A DNA stretch of 62,076 nt, filler included, from Hydrolagus affinis (Eukaryota): the NCBI GenBank assembly GCA_012026655.1. It is 4 parts of 4 records of this genome, joined end to end, with 100 filler letters (N's around TTAATTAATTAA, not from the genome) between each part and the next. Parts side by side here need not be neighbours in the genome. Positions count along the whole stretch, not along the records: positions 1 to 12,942 come from JAAILG010021190.1; 3 more parts are not named here. One strand, 5' to 3'. Below are positions 1 to 62,076 of this stretch, one piece after another (positions within the stretch are counted from its first letter, which is position 1; each line of letters opens with the position of its first letter). The notes below the pieces were generated by a model that was given only the letters and a program-made list of their open reading frames with translations, was not told where the DNA came from and searched no databases. The position numbers and the translations under genes were made by a program.

Positions 1-170
1 CCGCTCCCCATAGCCTAATAGACCTGTTCTCCCTAAATAAAGATCTAATTCCCTTTTAAAAGTTGTTATCGAATCAGCCTCCACCACCTTTTCAGGCAAT
101 GCATTCCAGATTCGAACAACTCGCTGAGTGAAAAAATTTCTCCTCAGCTCCCCTCTACTTCGCCTTGAAA
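1..170 (-). mobile_element. CR1-type LINE 3' end fragment
   Basis: Reverse complement of the CR1 3' segment also present at 11370-11500 (gttgttcgaatctggaatg...cctgaaaag-tggtggaggc...ttttaaaaggg-a-tagatctttattta). Confidence 0.7.
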
Positions 171-399
171 CAATGATGTTGTGGATGAGGTTCAGGTTTG
201 CTTTTGAGCTCTGCTATATCTTGAACAATCCTCCCACAACCTTTGGGACTCTCAATTTGGCCATCTTTGGATTCACTGGAATTTTGCTGTCCCAAATTTC
301 CAGAAGGAGATTGGCATTAGCCTCATTTGCAGAGCCACCATGTACTGTATATAGATTCACATGTTTGTCCTGAGGCTCATCTTCTCCACAGATGAACAC

Positions 400-720
400 A
401 ACCCAGAAGCCTGCATACTTTGGGTGGCTCTGTGAGTCACTCCGGTTCCACCTTGCGAAGCAAGCAATACATGGAAGGAACTTCTATTGCCCATTTCATG
501 GCTCCACAGTGGGCACATATATTTGACATATTCCCAATAGGATGGGTAGTCTCTACCTGAATCATAGTTGAGCACAACTGAATGGAGTGACCTCTGCTGC
601 TGAGCGCCATTTTCCTGTTTTCTGTCCTGCTGGGCTGTTCTTTTAGTGGGCAACTCATTTTGCTGTGATCTTGCGCTTCTTTCAGGATTGAAGTCGTGTC
701 GTGCTGATGTTTGAGCACGC
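400..720 (-). mobile_element. Degenerate Helitron-like Rep/helicase N-terminal fragment
   Basis: ORF 437-766(-) contains PIGNMSNICAHCGAMKWAIEVPSMYCLLRKV, resembling the IGxMxxxCxxCxAxxWxxExxxxCCxxGKV motif of Helitron proteins; frameshifted and truncated. Confidence 0.5.
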
Positions 721-3363
721 AATTCATTATGCCATTATTTGTATACCTTTCTGTGTCCAAGTACAACCGTGATGTTCTTTGTTTATCAGTTTCATTTACT
801 CATCCTTCTCTTTTTCACCTGGCATTTTTATTTGTCCTTGAAAAGCTTGATCTTCACTTCTTGGAAATTTTATAAAAATGTGTGATTGAACTCGTACAGA
901 CAGTATTATGTTTGATGTCATGTAATTCTCTTGTGTTACAGTAACACACATTTTTGTATTGTCTCATGAACAATTGTGGATACAATTGGCATAGTGTTTG
1001 TATGCTCATTTTTAGTTCTGGGATTTGTCAGTGAAGCCACTCATAAACTACTTTACATGCTGTAAACCCTGTGTGCACACCTTAAGAAAATCTGCTACAC
1101 ATGTAAAGCAAAAGGTGATGATCTTTTTTAGGTCATAGGTCATCAACGATAGGATATCTTCCTTAAAAAAAGTCCAAGACCTTTCCAATGAGGTACAAAA
1201 TCATGTATTTATGTCGATCTGTTATTGTGTTATTGGCAGACAGACATACAGATAGACATTCCATCTTTATTACTATAGATTTAATTTAGAAACACTTTCA
1301 GGTAAAATAACCATTTTTAAATATTGAAGCAAAAATACCACTAACTTTGATTATATAAATGTATATTGCAATAATAACTTCTTATTACCAGTTTCCCTCT
1401 GATAACACTTTATAAAACCAGTTTGTAATCACTTTAGAACGTATATAGTTCACCAATCTTCAACTGAGAATTTTAGCTTAGTCCTTTAGACATTTCTTTG
1501 GAAAATCGCTTATGTGTTTTATATTTTGGTTCAAGATTATGCACCCAATATCAATGTCAGCTTCTGCTTGAGTTGCTCTGTGTGTAGTTATTTATTATTG
1601 TTTGAATGTCATCAGGAAAACATATTTACATATAAACATATCTTATTAATCTATGGCATTTCTATGATATTAACTTCAATGTTCTTATTTAACCAATGAG
1701 GATACTGTGAAGTGCTCTGAAATGTCTGCATGATGCGATAAGGTAATAACTACATGAAATGCATGGATTATTATTCTTTATTAAATGGTTGATTGAAAAG
1801 TTGCACTGTTATATCAATTGCTTTTAAGCAGATTACATAGTTTTATTGGTACTTATGTTATAGTTTCAGCCATGTTTGTATAAAGCATTCATAGTTAGAT
1901 TTTAAGAAATTCTAAGATTTGGATTAAATCGACCCAAACTGGCTTCCCCAAAATGCTCCCGTCTGTAATTTTGTTGTTGTTCTTCTAAACATGACTTGTT
2001 TTTAAGCAATGAAGTAGCATAATAATGCCTAACCAACCAGTAATATATTCTTACACTTCTTTTATAAAAATACAGCAACAACAAGTTGCATTTATGTAGA
2101 ATATTTCAAGTCAGAGGGATATTATCCCAAGGTAATGAACCATCGAGGATTTGCAACTGTCCCAAGGTTTGGGAGGAGAAGGGGCCGATGAAAGTGTGGG
2201 GTTAAGCAACTGAAACTGTGACCAAAGTCTTGAGATGGACCTTGAATGAGTTGAGGGAAGGTACAAGGTAAATGGACTTCTGGTTGGCGTTCCAGAGAGC
2301 GGAAGCAGACAGACTGAAAGCCCCACTGCCGTTCGTGCCACAGGGAGCATAAAGCATGTCAGTACTTGCTGATCTGATGGAAGGTCAGATTATTATGGTT
2401 CAAGAAGGTTGCAGAGGTGGTGGGGATAGAGGGGTAAGACGGTGCAGCGATTTAAAATTGAAGATGAGTATCTGGAACTCCTCTGGGGGATGGGGGCCAC
2501 GTAAGGATGGGAAGAAAAGGTAAAGTCGCAAATATGTACAGTTATGTTTGAGATATGCGAGATTGACAAAGCAGGCCTGATATGATCTATATCACAGAAT
2601 GGTACCAACATACAGCAATCAGCTTCCACCTATGTTGTAGCATTCTGCTACGGTTGGTTCCTTGTATGTGGTCTGTTGTGCTGCTGCGTGCTTTCTCACG
2701 TGTACCTGGGCATACTCTGTTTTACTATCATTGCATTCAGGATTTCTCTTTTCCTTTGTGTTGGAGCCAGACAAGTTCAAATTTGTATATGTCAACATGT
2801 TACCGGCTGCTACTTGTTTGGTCTGTAAAGATAAAGGTTGAGATTTCAGTTACTAATTCATTTTGTCAGCATTTAGAAATCTCGAGTAACTATTTAAAAC
2901 TTCGCACCCTATTTCTCATCCAGTAAAGCACCACTCAATGCTAAACTCAGATTTATAAAGCCAGAGATCCCAGTCATCAGTCTCCTTTTTATGCCGTGAT
3001 AAATGCAAATAGAATTGGTATCTCTTAGTTTGTGGGCAGTGTTAATTGGCCAGTGAGAAGTGGTTATTAATCTCACTATGGACATATTCATTCAATTGGT
3101 GATCTCTCCAGTGTCACATGTTTTGCTATACTAACTGGCTCATCTGACACATGAAGAATGATTATTTGGACTATTTGTGCACTAATTTGCAAAAGAAACT
3201 GAATCCAGACAAGCGTCTGAGGAGAGGAAAAATTTTAGGAGGAGGTAAAACTGTTGCATTACACAATCAAGTTTATTCTAAAGAATAAATGTCAGTTTAA
3301 TTTTATGTAATATAGCAGGATATCATATTAGTTATAAAGGGTGTGTATCATGATTGTATGTAC

Positions 3364-6300
3364 CTTAGCACCTACTGCCATTTCCTGTGGATGTGTTTTC
3401 AAATCAGATGGGACATATCCCACCGTCGCATACATTGTTTCATGGACTTTCTGTAAAATACACGGTGAGGTTACTTGGTTGGTTCCTGGTCTTCACTGGG
3501 CTCCACTGTTGGTTAAGCAATGCAGTATCCAAATATTAATTTGGAACTTGAAACTTGGCTTGTTATATAATCTGCGGGGAGACCGGCTAAATGCAATGAA
3601 TCTGTATTGGAGACCCAGATACAGGTATCCGTTCATCTCTCACCAAACCTCGCATTCAGTTGGGCCTGAAAGGAGTCGAGGAAGAGTCTTGGACCTGTAG
3701 TTTACTGTACCTCAAAGTACAGCTAATATTTTCAGGCCCATTTTAAACACACTGCTCATGTCTGTGCATTAAACATCATATAATACAATCCCATATTTGT
3801 TTAATGTACAAATCTCAGGCTATTGAAATAGAAATAAACATCAGCAGCTACATTTCAAATACAGTATTAACATATCACTTGCATCGTTTTATGCATATTT
3901 ATGCAACAGTGCTGTATTGCACATTGTGCCATGTATTAAGCATATCGATAGCTTAGGGGGAATATATGAATGACACAGTGAAGGGGACAAGAATTGTAAG
4001 AAATAGAAGAGAATAAATGCAGCATTCGATGTTAACAATGGTAAGAATATCCAGTCCCTGTTCAAAATATTCGGACGTCATTATAGCACCAAGGATCTTA
4101 TTCAATCATAACACAGAAACATCTTCTTGAGTTAAATCTGTACTTTACCTGATCTGTACAAATGTCAGATCCATTCAGCTTCCTGTGTGATCCTGAAATG
4201 CAAGAAATTCAAAAAGTGAAATGTGTGGCCAATTTCCAAGTTGTTTATATTCCCAGGAAACAGGTGAATGAACGCAAGTGATTTGGTTGCCCAAGAGCTT
4301 TCTGGGACACTTTATCAAATATAAAACAAGGTGCAGGACAAGGGCAGCATCAATCTTCCTTTACCATTAAATGTAAAATAATTTAAAACATCATGTGTTT
4401 TTGGTGAGCCTGGTATTTGACACATGGAGAAACACCAACCTAAAATATATCCAAATTAGGCTGTGAGTTCCACTTTTGTATAATTATAATAATAATAATA
4501 ATAATCCTTGCATTTGATATAGCGCCTTTTCATGTCTTCTAGACATCTCAAAGCACTTCACATGATATACTGTAAAGTGAATTGACTGTACATTTGTGGG
4601 TGAAAAGCAGCAGTCAAATGCGCAAAGCAGTGTCCCACAAACAGTCGTTTGTGGGATTGCAGGTTGGTAAGAGGATAGGAGGTCACGGATGTAGGGTGGG
4701 GCGAGGTAGTGGAGGTCTTTAAATATGAGGACCAGGATCTTGAATTGGATCCTCTGGATGATGGGGAGTCAATGGAGTCAGGCAAGGATGGGGGAGACGG
4801 GATCACTGAGTTTGCAACGGTAGAGGCACGGGCCGCAAGTTGGTGTCGTTATTTTTATTGTGTTCATGACAGGGGCATTGATAAAAGACAATGAGAACAA
4901 CCAGAGTGTATTTTGCTCCTTCTCAGACTGAAAAACGACATGAACTGATTATAATCCCTTTCTATCTATATTTCCAACCTGATTTCCTGCTTGATGTGTC
5001 TTGATTCAATTTTTAAAATGAAACATTTTTGATGTCAGATTTTGCCAGAATATTTCTGCAATACTTACACCCACTACTATTGTAAATGCCACCAAACAAG
5101 ACATGTTTGATATAAATTCTAAAATTTCTATATGCACTTTTCTGCCAATACTTGAGATATTCGCTGTACTTCTGCTGTAAACAAACATCTAATTAAATTC
5201 ATCAGTTTAGTCTTATCTATTTCTAAATGCGATGTAAATTGCAGTAAAATAAATTGCATTGGTTTATTCTTTATCCTTTAAATCACTTCAATGGCCATGC
5301 CAACCAGGTACCTGTTAATCTACTCATTGAAGTATTAGATTAAAGTAAAAATAAAATTTAAGTCTGATTAAAACCTTAATATGTCTTACCATTCCGTTTC
5401 ATAAATCGACATGATATTCCAATGACTAAAAGCACAAGAAATGTCAATCCTGCACATCCAGTTACCTGTATTAATTTATCAGTATTATTTCCTGTAATGA
5501 CAATACAAGTGTGAAAAGGTAAAACAGGAGTACTGTATTCCATTTAGTGATGTAAGCAGAATTTACCAATGACTGTGAAAGACGCTATGCAAATCTAATT
5601 TGTTGTTGAAGATGCATAAGTAAAGAGACATAATAGTAAATAATAATAACCGTTGAATAGCATGCCTTTCACATTGGAAACATGTCTTCCAATGTTTCAC
5701 AGGATATATTGCAAAGTAGATAGTAAAAACTAGATTTGATAGAAAAATATAAATATGTTTGCATGGGAAGCCTACGAGGACATTACCTAATTTGTTGTAA
5801 TTAATACCAGGAAATATTCTTGTGAAAAAAATAAAGATTAATTGACAATTAGCGGCTTGGGACATCCTCCTGATATTAAAGGCGCTTTATAAATGTAATT
5901 TTGTTGTTGTTATTAATATTACAAGTAGACCCTGCTTAAGAAAAACAACAACTTGGATTTGTATGGAGCCCTCCATGCTGAATGGCATCTCAGAGCGCTT
6001 CCCAATAAAGGATCCCGGGGTGGGGCAAGGGGAACAAGGTGAACAAAACTGCAGTCAAAAGGAAAGGTCTGAGACCTGAAAATAGGAAAGGAGGGGGCGA
6101 GGTGAAGGGAGTGAGGGAGGGAGTTCAGAGCCTCTGGGCGTAGTGGCTGAAAGTACGGCTGCCGATGGTGGAGCAGAGGATTTGGGAGACAAGGAGGAGG
6201 CCAGACCCGGTAGAGTGAAGCTAACGGGTGCTGTTGTGAGGGGAGAGGAGGTCAGAGAGGTAGGGGGGTGCAGAGGAGTGGAGGGATTTTAGTACAAGCG

Positions 6301-9300
6301 TGAGGATCTTGAAATTGATCCTCTGCGGGACAGGGAGTCAGTGCAGTCTGGCAAGAACAGGGGTAATCGGGGAGCAGTTTTATTCGGGTGAGAATGCAGG
6401 TGACGGAGTTATGTAGGAGCTGGATTTTGTGGATTGTGACGGAGGGGAGACTGGCAAGGAGGATGTTTGAATAGTCCAGCAAAGAGGTGACAAAGGCATC
6501 GACCAGTGTTTTGGCAGCTTTTGGGGTTAGATATTGGTCGAGACGGGCGATGCATCGGAGATGGAAGACGGCAGTGCTGGTGAGCGACTGGATGCGGGGG
6601 AGGAAGGATAATTGGGGATCGAACCTGGTGAACGTTGTTTTGTTGCTTCGGTCAACATTGTTTTATTATTACGTTGCTGATACATAGGGAATATATAACT
6701 ATTTAACGATGTGACATTCGCTATTGCGTCGTTCACTAGCGGGTGGAAACGAACAGGGCAGGCAGTCAGGGAGCAAGAGAGTGAGCCGGGCAGGTAGTCA
6801 GGGAGCAAGTATAATTTTTTTTAGAACATTTTCATGAAAAATGTCCAAAATAACCTAACTCCAGTTTATACATTAATTTATATCGGAAAAACAGGTTTGC
6901 TTAATGTCGTACTTCTCGAGAACACAACTACAATGTTAAACAAGGAATAATTGTTATTATAAACGGACGGCTGGATGCATCCATGGAGTCATCTCTGAAT
7001 TACAGCACATTTCAGTGAAAATGAACAGGCAAATCTGCCCTCATCATATGATAGAAATAAAATATGGGATCTACCTCAGCTCGTAAACACACAGAAAATA
7101 TAATCAGATTGTGATAAAATATTTGGGTGAGAAACAATTAACATTAATTGTCAATAAGATTGTTGGCATCCTACCTGTGTTGGAGAACTGAACTGTGTAC
7201 AGGTAATTGGCAATTTCTGGAATCTGAAGGCTGATGTGAGAAACCTGACAGATATAAACAACCTCACTTTGGACAGTCTTGTTCTCTTCCACAAAGCTTG
7301 AAGCTTCATACAATCCCTCTGCATTTTGCTGTTTAGTGATGTTTATTCCAGATGTAATTTTGGTGCCATTTTTATACCAAGTGAGGTTAAGATCCTCTGG
7401 ATAAAATGCAGTGGTTTCACACACAAGAGTCAGAGGCGAAACTATTTTAGTAACTTTGGAGAAGATCTTCAGTGGAGTTGGAGGAACTGTAGAACAATAA
7501 CAACAAAATTACATTTGTATAGCGCCTTTCACGCCAAACAGTACAGAAGAATTGCAAAAACTTACAATCAATTGGTGGAGATTAAACTTTATTATGATTT
7601 TCATTTTATTCCGTTCAATACAGCATTTTGATTCTGGTTCATTTGCTTTGTATTTAAACAAGTCCAAGCTGGACAAAATCTTTTTCATTCTATGACTGTT
7701 TGTGGGACATTGCTGTGCACAATTGGCTGCCATGTTTTGTCCACAGATATGAGGTCAATTCACTTTATAGCATATTCTGTGAAGTGGATTAAGATGTCTG
7801 GAAGACGTGAAAAGCCAAATGCAGGGATTAGTATTTTTAAATATTTTGTTCTAACTTTGATTTGTTCGCCATTCATGACAACTATATAAGTTGTTATGGG
7901 AAAGATACTTTGTCACTACAGTTCCCCAAAAAGCAAATAAATATACAATGAAAAGCCAGCACAAAATGTCAGTGAATGTCTCAATTTTCACTAAATAAAA
8001 TATTATTTTCCATAATTCCGATTGCCTCTCCCCATTAATACAAATTTATCTTTTCAACTATCCCATAAATGGAACTGGAGTAATAAGAAAAACTTGATTG
8101 TTTTACAGTTACAGATTTAAAATCCAGAGAAGATAATAGATTTCAAGCAATATCCTGTAGATGTGATCACGGCAAAGTAGCCAATGCTGATATGCGCTAT
8201 TGGTTTCCTCCTCAGTAAGATGAAGAAATAGTTAATTACTGATATTGTATTTAACTAAGTATATCTAACAGATGACTGAAATTGATTTGAATAAAAATAT
8301 GGGCTTGAAATTGTCTAAATCTTAATTCATTTAAAAAAAATCCTTATACTGTATTTGATTGTGATTTTGAAATGCCTCAAATGCACATCACAAGTGTTTT
8401 GAATGTGCAATTTTATCTGGAGACAGATATAATTGATATGTTCTTCAGCACACCAAGAAACTCTTCTCTCTGAAAAGTGTCATTTTTTTAACATCAATCC
8501 CATTCTGCAGACTGGATATTGATCGTATCCAAATAAAGGCACTTCTGGAAATGCAAAGCTCCCCGACATTCCTGCCCAATACTCTAGCATGTGCTTCTCA
8601 AACATATGGAGATATACAACATTCAGTTATTTAGTAAAGTTTTTTTTTAAAGAGACGTTTTGATTAACCAGTGGTCTGATACGCGCAGTAGAAGAGTATC
8701 CAAAACCAAACCATGTATCCACCCACATGTGGAAATTCCCATGTATTGGAATGAAATGTGCACTGACTTTCCAAACTGACCCATCCCGCTTTTTGTAATT
8801 CCACAGAGTATTATGCAATTGCTAGCAAAACCAAAGCTTGGGGATCCCTGAGTGTTTGTTGGGTATTGTTGGAATCTAAACAGCTAAAACCCCTTATCTT
8901 GCCAACGAGAGCACTATCTCACAAGCTTTTCCCCTGTTTGTCCATTGTGGACAAGTATAAGAATTATGGGTTTGACTTGCAGGGTTAACAGAAGCTGAGT
9001 GAGAACAATCCCTGCCCCTAGAGACTCCTCTGCCTCTCCAAGTCCTGCTGATCAGCCAGGCTGGCTGGGCTGTCCTCAGAAGTGCCTTGGTTCAGGAACC
9101 AGAGAATCCCACAGCTATCCCACAGGGTTGACCTATTTCTGACATTCTATTGCAAGCATGTTACCTGGGAGATAGTTCAGTTCCAAGCAGATCCCACCTC
9201 CCCCCAGGAGGATACATTTTAAAGGACAACATTTTGAAACACCCATTTCATATTCCTAAAATAATTCAACATCTTTTATCCTTTTCTACAATTTTTGGCA

Positions 9301-9864
9301 CCATATCTAATTTGGAATATTCCATACCTACCCCACACAATCAGCTGTGATCCAGGTCCACTGGCCACTAATTTTCCCTCAATCATGAGGGCACACTGAT
9401 ACACACCAGAGTCCTGGTGACTCACATTTAGGAGCTTAAAGAAGCTGCTTTGTTTGCTGTCAAACCCAAACAGTTTTCTTTTATCCGGTTTCGTATGCAG
9501 GTATCCATTGTCTTCCTGCTTCCACCAATACACTTTTGTACGCAGGTTGGGTTGAGTGTCAGGAAACATGCAGTGAAAGGTAACGTTAGTGCCTCTAATT
9601 GCCTCCACATGGTCGGGGAGTTGGGTCACTCTGGTCATTGTACCATCAACAACTATCAGAAATAAATTCAAATGCAAATTAGAAACAGAATTTAGTACGC
9701 GAGACAAAGTAATGCGAAGAGACTTATTCTATCAATAAAATAATATCAAATTATGTCATTTATCTCACTTTTTGACAAATTGTGGTATAGAAGGAGCACA
9801 TACCTGTGAAAATTATCTGGATTAGATGTACACATAGAAACACAAAGCTCACCAACATTCTCAT
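3364..9864 (-). CDS. Non-rearranging IgSF receptor: leader - V domain with germline-joined J-like motif - C1-set domain - TM - cytoplasmic tail with candidate ITSM (VJ-C1 type)
   Basis: Phase-compatible GT-AG exons: leader 9804-9864 (MRMLVSFVFLCVHLIQIIFT); V 9332-9652 (VTQLP..HC..VYWWKQ..DSGVYQC..SGPGSQLIVW); C1 7175-7486 (LVCETTAFYPEDLNLTWYKNG..YICQVSHISL); TM 5390-5491 (GNNTDKLIQVTGCAGLTFLVLLVIGISCRFMKRN); cytoplasmic 4149-4192 (SHRKLNGSDICTDQ) and 3364-3450 (KVHETMYATVGYVPSDLKTHPQEMAVGAK). The first four exons are strongly supported; tail exons and the true 3' end are less certain. Confidence 0.85.
5935..6630 (-). mobile_element. L2-like LINE 3' fragment
   Basis: ORF 6252-6482(-) LDYSNILLASLPSVTIHKIQLLHNSVTCILTRIK resembles the L2 ORF2 C-terminus; tail with (gtt)n. 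Confidence 0.7.
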
Positions 9865-9930
9865 CGTGGATTGAGACCAAGGATGAAGCTATTATTGCTC
9901 ACTATTAAGTAATTACGGTTGTTTTAAGCA

Positions 9931-9964
9931 TTTATATATAAGGCAATGACGACTGACTTCCTGT
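9931..9964 (-). promoter_or_regulatory. Putative promoter of the VJ-C1 gene (TATA box plus ETS site)
   Basis: Minus strand reads ACAGGAAGTC (9955-9964, ETS core GGAA) then TATATAAA (9931-9938), about 70 bp upstream of the ATG at 9864. Confidence 0.5.
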
Positions 9965-10569
9965 CTCTGTAAGTTTAAACGATTGGCTCTGAGTGTTTGA
10001 TTAGATTTACAAAGACAGTTATCCACTTAAAAGTTGATTACTTTCAGTTATTTAATTGACGACAAGGTCTAAACTCCATCTGAAAGTAACACTCAAAGTT
10101 TATTTTGATGTTATTGTTTTTACACTTTTTACCAAGGGGAACTAACTTTTCAATCCAAACTCAAAGAGTTGTACTTCATGTCAATATGAATCAGGGCAAA
10201 TTTCATGTTTCTTCCAAGACCTTGCTTTTCGACCGTGTCGTCGATCGGTCACCCACCTTCCCCCACCACGTCATCCATATATCATCCCTGATCACGACCC
10301 CATCTCAGATTCCAAGCAAAGTGCCATGGGACATCTTCCCAATGCGAAAAGTGCTATACAAATGTAATTTTGTTGTTGTAAAATGATTAGTATTACATCA
10401 CAAGATCACAGAATTAATTATGTTAAAGAAGGTCTGATATCTTCTTTCCAAATCATCAACAACAATAATGACAGTAAACAACAACAAAAGACTTAACTGG
10501 CAGTTTGACTGCTTTAAACTTGCACTCCTCCCATAATAACATCAATCTTTTTTTTTAACTAATATTGGC

Positions 10570-11600
10570 TGCTTTTCAGACTGGAGGGAAGTGTGCAGTG
10601 GCGTCCCCCAGGGATCAGTTTTGGGACCACTGCTCTTTTTAATATACATTAATGATTTGGATTTGGGTTTAGGAAGTACGGTTTCCAAAGTTGCAGATGA
10701 TACTAAGTTAGCGAGAATAGTAAATAGTGAGGAGGATGGTAGCCATCTGCAAGAGGATATAGATAAAATGGTAAAGTGGGCAGACACATGGCAGATGAAG
10801 TTTAATACAGAGAAGTGTGAGGTGATACACTTTGGGAGAAGAAATGAGGGGAGCAATATAGGCTAGATAGTACAATTTTAAAGGGTGTGAAGGAATAGAG
10901 AGACGTGGGGATTTGTGTTAGTGACTCTTTGAAAATGGCAGGACAGGTAGACAAAGCCGTAAAGAAGGCATATGGGATACTAGGCTTTATAAATAGGGGT
11001 ATAGAATACAAAAGTCAGGAAGTGCTGATTAACCTTTATAAGACTTTGGTTAGGCCTCAGCTGTGTACAATTCTGGTCACCACACTTTAGGAAGGATATT
11101 AAGGCATTGGAAAGGGTGCAGAGGAGATTTACTAGGATGGTACCAGGAATGAGGGACTTCAACTATGAGGAAAGGCTAGATAGGCTAGGCTTATTCTCTC
11201 TAGAACAAAGAGATTGAGAGGAGACCTGATAGAGGTTTATAAGATTATGAGAGATTTCGACAAGGGTGAATAGGGAAAGACTGTTTCCACTGGTGGGCGA
11301 ATCAGTGACTTGTAGTCACGGATTAAAAATAGTTTCAAAATGAAGCAGAGGGGAGCTGAGGAGAAATGTTTTCACTCATCGGGTTGTTCGAATCTGGAAT
11401 GACTTGCCTGAAAAGATGGTGGAGGCAGATTACATAACAGCTTTTAAAAGGGAACTAGATCTTTATTTAGGAAGGGCGGGTCTGTTAGGTTATGGGGAGA
11501 GAGCGGGGCAGTGGGATTGAGTTGCTCTGTTTAAAGAGCCGGCACAGACTAGATGGGCCAAATGGCCTCCTTTTGTGCTATATAATTCTATGGATATCAA
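10570..11600 (+). mobile_element. CR1-type LINE reverse transcriptase 3' portion (degenerate)
   Basis: [64 protein letters not shown] and a CR1 3' UTR; frameshifted. Confidence 0.9.
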
Positions 11601-12079
11601 AAAGTTGATTTCCTGCACACAATGCCTCTGCAATCCCAAACTATGGGATGAATTACATTCCACAATCCCTTCACCTTGCTCGAATCCCTTCAAGGCTGGT
11701 CTCAAGACCCTCCTTTTCGATAGTGCATTCAGCAGTCATCCTACCTCTCTGCCCTCCCTCATCCAAACTCTGCCCCCGCAACACCCCAACCTCCAAATTT
11801 TTGGATCCCCTGACTGTTCAGTGTCTTGGGACATACTTCTGACATGAAAGGTGCTCTACTGATGTACTTTTTTGCTGTTGTTGTTACTTGTCTGTAACAA
11901 GGGATTGCAATTTCTTGACTTAAAATTGTGGGTGATGTTCAATATCATGTTCATGCTCATGCCTATTTTTGTTTTGGGAATGGCTTGGACAGGCAGTTGT
12001 CTACAACAACACAATTATATTTGTAAAGCATCCTTCACATCTACTTAAAGAGCAACTAGAATCTCATGTCTTATTGTCA

Positions 12080-12675
12080 ACAAACAACAACAACAACAAA
12101 ATTGCACTTATAAAGCACCTTTCATGTCAGGAGGACGTCCCAAGGCGCTGAACTGTCTGGTCGGGACCCGAGCGGGGTGCAGGAGGGTCGGGGGAAGGGG
12201 AAGGAGAGTGGGAGAGGGGGAAGAGTTTGTGGGGCAGCCGAAGGCGCGGTCGATGAGGAAGGTCTTGAGACCGGCCTTGAAGGAGGAAAGGGAGGAAGCG
12301 AGGCGGGGGGTACAGATGGAGTTCCACAGTGTGGGAGCAGAGAGGCTGAAAGCCCGGCCGCCGATGTTTGGGCAGTTAGGGCAGTGGATATGGAGGCCAG
12401 AGTCTGCTGAATGGAGGGTGCGCGCAGGCTGATAGGGAGACAGTAGGTCAGAGAGACAAGTGGGGGCAAGGCCGAGAATGGCCTTGAAAGTGAGGACAAG
12501 CCTCTTGAATTCTATCCTCTGGGTGACGGGGAGCCAGTGGAGATGGGCGAGGGTGGGAGTGACGTGGTCGCGAAGCCTGTTACGGGAGTGTACACGAGCT
12601 ATAGAATTTTGAATGCGCTCTGAGATGCAGTCCGGCGTGGAGGGCGCTATATAAATCAAAGTTGTTGTTGTTGAA
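12080..12675 (-). mobile_element. L2-like LINE 3' fragment
   Basis: ORF 12108-12659(-): [46 protein letters not shown], with L2-type tail and (gtt)n. Confidence 0.85.
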
Positions 12676-12799
12676 TGATCTGCAGCCTGTGAAGGGAGGA
12701 GCTGGGGAGACCGACGAGGAGAGAGTTCCCGTAGTCAACAAAGATGAAATCTAAATTGTATTTGTAAGAAATACTCAAAGTTCGTTTAAAAAACCACAA

Positions 12800-12942
12800 A
12801 TGAATTGGTGAGGCCTCAGCTGGAATACTGTGTTAAATTCTGGTCACCACACTACAGAAAGGATGTGAAGACATTGGAAAGGGTACAGAGAAGATTTACT
12901 AGGATGGTGCCAGGATTGAGGGACTTCGGCTATGAGGAGAGG
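12800..12942 (+). mobile_element. CR1-type LINE fragment truncated by the assembly gap
   Basis: [45 protein letters not shown]. Confidence 0.85.
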
Positions 12943-13042
12943 NNNNNNNNNNNNNNNNNNNNNNNNNNNNNNNNNNNNNNNNNNNNTTAATTAATTAANN
13001 NNNNNNNNNNNNNNNNNNNNNNNNNNNNNNNNNNNNNNNNNN
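12943..13042. other. Artificial 100-nt assembly spacer
   Basis: 44 N + TTAATTAATTAA (stops in all six frames) + 44 N. Confidence 0.95.
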
Positions 13043-13281
13043 ACATCTTGTTCTGTGACAGTGCTCATTCCCCCCCAAACTGAAGCTCTCTATCCTAACC
13101 TCAATCCCATTTCTCCCTCTATCTCCCTCTATCGCCCCTATCGTGTGCATGGTGGTGCTCGCTGCCCTATTCAAGCGCTCTCTGTTCTACCCCATCCACG
13201 GCCAATAACTAATTAAGATGAAAGTGATTCAGATTTGATGATCTCTTTTTGCTCTTGTTGAAAATCTTCAATGTTTCAGAA

Positions 13282-16200
13282 TCAGTCAAGTTGCTTCCTG
13301 GAAATAGACTGTGAGGACAAATAGGAAAATTCTCATTTAGTTTTAATTTAACACAAAAACTTGCATTCATCAAGCTCCACTCGCACCACACACACACATA
13401 TCTCAGTTTCACAATGTCTCACACTTATTGAGTGAAGTCATTTAACATTTACCTTGCTCTTCCAGGCAATGAAAGATACCATAACGCCATAAACAACACT
13501 TTTACAGACCAGGATTAGATAGGTCAATTTTCCAGTCACCAGTCTCTCCTGTATGTCATCTGAGAAGCAACAGAAATGTGTAAGTTAATGAATCTATCCG
13601 CTGACTCCTTAATTTGCCCTTTATCGCCAGCACTCCGTCTTTTGCCCACAAATATACAGTCAATTCACTTTACAATATATACTGTGAAGTGATTTAAGAT
13701 ATCTAGAAGACATGCAAAAGCACTATATGCAAGGATTATTATTATTATTATCTCGCATCTCCCTTCCACCTCAAGTCTCCATCCATCCTCATCTCACACT
13801 TCAGCGACTTGTCATCCTATTATGAAATCAAATTTCTAACTGTTGTTGATTAGCCCATGATCTGCCTCCACAATTCTCCATCCATCTCCCTCTCACATCC
13901 CACTATCTATCTACCACTTCTACCTCAGTCCATTTGCATACCGCCCTAGTCTCCTACACAAATATAATTAGTTGTTGTTTATTTGTTGTTCTCACACTTC
14001 AATTCATACCCTGACTCCTTGAGCCTCTATCCATCTCATACCTCAATCCATTCTCTTATCTACAACAACATACACATAGATAGCACTCTCCAGAGCGTCT
14101 CAGAGCGCATAACAGTGGCATGGCCTGTTAATCTAAGATGGGGGGAGGGGGAGTGGTGGAGGGGAGGTGGTGGAGGGGAGGTGGCAAAGGAAGGTTTTCA
14201 GGTGAGATTTGGTAAGTGGCAGAGAAGGGACATGGCAGAGGGATTGAGGAAAAGTGGAGTGTGTTATATCCAACAACACCAAAATTACATTTGTAGAGAG
14301 ACTTTCACGTTGGGAGGACATTCCAAATCGCTGAACAGTCAGGAATTAAGACCCGAGCATGTGGGGGGAGGGAGTAGGATTTGGATGAGTGAGGGCAGAG
14401 AGGGTAAGAGGGTGACTGAAGGCAAGGTCGAAGTGGAAGGTCTTGAGACCGGTTTTGAGGGAGGCAAGGTTGGGAGAAAGGTGATGGGATTGTTCGATGG
14501 AGTTGCAGAGTGTGGGGTTAACGAGGCCGAAAGCCTGGCTGATGATCTAGAACATATATCCAGTCATTCCCACTCACCTTTTGTCATCGAGCTACAGATT
14601 TCTGGAGGGGAAATAAATGAGAAATAGTTACTACATTTCGCTGCATCAACCCAATCCTGAGTAGCTCTCAAAATAATTTGAATATGGAAATGCTCATCAT
14701 CGACAACAACTACAAAATTACATTTGTATAGGTTCAGGTTGGGATGACCCAAGGCACTGGGCAGGCAATATTATGGACCCAACCTAGCGGTTTTGGGAGT
14801 CTGTTATGGTGATGGACTCCTGTGTATGACAGGTCATAGCAATGTGTTCCTTTGTGTGTTTGAGATGTGGCTGATCACTGTGAGGGATTTATGGGTGGGT
14901 TGAACACAGATGTTAAAATTGTGTGAATCAGATGCCTGATTGATCTAATGATGGTTTTCTCTGTGGGTCAGAGAGTGGCACACACACACACACAGATCTA
15001 TATATATATTTACCTCCTTTTGGTTTCAAATTCTTAATAAATGACATTTTCTCAGTTCCATTGTTGACGTAGGTGACATGACAGGTTATATCTTTGGCCG
15101 ATTTCCAGTGAGCAACAGAGAGACGGAGACGACTGCTCACAGAATATAGGGATTCTCTCTTCTTGGATTTTGAATCGGTCTGAACTCTGCTGCTGTCTTC
15201 ATTATTAACCTGTGAAAATGATCCACATTAGGAAATGTCTCCGACCAGTTGCAGGGCAGGAGCAGACCATTGTTCCAACACCACAACAATTCATGTTGTC
15301 CCCTCACCCTCTGGGTTTCTGTCTCCAAATCACTGATCGATTACATGGTTGACCACAGCTCTATCTTACTGTCTAGTACCTGGTCTGTTTCGTATTCGTA
15401 TTCCAACCAACCGCTCCCACAATCAATGGATGGGATTTCAACCCTGTACGAAGGTATATCTGTAGGTCAGATCACCAGAAAAAGAAACATCCTTGTCCTA
15501 TTTTTCCCATCTTCTAGATGACTTCAACGTTTCACAGAATTTACTATAAAATGAATTCATTGTATATTTATGGGGAAAACTCAGAGCCACAGGAGTGTCC
15601 CACAAACACTAGTGGATTGACCAATTTATTAGGTGTTTCTTTGCAGGATTATTAGCAGGCATGTGGAGTAGGAAAATTTGCCCAAGGTTTCGCCATGCCT
15701 GGAATCGCACCCAGTTCTCTCACTTGCAAATCAAGTGCTCTAACCACTGAGCTACAAGACTCCACACATTTATGGAAATATATGGAGTCCTGTAGCTCAA
15801 TGGTTAGAACACTCACCATAGACGCAAGAGACTTACAGGCACAGTGAAACCTTGGGGAAGTTTGCTTACATTCCATGCATGTGGATTGAGGAGACTCGCC
15901 CAACAGGTTGCCCTACCGGGAATCGAACCCGAGTCTCTCATTTGCAAGGCGAGTGCACTAACTACCAATCAACAAGGCTTCGCAGGCTTTTAGGAGCTTT
16001 TTGGACCCTTGTTAGCTTCTAAACTGACACGGCATCTCGGCTTGGTTCAGTCACTCGCTCTTTCACTGCTGAATCAGAAAGTTGTGCAATCAAAACACAT
16101 TTTAGTGACTTTGTGATCGAAGTCTAATAAAAATAATGATAGTTCCATTTGGTATAGCACTTTTCACAACTTCTAGAGCTCTCAAAGAGCTTCACAAAAT

Positions 16201-17136
16201 ATACTGTGAAGTGAATTGACTGTGTAATTGTGGGCGAAACATGGCAGCCAATTGTGCACAGCAGTGTACCACAAATAGTCATGGATTGAAATGACCAATT
16301 TTTTTTGAGGGACTATTATTGGGCAAGTGGAGTAAGGAGACTTGCCCAAGGTTTCTCCCTGCCTGGAATCAAACTCAGGTCTTTCACTTGTAAGGTGGGT
16401 GCCGTAACCACTGAGCTACAGGACTCCATGGCTTATCCTCTGGTGTAGAGCCAGGGTTGGGGTTGTCGCATTGGGGAGAGAGCTGGGCAGTGTGATTGAG
16501 TTGCTCTTTTAGAAGAGCTGGCACAGACTAGATGGGCCAACTGGCCTCCTTTTGTGCCATACATTTTTATGATTCTATGATTGTAAGATACGTGGTCTTT
16601 TGATACAGTAAGGTATGGGAAATGTTATCTAATTTCTACCTAGCATTTTTCAGATGTGATTAAACATTCCATGGCAGTACGTGAAAACAGAAGACAGTTT
16701 TTCTCTCTGAATGTCTTGGCCATCAATTCCCCCAAATAAAATTAATCACTCATTCATTTGCGGTTTGTTGGACATCACTGTGTGGAACATTGGTGGCTAT
16801 GTTTGCCCACAAAAGACACAGTCACTTAATTTTTTCATGAAAGCATTTGTGGACGTTCTTATGATATGAAATTATAAAATTATACGGTCTGTACTGAAAT
16901 GTGCTAAAATATGCCAAATATGGGCATTGTCCTATTGATTTTCTTGTTATAATTACGTAGTTTAACACACTGAGAGAGACTTACTGCCACATTATTAATT
17001 TTCCACTCTATCTCAACTGTGTCCGGGTAAAAGTCAGAGACAAGACACACGAAAGTTCCCCAATTTTCCGTCCTCAGCTCCTCCTGGGATGCATCGTAGA
17101 GGAAGACTTTGGGTTCGCGTATCTCCTCATCTTTCC
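13282..17136 (-). CDS. TRBC: T-cell receptor beta constant region (five exons)
   Basis: Exons 16985-17136 (GKDEEIREPKVFLYDASQEELRTENWGTFVCLVSDFYPDTVEIEWKINNVA), 15014-15209 (VNNED..YSVSSRLRLSVAHWKSAKDITCHVTY..KPKG), 14578-14601 (EICSSMTK, interchain Cys), 13453-13559 (DDIQERLVTGKLTYLILVCKSVVYGVMVSFIAWKSK, TM with conserved Y..K...Y) and 13282-13308 (SISRKQLD*). An alternative last-exon acceptor giving EAT* is possible. Confidence 0.92.
15650..15965 (-). mobile_element. tRNA-derived SINE copies in a C-beta intron
   Basis: Two tRNA-like heads (gtagctcagtggttagagcact..ggttcgattcc) of the dispersed SINE family seen throughout the window. Confidence 0.65.
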
Positions 17137-18336
17137 CTGAGGGAGCAATAGGAGAGTAAGGGAGAAGGAATGAGAGAGAGAGAAAGAGAAAGAGTGAGAG
17201 TGACGGAGACCGATAGTGAGAACAAGAAACATTAAGAGAGAGAATAAAAGACGGAAAGAAAAAACGAGAGAAAGAAGACAATGGGCGTGAGAGAGGAGAG
17301 AGAATGAAAAAGAAAATGTGTCCTTGCCTCTCACTCTTTGTGTGTGCCTCTCTCACCATTTCTACTGACTCCTGTCCATGTCTGGTTCTCCTAATTTGTG
17401 TACAATTTAAGGGTAGGAGTGGACCATCGTACCAACTTGCCATCTCCCCTCTCTGTCCAACCATGTATCTGGTTCTGGAACCAATTTCATGGTCACTTCA
17501 TCAACTGCCCGAACCGTTCCCTCCGTATCTCTAACTCTACATCAAGGAACATTTTCAGGACAGCTATAGACCCTTACTCTGTCTCACACATTCACTGTGC
17601 TGTTACCTTGGTATCAACAACAACAACAACAACAAAATTGCACTTATATAGCGCCTTTCACTTCAGGAAATATCCTTCTATATCTACATCTCCTTATCAT
17701 CGTGTATATCACACTCACTTTTTAGAGAGACGGGGAGAGAGAGCGAGACTGAGAGCAACTAAGTAGGGGAAACAAAGAGGGGAGACTGAGAAAGATACAA
17801 TATGAATGCTACAGAGAAGCAGAGAGTGGGAGACAGACTGGGAGATAGATAGACATCCACAAGACAGAGAGACTGATAGAGACACTGACAGACAGAGACT
17901 GAGATAGATTTAGAGAATTAGATAGAGAGACTCAGAGAAGACTGAGAGATGGGGTCCAAGAGAGACAGAGATTGAGAGACTGAGCAAAATGAGGGATAAA
18001 CAGAGAGTGGCAGAGAGCCTGAGAGATATAGACTGACTGAGACTCAGACAAAGAGACTTAGAGGCAAAAACACGCACAAACGTAGAGAGTAAAGTATAAT
18101 AGGTAGAGACTAGGGGGTTAGCGACAAACCTCAGCCAGGGATAAAGGCAGACAATAACAACAACAACAAAATTATATTTGTAGAGAGCATTTCACTTCAG
18201 GAGGACATCCCAATTTGCAGACAAGATAGATAGGGAGTGCTTGAGAGGATTAGAGATGGAAATTGAGAGGGAGACTGAGGAACGTTGCCTTCTGACAAAT
18301 ACAAATTTTGAACTGGAGAAATTAACTGAAACTCAC

Positions 18337-18386
18337 CAAGAACAATTAACTTTGTTCCATCTGCAAAGTAGTTTATATCAGAGGAG
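18337..18386 (-). CDS. TRBJ: TCR J-beta segment, non-canonical (SSDINYFADGTKLIVL) with 12-RSS
   Basis: Donor G|gtgagt at 18337/18336; heptamer 18387-18393 (ctctgtg), 12-bp spacer, nonamer 18406-18414 (ggttatatc). Confidence 0.75.
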
Positions 18387-18841
18387 CACAGAGACAGGTG
18401 GGTGTGATATAACCTCAACACAGTGAGAGAAGCAGAGAGATAGGCAGGGAGAGACTCAAGACACTGAGAGAGAGACACTGAGAGAGACAGAGAGACTGAG
18501 AAAAGGTAAGGAAAGATGGAGATGTGGATAGATTGAGAGACAGAGACTAAGACTGAGATAATGGATAGAATAGCAAGTTAGATAGAGAGATAGAGAGAGA
18601 GAGAGACCGAGAAGGGGGGAATGAGAGAGACAGAAACAGCGAGATAGAGACAAGGCAAACGGCAGAAAGAGAAGATAGATTGAGAGACATGGAGACTAAG
18701 ACATGGGGAGAGAGTAGAGACTGAGGCATACACATACACAGACAGCAAGAGGCTGACAGATAACTTATTAGAGATACAGAAACAGTGCGTTTCTCAATGT
18801 TTAACGCTCGTTTTGAACCAGATAAATCAACTCAAATGCTC

Positions 18842-18892
18842 CATTAACAATTAGCTTTGTTGGATTTGAAAATTAGTTTACATCAAAGAAGT
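18842..18892 (-). pseudogene. TRBJ: Decayed J-beta pseudogene related to the FADG-type J
   Basis: GATGTAAAC TAA TTTTCAAATCCAACAAAGCTAATTGTT aligns with GATATAAAC TAC TTTGCAGATGGAACAAAGTTAATTGTT of 18337-18386; in-frame stop, donor GT changed to GA, heptamer disrupted. Confidence 0.6.
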
Positions 18893-19288
18893 ACAGATAC
18901 AGACAGGTGGATCTGTCAACAGAGAGAGAGAGAGACAGTTAGACACAGAAAAAGGACTGCGAGAGACCGAGAGCGAGACAGACAAAACGAATGATGGACA
19001 GACGGTCAGATAGACAGACTAACAGGCAGATAGACAGAGAAACAGACAGACTGACTGACCCAGAGAGTTGGTGATGGGAGAAAAAGCATCTACTTGGACA
19101 CGATGGCAGGGGGTGGGTGGGGGGGATAGACAGAGTAAGTGAATGGGATTAGAATGTCTGTTCTCTCTCTTTCTCTCTCCAGTATGGGAGAGAGAAACAG
19201 AGAGAACAGACTTGGTGGGAAAGAGAGCAGGGCTTGGCAGTTAGAGGAGAGAGCTTTAACCAAAGATTTCAAATATAGTTTAACTCAC

Positions 19289-19337
19289 CGAGAAAAATCA
19301 GTTTGGTGCCACCGCCAAAGTATGCTGGATTGGTGTT
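19289..19337 (-). CDS. TRBJ: TCR J-beta segment (NTNPAYFGGGTKLIFL) with 12-RSS
   Basis: FGxG motif, donor gtgagt, heptamer ggctgtg 19338-19344, 12-bp spacer, weak nonamer agatatatg 19357-19365. Confidence 0.9.
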
Positions 19338-19657
19338 CACAGCCAGTAATGTCTGTCATATATCTCCCAGCTGAGAGACAGTGGGACAGACAGACAGACA
19401 GAGAGAAGAGAAAGAGGGTGGTGGACAGAGAGATTGACTGATACAGAGAGAGACTGGGTTTAGAGGCTAAAGTCGGTGGGGAGAAGCTTGGTGAGGTGTG
19501 GCTGTGGGGGAGAGGGAGGGAGGCAATGGGATGAGAGTGGAGACCTCGAGTGCGGGAGAAAGAGAGAGACAACAGACTTGAGAGGGGGGGAGAGAGCAGG
19601 GACTTGGGGGTTAGAAAAGAGAGTTTGGACACAAATGTAAAATATAGTTTAACTCAC

Positions 19658-19706
19658 CGAGAAAAATCAGTTTGGTGCCACCGCCAAAGTATGCTGGATA
19701 GTTGTT
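19658..19706 (-). CDS. TRBJ: TCR J-beta segment (NNYPAYFGGGTKLIFL) with 12-RSS
   Basis: FGxG motif, donor gtgagt, heptamer 19707-19713, nonamer 19726-19734; tandem duplicate of 19289-19337. Confidence 0.9.
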
Positions 19707-19753
19707 CACAGCCAGTAATGTCTGTCATATATCTCCCAGCTGAGAGACAGTGG

Positions 19754-19784
<31 letters not shown>

Positions 19785-19876
19785 GGGAGAAAGAGAAAGA
19801 GGGTGGTGGACAGAGAGATAGACATGGACAGAGAGAAAGAGAGAGAGACAGACCCTCACATCCAGTCAATACTCAC

Positions 19877-19924
19877 CCAGGACCCTCAGTCTTGTTCCTT
19901 CTCCGAAATACGCAATGGTGTTTG
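19877..19924 (-). CDS. TRBJ: TCR J-beta segment (NTIAYFGEGTRLRVL) with 12-RSS
   Basis: FGxG motif, donor gtgagt, heptamer tgatgtg 19925-19931, 12-bp spacer, nonamer agtttacgt 19944-19952. Confidence 0.92.
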
Positions 19925-20332
19925 CACATCATGTCAATGACTGACGTAAACTCTCACTCTCTCTTTTCTCCCCTTCTCTCATTCCCTCTCTGGTCTCTCC
20001 ATCTTTGACTCTCCCTGTATCCCACTCTGTCTCTGGCTCTCTCACCATCTCTCTCCCGCTCTCACATCTTTCCCGCCTTTGCTATCTTCTTTCTCCCATT
20101 CTCTTACTCCTCCATCTCTCTTACTCTCCCCCCCTCACCCCCTCTCCTGTTAACTCTCTTTTCTTTTCTCTCCTGTCACTCCCTCTCTTTTAGCCTCTCA
20201 TAACTTTCCTTCCTGTTCCTACCATCCCTCTCCTCTCCCTCTCCTCCCACACAACTAAAGCTAACTAGAAGTTACCCATAAACACCATCAGTCATGGACC
20301 TGCTGAGATCGCACCCCCCCCTCCCCACAACT

Positions 20333-20414
20333 AGTTTTTGTACAGCTGTCAGTGAGAGATGTATCACAGTGGCTCCCCCCTGTCCCCACAATGTGAAATG
20401 CTCGTTCAAAAACA
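20333..20414 (-). other. TRBD: TCR D-beta segment GGGACAGGGGGGAGC (20372-20386) with 5' 12-RSS and 3' 23-RSS
   Basis: Minus strand: tgtttttga-12 bp-cattgtg-GGGACAGGGGGGAGC-cactgtg-23 bp-acaaaaact; the core matches the vertebrate D-beta1 sequence GGGACAGGGGGC. Confidence 0.95.
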
Positions 20415-20699
20415 CCCACCGACAGAAAGAGTGAGGGAGAGAGAGGCAGAGTAGCCACAAACCCACAAGCAACTCACCCCACCCCTTCATCTACGTGGCC
20501 CAAACAGGTATAGGATTTAGGACTTACGAGTCCTATCGCTCAGTGGTTAGAGAACTTAACCCACAAAACTTTTAGAGTCAATTCACTTTACAGTATATTC
20601 GATTAAGTGCTTTGAGACATCTAGAAGTGTAAAGCATTATATCAAATGCAACAATTATCAATATTTAACTCTGCAGCCCCTGCACTCTCCTGCACCAGG

Positions 20700-21037
20700 C
20701 TCCATGACCATATCACCCCCATCCTCTTCCGACATCACTGGCTTCCCATCACACAGAGGATACAGTTCAAGATCCTGGACCTCACCTTCAAAGCTCCTCC
20801 ATGGCCTTCGTACAACCTATCTTGATGACCTGCTAACCCCCAAGGAACCAACCATCTGCTCCCACTCGACGGGCTCTGGCCTGCTTTATGTCTCCCGCCT
20901 CACTCACCACACCATTGGTGGGCTTCTCTCCAGCCACTCTGCCCCCATCCTCTGGCGATTTTCCCGTGAATTGGATCGTCCTCCCGATGTGAAAGGCAGG
21001 ACTTAAATGTAATTGTGTTGTTGGTTCTTGTTGTTGT
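20700..21037 (+). mobile_element. L2-like LINE 3' fragment abutting the 3' end of the V-beta pseudogene
   Basis: HWLPITQRIQFKILDLTFK-like sequence followed by the L2 tail gatgtgaaaggc..aaatgtaattgtgttgttg. Confidence 0.75.
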
Positions 21038-21556
21038 AGCCGCAGCACAGAAATACGCCCTCTCGTGGGCTAGGTTCCTGATGGAGATCTCCGGGGAGGA
21101 GTTCTTATCACTGGTCTGTGTGGTGTTGTAGTCAGGTTGAAAACTTTTCTGATATGTTGGGTTTGAGTAACAGCTGCCAATGTGAGGCCTCCTTGATGGG
21201 GATGGAGTTACCAGAGCATCATACTAAGGGCAATATTATCATGGTGACACCTTCAAGTCACACTCTCTCCCTCTCTGGTGATAGTCTTTGGCCACAGAGT
21301 CACCAACTCTGCCAGTGACAGACCTGCAAAGACAACATAACAATGTGATTCTGCTAACATGGAATCTGGGTGGAATGTCCTAACGGGGATCCCTTGGATT
21401 AGGCATGGACAGAAATTGGGATCATCTCGGACAGAGAGTGGTGTGACATGAAATTACTATGGATTTGAGAGTTTACACAGAATAGAGAGATGTTGAGAGA
21501 TACTCACAGGGCCAGAGGATATAGATCAGAGAAACAGTGAGAAAGGACAGACTCAT
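21038..21556 (-). pseudogene. TRBV: TCR V-beta pseudogene (leader 21508-21556, V exon 21038-21323)
   Basis: Leader MSLSFLTVSLIYILWP with gtgagt donor; V exon LSLAELVTLWPKTITREGESVT*RCHHDNIALSMMLW*..(frameshift)..SSPEISIRNLAHERAYFCAA; no RSS follows. Assignment to the beta family is by resemblance and position. Confidence 0.75.
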
Positions 21557-22427
21557 TGTTGGCAGAGACTTCACAGATTCCTATAGTACAGAAGGAGACC
21601 ATTTGTCTGTACTGGCATTTAAAAAAAAGATGGATTAACTTGGATTAACATTCAGACTCTGTTTCTCTCTCCCTCACTCAATCTATCATGTGCAGTCTTC
21701 TTTTCGCTCCCATTTACACTGTGTTTCTCCTCTGCACCATCCCAGCTCTCTGAAGTGAATCCATCAGAGGTTTTTTACCAACTAAACCCAAACTGTAGGA
21801 ACCACAATGTAAGTGAAGCTTCCCCTTAGTTGGATATTTTTGGAGCTGTGGAGACTTGGGGAGGAAGATGGACTTCTGGACCGTTTTCGGACGTTAGTTA
21901 GGTATCTGACATGAGTTGAAACCTGTCACTGTGCGATAAAGTCTCCAAACCAAACGCGATTGCCATGTATCCCATCTCAACGTTGAATTTCTGCTGTATT
22001 GGAGAATACCTGATCCACTCCCCAAAGGGATGTATGCCGCTTTCCTAACTCCAATGAGTATTTGGATCATGTTCTACCCGTTAGAGCTTCGACTGCAAGG
22101 TTAACAGGACCTGAGTGGGAGGATTCCCTGCCCCCAGTGACCGGTCTGCCCTTCCAGGTTCTGCTGATGAGCCAGGCTGGGACTGTGCTGTCATCAGCAG
22201 TGAGAGAATGAGCCCTGGACACACTGCACACATGCCTGGCCCAGGGACTGGAGTAGAAAATTCCACAGTGAGTGGACTCAGTTGTGGTGTCCTATAGCTC
22301 AGTGGTTAGAGCACAGTGAGACCTGTGTTTCGAGTCCACGCAGGTCAGGGTGAAATCTTGGGTAAGTTTCCTTACTCCACATGCCTATTAACAATCCGTC
22401 CCCAAAATAAACCTACAATAAAAAAAA

Positions 22428-22555
22428 TTGAGTTCTGACGAAGGGTCGTGGACCCAAAAGGTTGACTCACTTTCCTGTCTCCATGACTTGCCTGACCTGC
22501 TGAGTTGTCCCAGCAACTTCTGTTTTTGTTTCAGATTTCCAGCATCTGTAGTATT
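22428..22555 (+). mobile_element. V-SINE (HE1-like) fragment
   Basis: ctgacgaagggtc..gacctgctgagtt..tttcagatttccagcatctg is typical of the cartilaginous-fish V-SINE 3' region. Confidence 0.6.
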
Positions 22556-23153
22556 TTATCTTTTGTATAATATAAAATTGGTCAGTTCAATCTATGATTC
22601 TTTTTGGGGACACTGCTGTGCGCAATTGGCTGCTGCATTTCGCCCTAAAAAAAATACAGTGAATTCATTTTACAGTATATTCTGTGAAGCGCTTTGAGGC
22701 ATCTAGAAGATGTGAAAAGCGCTATGTCAAACGCAAGGATTATCATTATTATTCCAAGCACGTCAACATGCCGCCAGTTTGGCCCAGAGGAGACTCCACT
22801 GACCTTCAGTTTGATGCTACAAGACAGCACCCCCACACAACGCACCCCCCCCCACCCCCACCCCACCCACCAACTTGCACCCCAGGAAGAGAAGTTGGTG
22901 CTAGGTTCATTCACACAGACATGGAATCAACAATAACAACAATAAATTGCATCGAATCGGGTCGTTTTGCATAACGCCAATAATGATTGCCATTGGGGAG
23001 ACAAAGCCAATGTCCAATCATGCGCTGCAACAAAACAACAACAAAATTATACTGTAGCACACTCCTCTCTCTCTGGGGGATACGGTGAGGGGGTGAGGGG
23101 AGGTGGGAAGCTTTGTGTAGCCTGTGTGAGGTTTATGTATGAGAGATCTGCCT

Positions 23154-23253
23154 NNNNNNNNNNNNNNNNNNNNNNNNNNNNNNNNNNNNNNNNNNNNTTA
23201 ATTAATTAANNNNNNNNNNNNNNNNNNNNNNNNNNNNNNNNNNNNNNNNNNNN
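23154..23253. other. Artificial 100-nt assembly spacer
   Basis: 44 N + TTAATTAATTAA + 44 N. Confidence 0.95.
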
Positions 23254-23329
23254 CCCCCCCCCCACTTCAAACTTCTAAACTCAAGGCAATACAGAACAAG
23301 TTTATGCAACCGTTCCAACTTCAAAACCT

Positions 23330-23590
23330 ACCTCTTCAAAAGTGCCTATCTGTACCCTGTCCACACCCCCACCCCATCTTCTCCCTTGCTTGCTTGATGT
23401 CTGACAGGCAGTCTGTAAGGACAGTAGTAACCCTGGAGTCGAGGGTAGAGGCAGAGAGATAGAGTTGGGTGTCATCCGCATACATGTGGAAGTTAACCCC
23501 ATGTCTGCGGATAATGACATCAAAGGGGAGCGTGTAGATGTTGAAAAGTAGAGGGGGCCAAAGACAGAGCCCTGGGGGACGCCAACACTG
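23330..23590 (-). mobile_element. L2-like LINE RT fragment
   Basis: VGVPQGSVFGPLYF followed by frameshifted YADDTQLY-type sequence. Confidence 0.75.
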
Positions 23591-24889
23591 TTACTGAAGG
23601 TTTTACAATGCATCCCATTGAATTACTGTAAAATAAACGTGATATGTACAGTATTTGAATCTTAAATATGCTTCAACGAAAGGCTTTTGTTAATTCAAGA
23701 AACCGCTAGAATGCTTTCCTTATAGTTGGAGCCATCCCTTCAGCTGCTGTTGGAATGTATTTTTTTTTGAAGTGCAAAAAAGTTACTGTTTAACGAGAGA
23801 AAAATGAAGTGAAATACGGGGCATATGACTGCAAACACAGTGTTTTTTTTTTAAATGGCTGCCCAGGCAACGGGTATGCAAAGGAGAGATGAATTAATTA
23901 TAGTTTACCACGTTTTTATTCGCGACAACACACATATATTTATTTGGCAAAACTTTTTTTTTGTTAACTGTATTCGAGCAGTGTCCGTATAGCTGAAGCT
24001 ACCCTCCGTAGCTGGTGAATCTGGGTTCTGGTTCGTAAAATACCCTATTTCATCATGATTATGCAGGTTTTCTGAGATTGCATCGTTTAACCCCTTCAGG
24101 CAACTGCCACAGTAGTACGGTTGTTCCTGCTTTTAATGGGTTTCCTGATTTATTCCATGTGGAGTCGGATCAATGCGGACGATTCTCTATGCATCCTCCG
24201 GCGAGGCTGATTTGAACAGCGGAGTTTTAAAATCCCAATTTGTGTGGAAAAATCCATTTCCTCTACTTCAGGGACCTGATTAGCCCAGGTGCAGTTGCTG
24301 TGTGCCCCTCTGGCTGCACACACAGATTACTTTAATATAAATACAATCTGCTTTTTTTGGGGGGGGGGAAATTTAAAATGTGCGTTTTCGGAGAGGTGCC
24401 AAGGATTGAATCCCTAAACGCTGGCAGATTCCACCTGGAGTCAGCTTCTGATGAGATTGAGATTGGCCTGGGTTGGCTTTGGGAAATCTAACTTGGAGAC
24501 AACTTGGATTGAAGGCTGGCGAGCTGGCCACACAGAGTTTCACTCTGCGGTACAGTACAGGTGATGTGTGGGTTTCTCAAACTTTGCTGCCCCTGCAGAT
24601 ATATGGTTGAGGACATGTTTCAAACGTGTGATTTAGTAAGCAGTGCCTTGGGACATCCTCCCGACGTGAAAGGTGCTCTATAAATGTAATTTTGTTGTTG
24701 TTGTTGTTGTCGAAGAGCGGCCGCTGAATAGCAAAGGAGGGAAGTAAACTCCTCAGACACCAGGGAAATACTCTTGGTTTGTCGATTAAATTTATAATGT
24801 CAATTCGCAACTTGAGAGGCCATTGCATTGATCATTAGAGAATAAGCTTCCACCCCAACCCTTAGCTTTTGCTACTTTTGATTTGAGCT

Positions 24890-25215
24890 CAGTCAGTTTT
24901 TCCTGTTTTGGAGTCAGAAAGTTGTTGTTTAAAGTCCAGACTCCGACCCTGAACTCATAGTCCAAGCTGACACTATAGTACAGTACTGACTAACTGTCAG
25001 AACTGGCGTCCTTCAGATCAGAAGCACAAGGGAATGTCTTTGCCAATAAACTTCACAATCGATTCGTTGATTGCCTTGATCGCTGTTTGCGGGGACATTG
25101 CTGCGAGCAAATGGCTGGCTCCTTTGCCAACCTCAACAGTCACTTCATGTGACGCGTCGCTACCTGTGAAGCACTTCGGAGACGTTTCAATGCGATAAAA
25201 TGCTGCAGAAATTCC
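24890..25215 (+). mobile_element. Old Deu-domain SINE (SacSINE1-like) relic
   Basis: gagtcagaaagttg..tccaagctgacac..cagtactga..aaatggctg..cttc..gtgaagcacttcggagacg pattern. Confidence 0.5.
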
Positions 25216-25869
25216 AAATTCTTTCCTTGCAGACACAATCTTGACAGAGATGTGGTGACTACACTGTAGTTACTGTGAATCAATATTTAAACTATTTCCT
25301 GTGGTAAGGAAATCCAGAACAGGGGGGCATAATGGTCAAATTAGAGCTGAGCCATTTCGGAGTCAAGTCATGAAGCATTTTTTCACCCCAAAGAAGGGAA
25401 GTACAATTCAACCACTAGGGCCCGAGGCTCTGGAACTCCCTCATTCCCTTCGCCTCGCAACCTCCTCTTTTCCTAGTTTCAAGTCTTGGCTAAAGACTTT
25501 TCTTTTCGACCGTGCTTTCAGTCACCTTGTTCCCCACTCCCCCCCCTGGCTCGGCCCTGGAATCCGTTATTGTGAAGCGCTCTGAGAAGCCGTCTGGCGA
25601 GGAGTGAGGGAGGCTATATAAATCCGAGTTGTTGTTGTTGTCACTCAACTCACCACTGTTTGTGTGGGGGACGCTGCTGTTCACAATTGGCTGCCGCGTT
25701 TCGCCCACAAATATTACAGTCAATTCGCTTTACAGTATAATCCTGCGAAGCGCTTTGTGACATCTAGATGATGTGAACAGCTATATAGAATGCAAGGATT
25801 ATTACTGTACCTATGAAAGGAAATAATTGTTCTTTCTTTCTTTCTTCTTCATCTTCTGTTTTCCTGCAG

Positions 25870-28800
25870 GACTAAGCTGTGGTCGTGTGGTGAAAGTGCC
25901 GTCAGGTCCTCTGTACCGTGTGTTAGGCAGGGCTGTGGACATCCCGTGCAATGTCAGTGAGTACCAGGGCCCGGTTGAGCAGAATTTCGATTGGACGGTC
26001 CACCGCGAGAACCGGGATTTCAGGATCAGCAGCACGTGGGACCCTGATTTCCTTGACGTCGAATATAAAGAGAGAGTGAACGGAGGGAAGATCGTAGTGA
26101 AGAGGCTCAGTAACAACTCCACACAGCTACACTTCGCCAGTGTCGGGTTTGAAGATGAAGGAAAATACACGTGTGAGACGCCCAGTACTGATGAGAACAG
26201 TGCCGGGAACTACAAAGCTCAGGTAGATCTAAAGGGTAAGTTTAGAGGTATTTCATTCTTTACAATATGATGCAATTTACATTTATATACTCTGTGTAAT
26301 CGCTTTTTGTATCGGGAGGGCATCTTAAAGCATTTTACCCTACTGGCTGGGCACTTAAGATGGGGTGAGTGGGGGTGGGGGGGGCGAGTGGGAACCGAAC
26401 GGGGTGGGGAAGGGGAAAGATGGACCAAAAATGCAGACAAATAGGTAAGTCTTGAGGCAGGAAAGGAAGGGGGAAGAGTCAAGAGGACTCCAGAGAACAT
26501 GAGCAGAATGGCTGAGAGCGTGCCTGTAGGGCGGATATCCTTGCAGGGGATACGAAGCACAGATAGGAAGTATATTTAACTGTCTCAAGCAAGGCTGAGC
26601 ATCCAAGGCTGCACTCTCCATCTCTCAAAGCCACTCAGGAACCTGGGCGTCTTGTTCGACCCTGAACTGTCCTTCCTCCCCCATATCTGCGCCATTACCA
26701 GTACTGCCTTCCACCACCTCTGTAACATTGCCAGACTCCGCCACTGCCTCACCCCTCAGGCTGCCCAAACCCAAGTCTGCACATTCATCACATCAAGGAT
26801 CGACTACGGAAACTCCCTCCTCGAAGGGCCTTCCTGGCTCTTCCCTTCACAAGTTGCAGATCATCCAGAACTGCAGCTTATGTGATCTCCCACACCAAGC
26901 TCCGTGACCACATCACTCCCACCCTCACCCTCCTCCATTGGCTCCCCATCCCCCAGTGGATTGAATTCAAGATCCTCATCCTCATCTTCAAGGCCATTCA
27001 TGGCCTTGCCCCCGCCTATCTCTCTGACCTGCTGTCTCCCTATGAACCTCCCCACCCCTTCCATTCAGCAAACTCTGGTCTGCTCGATGTCCGCCGCCCG
27101 ACCCACCCTACCATCAGTGGACGGGCTTTCAGCCTCTCTGCTCCCACAGTCTGGAACTCCATCCCACAGTCCCTTTGGCTCACTCCCTCCCTCGCCTCCT
27201 TCAAGGCCAGTCTCAAGACCCTCCTCTTTGATTGTACCTTTCAGCTACCCTCCCAACTCTCTCCCTGCCCTCCCAACTCTCTCCCTGCCCTCCCAACTCT
27301 CTCCCTCACCTCCCAACTCTCTCCCTCCCCTCCCAACTCTCTCCCTCTCCTCCCAACTCTCCCCTACCCCTTCCCCCTACCCCTGTCCCTTCCTCGGGTC
27401 CCGACCTGACTGTTCAGCACCTTGGGACGTCCTCCCATCGTGAAAGGCTCTCTATAAATGTAATTTTGTTGTAGTTGTTGTTCTATTGAAAGACTAGGAA
27501 TGAGGAACCCCTACTAGCTTATATACACTTTCATTACATTTCCCGCTGTTAACAGTACAGGTGGCACCTTGATGGTCTCTGACGAGGCGATACTGGAAGA
27601 TAATTGAAATTAGCAGATATTTCAGATTTGTTTGAAAGTTACGAGTTTCAAAGTTTTTGTATTATTTTTATGTTTGGGGAAATCCTTGCGACATGAAAGA
27701 TACATTCCGTACACATTATCTGTCGTTGTTATGGTGTATCAAGGTGCAAAATGGGATTGTTTCATAAGCATTATGCTAAAGCTGGGGTTGTGGGGAAGAT
27801 TTCAGTGCTGTTACGGCTATTTCCAATCGTGTAGAGCAAATAATATCCAATCCTTGCATGTGATAATATAGCCCTTTTCACATCTTCTAACCATCTCAAA
27901 GCACGTAGTCCTTGTGGCACACTTGAACACTGAGCACTTTACTTAGCCAACTGATGATGCAAACATGAAGCCCAGGCTCAGTGAAATGAAACGTTTCCCT
28001 TGGTTTACAGATAATTATGGGGTGGGTGCTCGAGAGAGAGAGTTTGTTTTAATGTCTGTGTCTCACTCTTCAATTCCTCTGCCCCACTGTTGGTGGCGAG
28101 CTTTCATTCCCTGCGCCCTTCTTGTATGCCACTCTCCCTCTAAAAAGTGCTTCTCTCCTCTCCCTGGAAACTCTCTTGCAATGAATCTTTTTGAGCATTT
28201 AGCCTTTAGCCAACCTCCTTTAAATCCCAGCCCCCACCCCTTCTTTCCTTCCTGCCTGGACATCCCTACCACCCTGTGAAGTTCTTCAAGGTATTACGGC
28301 TTAATTATCACCTCTGTTGAGAGAGGACCTGAGTTTGATTCCCAGCAGTGTGAACCAGTTGGGCAAAATCTTTATTTAGGGAGAACAGGTCTGTTAGGTT
28401 ATGGGGAGAGAACTGGGCAGTGGGATTGAGTTGCTCTTTCCAAAGAGCCGGCACAGGCTAGATGAGCCGAATGGCCTCCTTTTGTGCCGTATAATTCTAT
28501 GATTCTATGAAGTTTCCTTACACCACATGCCATTGTTTATCTGGCAGCAAATAAGAACTCGGTTGTTAGTTTTTCTGCTGATCGTTTTTCCCAGGGTAAT
28601 AAACCCCTCCCCCCAAAATAACAAAAATATATAATAATAATTTGGTCACTCAATCCACGACTGTTTGTGGGAACACTGCTGTGTGCAATTGGCTGCTGCA
28701 TTTCACCCACATAATGTACAGTCAATTAATTTTGCAGTATATTCTGTGAGGCGCTTTGAGAAGTCTCAAAGACGTGATAAGGCACTATATCAAATGCAAG

Positions 28801-31800
28801 GATTATTATTATTATTCATCTGAAATGCATCTTTATAGGTGTGAGTTAGAGTTCTACTGCATTAAATACCAGAATGGATTATCACATTTTTTTCTATATT
28901 TAATCTTGCTCTGTTGATGCAGTGACTGAGCCAGAAAACCTTGTGACTGACAAAGAAGCTTTACTACGTAGACTAGATGCCAAGTTAATGTTGGCGTTCC
29001 TCGATGTGGGAATGTTAAAGTCTCACTGGGACGGGACGTCCTTCCAGTAGCATTCCTGTTCCTGGGAATCTGCTAGTGTTACTGTACTGTACTGTGAGAA
29101 GCAGTGTAGGCTGTTCCAGAGTGTAAAGCGATGATTTCAGAGTGTAAAGCAAAGGGTGAGTGAGTGAGTAAACTGATTGTCCCTTTATAACACTTTACAG
29201 TGAAATTCAATGCTGGTTACAGTAAAAGCCTGTTTATCTGGCTCCTGATCAACCGTAACTTCCATATAACTGGCATCGCAAAAAAAAGTCCGCATTCGAT
29301 TCACCGGAGTTTATCCGGAATTTTTTTTTCCATTTTCGGCCAAATATCCGGCATGCGCTTTAACCGGCATTGGCCAGGTCCCGAGGGTGATGGATAAACA
29401 GGCTTTTACTGTACTTCCCTTGTAAGCTTCTTGGAATGTTTATATTTTCGTGCGATAGTGACTTATTTCTCCCCCATTTGAACAGTGATTCCCGATGGAC
29501 TAACCGTATCACACGGAAAATCCCGAAGTGGGAAATCCGGGAATTACACGGAAGGGGGGTCCCTGGTACTTCAATGCGTCGCAACCACCACCTCGGCGAT
29601 TCACACCCACGTGTCCGTCAGCTGGAGGTTAAAGTCGGACGAGAGTGGAACAATGGCGGACATTCTGTCTCTCACCCCCAATGGGAAATTAGTGTCTGGT
29701 GACCAGTACAGAGACCGGTATCAAAGTGGCGACGTGAGGATGAGCGTTGAAGAAAGCGGAGTCTACAGACTGTTTGTCGATCGATTGCAACCCGAGGACC
29801 AGGGCACTTACCTGTGCGTGGCGGAGGAATGGGTGATGGAAGATGGCGCCTCCTGGAAAAATATCCTCCAGAAAACCACAGACATCGCATCGGTTAAAGT
29901 GCAGTCATTGGGTAGGTCACGTTCAACTGTGATAACTGTAAATCAATTGTAGGACTGGTGAAAGCTTTACGGGGATATTGTGGAATAACTGGTCCAATGT
30001 TAGCCACGGTTGGGTTCCAGTTGGTGATGAATAAATTGAGACTTCACACGTGAAGAATGGTAAATTCTGAGCAGGGATTATTTTTCGCTTTCGGTTTGTG
30101 TTTCTCTTTTTGATAACGCTGAAAGTGGGGGTGGGCCGGAAATTCCCCCCCCCCCCCACCTAGGTCCAGGACACTTACCATTCTCTTTAGCTTGTCAGAG
30201 CATTCAGGGAGATTGGGAAGTTGCTGAATTGGTTCTCATCTTTTGAGACGCTTTACTGTACACTTCTTAAAAAGAAGCCGGCTACAAAATACAGTCAATA
30301 ATTTTTCTTAAAAAAAAACTCGATAATCACACTTTCCGAATGCCGGCAACTCCCTAAAAAACGGCAAGATTTAAAAATACAAATAGCATTGATTTTTTTT
30401 ACCAATGTCGGCAAATCCCCCAAATTTCAGAACAGCTGCTTGCAGTTCACGCTGGCGCCACTCTGTCACCTGGCGCTCGCCCGCTCGCCCAGTGGCATCA
30501 GTGCCGTGTTTACAACTCACTTGGGCTTCCCCAGCCCATGTCTAGAGTCAATTCTAAACACACCAGCAAACTCCCGAAATCTGGGAGGTGAGCGGGCCCA
30601 ACCTTGCCAGATTATCGAGGCTTTACCGTGTTAACGCTTTGCCTAATTCTGAACCCTCTGAAGTGCTACACGACCAGAGTAAATCTTGACTGAAGGTGGA
30701 ATTTCTCCCCCTGACTTCCCGTAGAACCGACAGCTTCATCCCAATCATGATGATTTTGTTCATCTTTTTGAAGGTTGTTTTCACAGACGCGCAGTTTTGC
30801 AGTTGGAGTTTCGACACACCAATCTCGCACTGCCATAGACTGATTCGGGTCTCACACACCCTGCCCCGGGGTCACTCCCGCTGTTAAAAACTCCTAGGCT
30901 TTGACCATCTTAATGTCTGAAACATTACTAAAGAATGTATTTTCTTTTTTCTTTTCAGCTGAGGCCCTGGCAGTCTCCATATTCAGTGGCAACCTGACTC
31001 TCAACAAAGAAAGTAACCTTAATCTCAGCTGCCTTGTGACAGGAGTAGAGGATCTAGCTGTGGTGGAGGTGGGCTGGTATTTCAGCCCTTCTCTGCCGAT
31101 CGGTGCTCAGAACCAATCACTCCTGGTGTACATGGACCGAGAGGCAGTGGTGAACAATTGGAACTCTGTCACGCTGAGCAAGGTTAGCAGCAGCGAATAC
31201 AGACTGAGAGTTCAGCGGGTTGACCAAACGGACAGTGGCTATTACCACTGCACAGCCTCCGCCTGGATTAAGGGGTCGAGCGGAACCTGGAAAAAAGCAG
31301 CAGAGAAAACATCTAATTCTGTCCCTGTCAGCGTTAGTTTCTTAGGTAATTTTAACACTTACTGTGCACTTTATTATAATAAACTTTGCATTTATTATTA
31401 TAATACCTTTGAGACGTCTTAAAACACTTTGCAGGATTTATTGTGATGTAATAACTAGTTTCGATTCGATAACAGCTTTTAAAAGAGAATTAGATCTTTA
31501 TTTAGGAAGAGCAGGTCTGTTAGGTTATGGGGAGAGAGGCGGGGCAGTGGGATTGACTTGCTCTGTTCAAAGAGCCGGCACAGACTAGATGGGCCAAATG
31601 GCCTCCTTTTGTGCCGTAAAATTCCATGATTTTATGATTCTAGTTTCCAGGCGAATATGGCAGCCAATTTTATACAAAGCAAATGTGTCCCAAACAGAAA
31701 CCTTTATTGTGTCACAAATTGGTATGTTTTGCAACTGCATACAGGACGCTTAATAATAATAATAATAAAAATAATAATCCTTGCATTTGATACAGCGCTT

Positions 31801-34638
31801 TTCACGTTGAGGTGAACTTTGATTTGTGAACTAATCTGCTTGTCATCCTCAGATTCTTCTTATAATGTGAAAATGAAATTGGTAAAGGGAGCTCGTGCCT
31901 TTGGGGATTCGGCGTTGATGGAGTGTCAAGTGGTGGATGTGCAGAACCTTGGGAGCCCGGGCATGGAGAGTTCCAGACTCACCGTGTCCTGGTATTTCAA
32001 CCCTGAGACGAAGGACGGCGGTGGACAGCTGAAAAAACTCCTGGCATCGATGGACGAAGACTGGATACTAAAGGTGGAGAGCGAGTATCGGGAGCGGGCA
32101 GAGAAGGGAGAGTTAATTTTCACCAAATCTCAGCAGAATACTTTCAGGTTTCAGATTCAGCAGGCTCTCGTCTCTGATAAAGGAGAATATTTTTGCGAAG
32201 TCTCTGCCTGGGCTAAGCATCGGGATAACTCGAGGATCAAATCTAAGACAATCTCTTCACCCTCTGTCAACATGTCCTGGCAAACACAAGGTGAAATAAG
32301 TGTTCCCTGGCATATTCTGACAAGAACAAATTATTTATTTATTGATGTATTTTTTTATTTATGTAAGACGAGGAAAATCCATTGATACCAAACTGATTGT
32401 TTTCAACCCACATAATGCATCCATATCTCTTCCCTCTCCAGAAATGCATCCAAATATTCACCTTGTGACCTCGTCTATAATGTCCACTTCTGTAGGTCCT
32501 GTCAATTTATTCGACACAATCTTGCTTTTTATATTAAAAAAAACTTTGGATAAGTATGTTTGTAAGTAGATTGAATCATTCTCTCCTGCAGTTAGTCGGA
32601 TAGAGTATAGTATCTCCCTTGTTGAACGTTCAATGCCTGGGGTTGAATAATTTCCTGTGTAGGAAATTGCTACTGCTTTAGAAAATAATAATAATAAGCC
32701 TTGTATTTGATATAGCGCTTTTCACGTCTTCTGGACGTCTGTAAAGTGAATTGACTGTATATATTTGCAGGCGAAGCACGGCAGCCAATTGCGCACAGCC
32801 GCGTCCCCCCTCACGCAAACAGTCGTGGGTTGAAATGACCAATTTATTATAGTTTTTTTTGCGGGGGGGACGGATTATTATTAAAAAGCACCTGATTGAG
32901 GTTGGACACTTGATCTACTGAACATTGTGGATGGTATATCATACCCAACTGTTCTAGCAAGTTTTGAGATCCAGCATTGTGTGCATTAGACAATCCATAA
33001 GATAATGGGAGAGGTTTGATGAAGGACTGTTGGTCAACATCTTGGGATGCCCTCCCGACATGAAAGATGCTCTACCAAATGTAATTTTGTTGTTGTTGTT
33101 GGCTCATTTGATCTCATGGCCACCAGAATGCCCACCCTCTGACTTTCCTGTTAAACCAATCAATCGCAGCAGCCTCACCCACCCTTCCAGGTAAACAATT
33201 CCTGGAAGTAACATAAACGAGAAGCTTCCTTTTGTTTAAGAAATACTTACTGTTTTCTGTCTGAAACTTGCCATTCACATTCCAAAGCTTGCAAAAACCT
33301 AGTCCCGCTGTTCTCCCCATATAAGGCTGCCAGGTGGCTGGCATGTCAAATACTTTTTGAGAGCAACAGCAGCCAATTACAGTTAACCTATAGGTTCCTT
33401 GCATTTCATTGTTTTGTGGGACGCTGCTGTGCGCAATTTGGCTGCCACATTTTGCCCACAAATATACAGTCAATTCTCGTACTCTTCTTCATCCTGCCCC
33501 GACCCCTCCCCCCCCACCGTTTTTGTCCCTGCCTAACTGTAAAGCTCTTTGGGATGTCCTCTTGACGTGAAAGGCGCTATATAAATGTGAGTTTTGATTG
33601 ATTTGCTATAGCACTACATCAAAGACAAGTCTGATTATTATTATTATTATTCTTGTTCTCCTATTTCTCAGCTCCAAGCTTGAACATTAAAGCAGTAGGG
33701 GAGAAGCCAGTGTCTACAAGAGGCAACACGTTTGAGATGACCTGTAGCATTTCCTCCAAGCACGTGAACGTGTCCCATTACTCTGTGATGATAGTGATGA
33801 AAGAACCAACCTCCCCCGATGCGAGTGACATTAAAACACTCATTTCCTTGACCCGGGATTCTGTGGTCCAGCTGGAGACCTGGGATACCAAGGACCGATC
33901 GGAGGATGTAATTCTGGAGAAGGTCAGCGACAACGAATTTCGTTTCCGGCTGTTCAGGACCCAGTTTGCCGATGAAGGAATGTATTATTGCATGGTTCAG
34001 GCATGGATACCAGACACCAATGGCGGCTGGCTAAAGTCTGCTGCAAACTCGTCCAACACAGTATCGATTGCCTTCAAAACAGCAGGTAGGTGTTGCATTC
34101 AATCACTTTGGGAAAGTACGGTATGGTCCTAACTTTAACTCAGGCTACAGTTATTCTGGACATACATATCTGCTTCTCCAGGAAACTGGTGATCTGAGGG
34201 AAGAAATTTCTTTGGGGTCTTGGCTTTTTTCCCCCCCTCAGCATTTCAAAGTGTGGACATTCAGGAAAACTTTTAAATTCAGCACCAATTTTGATTGCCG
34301 GTTTTTCGTAGTCCTAAAAAGGAAATCCACCTTCTAGATTTAAGATAGATTTTTTAAGAATCAAGCAAAATTTGTTATGAAATACTAAGTTTAAAAAAAA
34401 AGTTCCAACACTGGATTCAGATGGAATTCCTCCAGGGCCATAAAAATCCCTTGGTGCGTGGGTAGTTTTGACTTTGAAACAAATGGAAAGTTTGCGACCT
34501 TGAATGTGCAATTGAGAGGAAGTTTCTGAAAGTGAGAGAGGGAGGGTTCACTTTTGAGCGATTTATTTTTGGTGGAGTCCTGGTTTTCCTCGGAAGTCTC
34601 CCAGCTGATCCCACAAAGAGATTATTTTCCCCCTTCAT

Positions 34639-34671
<33 letters not shown>

Positions 34672-37600
34672 ACCAATGAAATGGGACAGCTGTTCTACAT
34701 CTGCTTTCTGACGCTGACTGCGCTGCGAGGTTGTGAATCAGGGAGAACAATGAACCTATGTTTGTCTGGAAGCACATGTAAGCCCTCCACACACCATCAA
34801 GGCCTTACTATCTTACATAAGGCAGGCATTTTCAAGACAGAATCGCAGATTATACTAAAATAAATACTCATTTTAGTTGCAACCATTTCCCTGGCAGGAG
34901 ACAGCTCATGAATGGTTAAAACTCCACGTGGTGGGATAGATTAACCCCCAGGGCAATTCTCCAAAAGGTTCTTAGCCTCACAGGGGGTTTGATGAAATAA
35001 GCATGTCTCAGTATTTCCAATTGCTCTTCCAATTGCGTTCTGTTTCTTTCAAAGACAAGAGTAGCAACATTTCTTTTGGTGAACTACCAAGAGTTTTGCT
35101 CAAACTATAGAGGAATAGAGTATTTCGCTCTGCTGACAAGAGCTGAAGTTTAAGAGTTTTCCATACATTATGTATGAACTTAAAATCTAAATTAAAATTT
35201 TCATAAAAGACTGAAGTTTCATGGCTCAGGTGGGTGAGAGCTTTGATGTGCAGCCCAAATTAAAAATTGGTTAATTGGATGCTGTCCTTGGGAGCAATAT
35301 GTTATAATCTGCAAAGACTCCCTAGTCTTTGGAAGTTATAATAATAATACCCACATTAGAAGGCGTTGCGTTATAATATGAGTTTGCTTATAGACCTCAA
35401 CATTTACTTGGGGAAAAAACAAAAATGCCAGCAAGGGTGATGTTGGCAGCCATTCAGTGACGGTTATGTTGTAGATATTATACATGCAAACAGTAAAGCC
35501 AACATTATGATTTGACCACAACAACAACAAAATTGCACTTATAGAGCGCCTTTCACGTCGGGAGGACGTTCCAAAGCGCTGAACGGTCAGGTCGGGATCC
35601 GAGCGGGGTCTTGTGCTGTGAATCTGTACATTCTGTGAATGTAAAAGTGCTGGGAAAAAGCTCAATATCAAATGGAAGGATTATTAATCTTATTATTTAT
35701 ATTATCTGGCGGGCGTCTGCCTTCAGTGTAGTGGGTGGACATTTAATGCATGATGCACCTTACTCAATGCATTCTATCGTGAAACGTAATATTAGTTCCG
35801 TGCACAAATACAATGACCTTGAACGTTTACTTGCGTCTTGATCAGCTTCCGTTTTTTTTAATCTTTTCAGCTCCTCAGTTTAATGTGACGTTAGAGTCTG
35901 AAAACCACTGCGTGTCACAAGGAGAGACCGTGCAGATTAACTGCATCATAGACCTGCTGGAGATATCGAAGAACACAGGTAAGTCTGAATTGGAGAGAGA
36001 TGTCTGGAAATCTTATCACAGGAATATTCTACTTTCGCAAGAGTAGACTTTCTCAAGAATAATGAACTACTTGCTTTGAGAACTTTGCCTTAAAGCCTTT
36101 ACTGTTAGATAGACTCGTGCATTGTGTAATTCATCCATTGACTGTTGAAGGTCTAGCAGTCCTGGCTGAACAGATATTCTGCTGTGTTTGGCGATGTGTT
36201 TATTTTACACATTCAATAAGTCTTTTGTGTTTTAGCACAGTCAATGTTTCTTTGAGTTGCTAACAGAACTCTACTGCTTTCAAACTAAAAATTGTTATTT
36301 TTTTTTAAATGGTATAACCTATAACCTACAGAAACTTAACTTTTCGGTAATTCAAAATATACCAAACTGTACAACGCTTTTCAAGAAACATTATTACTGT
36401 GAATAGGAAGCCCAAAACCTATTGCGAAACCTACTAGAGTAAAACCTTGTTTGTCCGGTACCCAACCAACCAGCATACTCAACCAACCGGTATTTCCCAA
36501 TTGTATTGGGAGATCTGGGACACTCGCGAGTATGCTCACTTTGTAGTATGCGCACTTATTAAATTTAACGAACGTTGGAATTTTTATTTTACCGATCATT
36601 TTACTGAGTGTGCTGGAATGCTTTATTGGTGAGTATCCATTCTGTTATTATTTAGTCTAGTATTAATATGGTATGTTTTCAAAATTAAGTTAATTTTTTG
36701 GGGTTGGATTTTTGGCAACTTACCGCTCGAATATCTGGCATATTTGATTAACCGGCACCGGGCAGGTCCCGAAGGGTGCTGGATAACCAAGCTTTTTACT
36801 GTAATTAAGTTGTATTTCAGTAATTGTTGTGGTCTGGTCTGAATTGCGTCTCGCCTCCTCTAGATGTTGTCTACGAGGTGGAGTGGTTGGCTTCCGAACA
36901 CTTCCACTTCAACGGGAGCCAAAGCCTCCTGGTCTACGTAGATCAGACGTCGGTGGTGCACCATGCCAATGGCAACACGACCACACACATCAGCGCCGAG
37001 AGGATCAGCGAACACGAATTCTGCTTGCGGATACATTGCGCAGAGAGGCGAGACGCCAGGCTCTATTTCTGCGCCGTGACTCCATGGATCAAATCGGAGA
37101 GCGGAGACTGGCAGAAAATGATGCAGCGAAGTTCGGATCCACTCGCAGTGCGAGTCGACGTTTCAGGTGTGAATTGCAAGTTTCTGTTTTATCCGGAATT
37201 ACTGAGGAGACGCAACTGATTCTCACAATGGTTGGGATGGGGTGCGGGGGGGAGAAGTGTGGCATTGACAGAGGTACCATTTTAACACATGCACTGTCTT
37301 AAGAAGTCTTGGGTGTAGTTTGGTTCCAAAATTGCACAAGGATTTCTTCTAGACTTTATTTTAATTTTTGAAAAAGAAAATTAAATCCCAGGCAATAATG
37401 CTGGGGTAGGAAATTCAACGTTATCAGATGTAATGGCTTTTATTTTGCATCCTTGCATTTGAAAATAATCATCCTTATATTTATACAGCACATTATCACA
37501 TCATTGAGAAATCTCACAGAGTATACTGTAAAGTAAATTGACTGTATCTTGTGTGGACGAAATGCCAGTTGCGCACTACTTATCCTACAAACAGTCGTGG

Positions 37601-38115
37601 ATTCGGTAGAGAGAGATAAGGAAATCTTCCACCAAATTATTCTCCTCCAATTTTTTTTCTCCTCTTTCACTGGCTCATCCATACGTTTCCAAACTTGTTG
37701 ATGTGAGTTTAGAATGGGAAATTGTGTAAAAATCTTTGTTAGATTTGGGAATTTATTGGAAAAAATCATGAACAAAGTGATTGTGGGCTGAGCTGTGTCT
37801 CTCCTTCAACTCTCCACCCTTTCATACCACAGAGCACTCGCCTTACAAGCGAGCGACGCGGGTTCAATTCCAGTCAGGGTGAAATCTTGGGCAAGTTTCC
37901 TTACTCCGCACTTCCTTACTCTAATAATAATGATACCTCCAAAAATAAATTGGTCACTTCAATCCATTGTCTGTTTGTGGTGGGGGGAAGGGGTGGGGGG
38001 GAACGCTACTGTGCGCAATTGGCTGCCGTGTTTCGCTCACATATATACAGTCAATTCACGTTACAGTATATTCTGTAAAGCCCTTTGAGCGAAAAGCACT
38101 ATATCCAATGCAAGG

Positions 38116-38149
<34 letters not shown>

Positions 38150-38629
38150 TCCCCTGTGTAAAGTTGACACAGCGGTAGTGTTAGTGGAGCCTCGCTGCTG
38201 GAAAGAATGAGCATTTTTGCGGCATTAAAGTACGTAGCCAACGCCCAATCCAGTACAGCCTTGGGTTCAGAGTCTCATGAGTCTCGTGTTCCCTGCGGAG
38301 CACATAGGTTGTATTGCGATGTGTTTCTAGTGGTGGCAGGTCGCCAGTGACACTATCACTTTCCTGATGAGCGAGGTTTGGAACCTGACGAGGCCAGAGA
38401 AGAACTAACTCTTGACTTTTTTTTTTCTTTCTCTCTTCTTCCCCTCGTTTTTTCAGTGCTAGATTCCTTTAAGATGCCTTTGATATACGGGATCACCAGT
38501 TCCTTGATTGTGGGAATCCTCGCCTGTGCGATTGGATGGTGTACTTCTCAGTGTTGCTGCAGGGAGGAGAAACACAGAACGAGAAGGGAGCAGCAAAAAT
38601 TAATGCAAATGCAAATGGAAATGGACTAA
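25870..38629 (+). CDS. PTGFRN: Prostaglandin F2 receptor negative regulator-like (EWI-F/CD9P-1): six V-type Ig domains plus TM; leader exon not located
   Basis: Phase-1 exons 25870-26235 ([32 protein letters not shown]), 29486-29911, 30959-31345, 31853-32290, 33672-34085, 35871-35978 plus 36864-37166 (split sixth domain), and 38457-38629 ([41 protein letters not shown]). The six-domain count and the C-terminus match PTGFRN rather than IGSF8 (4), CD101 (7) or IGSF3 (8). Confidence 0.88.
26570..27480 (+). mobile_element. L2-like LINE 3' fragment in a PTGFRN intron
   Basis: ORFs 26652-26885 and 26882-27409 ([49 protein letters not shown]). Confidence 0.85.
27246..27365. repeat. 20-bp tandem repeat (about 6 copies) within the LINE 3' UTR
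   Basis: Units of TCCCAACTCTCTCCCT(g/c)(c/a)CC. Confidence 0.85.
29220..29411. mobile_element. Tc1/mariner (pogo/Tigger-like) MITE with 19-bp TIRs and TA target duplication
   Basis: TA|CAGTAAAAGCCTGTTTATC ... GATAAACAGGCTTTTACTG|TA; a related 3' half-copy lies at about 36720-36802. Confidence 0.8.
34645..34672. repeat. (CA)n microsatellite
   Basis: Direct observation. Confidence 0.9.
37830..38145 (+). mobile_element. tRNA-derived SINE with Deu-like central domain and (TTA)n tail
   Basis: tRNA head, gctgtgcgcaattggctgcc core, tail aatgcaaggattattatt; representative of many copies in the window. Confidence 0.75.
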
Positions 38630-41600
38630 GGATCTCTTGCGCTGGAGGCAAGAGAGAAACCATCGGGTGAAGAACAGAAATTGGACTCTGCAGTTTTGAG
38701 AAGGAAAAAAAAAGGCAGATGTCAGTCAGTGATGTCTTTTTACAATTGTTACATGTGCAATGATTGTATTTTTTTATAAGGAAGCCATTCCCACTCAATT
38801 TTTTTTAATCAAATGAACAATAACTCTTTGGCAAAATGATTTAAATGTGGTTTTTATGACGATTTTGTTTCCTTTGTCTGTTAGGGTGAATGGAATCCAT
38901 GATGAACTCCCATCTAGTCCTACCAATGATTCTGAATATTTGCTGTCAATGGCCTGTAGAGAAAAAACATGAAGGACTCCCCTTCGTTGCCGTTGGTCAG
39001 CATTATCATGGTTCCAAATTATCTTGTTGGGGGAGAGGTAACGGGAGGAAACGTTGCCTGTCATAACATGGGGATTGGGTCTGTGACCGCATGCCAGCGA
39101 GACCAAAACCAAACAATTTAAAATCAAGAATCAGAATTAAACTCTTTGAGTGATTCACAGCTGTGTTGTGGTGTTGCAGAGTAAGACTGTGTACTCTTGC
39201 CTAAATTCCTCTGAATTTCCCGCTTGAAAAAAACGTCCGAAGCCATGGAACGAAACTGAACACGCAGAAAGCACTATGATGTATAGCTGTCAGACAATCT
39301 TTCATTGAGAAAGCACACAGGCCAATTGAGGAGAAAGGTTTAATCTACCTAGCTTTAAATTGATGTCTTTATATTTAAGCTTGGAAGCGGTTTGTGTAGG
39401 GTGGGTTAGGAGGAGAGGGGAGAGTTGCTAGTTTCAATTTCACAGAATAGTTCCCTGGGACTATTAGAGAGAAATAGATTGCACAGTTGTTTTTTTATTG
39501 CTTCCTTTAAGAACACATGATTTGAAAATGTATTATCAAGGGATATTGTACTGAGAGAGGCTGCACCAGTCCTGTGTGCTTCATGAAATTGGCCCAATGT
39601 GAAACTCACAGCTTTCGCTTGAACAATATATCTTCACATCAATATATATGTAATCTTAATGCAAGAATAAAAGCACACAACGGAATTAGATGCAGTATCC
39701 AACTACCAGACTAAAGAAAACTGAAGTAACTGAATGAATCGTTAACTCACTGGTCCCGGGATAGTACCAGCGTAGGTGCCTGGAGTGGAACTGATGTGGG
39801 ATCAGTACAGCCATCTATCTGTGCAGATTCATTGAAAGAGCAACAGCAGTCCTCTCCCAAGCTATTTGAGCCAAGATATGCACATTATTTTTTGAACCCT
39901 GATGTTGCCCTGGATGGCAATCCTAATGGACAATTGGGAATAGAATCCCCAGGTCGTGCCAACCTCCCAGAGGGAGGAGAAATCCAACAACATGGAAACA
40001 AGTACAATATAAATTTGTCTATCTACTAAATCTCTCTTATCTACCGTGTACAGTAAATTCTAAAGAGCGTATGTAGGTTTCTATCTGTACTACAATAGGA
40101 ACTATGTAAATATACTGCATGGGGGAGGCTCTCTGATCAGGGCTAAGGGAGTAATACTCAACCACTCAGACAGGAAGGTTGGATCCCTGGTCTCTGATGC
40201 CTCAAGTTTACAGTTGGACATCAGGTTAGGGTATATAATCAACAGGAAAAGTCACAGTGTTTCTGCCGAATTGCTATCCAGTGACCCTGAAGCCAGAAAT
40301 TCCATCTGGGCTAATCCCCGTCAGACCATTTTTTCCTAATTGTTTTAGCATTTGCAGAAAATTGTCGAATTCAAGGTTCGTTTGGAAACTGGTTCTTTTT
40401 AAAGAATTTCCAGAAAACTGGTTTCCAAAACTAAAGCTGACATCGCGAGGTTTACCCTCAGTCCTGTGCATTCTTTAAATTTTAGGACAAAAGTGGACTT
40501 ACGGGCTAAAACTAGGTGGAATTTGGGTCTTCTGGTGGGTCTCAGATGGGATGGAGCATTGACTGACATTGCCTACTGATGACTTGCCTCTGGTGGAAAT
40601 TAATAACAAAAATCTCAATGACTCCATTGTAAACTTAAAATACATTTTATTACTAGAAAGGACCATGCTCTTTTTTGAGTGTGGTAAAAGCCATGACATT
40701 GACAGAATAGGGCACTAATTAACTAAATAACTAACGCAGCAAGTGAAGAATCACAGAGAATCACTTGGAACTGGTGCCTTTCGATCACACTGTTATTTTT
40801 TACACAAACACCCCCCACACACCCCCAAGTCTTCACCAAATGATCTAGAACTGTAACCTCACAGGCACAGGGAAGTGTTAACATAAACATAGGGACAGAG
40901 AATTCCAAGATTGGTTTGGAAATCACAATGGCACGTCATCACATTTCCTTAAAATTGTATTTGCAATCTATTACTATTTCTCAATGAATTTTTGGTCCCT
41001 TGAGTCTCGGATAAACAGGTTATTTTAATGAGTGCCAGGGTTATCCTCGGCACATAGTACAGCCTGCAGTTTTCAGCACCAGCGTTCACTCAGATCAAGG
41101 CTATTGTCCACATCCAGGCTCTCGGCTTCCGATATGGACACGTCTGATAATGACATAAAAAATCCATTGGTCAGGATTATCTCCGAACTAAATGCGGAGA
41201 ATTGGATGGTGATCTGATGTGCTAAACGCTGACTGTCGCATCTTCCAGTTCCGGCCTTAAGACCGCCATTGGCACGGTTACTGACAAGAGCTGCCCTGGA
41301 AAAAGATATCAATTGAAGTGACAAAATCATATGAAAGGTTTTCAGACAAATTCTTCAGGAAACGGAAGAGAGCAGCAAATTTAAGTTTGTGGAAAGAGGA
41401 AAAGCGTTGCATGTTTTATGGATTAAATAGTCCCAACTATTCACAATATAGGACACACACCCAACCAGCCAGCGTGAATTGTCGATCAAAGAAAGCCCTA
41501 ATGATGGGACTAATGGACGATGAGATAACTTGAAATAAAGTTGAAATGGGTTCCTTGGGAGCTGAGTGGCCAGAAATGATACCGCTATGATGACACTTTC

Positions 41601-42664
41601 AAGTTTTGAGGAAGTGTTTAAACTTAAGAAATCCTTGAAAGTGCTCATTTGTCATTTCATTAATTATTTTGAGGGGAAGGCGCGGGCAGTACTAGACGTT
41701 TCTCAGAAACTGCTTCCAGCAGTTGTGAGAATCTGGTGTTTTCTATTGGGCCAGCTGCCATTAAAACCTACAGCATCGAACTGTCTGGGTGAACAAAACC
41801 GTTGCTTTGTCAATGGCTCGGGCCTGAAGCTTCCAGTGTCTGATGGATAGTCGGTGAATAACATTCGCTGGAGGGCAAATCTCTTGATCTATCTTTTGAA
41901 CCTCTCATGTTTTCCCTTTTATGATAAACCTATATGACAAAATCAAATGATCTTTCCTTTCATCTCAGGTGATACTTATTATGAACAGAGAATTTATCCC
42001 AGATTCAATGTGGTGGCTGCCAGTGTCAGCAATGATCCTGTGGCAGGGAGGATTCTGTCATACGTAGAGATAAGTAGCTACCTTGGCCAGGCTGATTTTA
42101 CAATCACTAAAAAATTCACTGGGACAAGTGCAGACTTTTTAATTGCTGCTTATCGGCTTCAGGTTCCAATAAAACAAAACTTGTTTTAAGTGGAAATTCC
42201 CAGGCTCTTGTTATTTAGAAAGAAATGTTCTGATAGGTTGGCCCCATTCGCTCGCTCTGTGTGTGTGTGCTTGCGTGCGTGCGTGTGTGTGTTTGTATGT
42301 GTGAAAATCGTTGGCTTGAGACAAGTCTGATTAGAAATGTACATTCACTTATAAAGTGCTTTACAGTGGATCCTGTGAAGTGCCCTATCAAATGGAAAGA
42401 TTCAATGGCAATAAGTGAGGAGCCAGCATTCGCTCACTATTATTATAAAGTTTTTTTTGATGGTAAGCTTACACTGGTGCTGAAGTTGTTCCCAATGTTG
42501 TCTGGGGTGGAGCGCGTTTTAATGTAACAGGTTCCTTGTCCGTGCTCCTTTGTGCGTTCTTTTAAATTAGATTTTTTTTCCCTTCTTTCCTTAACTGAAT
42601 TTGATTGCGCTATGCTTCCATGTCTGGTTGGCTCGCGAGGCCTCTGCCAATGCTGCTTGGACTC

Positions 42665-42683
42665 TGACCACTAGGAGGTGCTA
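42665..42683 (+). promoter_or_regulatory. Candidate CTCF-binding element
   Basis: TGACCACTAGGAGGTGCTA versus consensus TGRCCASYAGRKGGCRSYA; sequence match only. Confidence 0.5.
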
Positions 42684-45450
42684 GAAGAGCAACCAGACTT
42701 CCTTCCTCGCCAATCTTCACCTACAGTACTCACTGAGTAAAAGATTCTTGGGAATCTGACCTGCACTTCTCAATAGCGAGGTGTGTAGGTGAGGTTGGGA
42801 GCTGAGTGATGCAAGGCTGACTTGGAGGGGTTTTAAGTCAGGTCTGATCTCTCTCTCTGATGTCACATGTTGAGACCTGTGTTCGAATCCAGGCAGATCA
42901 GTAACACCTTGGGCAAGTTTCCTCACTCCACACACACACACGCGTAATAATAATCCTTCCAAACAAAAAAACCCACACTAATAAAATTGGTCATTTTCAA
43001 TCCACGACTGTTTGTGGGTTGGTGGGGGGGCACACTGCTGTGCGCAATTGGCTGCCGCGTTTCGCTCTCCCACAGATATACAGCCAAATCACTTTACAGT
43101 ATATTCTGCGAAGAGCTTTGAGACGTCGATAAGATGTGAAAAGCCGCGATATCAAACGCAAGGATTATTAGTATGATGTTCTTGCCCACTCTCACATTAC
43201 TGTTTGGAAGTACGATTCGGGTATTGATAGATTCAAAGCATCTTGACGACATTCCTTTGGGTTGATGGAAACGCACCTCAAAATCTTGAAATCTTGCTTG
43301 AGTTTAGTTTGAAAATGTTATTGCACAACCCAGAATTAAGTGGGAAGTAAATGAACAGTTCAAGGTTTCTTTTTTACTGAATATTATTATTGTGGCTATG
43401 TTTAAACGCCATCTTTTCTTTGTGAAATTTCACTGGTATGTTTTCCAACAAAAGTTTTAAATAAAGAATTTTGGGGAAGGAAAAAGAAACGCAAGTGAGG
43501 ATGTGAGTTTCCGACACTTTGCGACATGTTTTGTTTTAAACCCTTGTTTGGTTTATTAATTAAAATTGGTCATGTTTTTAATAATGAATTCTCTGCTGAA
43601 TGTCTTCTGAAATTTTGAATTCTTTACGTTGCACAAGGAGCTTCCTACTTGGCCACTTAATAGCACTTCATATGAATATGGCTTCAGCCAGGCCTAAGTA
43701 TGTGTTTCCAGCTCTTATTTCTGCAATTACAAGATTAAAATCCCAATATTAGTTTGGATCAAGTAAGTTTGTTCCATCTATCTGAGCTCTTACTTGAAGA
43801 ACAATTACTCTACCGTTTCCCCCATCACAGCATCAAGCTGCTTTATAGATGAGTCACTATTATTTTTCCTGGCAATTTGTTCCAGTTGTTAATTATCCTC
43901 TGCCTACAAAATACACTCGACAGTAAAAGGAATTCAGCAAAGCACTTTTGGACATCTCCAATCTCAACCGCATGACATCAAATGCACAGATTATCATTAT
44001 CACAAGATTTAGCAGATTATGAAACCAGAGGGTGAAAAAAAAATATTATGAAACACGTTCTATCCGTTCCTAGATCCTGGAATCAGTTTCAGTTCACTAG
44101 AGGCTTTGGGCATAAACATTACACTGAGGTTGGGGGGGGGCGGGGAACGGAAGGTGGGCTGACCCATATATTGGTTGTGAAGAGGTTTTCGATCACTAAT
44201 TTCGACAGCTTTTTGGTGAAGCTCAACTCGTTCATATCCTTTGCAAAACAAAAAGGCCAAACATCTTCTCCAGAATTGGGGACAAGAATCATAGTCACTC
44301 AGTTGGCCCCCACTAACCTGTGTATCTTACTCTGGAGTTGGACGAGCAAGGGTGCGATCCTACACGGAGAGAGTGTTCTTTCCGTTCCAGACAAAGAGAA
44401 TGTTCCATCGTGGGTGGTGTGCATATTTCCTGGCCGACACAATCCCTCAAGTCAAAATTGGGTCAGTCATTTCATGACTGTTTGTGGGTGGGACGTTGCT
44501 GTGTGAAATGACGTTGCTGCGTACGATTACAAATACGCTAAACGCTCCGTCGTAAATTGGGACTTCCTCCCGTCACGAAATGCTCTATCTCCAATGGAAA
44601 AGATTGTTAATCTTATAATATGCAAAACCCTCAGACTGGTTTCTTTATGTATTTTTAATGCATGCTTGAGAGTAATAAGAATAATCCTTACGCATTTGAA
44701 TTAGCGCTTTTATCATGTTTTCGAGACATTTCGAAGCACTTCACGCGGATTGACTTGAGTGTTTTGTGGGTGAAACATTGCAAACCAGTTTGCATGCAGC
44801 AATGTCCCACAAACAGCCGTGGAGCGAGTAACCAATTTAATAGGGGGAATTGTCGGCCAAGGATGGGATCCACCCCGATAATTCTTACAAATCTTGCAAT
44901 GCGGATCTTTTGTTTAAAAACATTATTTTTTTTAAAAAAAGCTTTGGAAATGCAACCATTCTGGGCGTGTTTATCCTAACGATGTAAAACAGTCAATGAC
45001 TCAGACACTTGCTTGTTGGCTTTGTGCTCTTATGGATGACTAGAATTGGTGACATTACTAGGGCTGTAGGTTTGTATAATGGCACTTTATAAAGATGGGT
45101 TTCCAAACTAACAATACTGAGGAGGTTGTATAGGTTTCATTACTTGTACTGCGTTCATATTAAACCACAATTGACTAATGCTCTTGGAACTATTCCACCT
45201 ATCATTCTGGCTGTTTTTGTTATATGTTTGGTCCATGGGGCTGATGAATGCACACTTCTGCAGCCCCAGCTTTGTCTCTTTTTCAACATGTCCTCTGGAC
45301 ATGAAAGGCGCAATATAGATTCTGTTTGTTGTTGTTGTTGTTGCTGCTTTTGCACCTAATACTTTCCAAGTAAATACGGTCTCTTCCCTGGATGCGCATT
45401 TCATTCTAGATGGATTATTAGATGCAGGTTCCATGTTTGACTGGTGTACA

Positions 45451-45750
45451 TATAATAATAATCCTTGCATTTGATATAGTGCTTTTCACATCTTCTGGAC
45501 TGTGTCTCAAAGCGCTTCACAGATTATACTGTAAAGTGAATTGTCTTGTCTGTAAGTGGGTGAATCGTGGCAGCCAATTGCGTGCAGCAGCGTCCCCACA
45601 AACAGTCATGGATTGAAATTCTGAATTTTTTTTTAGGGATTATTATTGGGTGTGCGGAGCAAGGAAACTTTCCCGAGGTTTCATCCTGCCTGTAATTGAT
45701 CCCAGGTCTCTCACTTGTTATCAGGCGAGGGCTCTAACCACTGAGCTACA
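45451..45750 (-). mobile_element. Near full-length tRNA-derived SINE
   Basis: Same family as 37830-38145, reverse orientation. Confidence 0.75.
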
Positions 45751-47947
45751 AGACTTTGTAGTACTCTCAGTCTGGTTTAGAAACTTTTGACTAAGGTTTA
45801 CGTGTGTACCAGACACCCAAATGACCAAAGTCAAGGCCCCAGACTGGTTAGCATGTCAGCTATGAGAATCTTGAGAGAATATGAGAATAAATATATGGTC
45901 AGACTACAAGAAAAGGCATCTAATTTATAGCTTTAGCATCTTGATGGACCAAAAATCTAACCATACACTTATGTGGTATCCAGGTTGTCCAGATCCGAAG
46001 ACTTTATGTAATAATTTATGTGTGATGTGCATTCCGGGAATCTGTATATACCAAACGCGGGAATTTATGACATCGGCCATCAATATCTCGTCAATTATTC
46101 ATCTATCATTTAGCCGTGGGATTTCCTGTTTCTGTTAATTTTTGAACTCGTTGATTAAACGCGTAGATGCATTTATGCAATTGGAAGAGAAGATTGGTCT
46201 GTGTTCTACTGGCTGGCCTGAGGGTTGAAAGGTTTTGGTCACTGTTACTCCATTCACAATTACAATAGTGAGGGTGGGTGGGGGGAGATCCCATTACAAA
46301 CCGATGTGCGCAACGCTGACTGGAATCTGTACTTTTTTCTGCGTCTTAATGCAAAAACCTCCACAGATGTCTTTCACGAGTCCTGTAACCGCAGCAGAAA
46401 ATCATGACCAACTTTGTCTTCTTACAAAGGTTACGTCTAATTCAAATGCCGACTGAGTGTGCGTTTTTAAGAGTTCAAACGACAAACTGGCTAGATTTGC
46501 ACCCTCCCTCCCCACCCCCCCACCCCCCCAACATCTCTTTAAATTTTTTTTACTAAATTCTTGTTATTTTTTTCTCCGCCAACAAATCGTGTTCAGCTGG
46601 TAAGAATGCTCGATGATTAGCTTGTTATTGACGAGGGGAAACTGTGGAATGCTTTGCCGAGCGTGGTGGTTGAGAGAGAATTCAAATTAGCTTCCGAGGT
46701 TGAATTAGATAGATGTCTAAAAAGGGAATCATTTGCAGATGGAGTGGAGGGGGGTGGGGGTGGGGAGAGGGTGGGAGGGGAGAGGGCGGGCAAATGGAAT
46801 GGAATGGATTGCCGTTACAAAAAGGCTGGCACAGACACGATAGCCCGTATGGCCTTGTTCAGTGCCGTGACATCCTGTGTATTTAACCCTCTGAGCATTG
46901 CCCAGGTGAAACCTTTAGCAAATTTGAGAAGTCCTCCCAACACGAAGGGCGCTGAGTCAATGTAAATTATTGCTGTTGGTCAATTATACTGTGTTGCTAT
47001 TTCAATGTCTTACTCCCTGTGCGTCCTCTCTTAATTACCCAATGCTTTCTCGACTCTCAGCTCCGCTCTCGAGTCTAACCCTACATGTGTGTGCCTTCAT
47101 TCCGAGCAAAGCAATAACTATTGCCTACACTACTAATGAACTACAGCCGTTCTTACTGCTCTACAAGGGACCCTTTTCTTTATGAATTACTGCTCTGTCT
47201 GTACTCGTAACTTATTGAATAGTACAGGCACTGTGTTTGTGGCTTAACCAGGCATGGATTCTAATGCACGTTTTGGGGGGGGGCAAATGACTTAGAATTC
47301 GTACTGTTTTCACAACTGGAGTTGGTTGGTGTCTGTTAAGTGTACGAAAGTGGACTTTCCCACTGTGGCTCAGTAATATTCTCAGCAATTCAGGCAGTGG
47401 AATCGAAGCCTTTCAGACTCACTGTCAAGCACGTGTTTGTGAGGATTTGAGGTGGTAGAGAGGTACAGTTTTGAGATGTTTAAGGTGCTTACAGCCTCCT
47501 TTGGCGGTTTTGAGGAATTGCATTTTTTTTTAAGCGCCATCTATTTCACCTTGAATCTTCCCAAAGTGAAACCTCTGTTAGCCTGAGAGAGTGACAAACA
47601 ATCTGATCCATTTCCTCCGCGAATACGGCAGTGAGACCTTCTCAAATACACAGCAATGTACACCCCACCCCCCCTGCACCCCCCTCTTGCCTACCCTGGT
47701 TTAAGCATTAATTAGGGGAATAACACAATAATTTTCTTTGCATCTGATATATCCCCCCCCCACCCCCCACCCCCATCCTGTAATGTCAGAACCAGTTTGC
47801 AGTGAATTGCTGACAAACGTAGTGACTGTGCACTGCAGTGAGTGTGATCTGCCCTGGCACCTCCTGGCCTCTCCGACCTTTCCCCATTTCCACCCTTCAC
47901 CCTTGAAGATCTTCCTCTTTGCTCACGCCTCCGGTCGTCCCGCCGGC

Positions 47948-48047
47948 NNNNNNNNNNNNNNNNNNNNNNNNNNNNNNNNNNNNNNNNNNNNTTAATTAAT
48001 TAANNNNNNNNNNNNNNNNNNNNNNNNNNNNNNNNNNNNNNNNNNNN
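47948..48047. other. Artificial 100-nt assembly spacer
   Basis: 44 N + TTAATTAATTAA + 44 N. Confidence 0.95.
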
Positions 48048-48541
48048 TTTATAATCAAATGCAAGTATTATTCATATTATTCTAATCCAATAAATGATGG
48101 TCATGAACATCGGATTAGTTTACGTATACACAAATGGAAAGAGCGTTTTTAATTTCACGCCAAGTAATATTTTGTACTAGTTCATGCACATCCTCCATCT
48201 TATAGCTCAAAATGTGGGGTTAGCACTTTTAATTAGGTTTCGAAAAGTTGTAAAATTACATTTTTCATCCATTCGAATATCTTCATTTATCTCCAGTGTT
48301 GATTCGTGCATGACTTATTTCCTCAAAGATCATTGTTATATCGAATTTTTTTTCCTTTGTTATAGTGTATTTAAATAATTCCCTACATGAAGCCATGTGA
48401 CTTGCTGTAGCCCTTGTTTTAGTGCATGCGGTCGGGAATTAATCATATGATTCCTCTGAGAGATACAGCAGCAAAGTCAAATAGGTCAACTGTCAGGAAT
48501 GACATCTGTGCTGTGATTAAACCCATTAACTCCTCTTTGTA

Positions 48542-48813
48542 GGTTTATGTACGGTGGTGTAGCCTGAAGGTAACAATGTGTGAGTGATCCCACAATAGTA
48601 TGTGGCTGCATCAGATAGAGCCGCAGCCAGCACAGTTACAGTGGATGTCTTGCTGCTCGTGTCCAAACTAGTGATGAATAGATCTTTAGATTTGAGCTTG
48701 CTTCGGATTGCTTTCCAGTCGGAACCTGTCAGAGTCAGCAGGGATGACACAGTTATACTGCAGACAATCCCCGCATTTCATTGGGACAAGCACATTGGTA
48801 ATTTAGAGCTAAG
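48542..48813 (-). pseudogene. TRAV/TRDV: Leaderless, internally deleted TCR alpha/delta-type V pseudogene with intact 23-RSS
   Basis: ..SQ*NAGIVCSITVSS-LLTLTGSDWKAIRSKLKSKDLFITSLDTSSKTSTVTV..LSDAATYYCGIT; WYRQ region absent; RSS cacattg-23-acataaacc (48542-48580). Confidence 0.75.
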
Positions 48814-48815
48814 GA

Positions 48816-49977
48816 CCTTTTTGTACGAGAACGCAATTGACTCCTATCACTGTGTAGCGCACAGAGCGAGCGAAAGCGCAGTGGTACACGGCAGCGTCAC
48901 CCAGCTGAACATCAACGATGGTTAATAAGAACCTTTTTTCAAGTTTATTCATTTGAGAGGTAAAGCGGTTCCCAACGCCCTTCACTTTGCCATTGCTGTT
49001 TGAAGCACTCCGCCACAGAACCATTTTGGGTGTTTGACTTGAGTATTGCCGGTACCAATACAAGTCATAGATCTGAGCTATCACGGAGTAGGTACAGTTA
49101 GTTTGAAATATTTGGTCCATTGTCAAGTTGACCGAGGAATAGGGTTGAGAAACTGAATCTTCACGGCTCAGGCCTGCAATAAGAATATCAAACATTGATG
49201 GTCAGTGGACGCCCTCATTTAGCAATATTGCACAGTGCCTTGTATCTTTACCTGACAACTCGAAACACTTCACACCATTCTTTATATCAAGTGTTCACTC
49301 TGTGCATTGAGCAACAATCACGGCATCCCTTTAGCACACACAGCTCTGGAAAGATTGGCGTATGGAGTATGGATATTTAACTCATATTTTGACCTGGCTG
49401 AAATGCACCCCAATTTTCTCATTTTCCAGGCGACCCTCCAAACACAGAGCTACAAGATAAAACTAATAAAAGCTATGCAATCAATGGTCAAAAATGATGA
49501 AACCTTTGTTCGTATCCAGGCAGATCACAGCGAAACCTCAGGCAGATTTAACTTGCTCCACATTCCTAAAAATAATCCGTCCAATAAAAACACAACACAA
49601 TAATAAACATTGGTCCCTTCAATCCATACTTGCTCGTGGGACACTGCTATGCGTAATTGGCTGCCGCGTTTCGCCCCCAAAAGATACAGACAAGTCACTT
49701 TACAGCATATTCTGTAAAGCGGTTTGTGACGTCGATAAGACGTGAAAAGCGCTATATCAAATGCAATTAGTATTATTATTATTATTGGTATTAGTATTAT
49801 CATTATCATCATTATCATCATTATCATCATTATCATCATTATCATCATTATCAATATTATCATCATCATCATCAGTATTATTATTATCATAGCAATGACT
49901 GAAACATAGGATATTTGCCTGAATTGATTACCTATCAATAAAGCAGCCGGCAACATCCAGATTAAAATTCCCCCCAT
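48816..49977 (-). CDS. TRAV/TRDV: TCR alpha/delta-type V segment, apparently functional (leader 49932-49977, V exon 48855-49173, 23-RSS 48816-48854)
   Basis: Leader MGGILIWMLPAALLI; V exon DSVSQP..NCTYS..LYWYRQY..RFTSQMNK..DAAVYHCAFARSVRY; RSS cacagtg-23-acaaaaagg. Pairing of this leader with this V exon is inferred. Confidence 0.88.
49765..49890. repeat. (ATT)n/(ATC)n trinucleotide microsatellite
   Basis: Direct observation at a SINE tail. Confidence 0.9.
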
Positions 49978-51539
49978 CTTCTCAGCTCTACCTGAAGATG
50001 CCCAATGAACACTTGGAAGGCATTGATGGTGATTGTTTCCAGCCCCCACAGTGCTGTCATTCACGGCATCCAATGGGTAAAGTGCGGAACTTCCACGCGA
50101 TCATGAACAGTTTTCAATGTATATTTAGAAGTTGTTTAGTAGGCTACAACCAAAGGATTGTAGAATCTTAGCGAATAGTAGGAGGTCATATACAGACGGT
50201 TCATTGTAAACCGTAACAAGTCCCTGTGTGACAGAATATCTCAACGTCTCTTATGTTATTATGTTGTCGATTATATTCAATCTGTGAAATCAATTAAAAT
50301 GCTGTTAATGTTTAATATGTGTACGAAGTGTTGGATAGGATTAAGCAGTTTAGCAATTGACTGAAAATCATTATTCTGGAGCTAGGTGATGAGAGAACTC
50401 GTCTTACAAACGTGAGACCTCTGGTTTCGAATCCGGGCAGCTTAGGGCCAAATTTTGGACACGTTTTCATAGTCTACATGCCGAAAAATAATTCACCGAA
50501 ATTTCTCGAAATTCTGTTTCCAAAAGAACAAAGCAATTGAGAACGATGGACATCTGAATGAGCTACACATGATGCAATGTCAAGTATTTTCATTCCAACT
50601 TTCTGCCAAGTAGCAGCCAAACCTCTTTACTTTACATTATATTCTCTGTGAGACATTATAACTCACCCTCATCAAAGGTGAAACACAGCAGTATTTCCAT
50701 GTCAAGGTTACCCAATCCACGACTGTTGGTGGGGCACTGATGTGCGTAATTGTCAACCGAATTTCGCTCACAAATATACAGTCAATTCACTTCACAGTAT
50801 ATTCTGCGAAGCGCATTGGGACAAAGTCTAGAGTATGCGAAAAGCTCTATGTCAAATGCAAGGCTTACTATATTATCATTATTATTATCGATTTCATTCT
50901 GGGGCCTTATTGTCAGGCTTAGCATTGCACGTTGGGGCTACAATCAGTTACATATTCATCGTCGCCAAATTTACTGTAAATAAAGCTTTGCTTACAAATA
51001 ATCACAAGCAATGGTATGGTTTCCATCAACGTCGTTTAGTCAGTGATTGCAACGCAAAACTACATGAAACAGCTCCATTCACGTTGGGAGGATGTCCCGT
51101 GTCGCTGGACTGATTTGGGATTTGCGCTCGAATTGCTTTTTAGGATGAGGGAGGACTGGAATGCTTGGTGGGTGGAGGAGGGATAGTCACTGTAGAGCCG
51201 ATTGCAAACTAGGGCATTGATTAGGCATTAAATTAGGAAAGGGGCTTGAGCCTTCTTGTTCAACGTTATAGAACTTCATCCATATTTAGTTGCTTCCAAT
51301 GTCTCTGTCAGTCATCCTCAGCGCTCTTCACACACACATTGCGAAACCGGACACACAGTTCCCTCTGTTAGAATGTCGCTGCTCATTTCGTGTCATTCCA
51401 TGTGATCCATAAAATCCACCCGAACAGTCATGGAACGAGTGATCAACCCTTATTTCTGTGAGGGGGAATGCTAACCTAGAAAACTGATCCATCGATCGAT
51501 GTAGAACTGGTTTATTACTTGCTGCGAGAGAAACAAAGG

Positions 51540-51575
51540 CCGTGTGTGTTGTGTGTGTCTGTGTGTGTGTGTGTT

Positions 51576-51609
<34 letters not shown>

Positions 51610-51610
51610 G
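51540..51610. repeat. (GT)n microsatellite
   Basis: Direct observation. Confidence 0.9.
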
Positions 51611-51729
51611 AGTAAAGAGCCTTGATCAAGTTTTCACGTGACTTTATGCGAACCTTGGTCCTCAGGTTCGCCAGGCTAGTGCGGCACTCACTCTGTGTAA
51701 GTCAATAGCAACAACAATAACAATTTCGA

Positions 51730-52470
51730 TTTATCTAGCGCCCTCCAAGCTAGATGGCGTCTTAGAGCGCTTCAGTGTAACGGATCCCTGGTGGCAGCCA
51801 TAGACTGGGAGACAAGTGGGAGCGAAGGAACGGTCGAAAACCAACATCTTCAGCTGAGTCCTGAAACTAGGAATAGAGGGGAAGAGGCGAAGTGGGTGAG
51901 GAAGGAAATTCCAGAGCCTCGTGTCACAGTGGCACAAGGCACGGCCGCCGGTGGTGGAGCGGAGAATTTAGGGAACAAGGAAGTTACATGAACCGGAGGA
52001 GAAAAGGCAACGGGAGCTGGTTTGAGGAGAGAGGAGGACGGGGATGTAGGTGGGTGCAGAGGAGTGGAGAGATTTGAAAACAAGATTGAGGATCTTGAAT
52101 TCGATCCTCTTCGGGGCAGGGAGCCAGTGGATTCTGACAAGGACTGTGGTAATGGGAGAGCGAAGTTTGGTGCGGGTGAGAATGCGGGCGCCAGAGTATT
52201 GAATGAGTTGGATAATCTCATCGAATTTACAGCTCAATGTGCTTGACAGGAACGGCTTTGTCTCGGAAGCCGGGGTGGCTGAATAGAATTTTATTTTGAC
52301 ACCCTCAGTGAAATCAGTGGCGTTGAAGTGTCTAGAATTGGAAATATTGGAGAATTGGAGATATTAGGCATATTACGCAGAGATATTAGCCAAACATTCA
52401 TGGTGTGTTGTGGAGAGGAGTTCGGGGAGGTAGGGTGTTGCAGAAGCTTGGAGTTAGTTAAAACAAAGGA
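51730..52470 (-). mobile_element. L2-like LINE 3' fragment
   Basis: ORF 51968-52237(-): IQLIQYSGARILTRTK..PITTVLVRIHWLPAPKRIEFKIL. Confidence 0.8.
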
Positions 52471-52600
52471 GTGTGTGTTTCTGTGTGTTTATGTGTATGC
52501 TGAGTAAGGAACCTAGCTTAAGTTTTCATATGGCTCGGTCCGAACCTGAGTCCACAAGTTTGCGTCGACAGTGCTGAACCCGCTCTGAGTAGTTGAATCA

Positions 52601-52925
52601 TAATAATAATAATAATCCTGGCATTTGATATAACGCTTTTCACATCTTATCGACTGTGTCTCAAAGCGCTTCACAGAAGATACTGTAAAGTGATTTGACT
52701 GTATAATTGTGGGCGAAACGTGGCAGCAAGTTGCGCACAGCAGTGTCCGCACAAACATTCGTGGATTGAAATGACGAATTTTATTATTGTGTTTTTTTTT
52801 CGACGGATTATTGTTTGTCGTGTGTATATAATAAGGAAACGTGCCTCAGGTTTCGCCCTGACCTTCCAGGATTCGAACGAAGGTCGCACGCTTTTAAGGC
52901 AAGTTCTCTAACCACTGAGCTACAG
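52601..52925 (-). mobile_element. Near full-length tRNA-derived SINE
   Basis: Same family as 37830-38145. Confidence 0.75.
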
Positions 52926-54327
52926 TACTCATTATATTACCAGCGATGCTTTTTTTTTAAGGTTTAATGTCGTGCAAAAATATACCTGCCAATCCACTGA
53001 AGATGTTTCAGTTGAAAAAAATTATTATTATTATTAATGATTTGGATTTGGGTTAAGGTAGTGCGGATTCCAAATTTGTGGAAATTGTGATTCGCGGTCA
53101 AAAATTTAACATAGTTTCGAAACGAAGCAGAGGAGAGCTGAGGATGATTTTTTTTCACTCAGCGGGGTGCTAGTATTTGGAATGCATTGCCTGAAAATGT
53201 GGTGGAGGCACATAACAGCTTTTAAAAACTAGCTCTTTATTTATGGAGAACAGGTCTGTTAGGTTATGGGGGAGAGCTGGGCATTGGGATTGAGTTCGTC
53301 TGTTCAAAAAGCTAGCACAGACTACATGGGCCGAATGGCCTCCTTTTGCTCCGTATAATTCTATGATTCTACGATTCTACGATTATTACCTCCTGGTTTC
53401 AGCTCAGAGATCAAGCAGCCGCATGCCTGTTTACTGTTGGTAAACCAGCCTAAATTTGCGCCCTGCCCGGGAATCGAACCAAAATTTTATCGCTTGACTC
53501 ATAGAAATGGAGCTGACAAACAGCAGCAACACTGAGATAGCTCACCATCGACCTCACATGCCGTATAGTTTCCCAGCACAAGACACGCAGCAAAAAGCCC
53601 CATTTGTTGGTCTGCAGCCTGTGTGGTTGTGTCTCAAACATGAGTTTGCTGATATCCCACCGTGATTGTGCGTCTTTGGCGGAGTCCACAGTCTCACGTC
53701 ACCTGATTGACAACAAAGACGGGTTTCAAACACAACAACCTATGGCTTTTAAACAGAATCCTATCACCAGTCAGGGGGGTGGAGTCATTCATCCTTCTCG
53801 GCTCCTGTTAACTCACCAAGCCAAAGCGTTAATTGTTAGAAAGATAACACTAATCATGTGATAACACTACTGTCAACACATGTAGCGTTACTGCGTCTGA
53901 AAGCGCTTCACATTTTATTATTTGGGCCTGAAAATAATCCCTCAAGTAAAAAAAAGGAAATCATAATAAATTTGTCAATTCAATCCACGTTTGTATGTGG
54001 GACAATGCTATCTGCAATTGGCTGCTGCGTTTTGCGTTAGAAAAAAAACTGGAGCCAGCTCACTTGTCAGTACACTCTGTGAAGCTGTTTGAGTCGCCTT
54101 GAAGACGTCTATAACAATTACCATGGTGCTTCCGACTGTGCGCCGGCTAAACAGAGTTATTTGTGTGTAAAGAAAGGACAAATGCAACTTTATCGCTCCA
54201 ACCTATCCACAGGACACCCCAGCTTGTGAACACCACCCAGTTAGCACTGCTTGTTGCTTGTCTAACGACATCAGTTTTGTGGAAAGCGACAAGAAAGCGA
54301 GTGAGAGGAAGTCACGATTGTCTGCTG

Positions 54328-54635
54328 GGTTTCTGTACAGTGTATCAGCCCTCCTGTAAGAGTGTGGACTCCAGGGCACAGTAGTACACGGCGCCGTGCT
54401 CCACAACAGCCCTGAGCGTCTGCTAGTTAATGACTTGATTCTCCTTGTTCATCGCGACAGTGAGACGGTCAGGAACACCAGGAGCTTGGACTTCAGTTCC
54501 AGAGGTATAGATCTTCAGCAAGTACTGAAGAGCTCCACCAGGATATTGCCTGTACCAGTAGACAGTGTACAATCCTGAAACACTGCAGGTTAATCTCACG
54601 TCCTGTCCCTCAAATACAGCCACCTCGGGAGGCTG
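54328..54635 (-). pseudogene. TRAV/TRDV: TCR alpha/delta-type V pseudogene with 23-RSS
   Basis: QPPEVAVFEGQDVRLTCSVSGLYTVYWYRQYP..DRLTVAMNKENQVIN*QTLRAVVEHGAVYYCALES; in-frame stop, no leader or in-phase acceptor; RSS cacactc-23-acagaaacc (54328-54366). Confidence 0.85.
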
Positions 54636-54849
54636 CTTATTAGGGAGAAATAACATAAAATAGAAAAGAAAATGGCATGGAAATTGCTTCTTCATCAATA
54701 TTAATCATTGGTGAGACAAACGGTTGTACATCTAAGCTGAAGCTGCAAAAGGTTATATGAGGGAATCTATGCCAACTGTAACAGGAAACACCTGTTGTAG
54801 TGCAATGTTCATTAGTTACAGAAGTAACTTGATTTCATGTGACATTAGT

Positions 54850-54863
54850 GCACCACCTACTGG
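54850..54863 (-). promoter_or_regulatory. Candidate CTCF-binding element upstream of a V segment
   Basis: Minus strand CCAGTAGGTGGTGC; homologous in position to 61998-62011. Confidence 0.5.
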
Positions 54864-55903
54864 AGAGTAGCTGCAACAGCACGTGTACAATTGGAGACAT
54901 GTGATCGCAATTTGGTTTGCTGCCTGCCTTTACTTCCCTGTTCCTGTCTCCTCCATTGGAAATTTTATACACTCGTCTCATTTCCCTGCATATACCTCAG
55001 GTTGGAGGGAAATTGGTCTCCATTCCAATTCCAACTGCTGTGCGTTTCGCCCACAAAATACACAGTCAATTCACTTTACATTGTATTCTGCGAAGCGCTT
55101 TCAGGCGTCTAGAAGACGGAAAATGCGATATATCAAATTCGAGGACTACTATCGTTATTATTTACATTCCCTGACGTGTATCTGCTTATATATGATCCCC
55201 CAATGTAATTTATTTCTCTGCACTTTCCCATTATCCTTTGCTGTCAATAATAATTGGCTCCGAAAATGTGTAAATTTCTGGTTCAATCCTTCCGCCTTGC
55301 CCCCATTTACACCGGACACATCATGTGGCCTACTGTAGTTCAGTGGTTAGAACGCTTGCATTAAAAGCTTGAGCCCTTTGTTTCGAATCCAGGTAGTACA
55401 GGACGAAACCTTCGGGACATTTTCTTACTCCACATGCGTACTAATGATCCGTCACCAAATTCCTATTTCAGCAAGACTATATTAAGCTATTTAATTCAAA
55501 ATAATATATATTTAACAAAACTAAATCCTTACATTTGACAATACGCTATATCACATCTTCGAGATGCATCAAAGCAATCTACAGTATGTATATTAAGCGA
55601 TTTAACTGCGTATATTGTGGGCGAAGCACTGCAGCTGTTTGCTCGCATCAGTCATCCATTGGAAAGAATGTTGAATTTATTATTGGTGGTAGTTGTAGTA
55701 TTATTTCGAAGGAAGTTATACCCCTGGAAAAAAGATTCACCGATCAACTATCGACGGTTTCCTAATTTTTGCGCAGAAAACCGATTCCAGTGTGTGGATT
55801 CAGCAATTTTGCTCAACATTTCGCATTGTCGGGAATCGAACCCATTTGGATCTCATTAGTGAGGCGAGTGCTTTCTCTGCAGAGTTACAGGACTCCACAT
55901 GGT

Positions 55904-56627
55904 AGTTTTTGTAGGGCGGTAGCGCTGATCTGTGTCTCTGTGGGGCTCAGTGCACAGTAATACACCGCCGAGTCTGTTACTCTCACTTGGGATATATTTA
56001 GTGGAACGGTTCGCCTCGCTTTATCCAAATTTGTTGAGAAACGTTCTTTTGCAAATTCTTCACGATTCACTTTGTTGGTGCTGGTGTATACCATCAGGAT
56101 ATATTCTGGAGCTGCGTTTGGATAGTGACGGTACCAGAATATATATGGAGTGCTGTCGCTTGTAGCTGTATAATTACACAGCAGATAGGCATATTCTCCT
56201 TCATTCACTGTCACAGTAGATTGGAGCTGTGTCACAGAGTCTCCTCCACACAGCCCTGCAAAACAGAAACGCATAGTCATTCAATACAGCAACAACAATT
56301 CTAATCAACCTCTTTTGCTTCATACGGCTCCTTATCAAGTTGTTGATACGTCTCCAAATTCAAAGAATGCAATTTACAAAAGAAAAGTTTCACGTAAATG
56401 TTGACAAACTGGACAAACATGTCGCCATATCCTGTCAGGGTATTCAACAAAAATCCCTATGAACACTGAGCCAATGGACACCACATCTCTAACATCTCTT
56501 GTTGGAGTATTAGCTATCTTATGCAATAAAACTTTGGCGTTGGATAATACATTCGGTACAAAATATTTATAGAATGCTTACCTGACAATGTAACGATGGC
56601 TGCTGCCACATAGATATACATTGCCAT
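55904..56627 (-). CDS. TRAV/TRDV: TCR alpha/delta-type V segment, functional (leader 56582-56627, V exon 55943-56255, 23-RSS 55904-55942)
   Basis: Leader MAMYIYVAAAIVTLS; V exon GDSVTQLQSTVTVNEG..LLCNY..FWYRHYP..ERFST..DSAVYYCALSP; RSS cacagag-23-acaaaaact. Confidence 0.92.
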
Positions 56628-57369
56628 ATGTACTAAACGGCAGTTAACTGCGTGCAGTTGATAGTGTAGTTCGAGTAAGTTGTATGGGAGGCAGTAAGAT
56701 ACCGTGAGGAATTCTGAACAATGAATGACATACAGAAGTTGCCATACACTGTCAGGGAGCAGGTCTGAAGTTTATGTATAACCACGTTTGTGTATGCCAT
56801 TGAGTGTCATTTGCTGTACTCTGCCATCTCGCTGATCCATTGTTTCTCCTCCAACACTGACATGTCTTTCTTCAACCAGGTGTCTGAAACTTGCAGCAAG
56901 TTACACCCAAAATCCAATTTCAATTCGTCCAAAAACATACACAATATTCACTTATATGTACCATCTGTGGATTCCTATATCTTAATGTTATCAACACTCT
57001 CATCACTAACAAGAAGAACAACAACTTGGATTTATGTAGCGCCCTCCACGCCGGACGGAGTCTCAGATCGCTTCATGTTGCCTCACAAGCAACGTGCCTG
57101 TGCTTGAGCACAGGTAGGGCGAAATGTTGGATAAGTTTCCTCACTCTACCCACCCAATTGTGTTTACCCATTAAGAAGCAGTACTTCTTTTATACATCAA
57201 ACTATCTGGTTGGTTTCCAGTGTAAATTATCCCTTATAGAATATGTAATTGAATCCATCACTGTTTGTTTGACATTGCTGTGCACACTTGGCTGCCTGGT
57301 TTCGCCTGCAAATCGCCGAGTCAATCCATTTTACAGTATAGTCTATCAGGCGATTAGTGACGTCACAAG

Positions 57370-57630
57370 GCAGGCCGAGGAGTTCAATGGAAGCCACTGA
57401 GTATATACACAGGGCTAGACAATGGCCTGATGTGTGTTGGCTTCACATTCCCTGGGGCAGCTGTCAAGTGGGTAACTAGGTGAAACCAGCCATTGAGAGG
57501 GTTTCAAAGCCAAAGAGGAGGAGCCACGTGGCGTCAGCATTTTCTCAGATGTCTCTGCCACAGTGGTATGAACGTTTTCTTCCTGCCCCGTTTCCGCTCC
57601 AGGCTTCTGGGTTACAGCAGTTTGGGCAAT
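57370..57630 (-). pseudogene. Possible highly degenerate V segment
   Basis: QTAVTQKPGAETGQEENV, then after a frameshift HCGRDI*ENADATW gives a C..W spacing like a V domain; multiple stops and no clear RSS. Confidence 0.3.
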
Positions 57631-58257
57631 AAACACACATTTTTCTATCACAATTCATACCTACAAGATACGTGCTATGTAGTTTATTTCGCTGTACTCG
57701 GCTTCATATATTGCCATTTGTATTTTTAAACCGTCTGTCTGAAACGTTGGGAAACTCATCCAAATACTTGTATTTTGGAGTATCTACATCAAACTGTGCT
57801 GCACTAATCCTTCGTTTATATAAAATACCGTATCATGTCTTCAAGGCGTCTCTAAGCGCTTCACGCGATACAATGCAAAGCGTAGCAATAGTGTATTTTG
57901 TGGCAGAGAACTACACACAGCATCGTCTCCCGAAAAATGATGGATCGAGGCAACAATTTTTGTTTCATGGATTATTACACGCTGGAAGGCTCTCCACCAA
58001 ATGACTGTCACCCGGGATCAACCTTACTGATCGGCAGAGAAAGGTTAATCATAATAATAATAATTGCATTTGGTATAACACTTTATGAAGTCTATGAGAC
58101 ATTGCAAATCGCTTAATTTGTCGTACAGTAGTGGAGGTAACTGTATATATTACCGGCTGTATGTGACAGCTAATCGCACACAGCAGTGTTCCACAAACGC
58201 TCATGGATCGAAAAGGCGAGTGGTATATCCAGTGAGCTACAGTAACATACAGCAGCA

Positions 58258-58751
58258 GGTTTGTGTACAGGCTCCTCTTAGACATGCAGCACTGTGCTCT
58301 CTGCTGCACAGAAATAAGTGGCGGTGTCTGTCACCCTCACGGCTCTGATTGTCAGTGAGCTGTTCTTCTCTTTTGTATCAGCCAAAGCACTTATCCTCTC
58401 CTCCACCTCTACCTCTGTTTTTCCCAACACCAATAGCTCTATGGAGCCGTTTCCATACTGTTTGTAACATTGGAAGTAAGGGTCCTGTATAGTGGTTCTG
58501 CACTCCAGAGATACATTTCCATTTTCATTTTCTGTCAGTGCCTGAGTACTCTGTGATACTTCACTATCAGCCAAGGCACCTGGGGAATACAAATGATAAT
58601 TCTTGGAAAGAAATACGGAAAATTTCTGCAAATAAACTTATCATTAGTTACTAGGGTAACAATAATCGTTTTGTCCAAACTCTCTCTACTTACAGAAGAG
58701 CGAAATAATGAAATTAAAAATAATACACTTTGCTTGGTATCTTGGTTTCAT
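58258..58751 (-). CDS. TRAV/TRDV: TCR alpha/delta-type V segment, open frame but conserved Trp replaced by Cys (leader 58694-58751, V exon 58297-58579, 23-RSS 58258-58296)
   Basis: Leader MKPRYQAKCIIFNFIISLF; V exon DSEVSQSTQ..SLECRTT..YFQCYKQY..DTATYFCAAES; RSS cacagtg-23-acacaaacc. Confidence 0.85.
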
Positions 58752-60061
58752 TCTCAATCCTCGTAGATTCAAGTTAGAATCTCCGGGTGAAATGCAATTA
58801 GACACCAGGTAACTGTTGATAAACGTTGACGAATGTTTGTCGAGTACTGATAACTGTGTAGGGTATAACTATACTCTCGGTGACGCCTCCACTGACGTCT
58901 CATATCCTGTATGTTCTGTGACATTCATTACCCAATCGGCGACGAACAGAGTTCATTTATCCCACAAGATAGGAAGTTACTGCACTTTTCAGTATATTCA
59001 TTCACTCACTTTGAATCACGTGAATGAAATAATCTGGAATTCAGTCAAATACAGCTGTTACTGTTATTAACATAATTATTATAAGTTTCTAAGGGAATGC
59101 ACTATCGGAAGAAATATGCCTTCAAGCAGTTATTTAGGTTTAACATTCTTTTGCATACATCCTTATCAAATCAATTCATGGAAGATTCCTGTAGGTTCAC
59201 ACAGGGATTTCTCTCGAGGGCAGAGATTCTGTGTTTGGCAACGTCATCGGCTAATTTATTTAAAACAATGTTCCCTCAATCATCTGTGAAGTGAGCAAAC
59301 AATTGTGCTGATGGAATGTTTGCCCAGTCACCAGGGGAAATCCTGGTATTGCTCTTGCATGGACATGGGATCATTACCGACACTTGTTACATACCAACTG
59401 GACCTCTGTTTGATGGTCCAACAGAAAGGCAACTTTTCTGACATTTCCAGACATCCCCGCAGAGCTGTACTGTAGTGTGAGCCCAGTACATCCGTCAAGA
59501 ATCTAATATATCATAAACTTTTAAGTGTATTACGTGGAAGTTAGAAGTTTGATTGTTATTATATGGTACTCCAAAAATAATTTTAAAAATATCTTTGGAT
59601 TTGATAAAGCGACATTTTTCGCATGTCTCGTAGGGTTTCACAGAATCTACTGTAATGGGTCTTGAGAGTGTGTATCTTGGTGGAAGAAACACTGGCAGGC
59701 CAATGAGCAAAGCAGTGTCCTACAAATTTACGTGGATAGAGTAATTGCAATTATATTATTATGTTTATTTAACGGATTATAAACCCAGGGAAAGCGATCC
59801 ACCCATGGACTAACAGGAAGATTCTAAGCAAATGGTAAGTAAAGATGTATGTTCTTGCAGAATGTGGAGAACTGCCTAAGGATTCCCAACGCTTGGCATT
59901 GAAACTGAGGTCCACTCGAGAGCAAGGCGAGTACTCCAACCTCTGCACTGCACTCCACAGCCTCTGTCCACCGCCCTCCGTTTTATAATAGTGTAGCCAC
60001 CTCAGTGTGTTGGCAGCAAGAAGTTGAATGTGTGAGAGTAAGTCATCACGATTGTCTGCTG

Positions 60062-60976
60062 AGTTTTTGTACATTGTGTTTGGCCTCCTGTCACAGTGTG
60101 GGCTGCAGGGCACAGTAATACACGACGCCGTCACACACAACAGCCCTGAGTATTTGCAAGGTAAATACTTTATTCTCCTTGTCCAGCTTGGCAGTGAAGC
60201 GGTCAGGAATACCAGGAGCATTGTCTTCAATTCCCGAGCTAAATATCATAAGCAGGTACAGAAGTTCTCCAGCGCGATATTGCCTGTACCAGCAGGCGGT
60301 GTTTTTTGTGGAATAATTGCAGTTTATTCTCGCGTCTTGCCCTTCAAATTCATTAATCTCAGGAGGATATTGGAATATTACATCTTTCCCGGTAACTTCT
60401 GCACTAATCAAACAACGTAATTTTCACAAGACAAAATTAAATTTGGTACTGGAATTTGTTACAATGATAATTGTGTTAGTTTTGAGATTTTCCACAACAA
60501 TCAGAGGTTAGAAAAATTATGCATACAAAACACCCACAGAATACAGCATCAAATAAATTGTCTCCATACTTTGTAGGCAAAACGCGGCAGCCAATTGTAC
60601 ACAGCGGTGTCACACACAGAGTCATAGAGTGAGAGCTCAAATTAATGTTATTGTAAGTAATTTTTTGGTGGGAATGATAATGTCTGGAAAGTGATCCGCT
60701 TACTAATTACTGCTAGACTCACAAAGGCGTGTGTATGGTGTAAAGCGACTTGTCCAACAATTAGCCCTGTCGTGAGTCAAAATAAGGTATTCTCTTTTTC
60801 AATGGTAGTCCTCTAACTACTACTCTACCGAAATCATAGAATCAAAATCATAATACTTATATTAGATATAGTGCTTTTCACATTTTGCAATACCAAATCA
60901 CATGCACTAGGCATGTCCACGCATACTTACTGGCTATGGTGAGGATTGCTATCAGTAACTGACAGTGACCTGTTAT
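60062..60976 (-). pseudogene. TRAV/TRDV: TCR alpha/delta-type V segment with open V exon (60101-60398) and 23-RSS, but candidate leader (60931-60976) starts ATA rather than ATG
   Basis: V exon KDVIFQYPPE..RINCNYS..ACWYRQYRAG..DRFTAKLDK..DGVVYYCALQP; RSS cacactg-23-acaaaaact (60062-60100); leader-like ITGHCQLLIAILTIA with gtaagt donor and no in-frame ATG. Confidence 0.75.
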
Positions 60977-61997
60977 GCTGCCTGCTGAGGTGAGGGCAGA
61001 TATTGGAATCTCTTCCTGTTTATTTGTCTGTTCGACTGCTTCAGTTACAAGTAGTGAGGCAGCGGCTGATGTGATGTGTGCAGGCAATATTCAATAATAT
61101 TGTAGGCGTTTCATACTAATCAGTGTATCTTTGCCTTAATCAGCTGATGATTGGCTACAAGTGATCAGCTCTATAATGGAAGGAATAGGGGTATGTTTGA
61201 TGCACAAACAAAGGTTTACTTCCTGTAATCAAGTTGACAAACTGCCTGTGTTGCCGGTAGTGCACCTAATCAGTCGGGAGGGTTTTGGTTCAAGGTTCAA
61301 GACTGTACATTGAGTTGATGGTCTGGACTCAAATTCTAATTCCTGACTGTGTAATGGGTATATTATCAAGAAAACTTAAATTGAGCCACAATTCGTGAAT
61401 ATTTCTGTGCGACTCACTGTGTTCCAATTGCCCATTGTATTTGTCTTCAAAGTGCATACATTTACTTTTTAATTATTCATACTGAACGCGTTATTTGCAA
61501 CTCCTACATGAATGCATTTTGTACAAGGCAGGGACTCTTATAACTTTTATCGCTTTGCAGTCCTGTTTGGAACTGCATCCAAGGCAGGAGGGCCCAAACT
61601 AAGAAATAGCTTTACTTCTGCAACTTAAAATTAAACAGATATATGTTATTCTCCTTTCCCCAATTAATCAAAGAAAGTGCCCATATAGCCTTTGAGAAAA
61701 CCTAACTTGTTGAAGACCAGAGCGAGAGATACTCAATGGAGGCTGACTATTTTGGGGAAAGACAATAAGATTGAAAACGTGTTACACCAATTAATTCTGG
61801 AACAACAATAACATGATTCATATTTAAGCAAACAAAAATTGGCACTTTTCAGCTGCAAGAGGCCATAGTGTGTATGAAGCTCCAACATCAACTGTAACAG
61901 GAAGAACCTGCTATAGCTCACAAGGAAGTTAGCTACAGAAAGGAATGAGGCAAGTTATATCAGTTGCAGTTCATGTTAGATACTGTATGTGCTTAGT

Positions 61998-62011
61998 GCG
62001 CCATCTGCTGG
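61998..62011 (-). promoter_or_regulatory. Candidate CTCF-binding element upstream of a V segment
   Basis: Minus strand CCACCAGCAGATGGCGCAC, a near-perfect CTCF consensus. Confidence 0.65.
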
Positions 62012-62076
62012 TGGATTGCAGGTACAGAACGTGCACAATTGGAGACATTCCATAGTAAATGGTTTCCAGCCACGCT

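Follow-up and report, generated by a model that had tools for sequence, protein, structure and literature searches.

Genes that carry a non-rearranging VJ domain together with a C1-set domain are candidate relatives of the gene that was split by the RAG transposon to create Ig and TCR. Is the gene encoded in this stretch of chimaera DNA such a relative, or does it belong to a more familiar kind of receptor? The window, by which we mean the whole stretch of 62,076 nucleotides from Hydrolagus affinis, consists of four parts joined end to end, and the gene lies in the first of them, a 13-kb piece (positions 1 to 12,942; JAAILG010021190.1). An initial annotation made from the sequence alone had read the interval from 3364 to 9864 as a gene for an innate lymphocyte receptor related to that precursor, with the architecture of a TCR or Ig light chain but no recombination signal sequence (RSS), sitting next to C-beta as assembled.

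The locus on the minus strand is an intact type I membrane receptor gene of a holocephalan (chimaera). Its seven exons are bounded by canonical AG/GT splice sites and form one open frame of 376 amino acids; their phases are compatible throughout, and the leader, V, C1 and transmembrane (TM) exons are joined in phase 1 (Table 1). When family proteins (described below) were aligned by tblastn, the leader exon matched the leaders of P0011 and P0013, the TM exon matched TM segments, and the last exon matched the tails of P0013, P0010, P0005 and P0021 with E-values down to 1e-7. For the first cytoplasmic exon, the aligned segments are GSHGVVNGSD in P0013 and GSHKEINGSH in P0007. The C1-set, TM and tail exons of the initial annotation stand, with AG/GT sites and compatible phases, and the tail exons at 4192-4149 and 3450-3364 lie as it implied; however, the gene continues beyond that interval to a last exon at 2822-2619, which supplies an ITIM, an ITSM and the stop codon. 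A correct gene model that includes this previously missing ITIM exon is the value of the work at the level of the locus. No second C1 domain was found between 5491 and 7175 or elsewhere in the piece in tblastn searches with 12 family proteins. The 13-kb piece holds no neighbouring gene, and the apparent linkage with C-beta merely reflects how the parts of the window were joined.

Table 1. Exons and motifs of the receptor gene (positions along the window)
Feature	Position	Strand	Description
Leader exon	9804..9864	-	ATG at 9864-9862; encodes MRMLVSFVFLCVHLIQIIFT + 1 nt (phase 1); donor gtatgt
V(J) exon	9332..9652	-	321 nt, phase 1-1; complete V-set domain and last residues of split leader
J-like G-strand motif GPGSQLIV (GxG[S/T]xLxV)	9336..9359	-	within V exon
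C1-set exon	7175..7486	-	312 nt, phase 1-1; FYP, 13 residues Cys-Trp, CQVSH
Stalk and transmembrane exon	5390..5491	-	GNNTDKLIQVTGCAGLTFLVLLVIGISCRFMKRN; phase 1-1; Cys at ectodomain/TM boundary
Cytoplasmic exon 1	4149..4192	-	GSHRKLNGSDICTDQ; phase 1-0
Cytoplasmic exon 2	3364..3450	-	KVHETMYATVGYVPSDLKTHPQEMAVGAK; phase 0-0; ITSM-like TMYATV
Last coding exon	2619..2822	-	ITIM LTYTNL (2795-2778), ITSM TEYAQV (2720-2703), stop TGA 2621-2619

RNA reads were mapped over positions 1700-7699, and the leader-V and V-C1 junctions lie beyond this range. As spurious joints among SINE/LINE copies in the introns filled the table of joints, exon-restricted depth alone is usable. In the polyA scRNA run X3, depth occurred only in bins containing the C1, TM, second cytoplasmic and 3′-terminal exons, with introns at or near zero, and coverage was in a single orientation with the first mate on the plus strand, indicating RNA from the minus strand. 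Depth over the second cytoplasmic exon was low. Runs X2 and X4 had a depth near zero in the bins of the TM, second cytoplasmic and 3′-terminal exons, as well as in the lower of the C1 bins (7100-7299). The lymphocyte expression that had been inferred for the gene is not supported here.

The V exon bears out the initial annotation in having a full V domain and a J-like strand in one exon. Flanked by an acceptor ending in gatag and a donor beginning with gtaggt, the exon matches Pfam V-set (E=1.1e-8). Its 3′ end reads ...YQCALMIEGKLVASGPGSQLIVW, so that the F-strand motif DxGxYxC and the following GxG[S/T]xLxV are both encoded in one exon; in the form QDSGVYQC ... GPGSQLIV, uninterrupted by an RSS, these are the marks of a VJ-type V domain. 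V and J are contiguous with no intron between them, whereas rearranging Ig and TCR genes have separate RSS-flanked segments. A scan of the whole piece for heptamers and nonamers with a 12- or 23-bp spacer, at up to one and two mismatches, respectively, returned none, and near the V exon a single relaxed match lay on the antisense strand.

What does this V domain most resemble? Its AF2 model is a confident Ig fold (pLDDT 91), for which Foldseek placed CD79b, NKp30, CD8-beta and TCR V at the top, with TCR V-alpha and V-beta and Ig V-kappa included. Matches to Ig and TCR V domains had 17-25% identity and E-values no better than those to CD79b or NKp30. By sequence, the best PDB matches were pIgR D1, which was the best single match, and PD-L1, whose V domain was a weak HMMER match with an E-value of about 4e-4; neither SIRP d1 nor the UrIg2 V domain was among the top 60. 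Judged by its model, the V domain looks most like the VJ-type V domains of CD79b, NKp30, CD8-beta and TCR. A pIgR/CD300-like receptor was rejected, as the similarity is limited to V and those families have no C1 domain.

The second domain is of the true C1 set. The exon matches Pfam C1-set with E=2.6e-11 and its AF2 model is a confident Ig fold (pLDDT 90). Three hallmarks of this set have been described: the BC loop opens with (F/Y)(F/Y/H)P, 13 residues separate the Cys of strand B from the Trp of strand C, and the Cys of strand F is followed by xVxH (Hatherley 2009). All three are present: the exon encodes C-ETTAFYPEDLNLT-W, in which the 13 residues include FYP, and C-QVSH. Among PDB sequences, the domain matched SIRP-gamma d3 (33.1 bits), SIRP-alpha d3 (29.5), SIRP-gamma d2 (27.4) and C-lambda (25.6), and UrIg2 was also among the top matches, with an E-value of 2.4e-14 that is summed over its C domains. 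Foldseek ranked MHC class II beta2 first (TM 0.78-0.82), with SIRP absent from the top 30 for the C1 model, and B7-H6 had the highest TM-score (0.87) among Swiss-Prot matches. The C1 domain looks most like SIRP d2/d3 by HMMER and language-model features and most like MHC class II beta2 by Foldseek. The nearest Atlas cluster was 'putative Antigen receptor (Fragment)' and the second-nearest named cluster was 'SHPS1 phosphatase'. Since all C1-set and VJ-type families fell within one order of magnitude in Foldseek, the Foldseek comparisons confirm the folds and do not discriminate among the families. PDB rankings with family profiles were unusable for finding the nearest family because multi-domain proteins, such as titin and Ig heavy chains, dominate through summed domain scores. 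Neither V nor C1 can be placed firmly in a single known family; their affinities are weak and point in different directions, and the firm grouping with SIRP or B7-H6 that the initial annotation had named as evidence against its reading did not appear.

If the gene has no firm place among known families, does it stand alone? It is not singular: there are dozens of paralogues across cartilaginous fishes. With the V exon alone, phmmer found 71 proteins at E<=1e-10, well past what chance would produce; the best of these, Callorhinchus milii P0003, is 73% identical. All 24 of the single-V family matches whose names were checked (33-73% V identity) belong to chimaera, shark, skate or ray species; the few proteins examined from other groups matched less well (<=32% identity) and had no family-type C1. 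Word-indexed homologue searches returned chondrichthyan family members and one VCAM, and nothing else; neither these nor the phmmer searches found a close counterpart beyond cartilaginous fishes. Identity of the window gene to family members is 33-73% in V and 31-63% in C1. The family layout is V-C1-TM-tail, with most members V-C1, and the window gene follows the family pattern of leader-V(J, GNGTGSxLxV)-C1(PPTPLKI...FYP...TWYKNG...CxVSH)-TM and an ITIM/ITSM or short tail, in which GNGTGSxLxV is the consensus of the G strand.

Within the family, V is the more divergent domain (mean pairwise identity among 45 aligned members, 36% for V versus 42% for C1), and entropy among these paralogues is maximal at the CDR-like loops. 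A maximum-likelihood tree places the window gene as sister to C. milii P0172 (SH-aLRT 96), within a chimaera-only subclade, and the family is older than the split between chimaeras and elasmobranchs. On C. milii scaffold MU249845.1, family genes were present in both places sampled, at about 15.22 and 15.63-15.66 Mb, which are about 400 kb apart, and in each a family gene adjoins another C1-set gene. The family is large and tandemly clustered and occurs across cartilaginous fishes. As a member of a large family that is already in the databases, the window gene is real but fairly ordinary.

The tail carries three tyrosine motifs, TMYATV, LTYTNL and TEYAQV; in alignments with homologues, the ITIM and ITSM fall on LTYAAL...TEYAQL units. 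The TM segment has no charged residue. With an ITIM and ITSMs in the tail and an uncharged TM, the product is read here as a receptor of innate type with an inhibitory role, the functional kind to which SIRP, NITR and LILR belong. The window gene is, in our judgement, likely to be an inhibitory member of a SIRP-like V(J)-C1-TM family, predicted to signal through SHP phosphatases. Short tails combined with a K or R in the TM occur in other members, among them P0117, P0073, P0129 and P0019; these features mark them as probable activating partners, acting through DAP12-like adaptors.

A mechanism can be proposed from these motifs. The membrane-distal VJ-type V domain would bind ligand through its CDR-like BC, C′C′′ and FG loops, with the single C1 domain serving as a spacer and perhaps also in pairing; the Cys that many members have at the boundary between ectodomain and TM could give a disulfide-linked dimer. 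Once ligand is bound, the tyrosines of TMYATV, LTYTNL and TEYAQV would become substrates of Src-family kinases, and the phosphorylated tail would recruit the SH2 phosphatases SHP-1 and SHP-2 and dampen activation, as in SIRP-alpha. The family as a whole may constitute a system of paired activating and inhibitory receptors, with birth-and-death evolution in its tandem arrays. The distal part of the tail may, however, be variable or dispensable, as suggested by an RNA depth of only about 2 over the ITIM/ITSM-coding part of the last exon and by a 10-nt deletion at 2703-2712 in X1, a DNA-like data set about 2.5% divergent, with which the protein would end ...TEYT.

Large, fast-evolving tandem families with VJ-type V domains and with both ITIM-bearing and charged-TM members are familiar from teleost NITRs, LILR/KIR and CD300/pIgR-like receptors. 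However, the second domain of the window gene is a bona fide C1-set domain, which the NITR and CD300/pIgR families lack. The window gene also resembles SIRP, in which a non-rearranging V whose G strand is J-like likewise precedes true C1-set sequence and a single-pass TM, and which has inhibitory ITIM-type members beside short-tailed ones with a basic TM residue, the arrangement of paired receptors. SIRP d2/d3 are the best PDB matches of the C1 domain, and 'SHPS1' is a top Atlas cluster. The differences are that the window gene has one C1 domain and SIRP has two, in a layout of one V and two C1 domains, that its V has no specific sequence affinity to SIRP d1, and that the chondrichthyan family is so far known only from cartilaginous fishes.

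Also close are UrIg and UrIg2, elasmobranch non-rearranging VJ + C1 genes with a single-exon VJ, a split leader and no RSS (Flajnik et al. 2025). The window gene shares each of these features and a cartilaginous-fish host. UrIg, which the liver secretes, contains three C domains, UrIg2 contains 9-11, and each is described as a single gene, with an ITIM tail described for neither (Flajnik et al. 2025). In contrast, the window gene has one C1 domain rather than at least three, belongs to a large tandem family and has an ITIM tail.

How close, then, is this family to the ancestor of the antigen receptors? The relation to that precursor, which the initial annotation put forward, had been argued before, both for SIRP, proposed as a link to antigen-receptor evolution in a study that reported no SIRP genes from organisms older than adaptive immunity (Hatherley 2009), and for UrIg and UrIg2, the latter a candidate relative of the precursor with linkage evidence (Flajnik et al. 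2025). It is possible, although rather unlikely, that the family is an ancient lineage in its own right, made up of non-rearranging receptors that resemble TCR chains and have one C1 domain, with a conserved Cys at the ectodomain/TM boundary that could form disulfide-linked dimers, and that it is as close to the pre-RAG ancestor as SIRP or UrIg, or closer. If so, it would offer a membrane-bound, signalling-competent model of that ancestor.

A stronger claim, that the gene is a direct surviving relative of the pre-RAG ancestor, closer to TCR and Ig than SIRP, NKp30 or UrIg and still in the original single-chain V(J)-C1-TM layout, seems to us distinctly unlikely. From the split leader through the VJ exon and one C1 exon to the TM exon, all in phase 1, it matches a TCR chain exactly in layout, and it shares with TCR chains and membrane Ig light chains the domain order, a membrane-proximal Cys and a VJ-type V fold. 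In addition, the nearest structural neighbours of its V domain are of the VJ type, the nearest Atlas cluster carries the name of an antigen receptor, and the family, for which no close counterpart was found beyond cartilaginous fishes, existed before chimaeras and elasmobranchs diverged. However, matches to Ig and TCR V domains have E-values no better than those to CD79b or NKp30, the C1 sequence is nearer to SIRP than to C-lambda, the TM segment has none of the charged residues through which TCR chains assemble with CD3, and the tail is of the ITIM type. The architecture of a TCR or Ig light chain without RSS holds for the chain layout, but the tail and TM point to an inhibitory innate-type receptor. 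Moreover, the role of candidate precursor relative is already taken by UrIg2, which has linkage evidence, and the 13-kb piece gives no usable linkage.

It is even less probable that the gene encodes a B7/butyrophilin-type ligand, similar to B7-H6/NCR3LG1 or CD276, whose V-C ectodomain is displayed to an NKp30-like partner. Several family members have been automatically named 'NCR3LG1-like' or 'CD276 antigen homolog', and the TM-score of B7-H6 for C1 and the PD-L1 matches for V are in keeping with such a ligand. Against it, the V domain has a canonical J-like G strand and structural neighbours that are receptor-type VJ domains, not B7 V domains; the C1 domain has the strict C1-set hallmarks, which CD80 d2 lacks (Hatherley 2009); and the co-occurrence of ITIM/ITSM-tailed members with short-tailed, charged-TM members is the signature of paired receptors.

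Finally, cartilaginous fishes carry germline-joined Ig genes, and some family members have been automatically named 'immunoglobulin lambda-1 light chain-like', which might suggest an Ig light-chain or TCR gene joined by RAG in the shark germline and hence derived rather than never rearranged. This reading was rejected as very improbable, as a TM exon is present along with an ITIM tail spread over three exons, the V domain is about 20% identical to Ig and TCR V domains, strand C has WWK rather than WYQQ and the family G strand GNGTGS rather than FGxGT, no RSS remnants are present, and the same fused VJ is common to dozens of paralogues in all chondrichthyan orders sampled.

The reading of the window gene as a SIRP-like inhibitory receptor makes the locus itself one more inhibitory paralogue of a chondrichthyan V-C1 family, a modest result. 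The presence in chimaeras, sharks and rays of a large family of putative paired receptors, with a strict C1-set domain, a VJ-type V domain and the layout of a TCR chain, indicates that a diversified set of SIRP-like V-C1 receptors existed as early as the base of the jawed vertebrates. In the literature, we found no published description of a chondrichthyan V(J)-C1-TM family, nothing specific on shark SIRP-like genes or on SIRP-like genes in cartilaginous fishes, and no immunological paper on 'PRARP', a gene name used in the initial annotation. The database names are mutually inconsistent and in need of curation: NCBI lists members as SIRP-alpha-like, SIRP-beta-like, Ig lambda-like, tapasin-related-like, NCR3LG1-like, MHC II beta-like and CD276 homolog. 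Identity as a tapasin-related or MHC II beta protein was rejected, as such automatic names rest on the C1 domain alone. The commonest RefSeq name is 'tyrosine-protein phosphatase non-receptor type substrate 1-like' (PTPNS1-like, that is, SIRP-alpha-like).

Cartilaginous fishes have a large family of SIRP-like paired receptors, already annotated, and the window gene is one of its ordinary inhibitory members. Reading the reverse complement and assembling candidate exons gave seven minus-strand exons, with AG/GT boundaries at all introns and an open frame of 376 amino acids. This model places the V exon exactly where the initial annotation had it. The annotated range ended at 3364, where cytoplasmic exon 2 has its low-coordinate (3′, donor) end. 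The last coding exon had been missed; a tblastn search with homologue tails located it (E down to 1e-7).

Exons of the window gene and depth of RNA run X3 in 200-nt bins
Feature	Positions	Strand	Length, phase or remark	X3 depth
Leader exon	9864-9804	minus	phase 1 at 3′ end	
V exon	9652-9332	minus	321 nt, phase 1-1	
C1 exon	7486-7175	minus	312 nt, phase 1-1	
Stalk/TM exon	5491-5390	minus	phase 1-1	
Cytoplasmic exon 1	4192-4149	minus		
Cytoplasmic exon 2	3450-3364	minus		
Last coding exon	2822-2619	minus	stop TGA 2621-2619	
Bin, C1 exon plus repeat background	7300-7499		background 35-50 in other runs	129.8
Bin, C1 exon	7100-7299			67.6
Bin, TM exon	5300-5499			17.6
Bin, cytoplasmic exon 2	3300-3499			4.2
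Bin, 3′ end	2500-2699			22.6

The V exon (Pfam V-set, E=1.1e-8) terminates in ...QDSGVYQCALMIEGKLVASGPGSQLIVW, so that a single exon encodes the F-strand DxGxYxC, then a CDR3-like loop, then a J-like GxG[S/T]xLxV strand, and the exon that follows is C1-set (Pfam, E=2.6e-11). Scanning the whole piece with stringent settings yielded no heptamer/nonamer pairs with 12- or 23-bp spacers, and a relaxed scan near the V exon gave one match only, on the antisense strand. Exon reading, Pfam and the RSS scan thus bear out the proposal of a V with a J-like strand in one exon, no RSS and a C1-set exon next. All three of the sequence hallmarks that separate C1-set from other Ig domains (Hatherley et al., 2009) are present: FYP opens the BC loop, the B-strand Cys is separated from the C-strand Trp by exactly 13 residues (C-ETTAFYPEDLNLT-W), and the F-strand Cys begins a CxVxH motif, here CQVSH. 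AlphaFold2 models built with family alignments had high confidence, with a pLDDT of 91 (V) and 90 (C1). The SGPGS of the window V exon (9348-9362) carries no N-glycosylation sequon; most family members have a GNGTGS sequon in the J-like strand.

With the V exon as query, an exhaustive phmmer search of 1.84 billion representative proteins returned 204 matches at E<=1e-3, of which 71 reached E<=1e-10, the top single-domain match being the Callorhinchus milii protein P0003 (73% identical). Neither this search nor the search for homologues found a protein identical to the product of the window gene. It is either a paralogue that has no annotation or a gene of another holocephalan. Dozens of proteins of 260-400 amino acids share 33-55% identity in V; by local BLAST, nearly all also contain the C1 domain (31-63% identical) and many the tail. 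Names were looked up for 30 proteins, and all 24 single-V family matches among them (33-73% V identity) are from cartilaginous fishes: Callorhinchus, Scyliorhinus, Mustelus, Heterodontus, Heptranchias, Hemiscyllium, Chiloscyllium, Leucoraja, Amblyraja, Hemitrygon and Mobula, with Stegostoma and Carcharodon also represented in the homologue searches. The non-chondrichthyan proteins checked (squamate pIgR-like, obscurin-like, otk-like and uncharacterised proteins and one Takifugu TCR V-alpha) matched far more weakly, with V identity of at most 32% and without the family C1. The automatic names of family members contradict one another, the commonest being 'tyrosine-protein phosphatase non-receptor type substrate 1-like' and others 'SIRP beta-1-like', 'immunoglobulin lambda-1 light chain-like', 'tapasin-related protein-like', 'NCR3 ligand 1-like', 'class II histocompatibility antigen beta chain-like', 'CD276 antigen homolog' and 'uncharacterized'. 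On one C. milii scaffold, family genes were found at two sites some 400 kb from each other (~15.22 and 15.63-15.66 Mb), at both of which the 10-kb flank holds another C1-set gene.

In a maximum-likelihood tree of the V-C1 region (72 rows, quick search, SH-aLRT support only, with the redundant cluster members P0151-P0164 and P0167-P0170 excluded), the sister of the window gene is the C. milii protein P0172 (support 96; 64% identity over 210 columns), and all identified members of the enclosing subclade are from chimaeras. Chimaera and elasmobranch sequences occur together in other deep subclades, so the family is older than the chimaera/elasmobranch split and expanded separately in each lineage. 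Among 45 aligned members, mean pairwise identity is 36% for V versus 42% for C1 and entropy is maximal at the BC, C'C'' and FG loops, as would be expected of a ligand-binding V under diversification.

The window TM (LTFLVLLVIGISC) contains no charged residues. Exon 6 encodes an ITSM-like TMYATV, and exon 7 an ITIM, LTYTNL, followed 19 residues on by an ITSM, TEYAQV. In the tails of homologues, the unit [L/V]TYA[A/T]L...[T/S]EYA[Q/E][L/I/V] occurs in one to four copies. The tail of human SIRP-alpha contains the units ITYADLNL...TEYASIQ and LTYADLDM...SEYASVQ, which we take the ITIM/ITSM pairing of the family to resemble. Other members, for example P0117, P0073, P0129 and P0019, have K or R within the TM and tails of 7-40 residues. 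Such members are putative activating partners, following the pattern of SIRP-beta with DAP12. P0076 is a further short-tailed member with K or R in its TM. A Cys sits at the ectodomain/TM boundary (...GCAGG...) in about half of the members, the window gene among them, and could join chains into disulfide-linked dimers.

To which known family is the gene most similar? For C1, SIRP-gamma and SIRP-alpha are the top PDB sequence matches, with per-domain scores of 33.1 (d3), 29.5 (d3) and 27.4 (d2) bits, and 'SHPS1 phosphatase' is the second-nearest named cluster by language-model features; SIRP is absent from the Foldseek top 30 of the C1 model. UrIg2, an elasmobranch non-rearranging VJ + C1 gene product, is also a high PDB match (E=2.4e-14 over three C domains). 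By Foldseek, MHC class II beta2 is nearest to the C1 model (E about 1e-7, 25-30% identity) and B7-H6 has the highest TM-score. C-lambda scores below SIRP (25.6 bits). For V, HMMER ranked pIgR D1 highest (whole-chain E=1e-9; domain score 24.6 bits), followed by PD-L1, and scored TCR and IgNAR V domains far lower; the top Foldseek neighbours were CD79b, NKp30, CD8-beta, TCR V-beta/V-alpha and Ig V-kappa (17-25% identity), and 'putative Antigen receptor (Fragment)' and PD-1 came first in Atlas. Since the V is a generic VJ-type V and the C1 leans, although not firmly, to SIRP, the affinities of the two domains are mixed, and we do not find the firm grouping with SIRP or B7-H6 that the initial annotation had weighed against its own proposal.

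Of that proposal, a non-rearranging VJ-C1 receptor with an antigen-receptor-like layout stands, but a special tie to the RAG-invaded precursor was not demonstrated. A literature search found no published description of the chondrichthyan V(J)-C1-TM family. The link from a non-rearranging V-C1 gene to the origin of antigen receptors was made earlier for SIRP (Hatherley et al., 2009), as was the same argument for UrIg/UrIg2 (Flajnik, 2025). We think it improbable that the whole family is a distinct lineage that informs on antigen-receptor origins.

Are the exons co-transcribed, as had been predicted? In X3, one of three polyA single-cell RNA runs, depth occurs in predicted-exon bins only, and pure intron bins are at or nearly at zero (at most ~1.1). 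The first mate is on the plus strand in all of these reads, which in most stranded libraries denotes minus-strand RNA. The other two runs, X2 and X4, are near zero in the same exon bins, except for repeat background in 7300-7499. That these bins vary together among the runs supports joint transcription of the C1, TM and tail exons; the V exon lies outside the 6-kb range read. RNA support is in the form of depth, since reads from intronic repeats saturated the splice-junction table, and with a depth of ~2 at 2691-2703 it is weak for the part of the last exon that encodes the ITIM and ITSM. At 3500-3899, in the intron that separates cytoplasmic exon 1 from cytoplasmic exon 2, all three runs have reads (depth up to 11, in X4), every one with G>A at 3631; their probable source is a repeat, or a transcript from elsewhere that is either paralogous or unrelated.

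X1 was the only run with DNA words of the locus. As its contigs run colinearly through exons and introns alike, at ~2.5% divergence, it is DNA-like and carries no information on splicing. X1 lacks 10 nt at 2703-2712 in the last coding exon, which changes minus-strand ...TEYAQVHV... to ...TEYT-stop and would remove the last ITSM and 24 C-terminal residues. The difference could be allelic, a species difference or an assembly issue.

SINE/LINE copies in the introns (4484-4648, 7679-7839, ~5700-6900 and 7493-7699) have enormous read depth in all runs. An ORF-like motif, ...HWLPV.QRI.FK.L.L.FK...AP.YL.DLL.PY.P.R.LRS..., is repeated along the minus strand, at ~4558-4806, 6252-6482 and 12108-12659. 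Fragments of a LINE reverse-transcriptase ORF (VPQGSVLGPLLFLIYINDL...) lie on the plus strand at 10570-11293 and 12805-12942; the former shares 72% DNA identity with sequence upstream of one C. milii family gene (locus L002), and the latter is truncated where the piece ends. The intronic SINE family is likewise common to the C. milii loci, at 77-91% identity.
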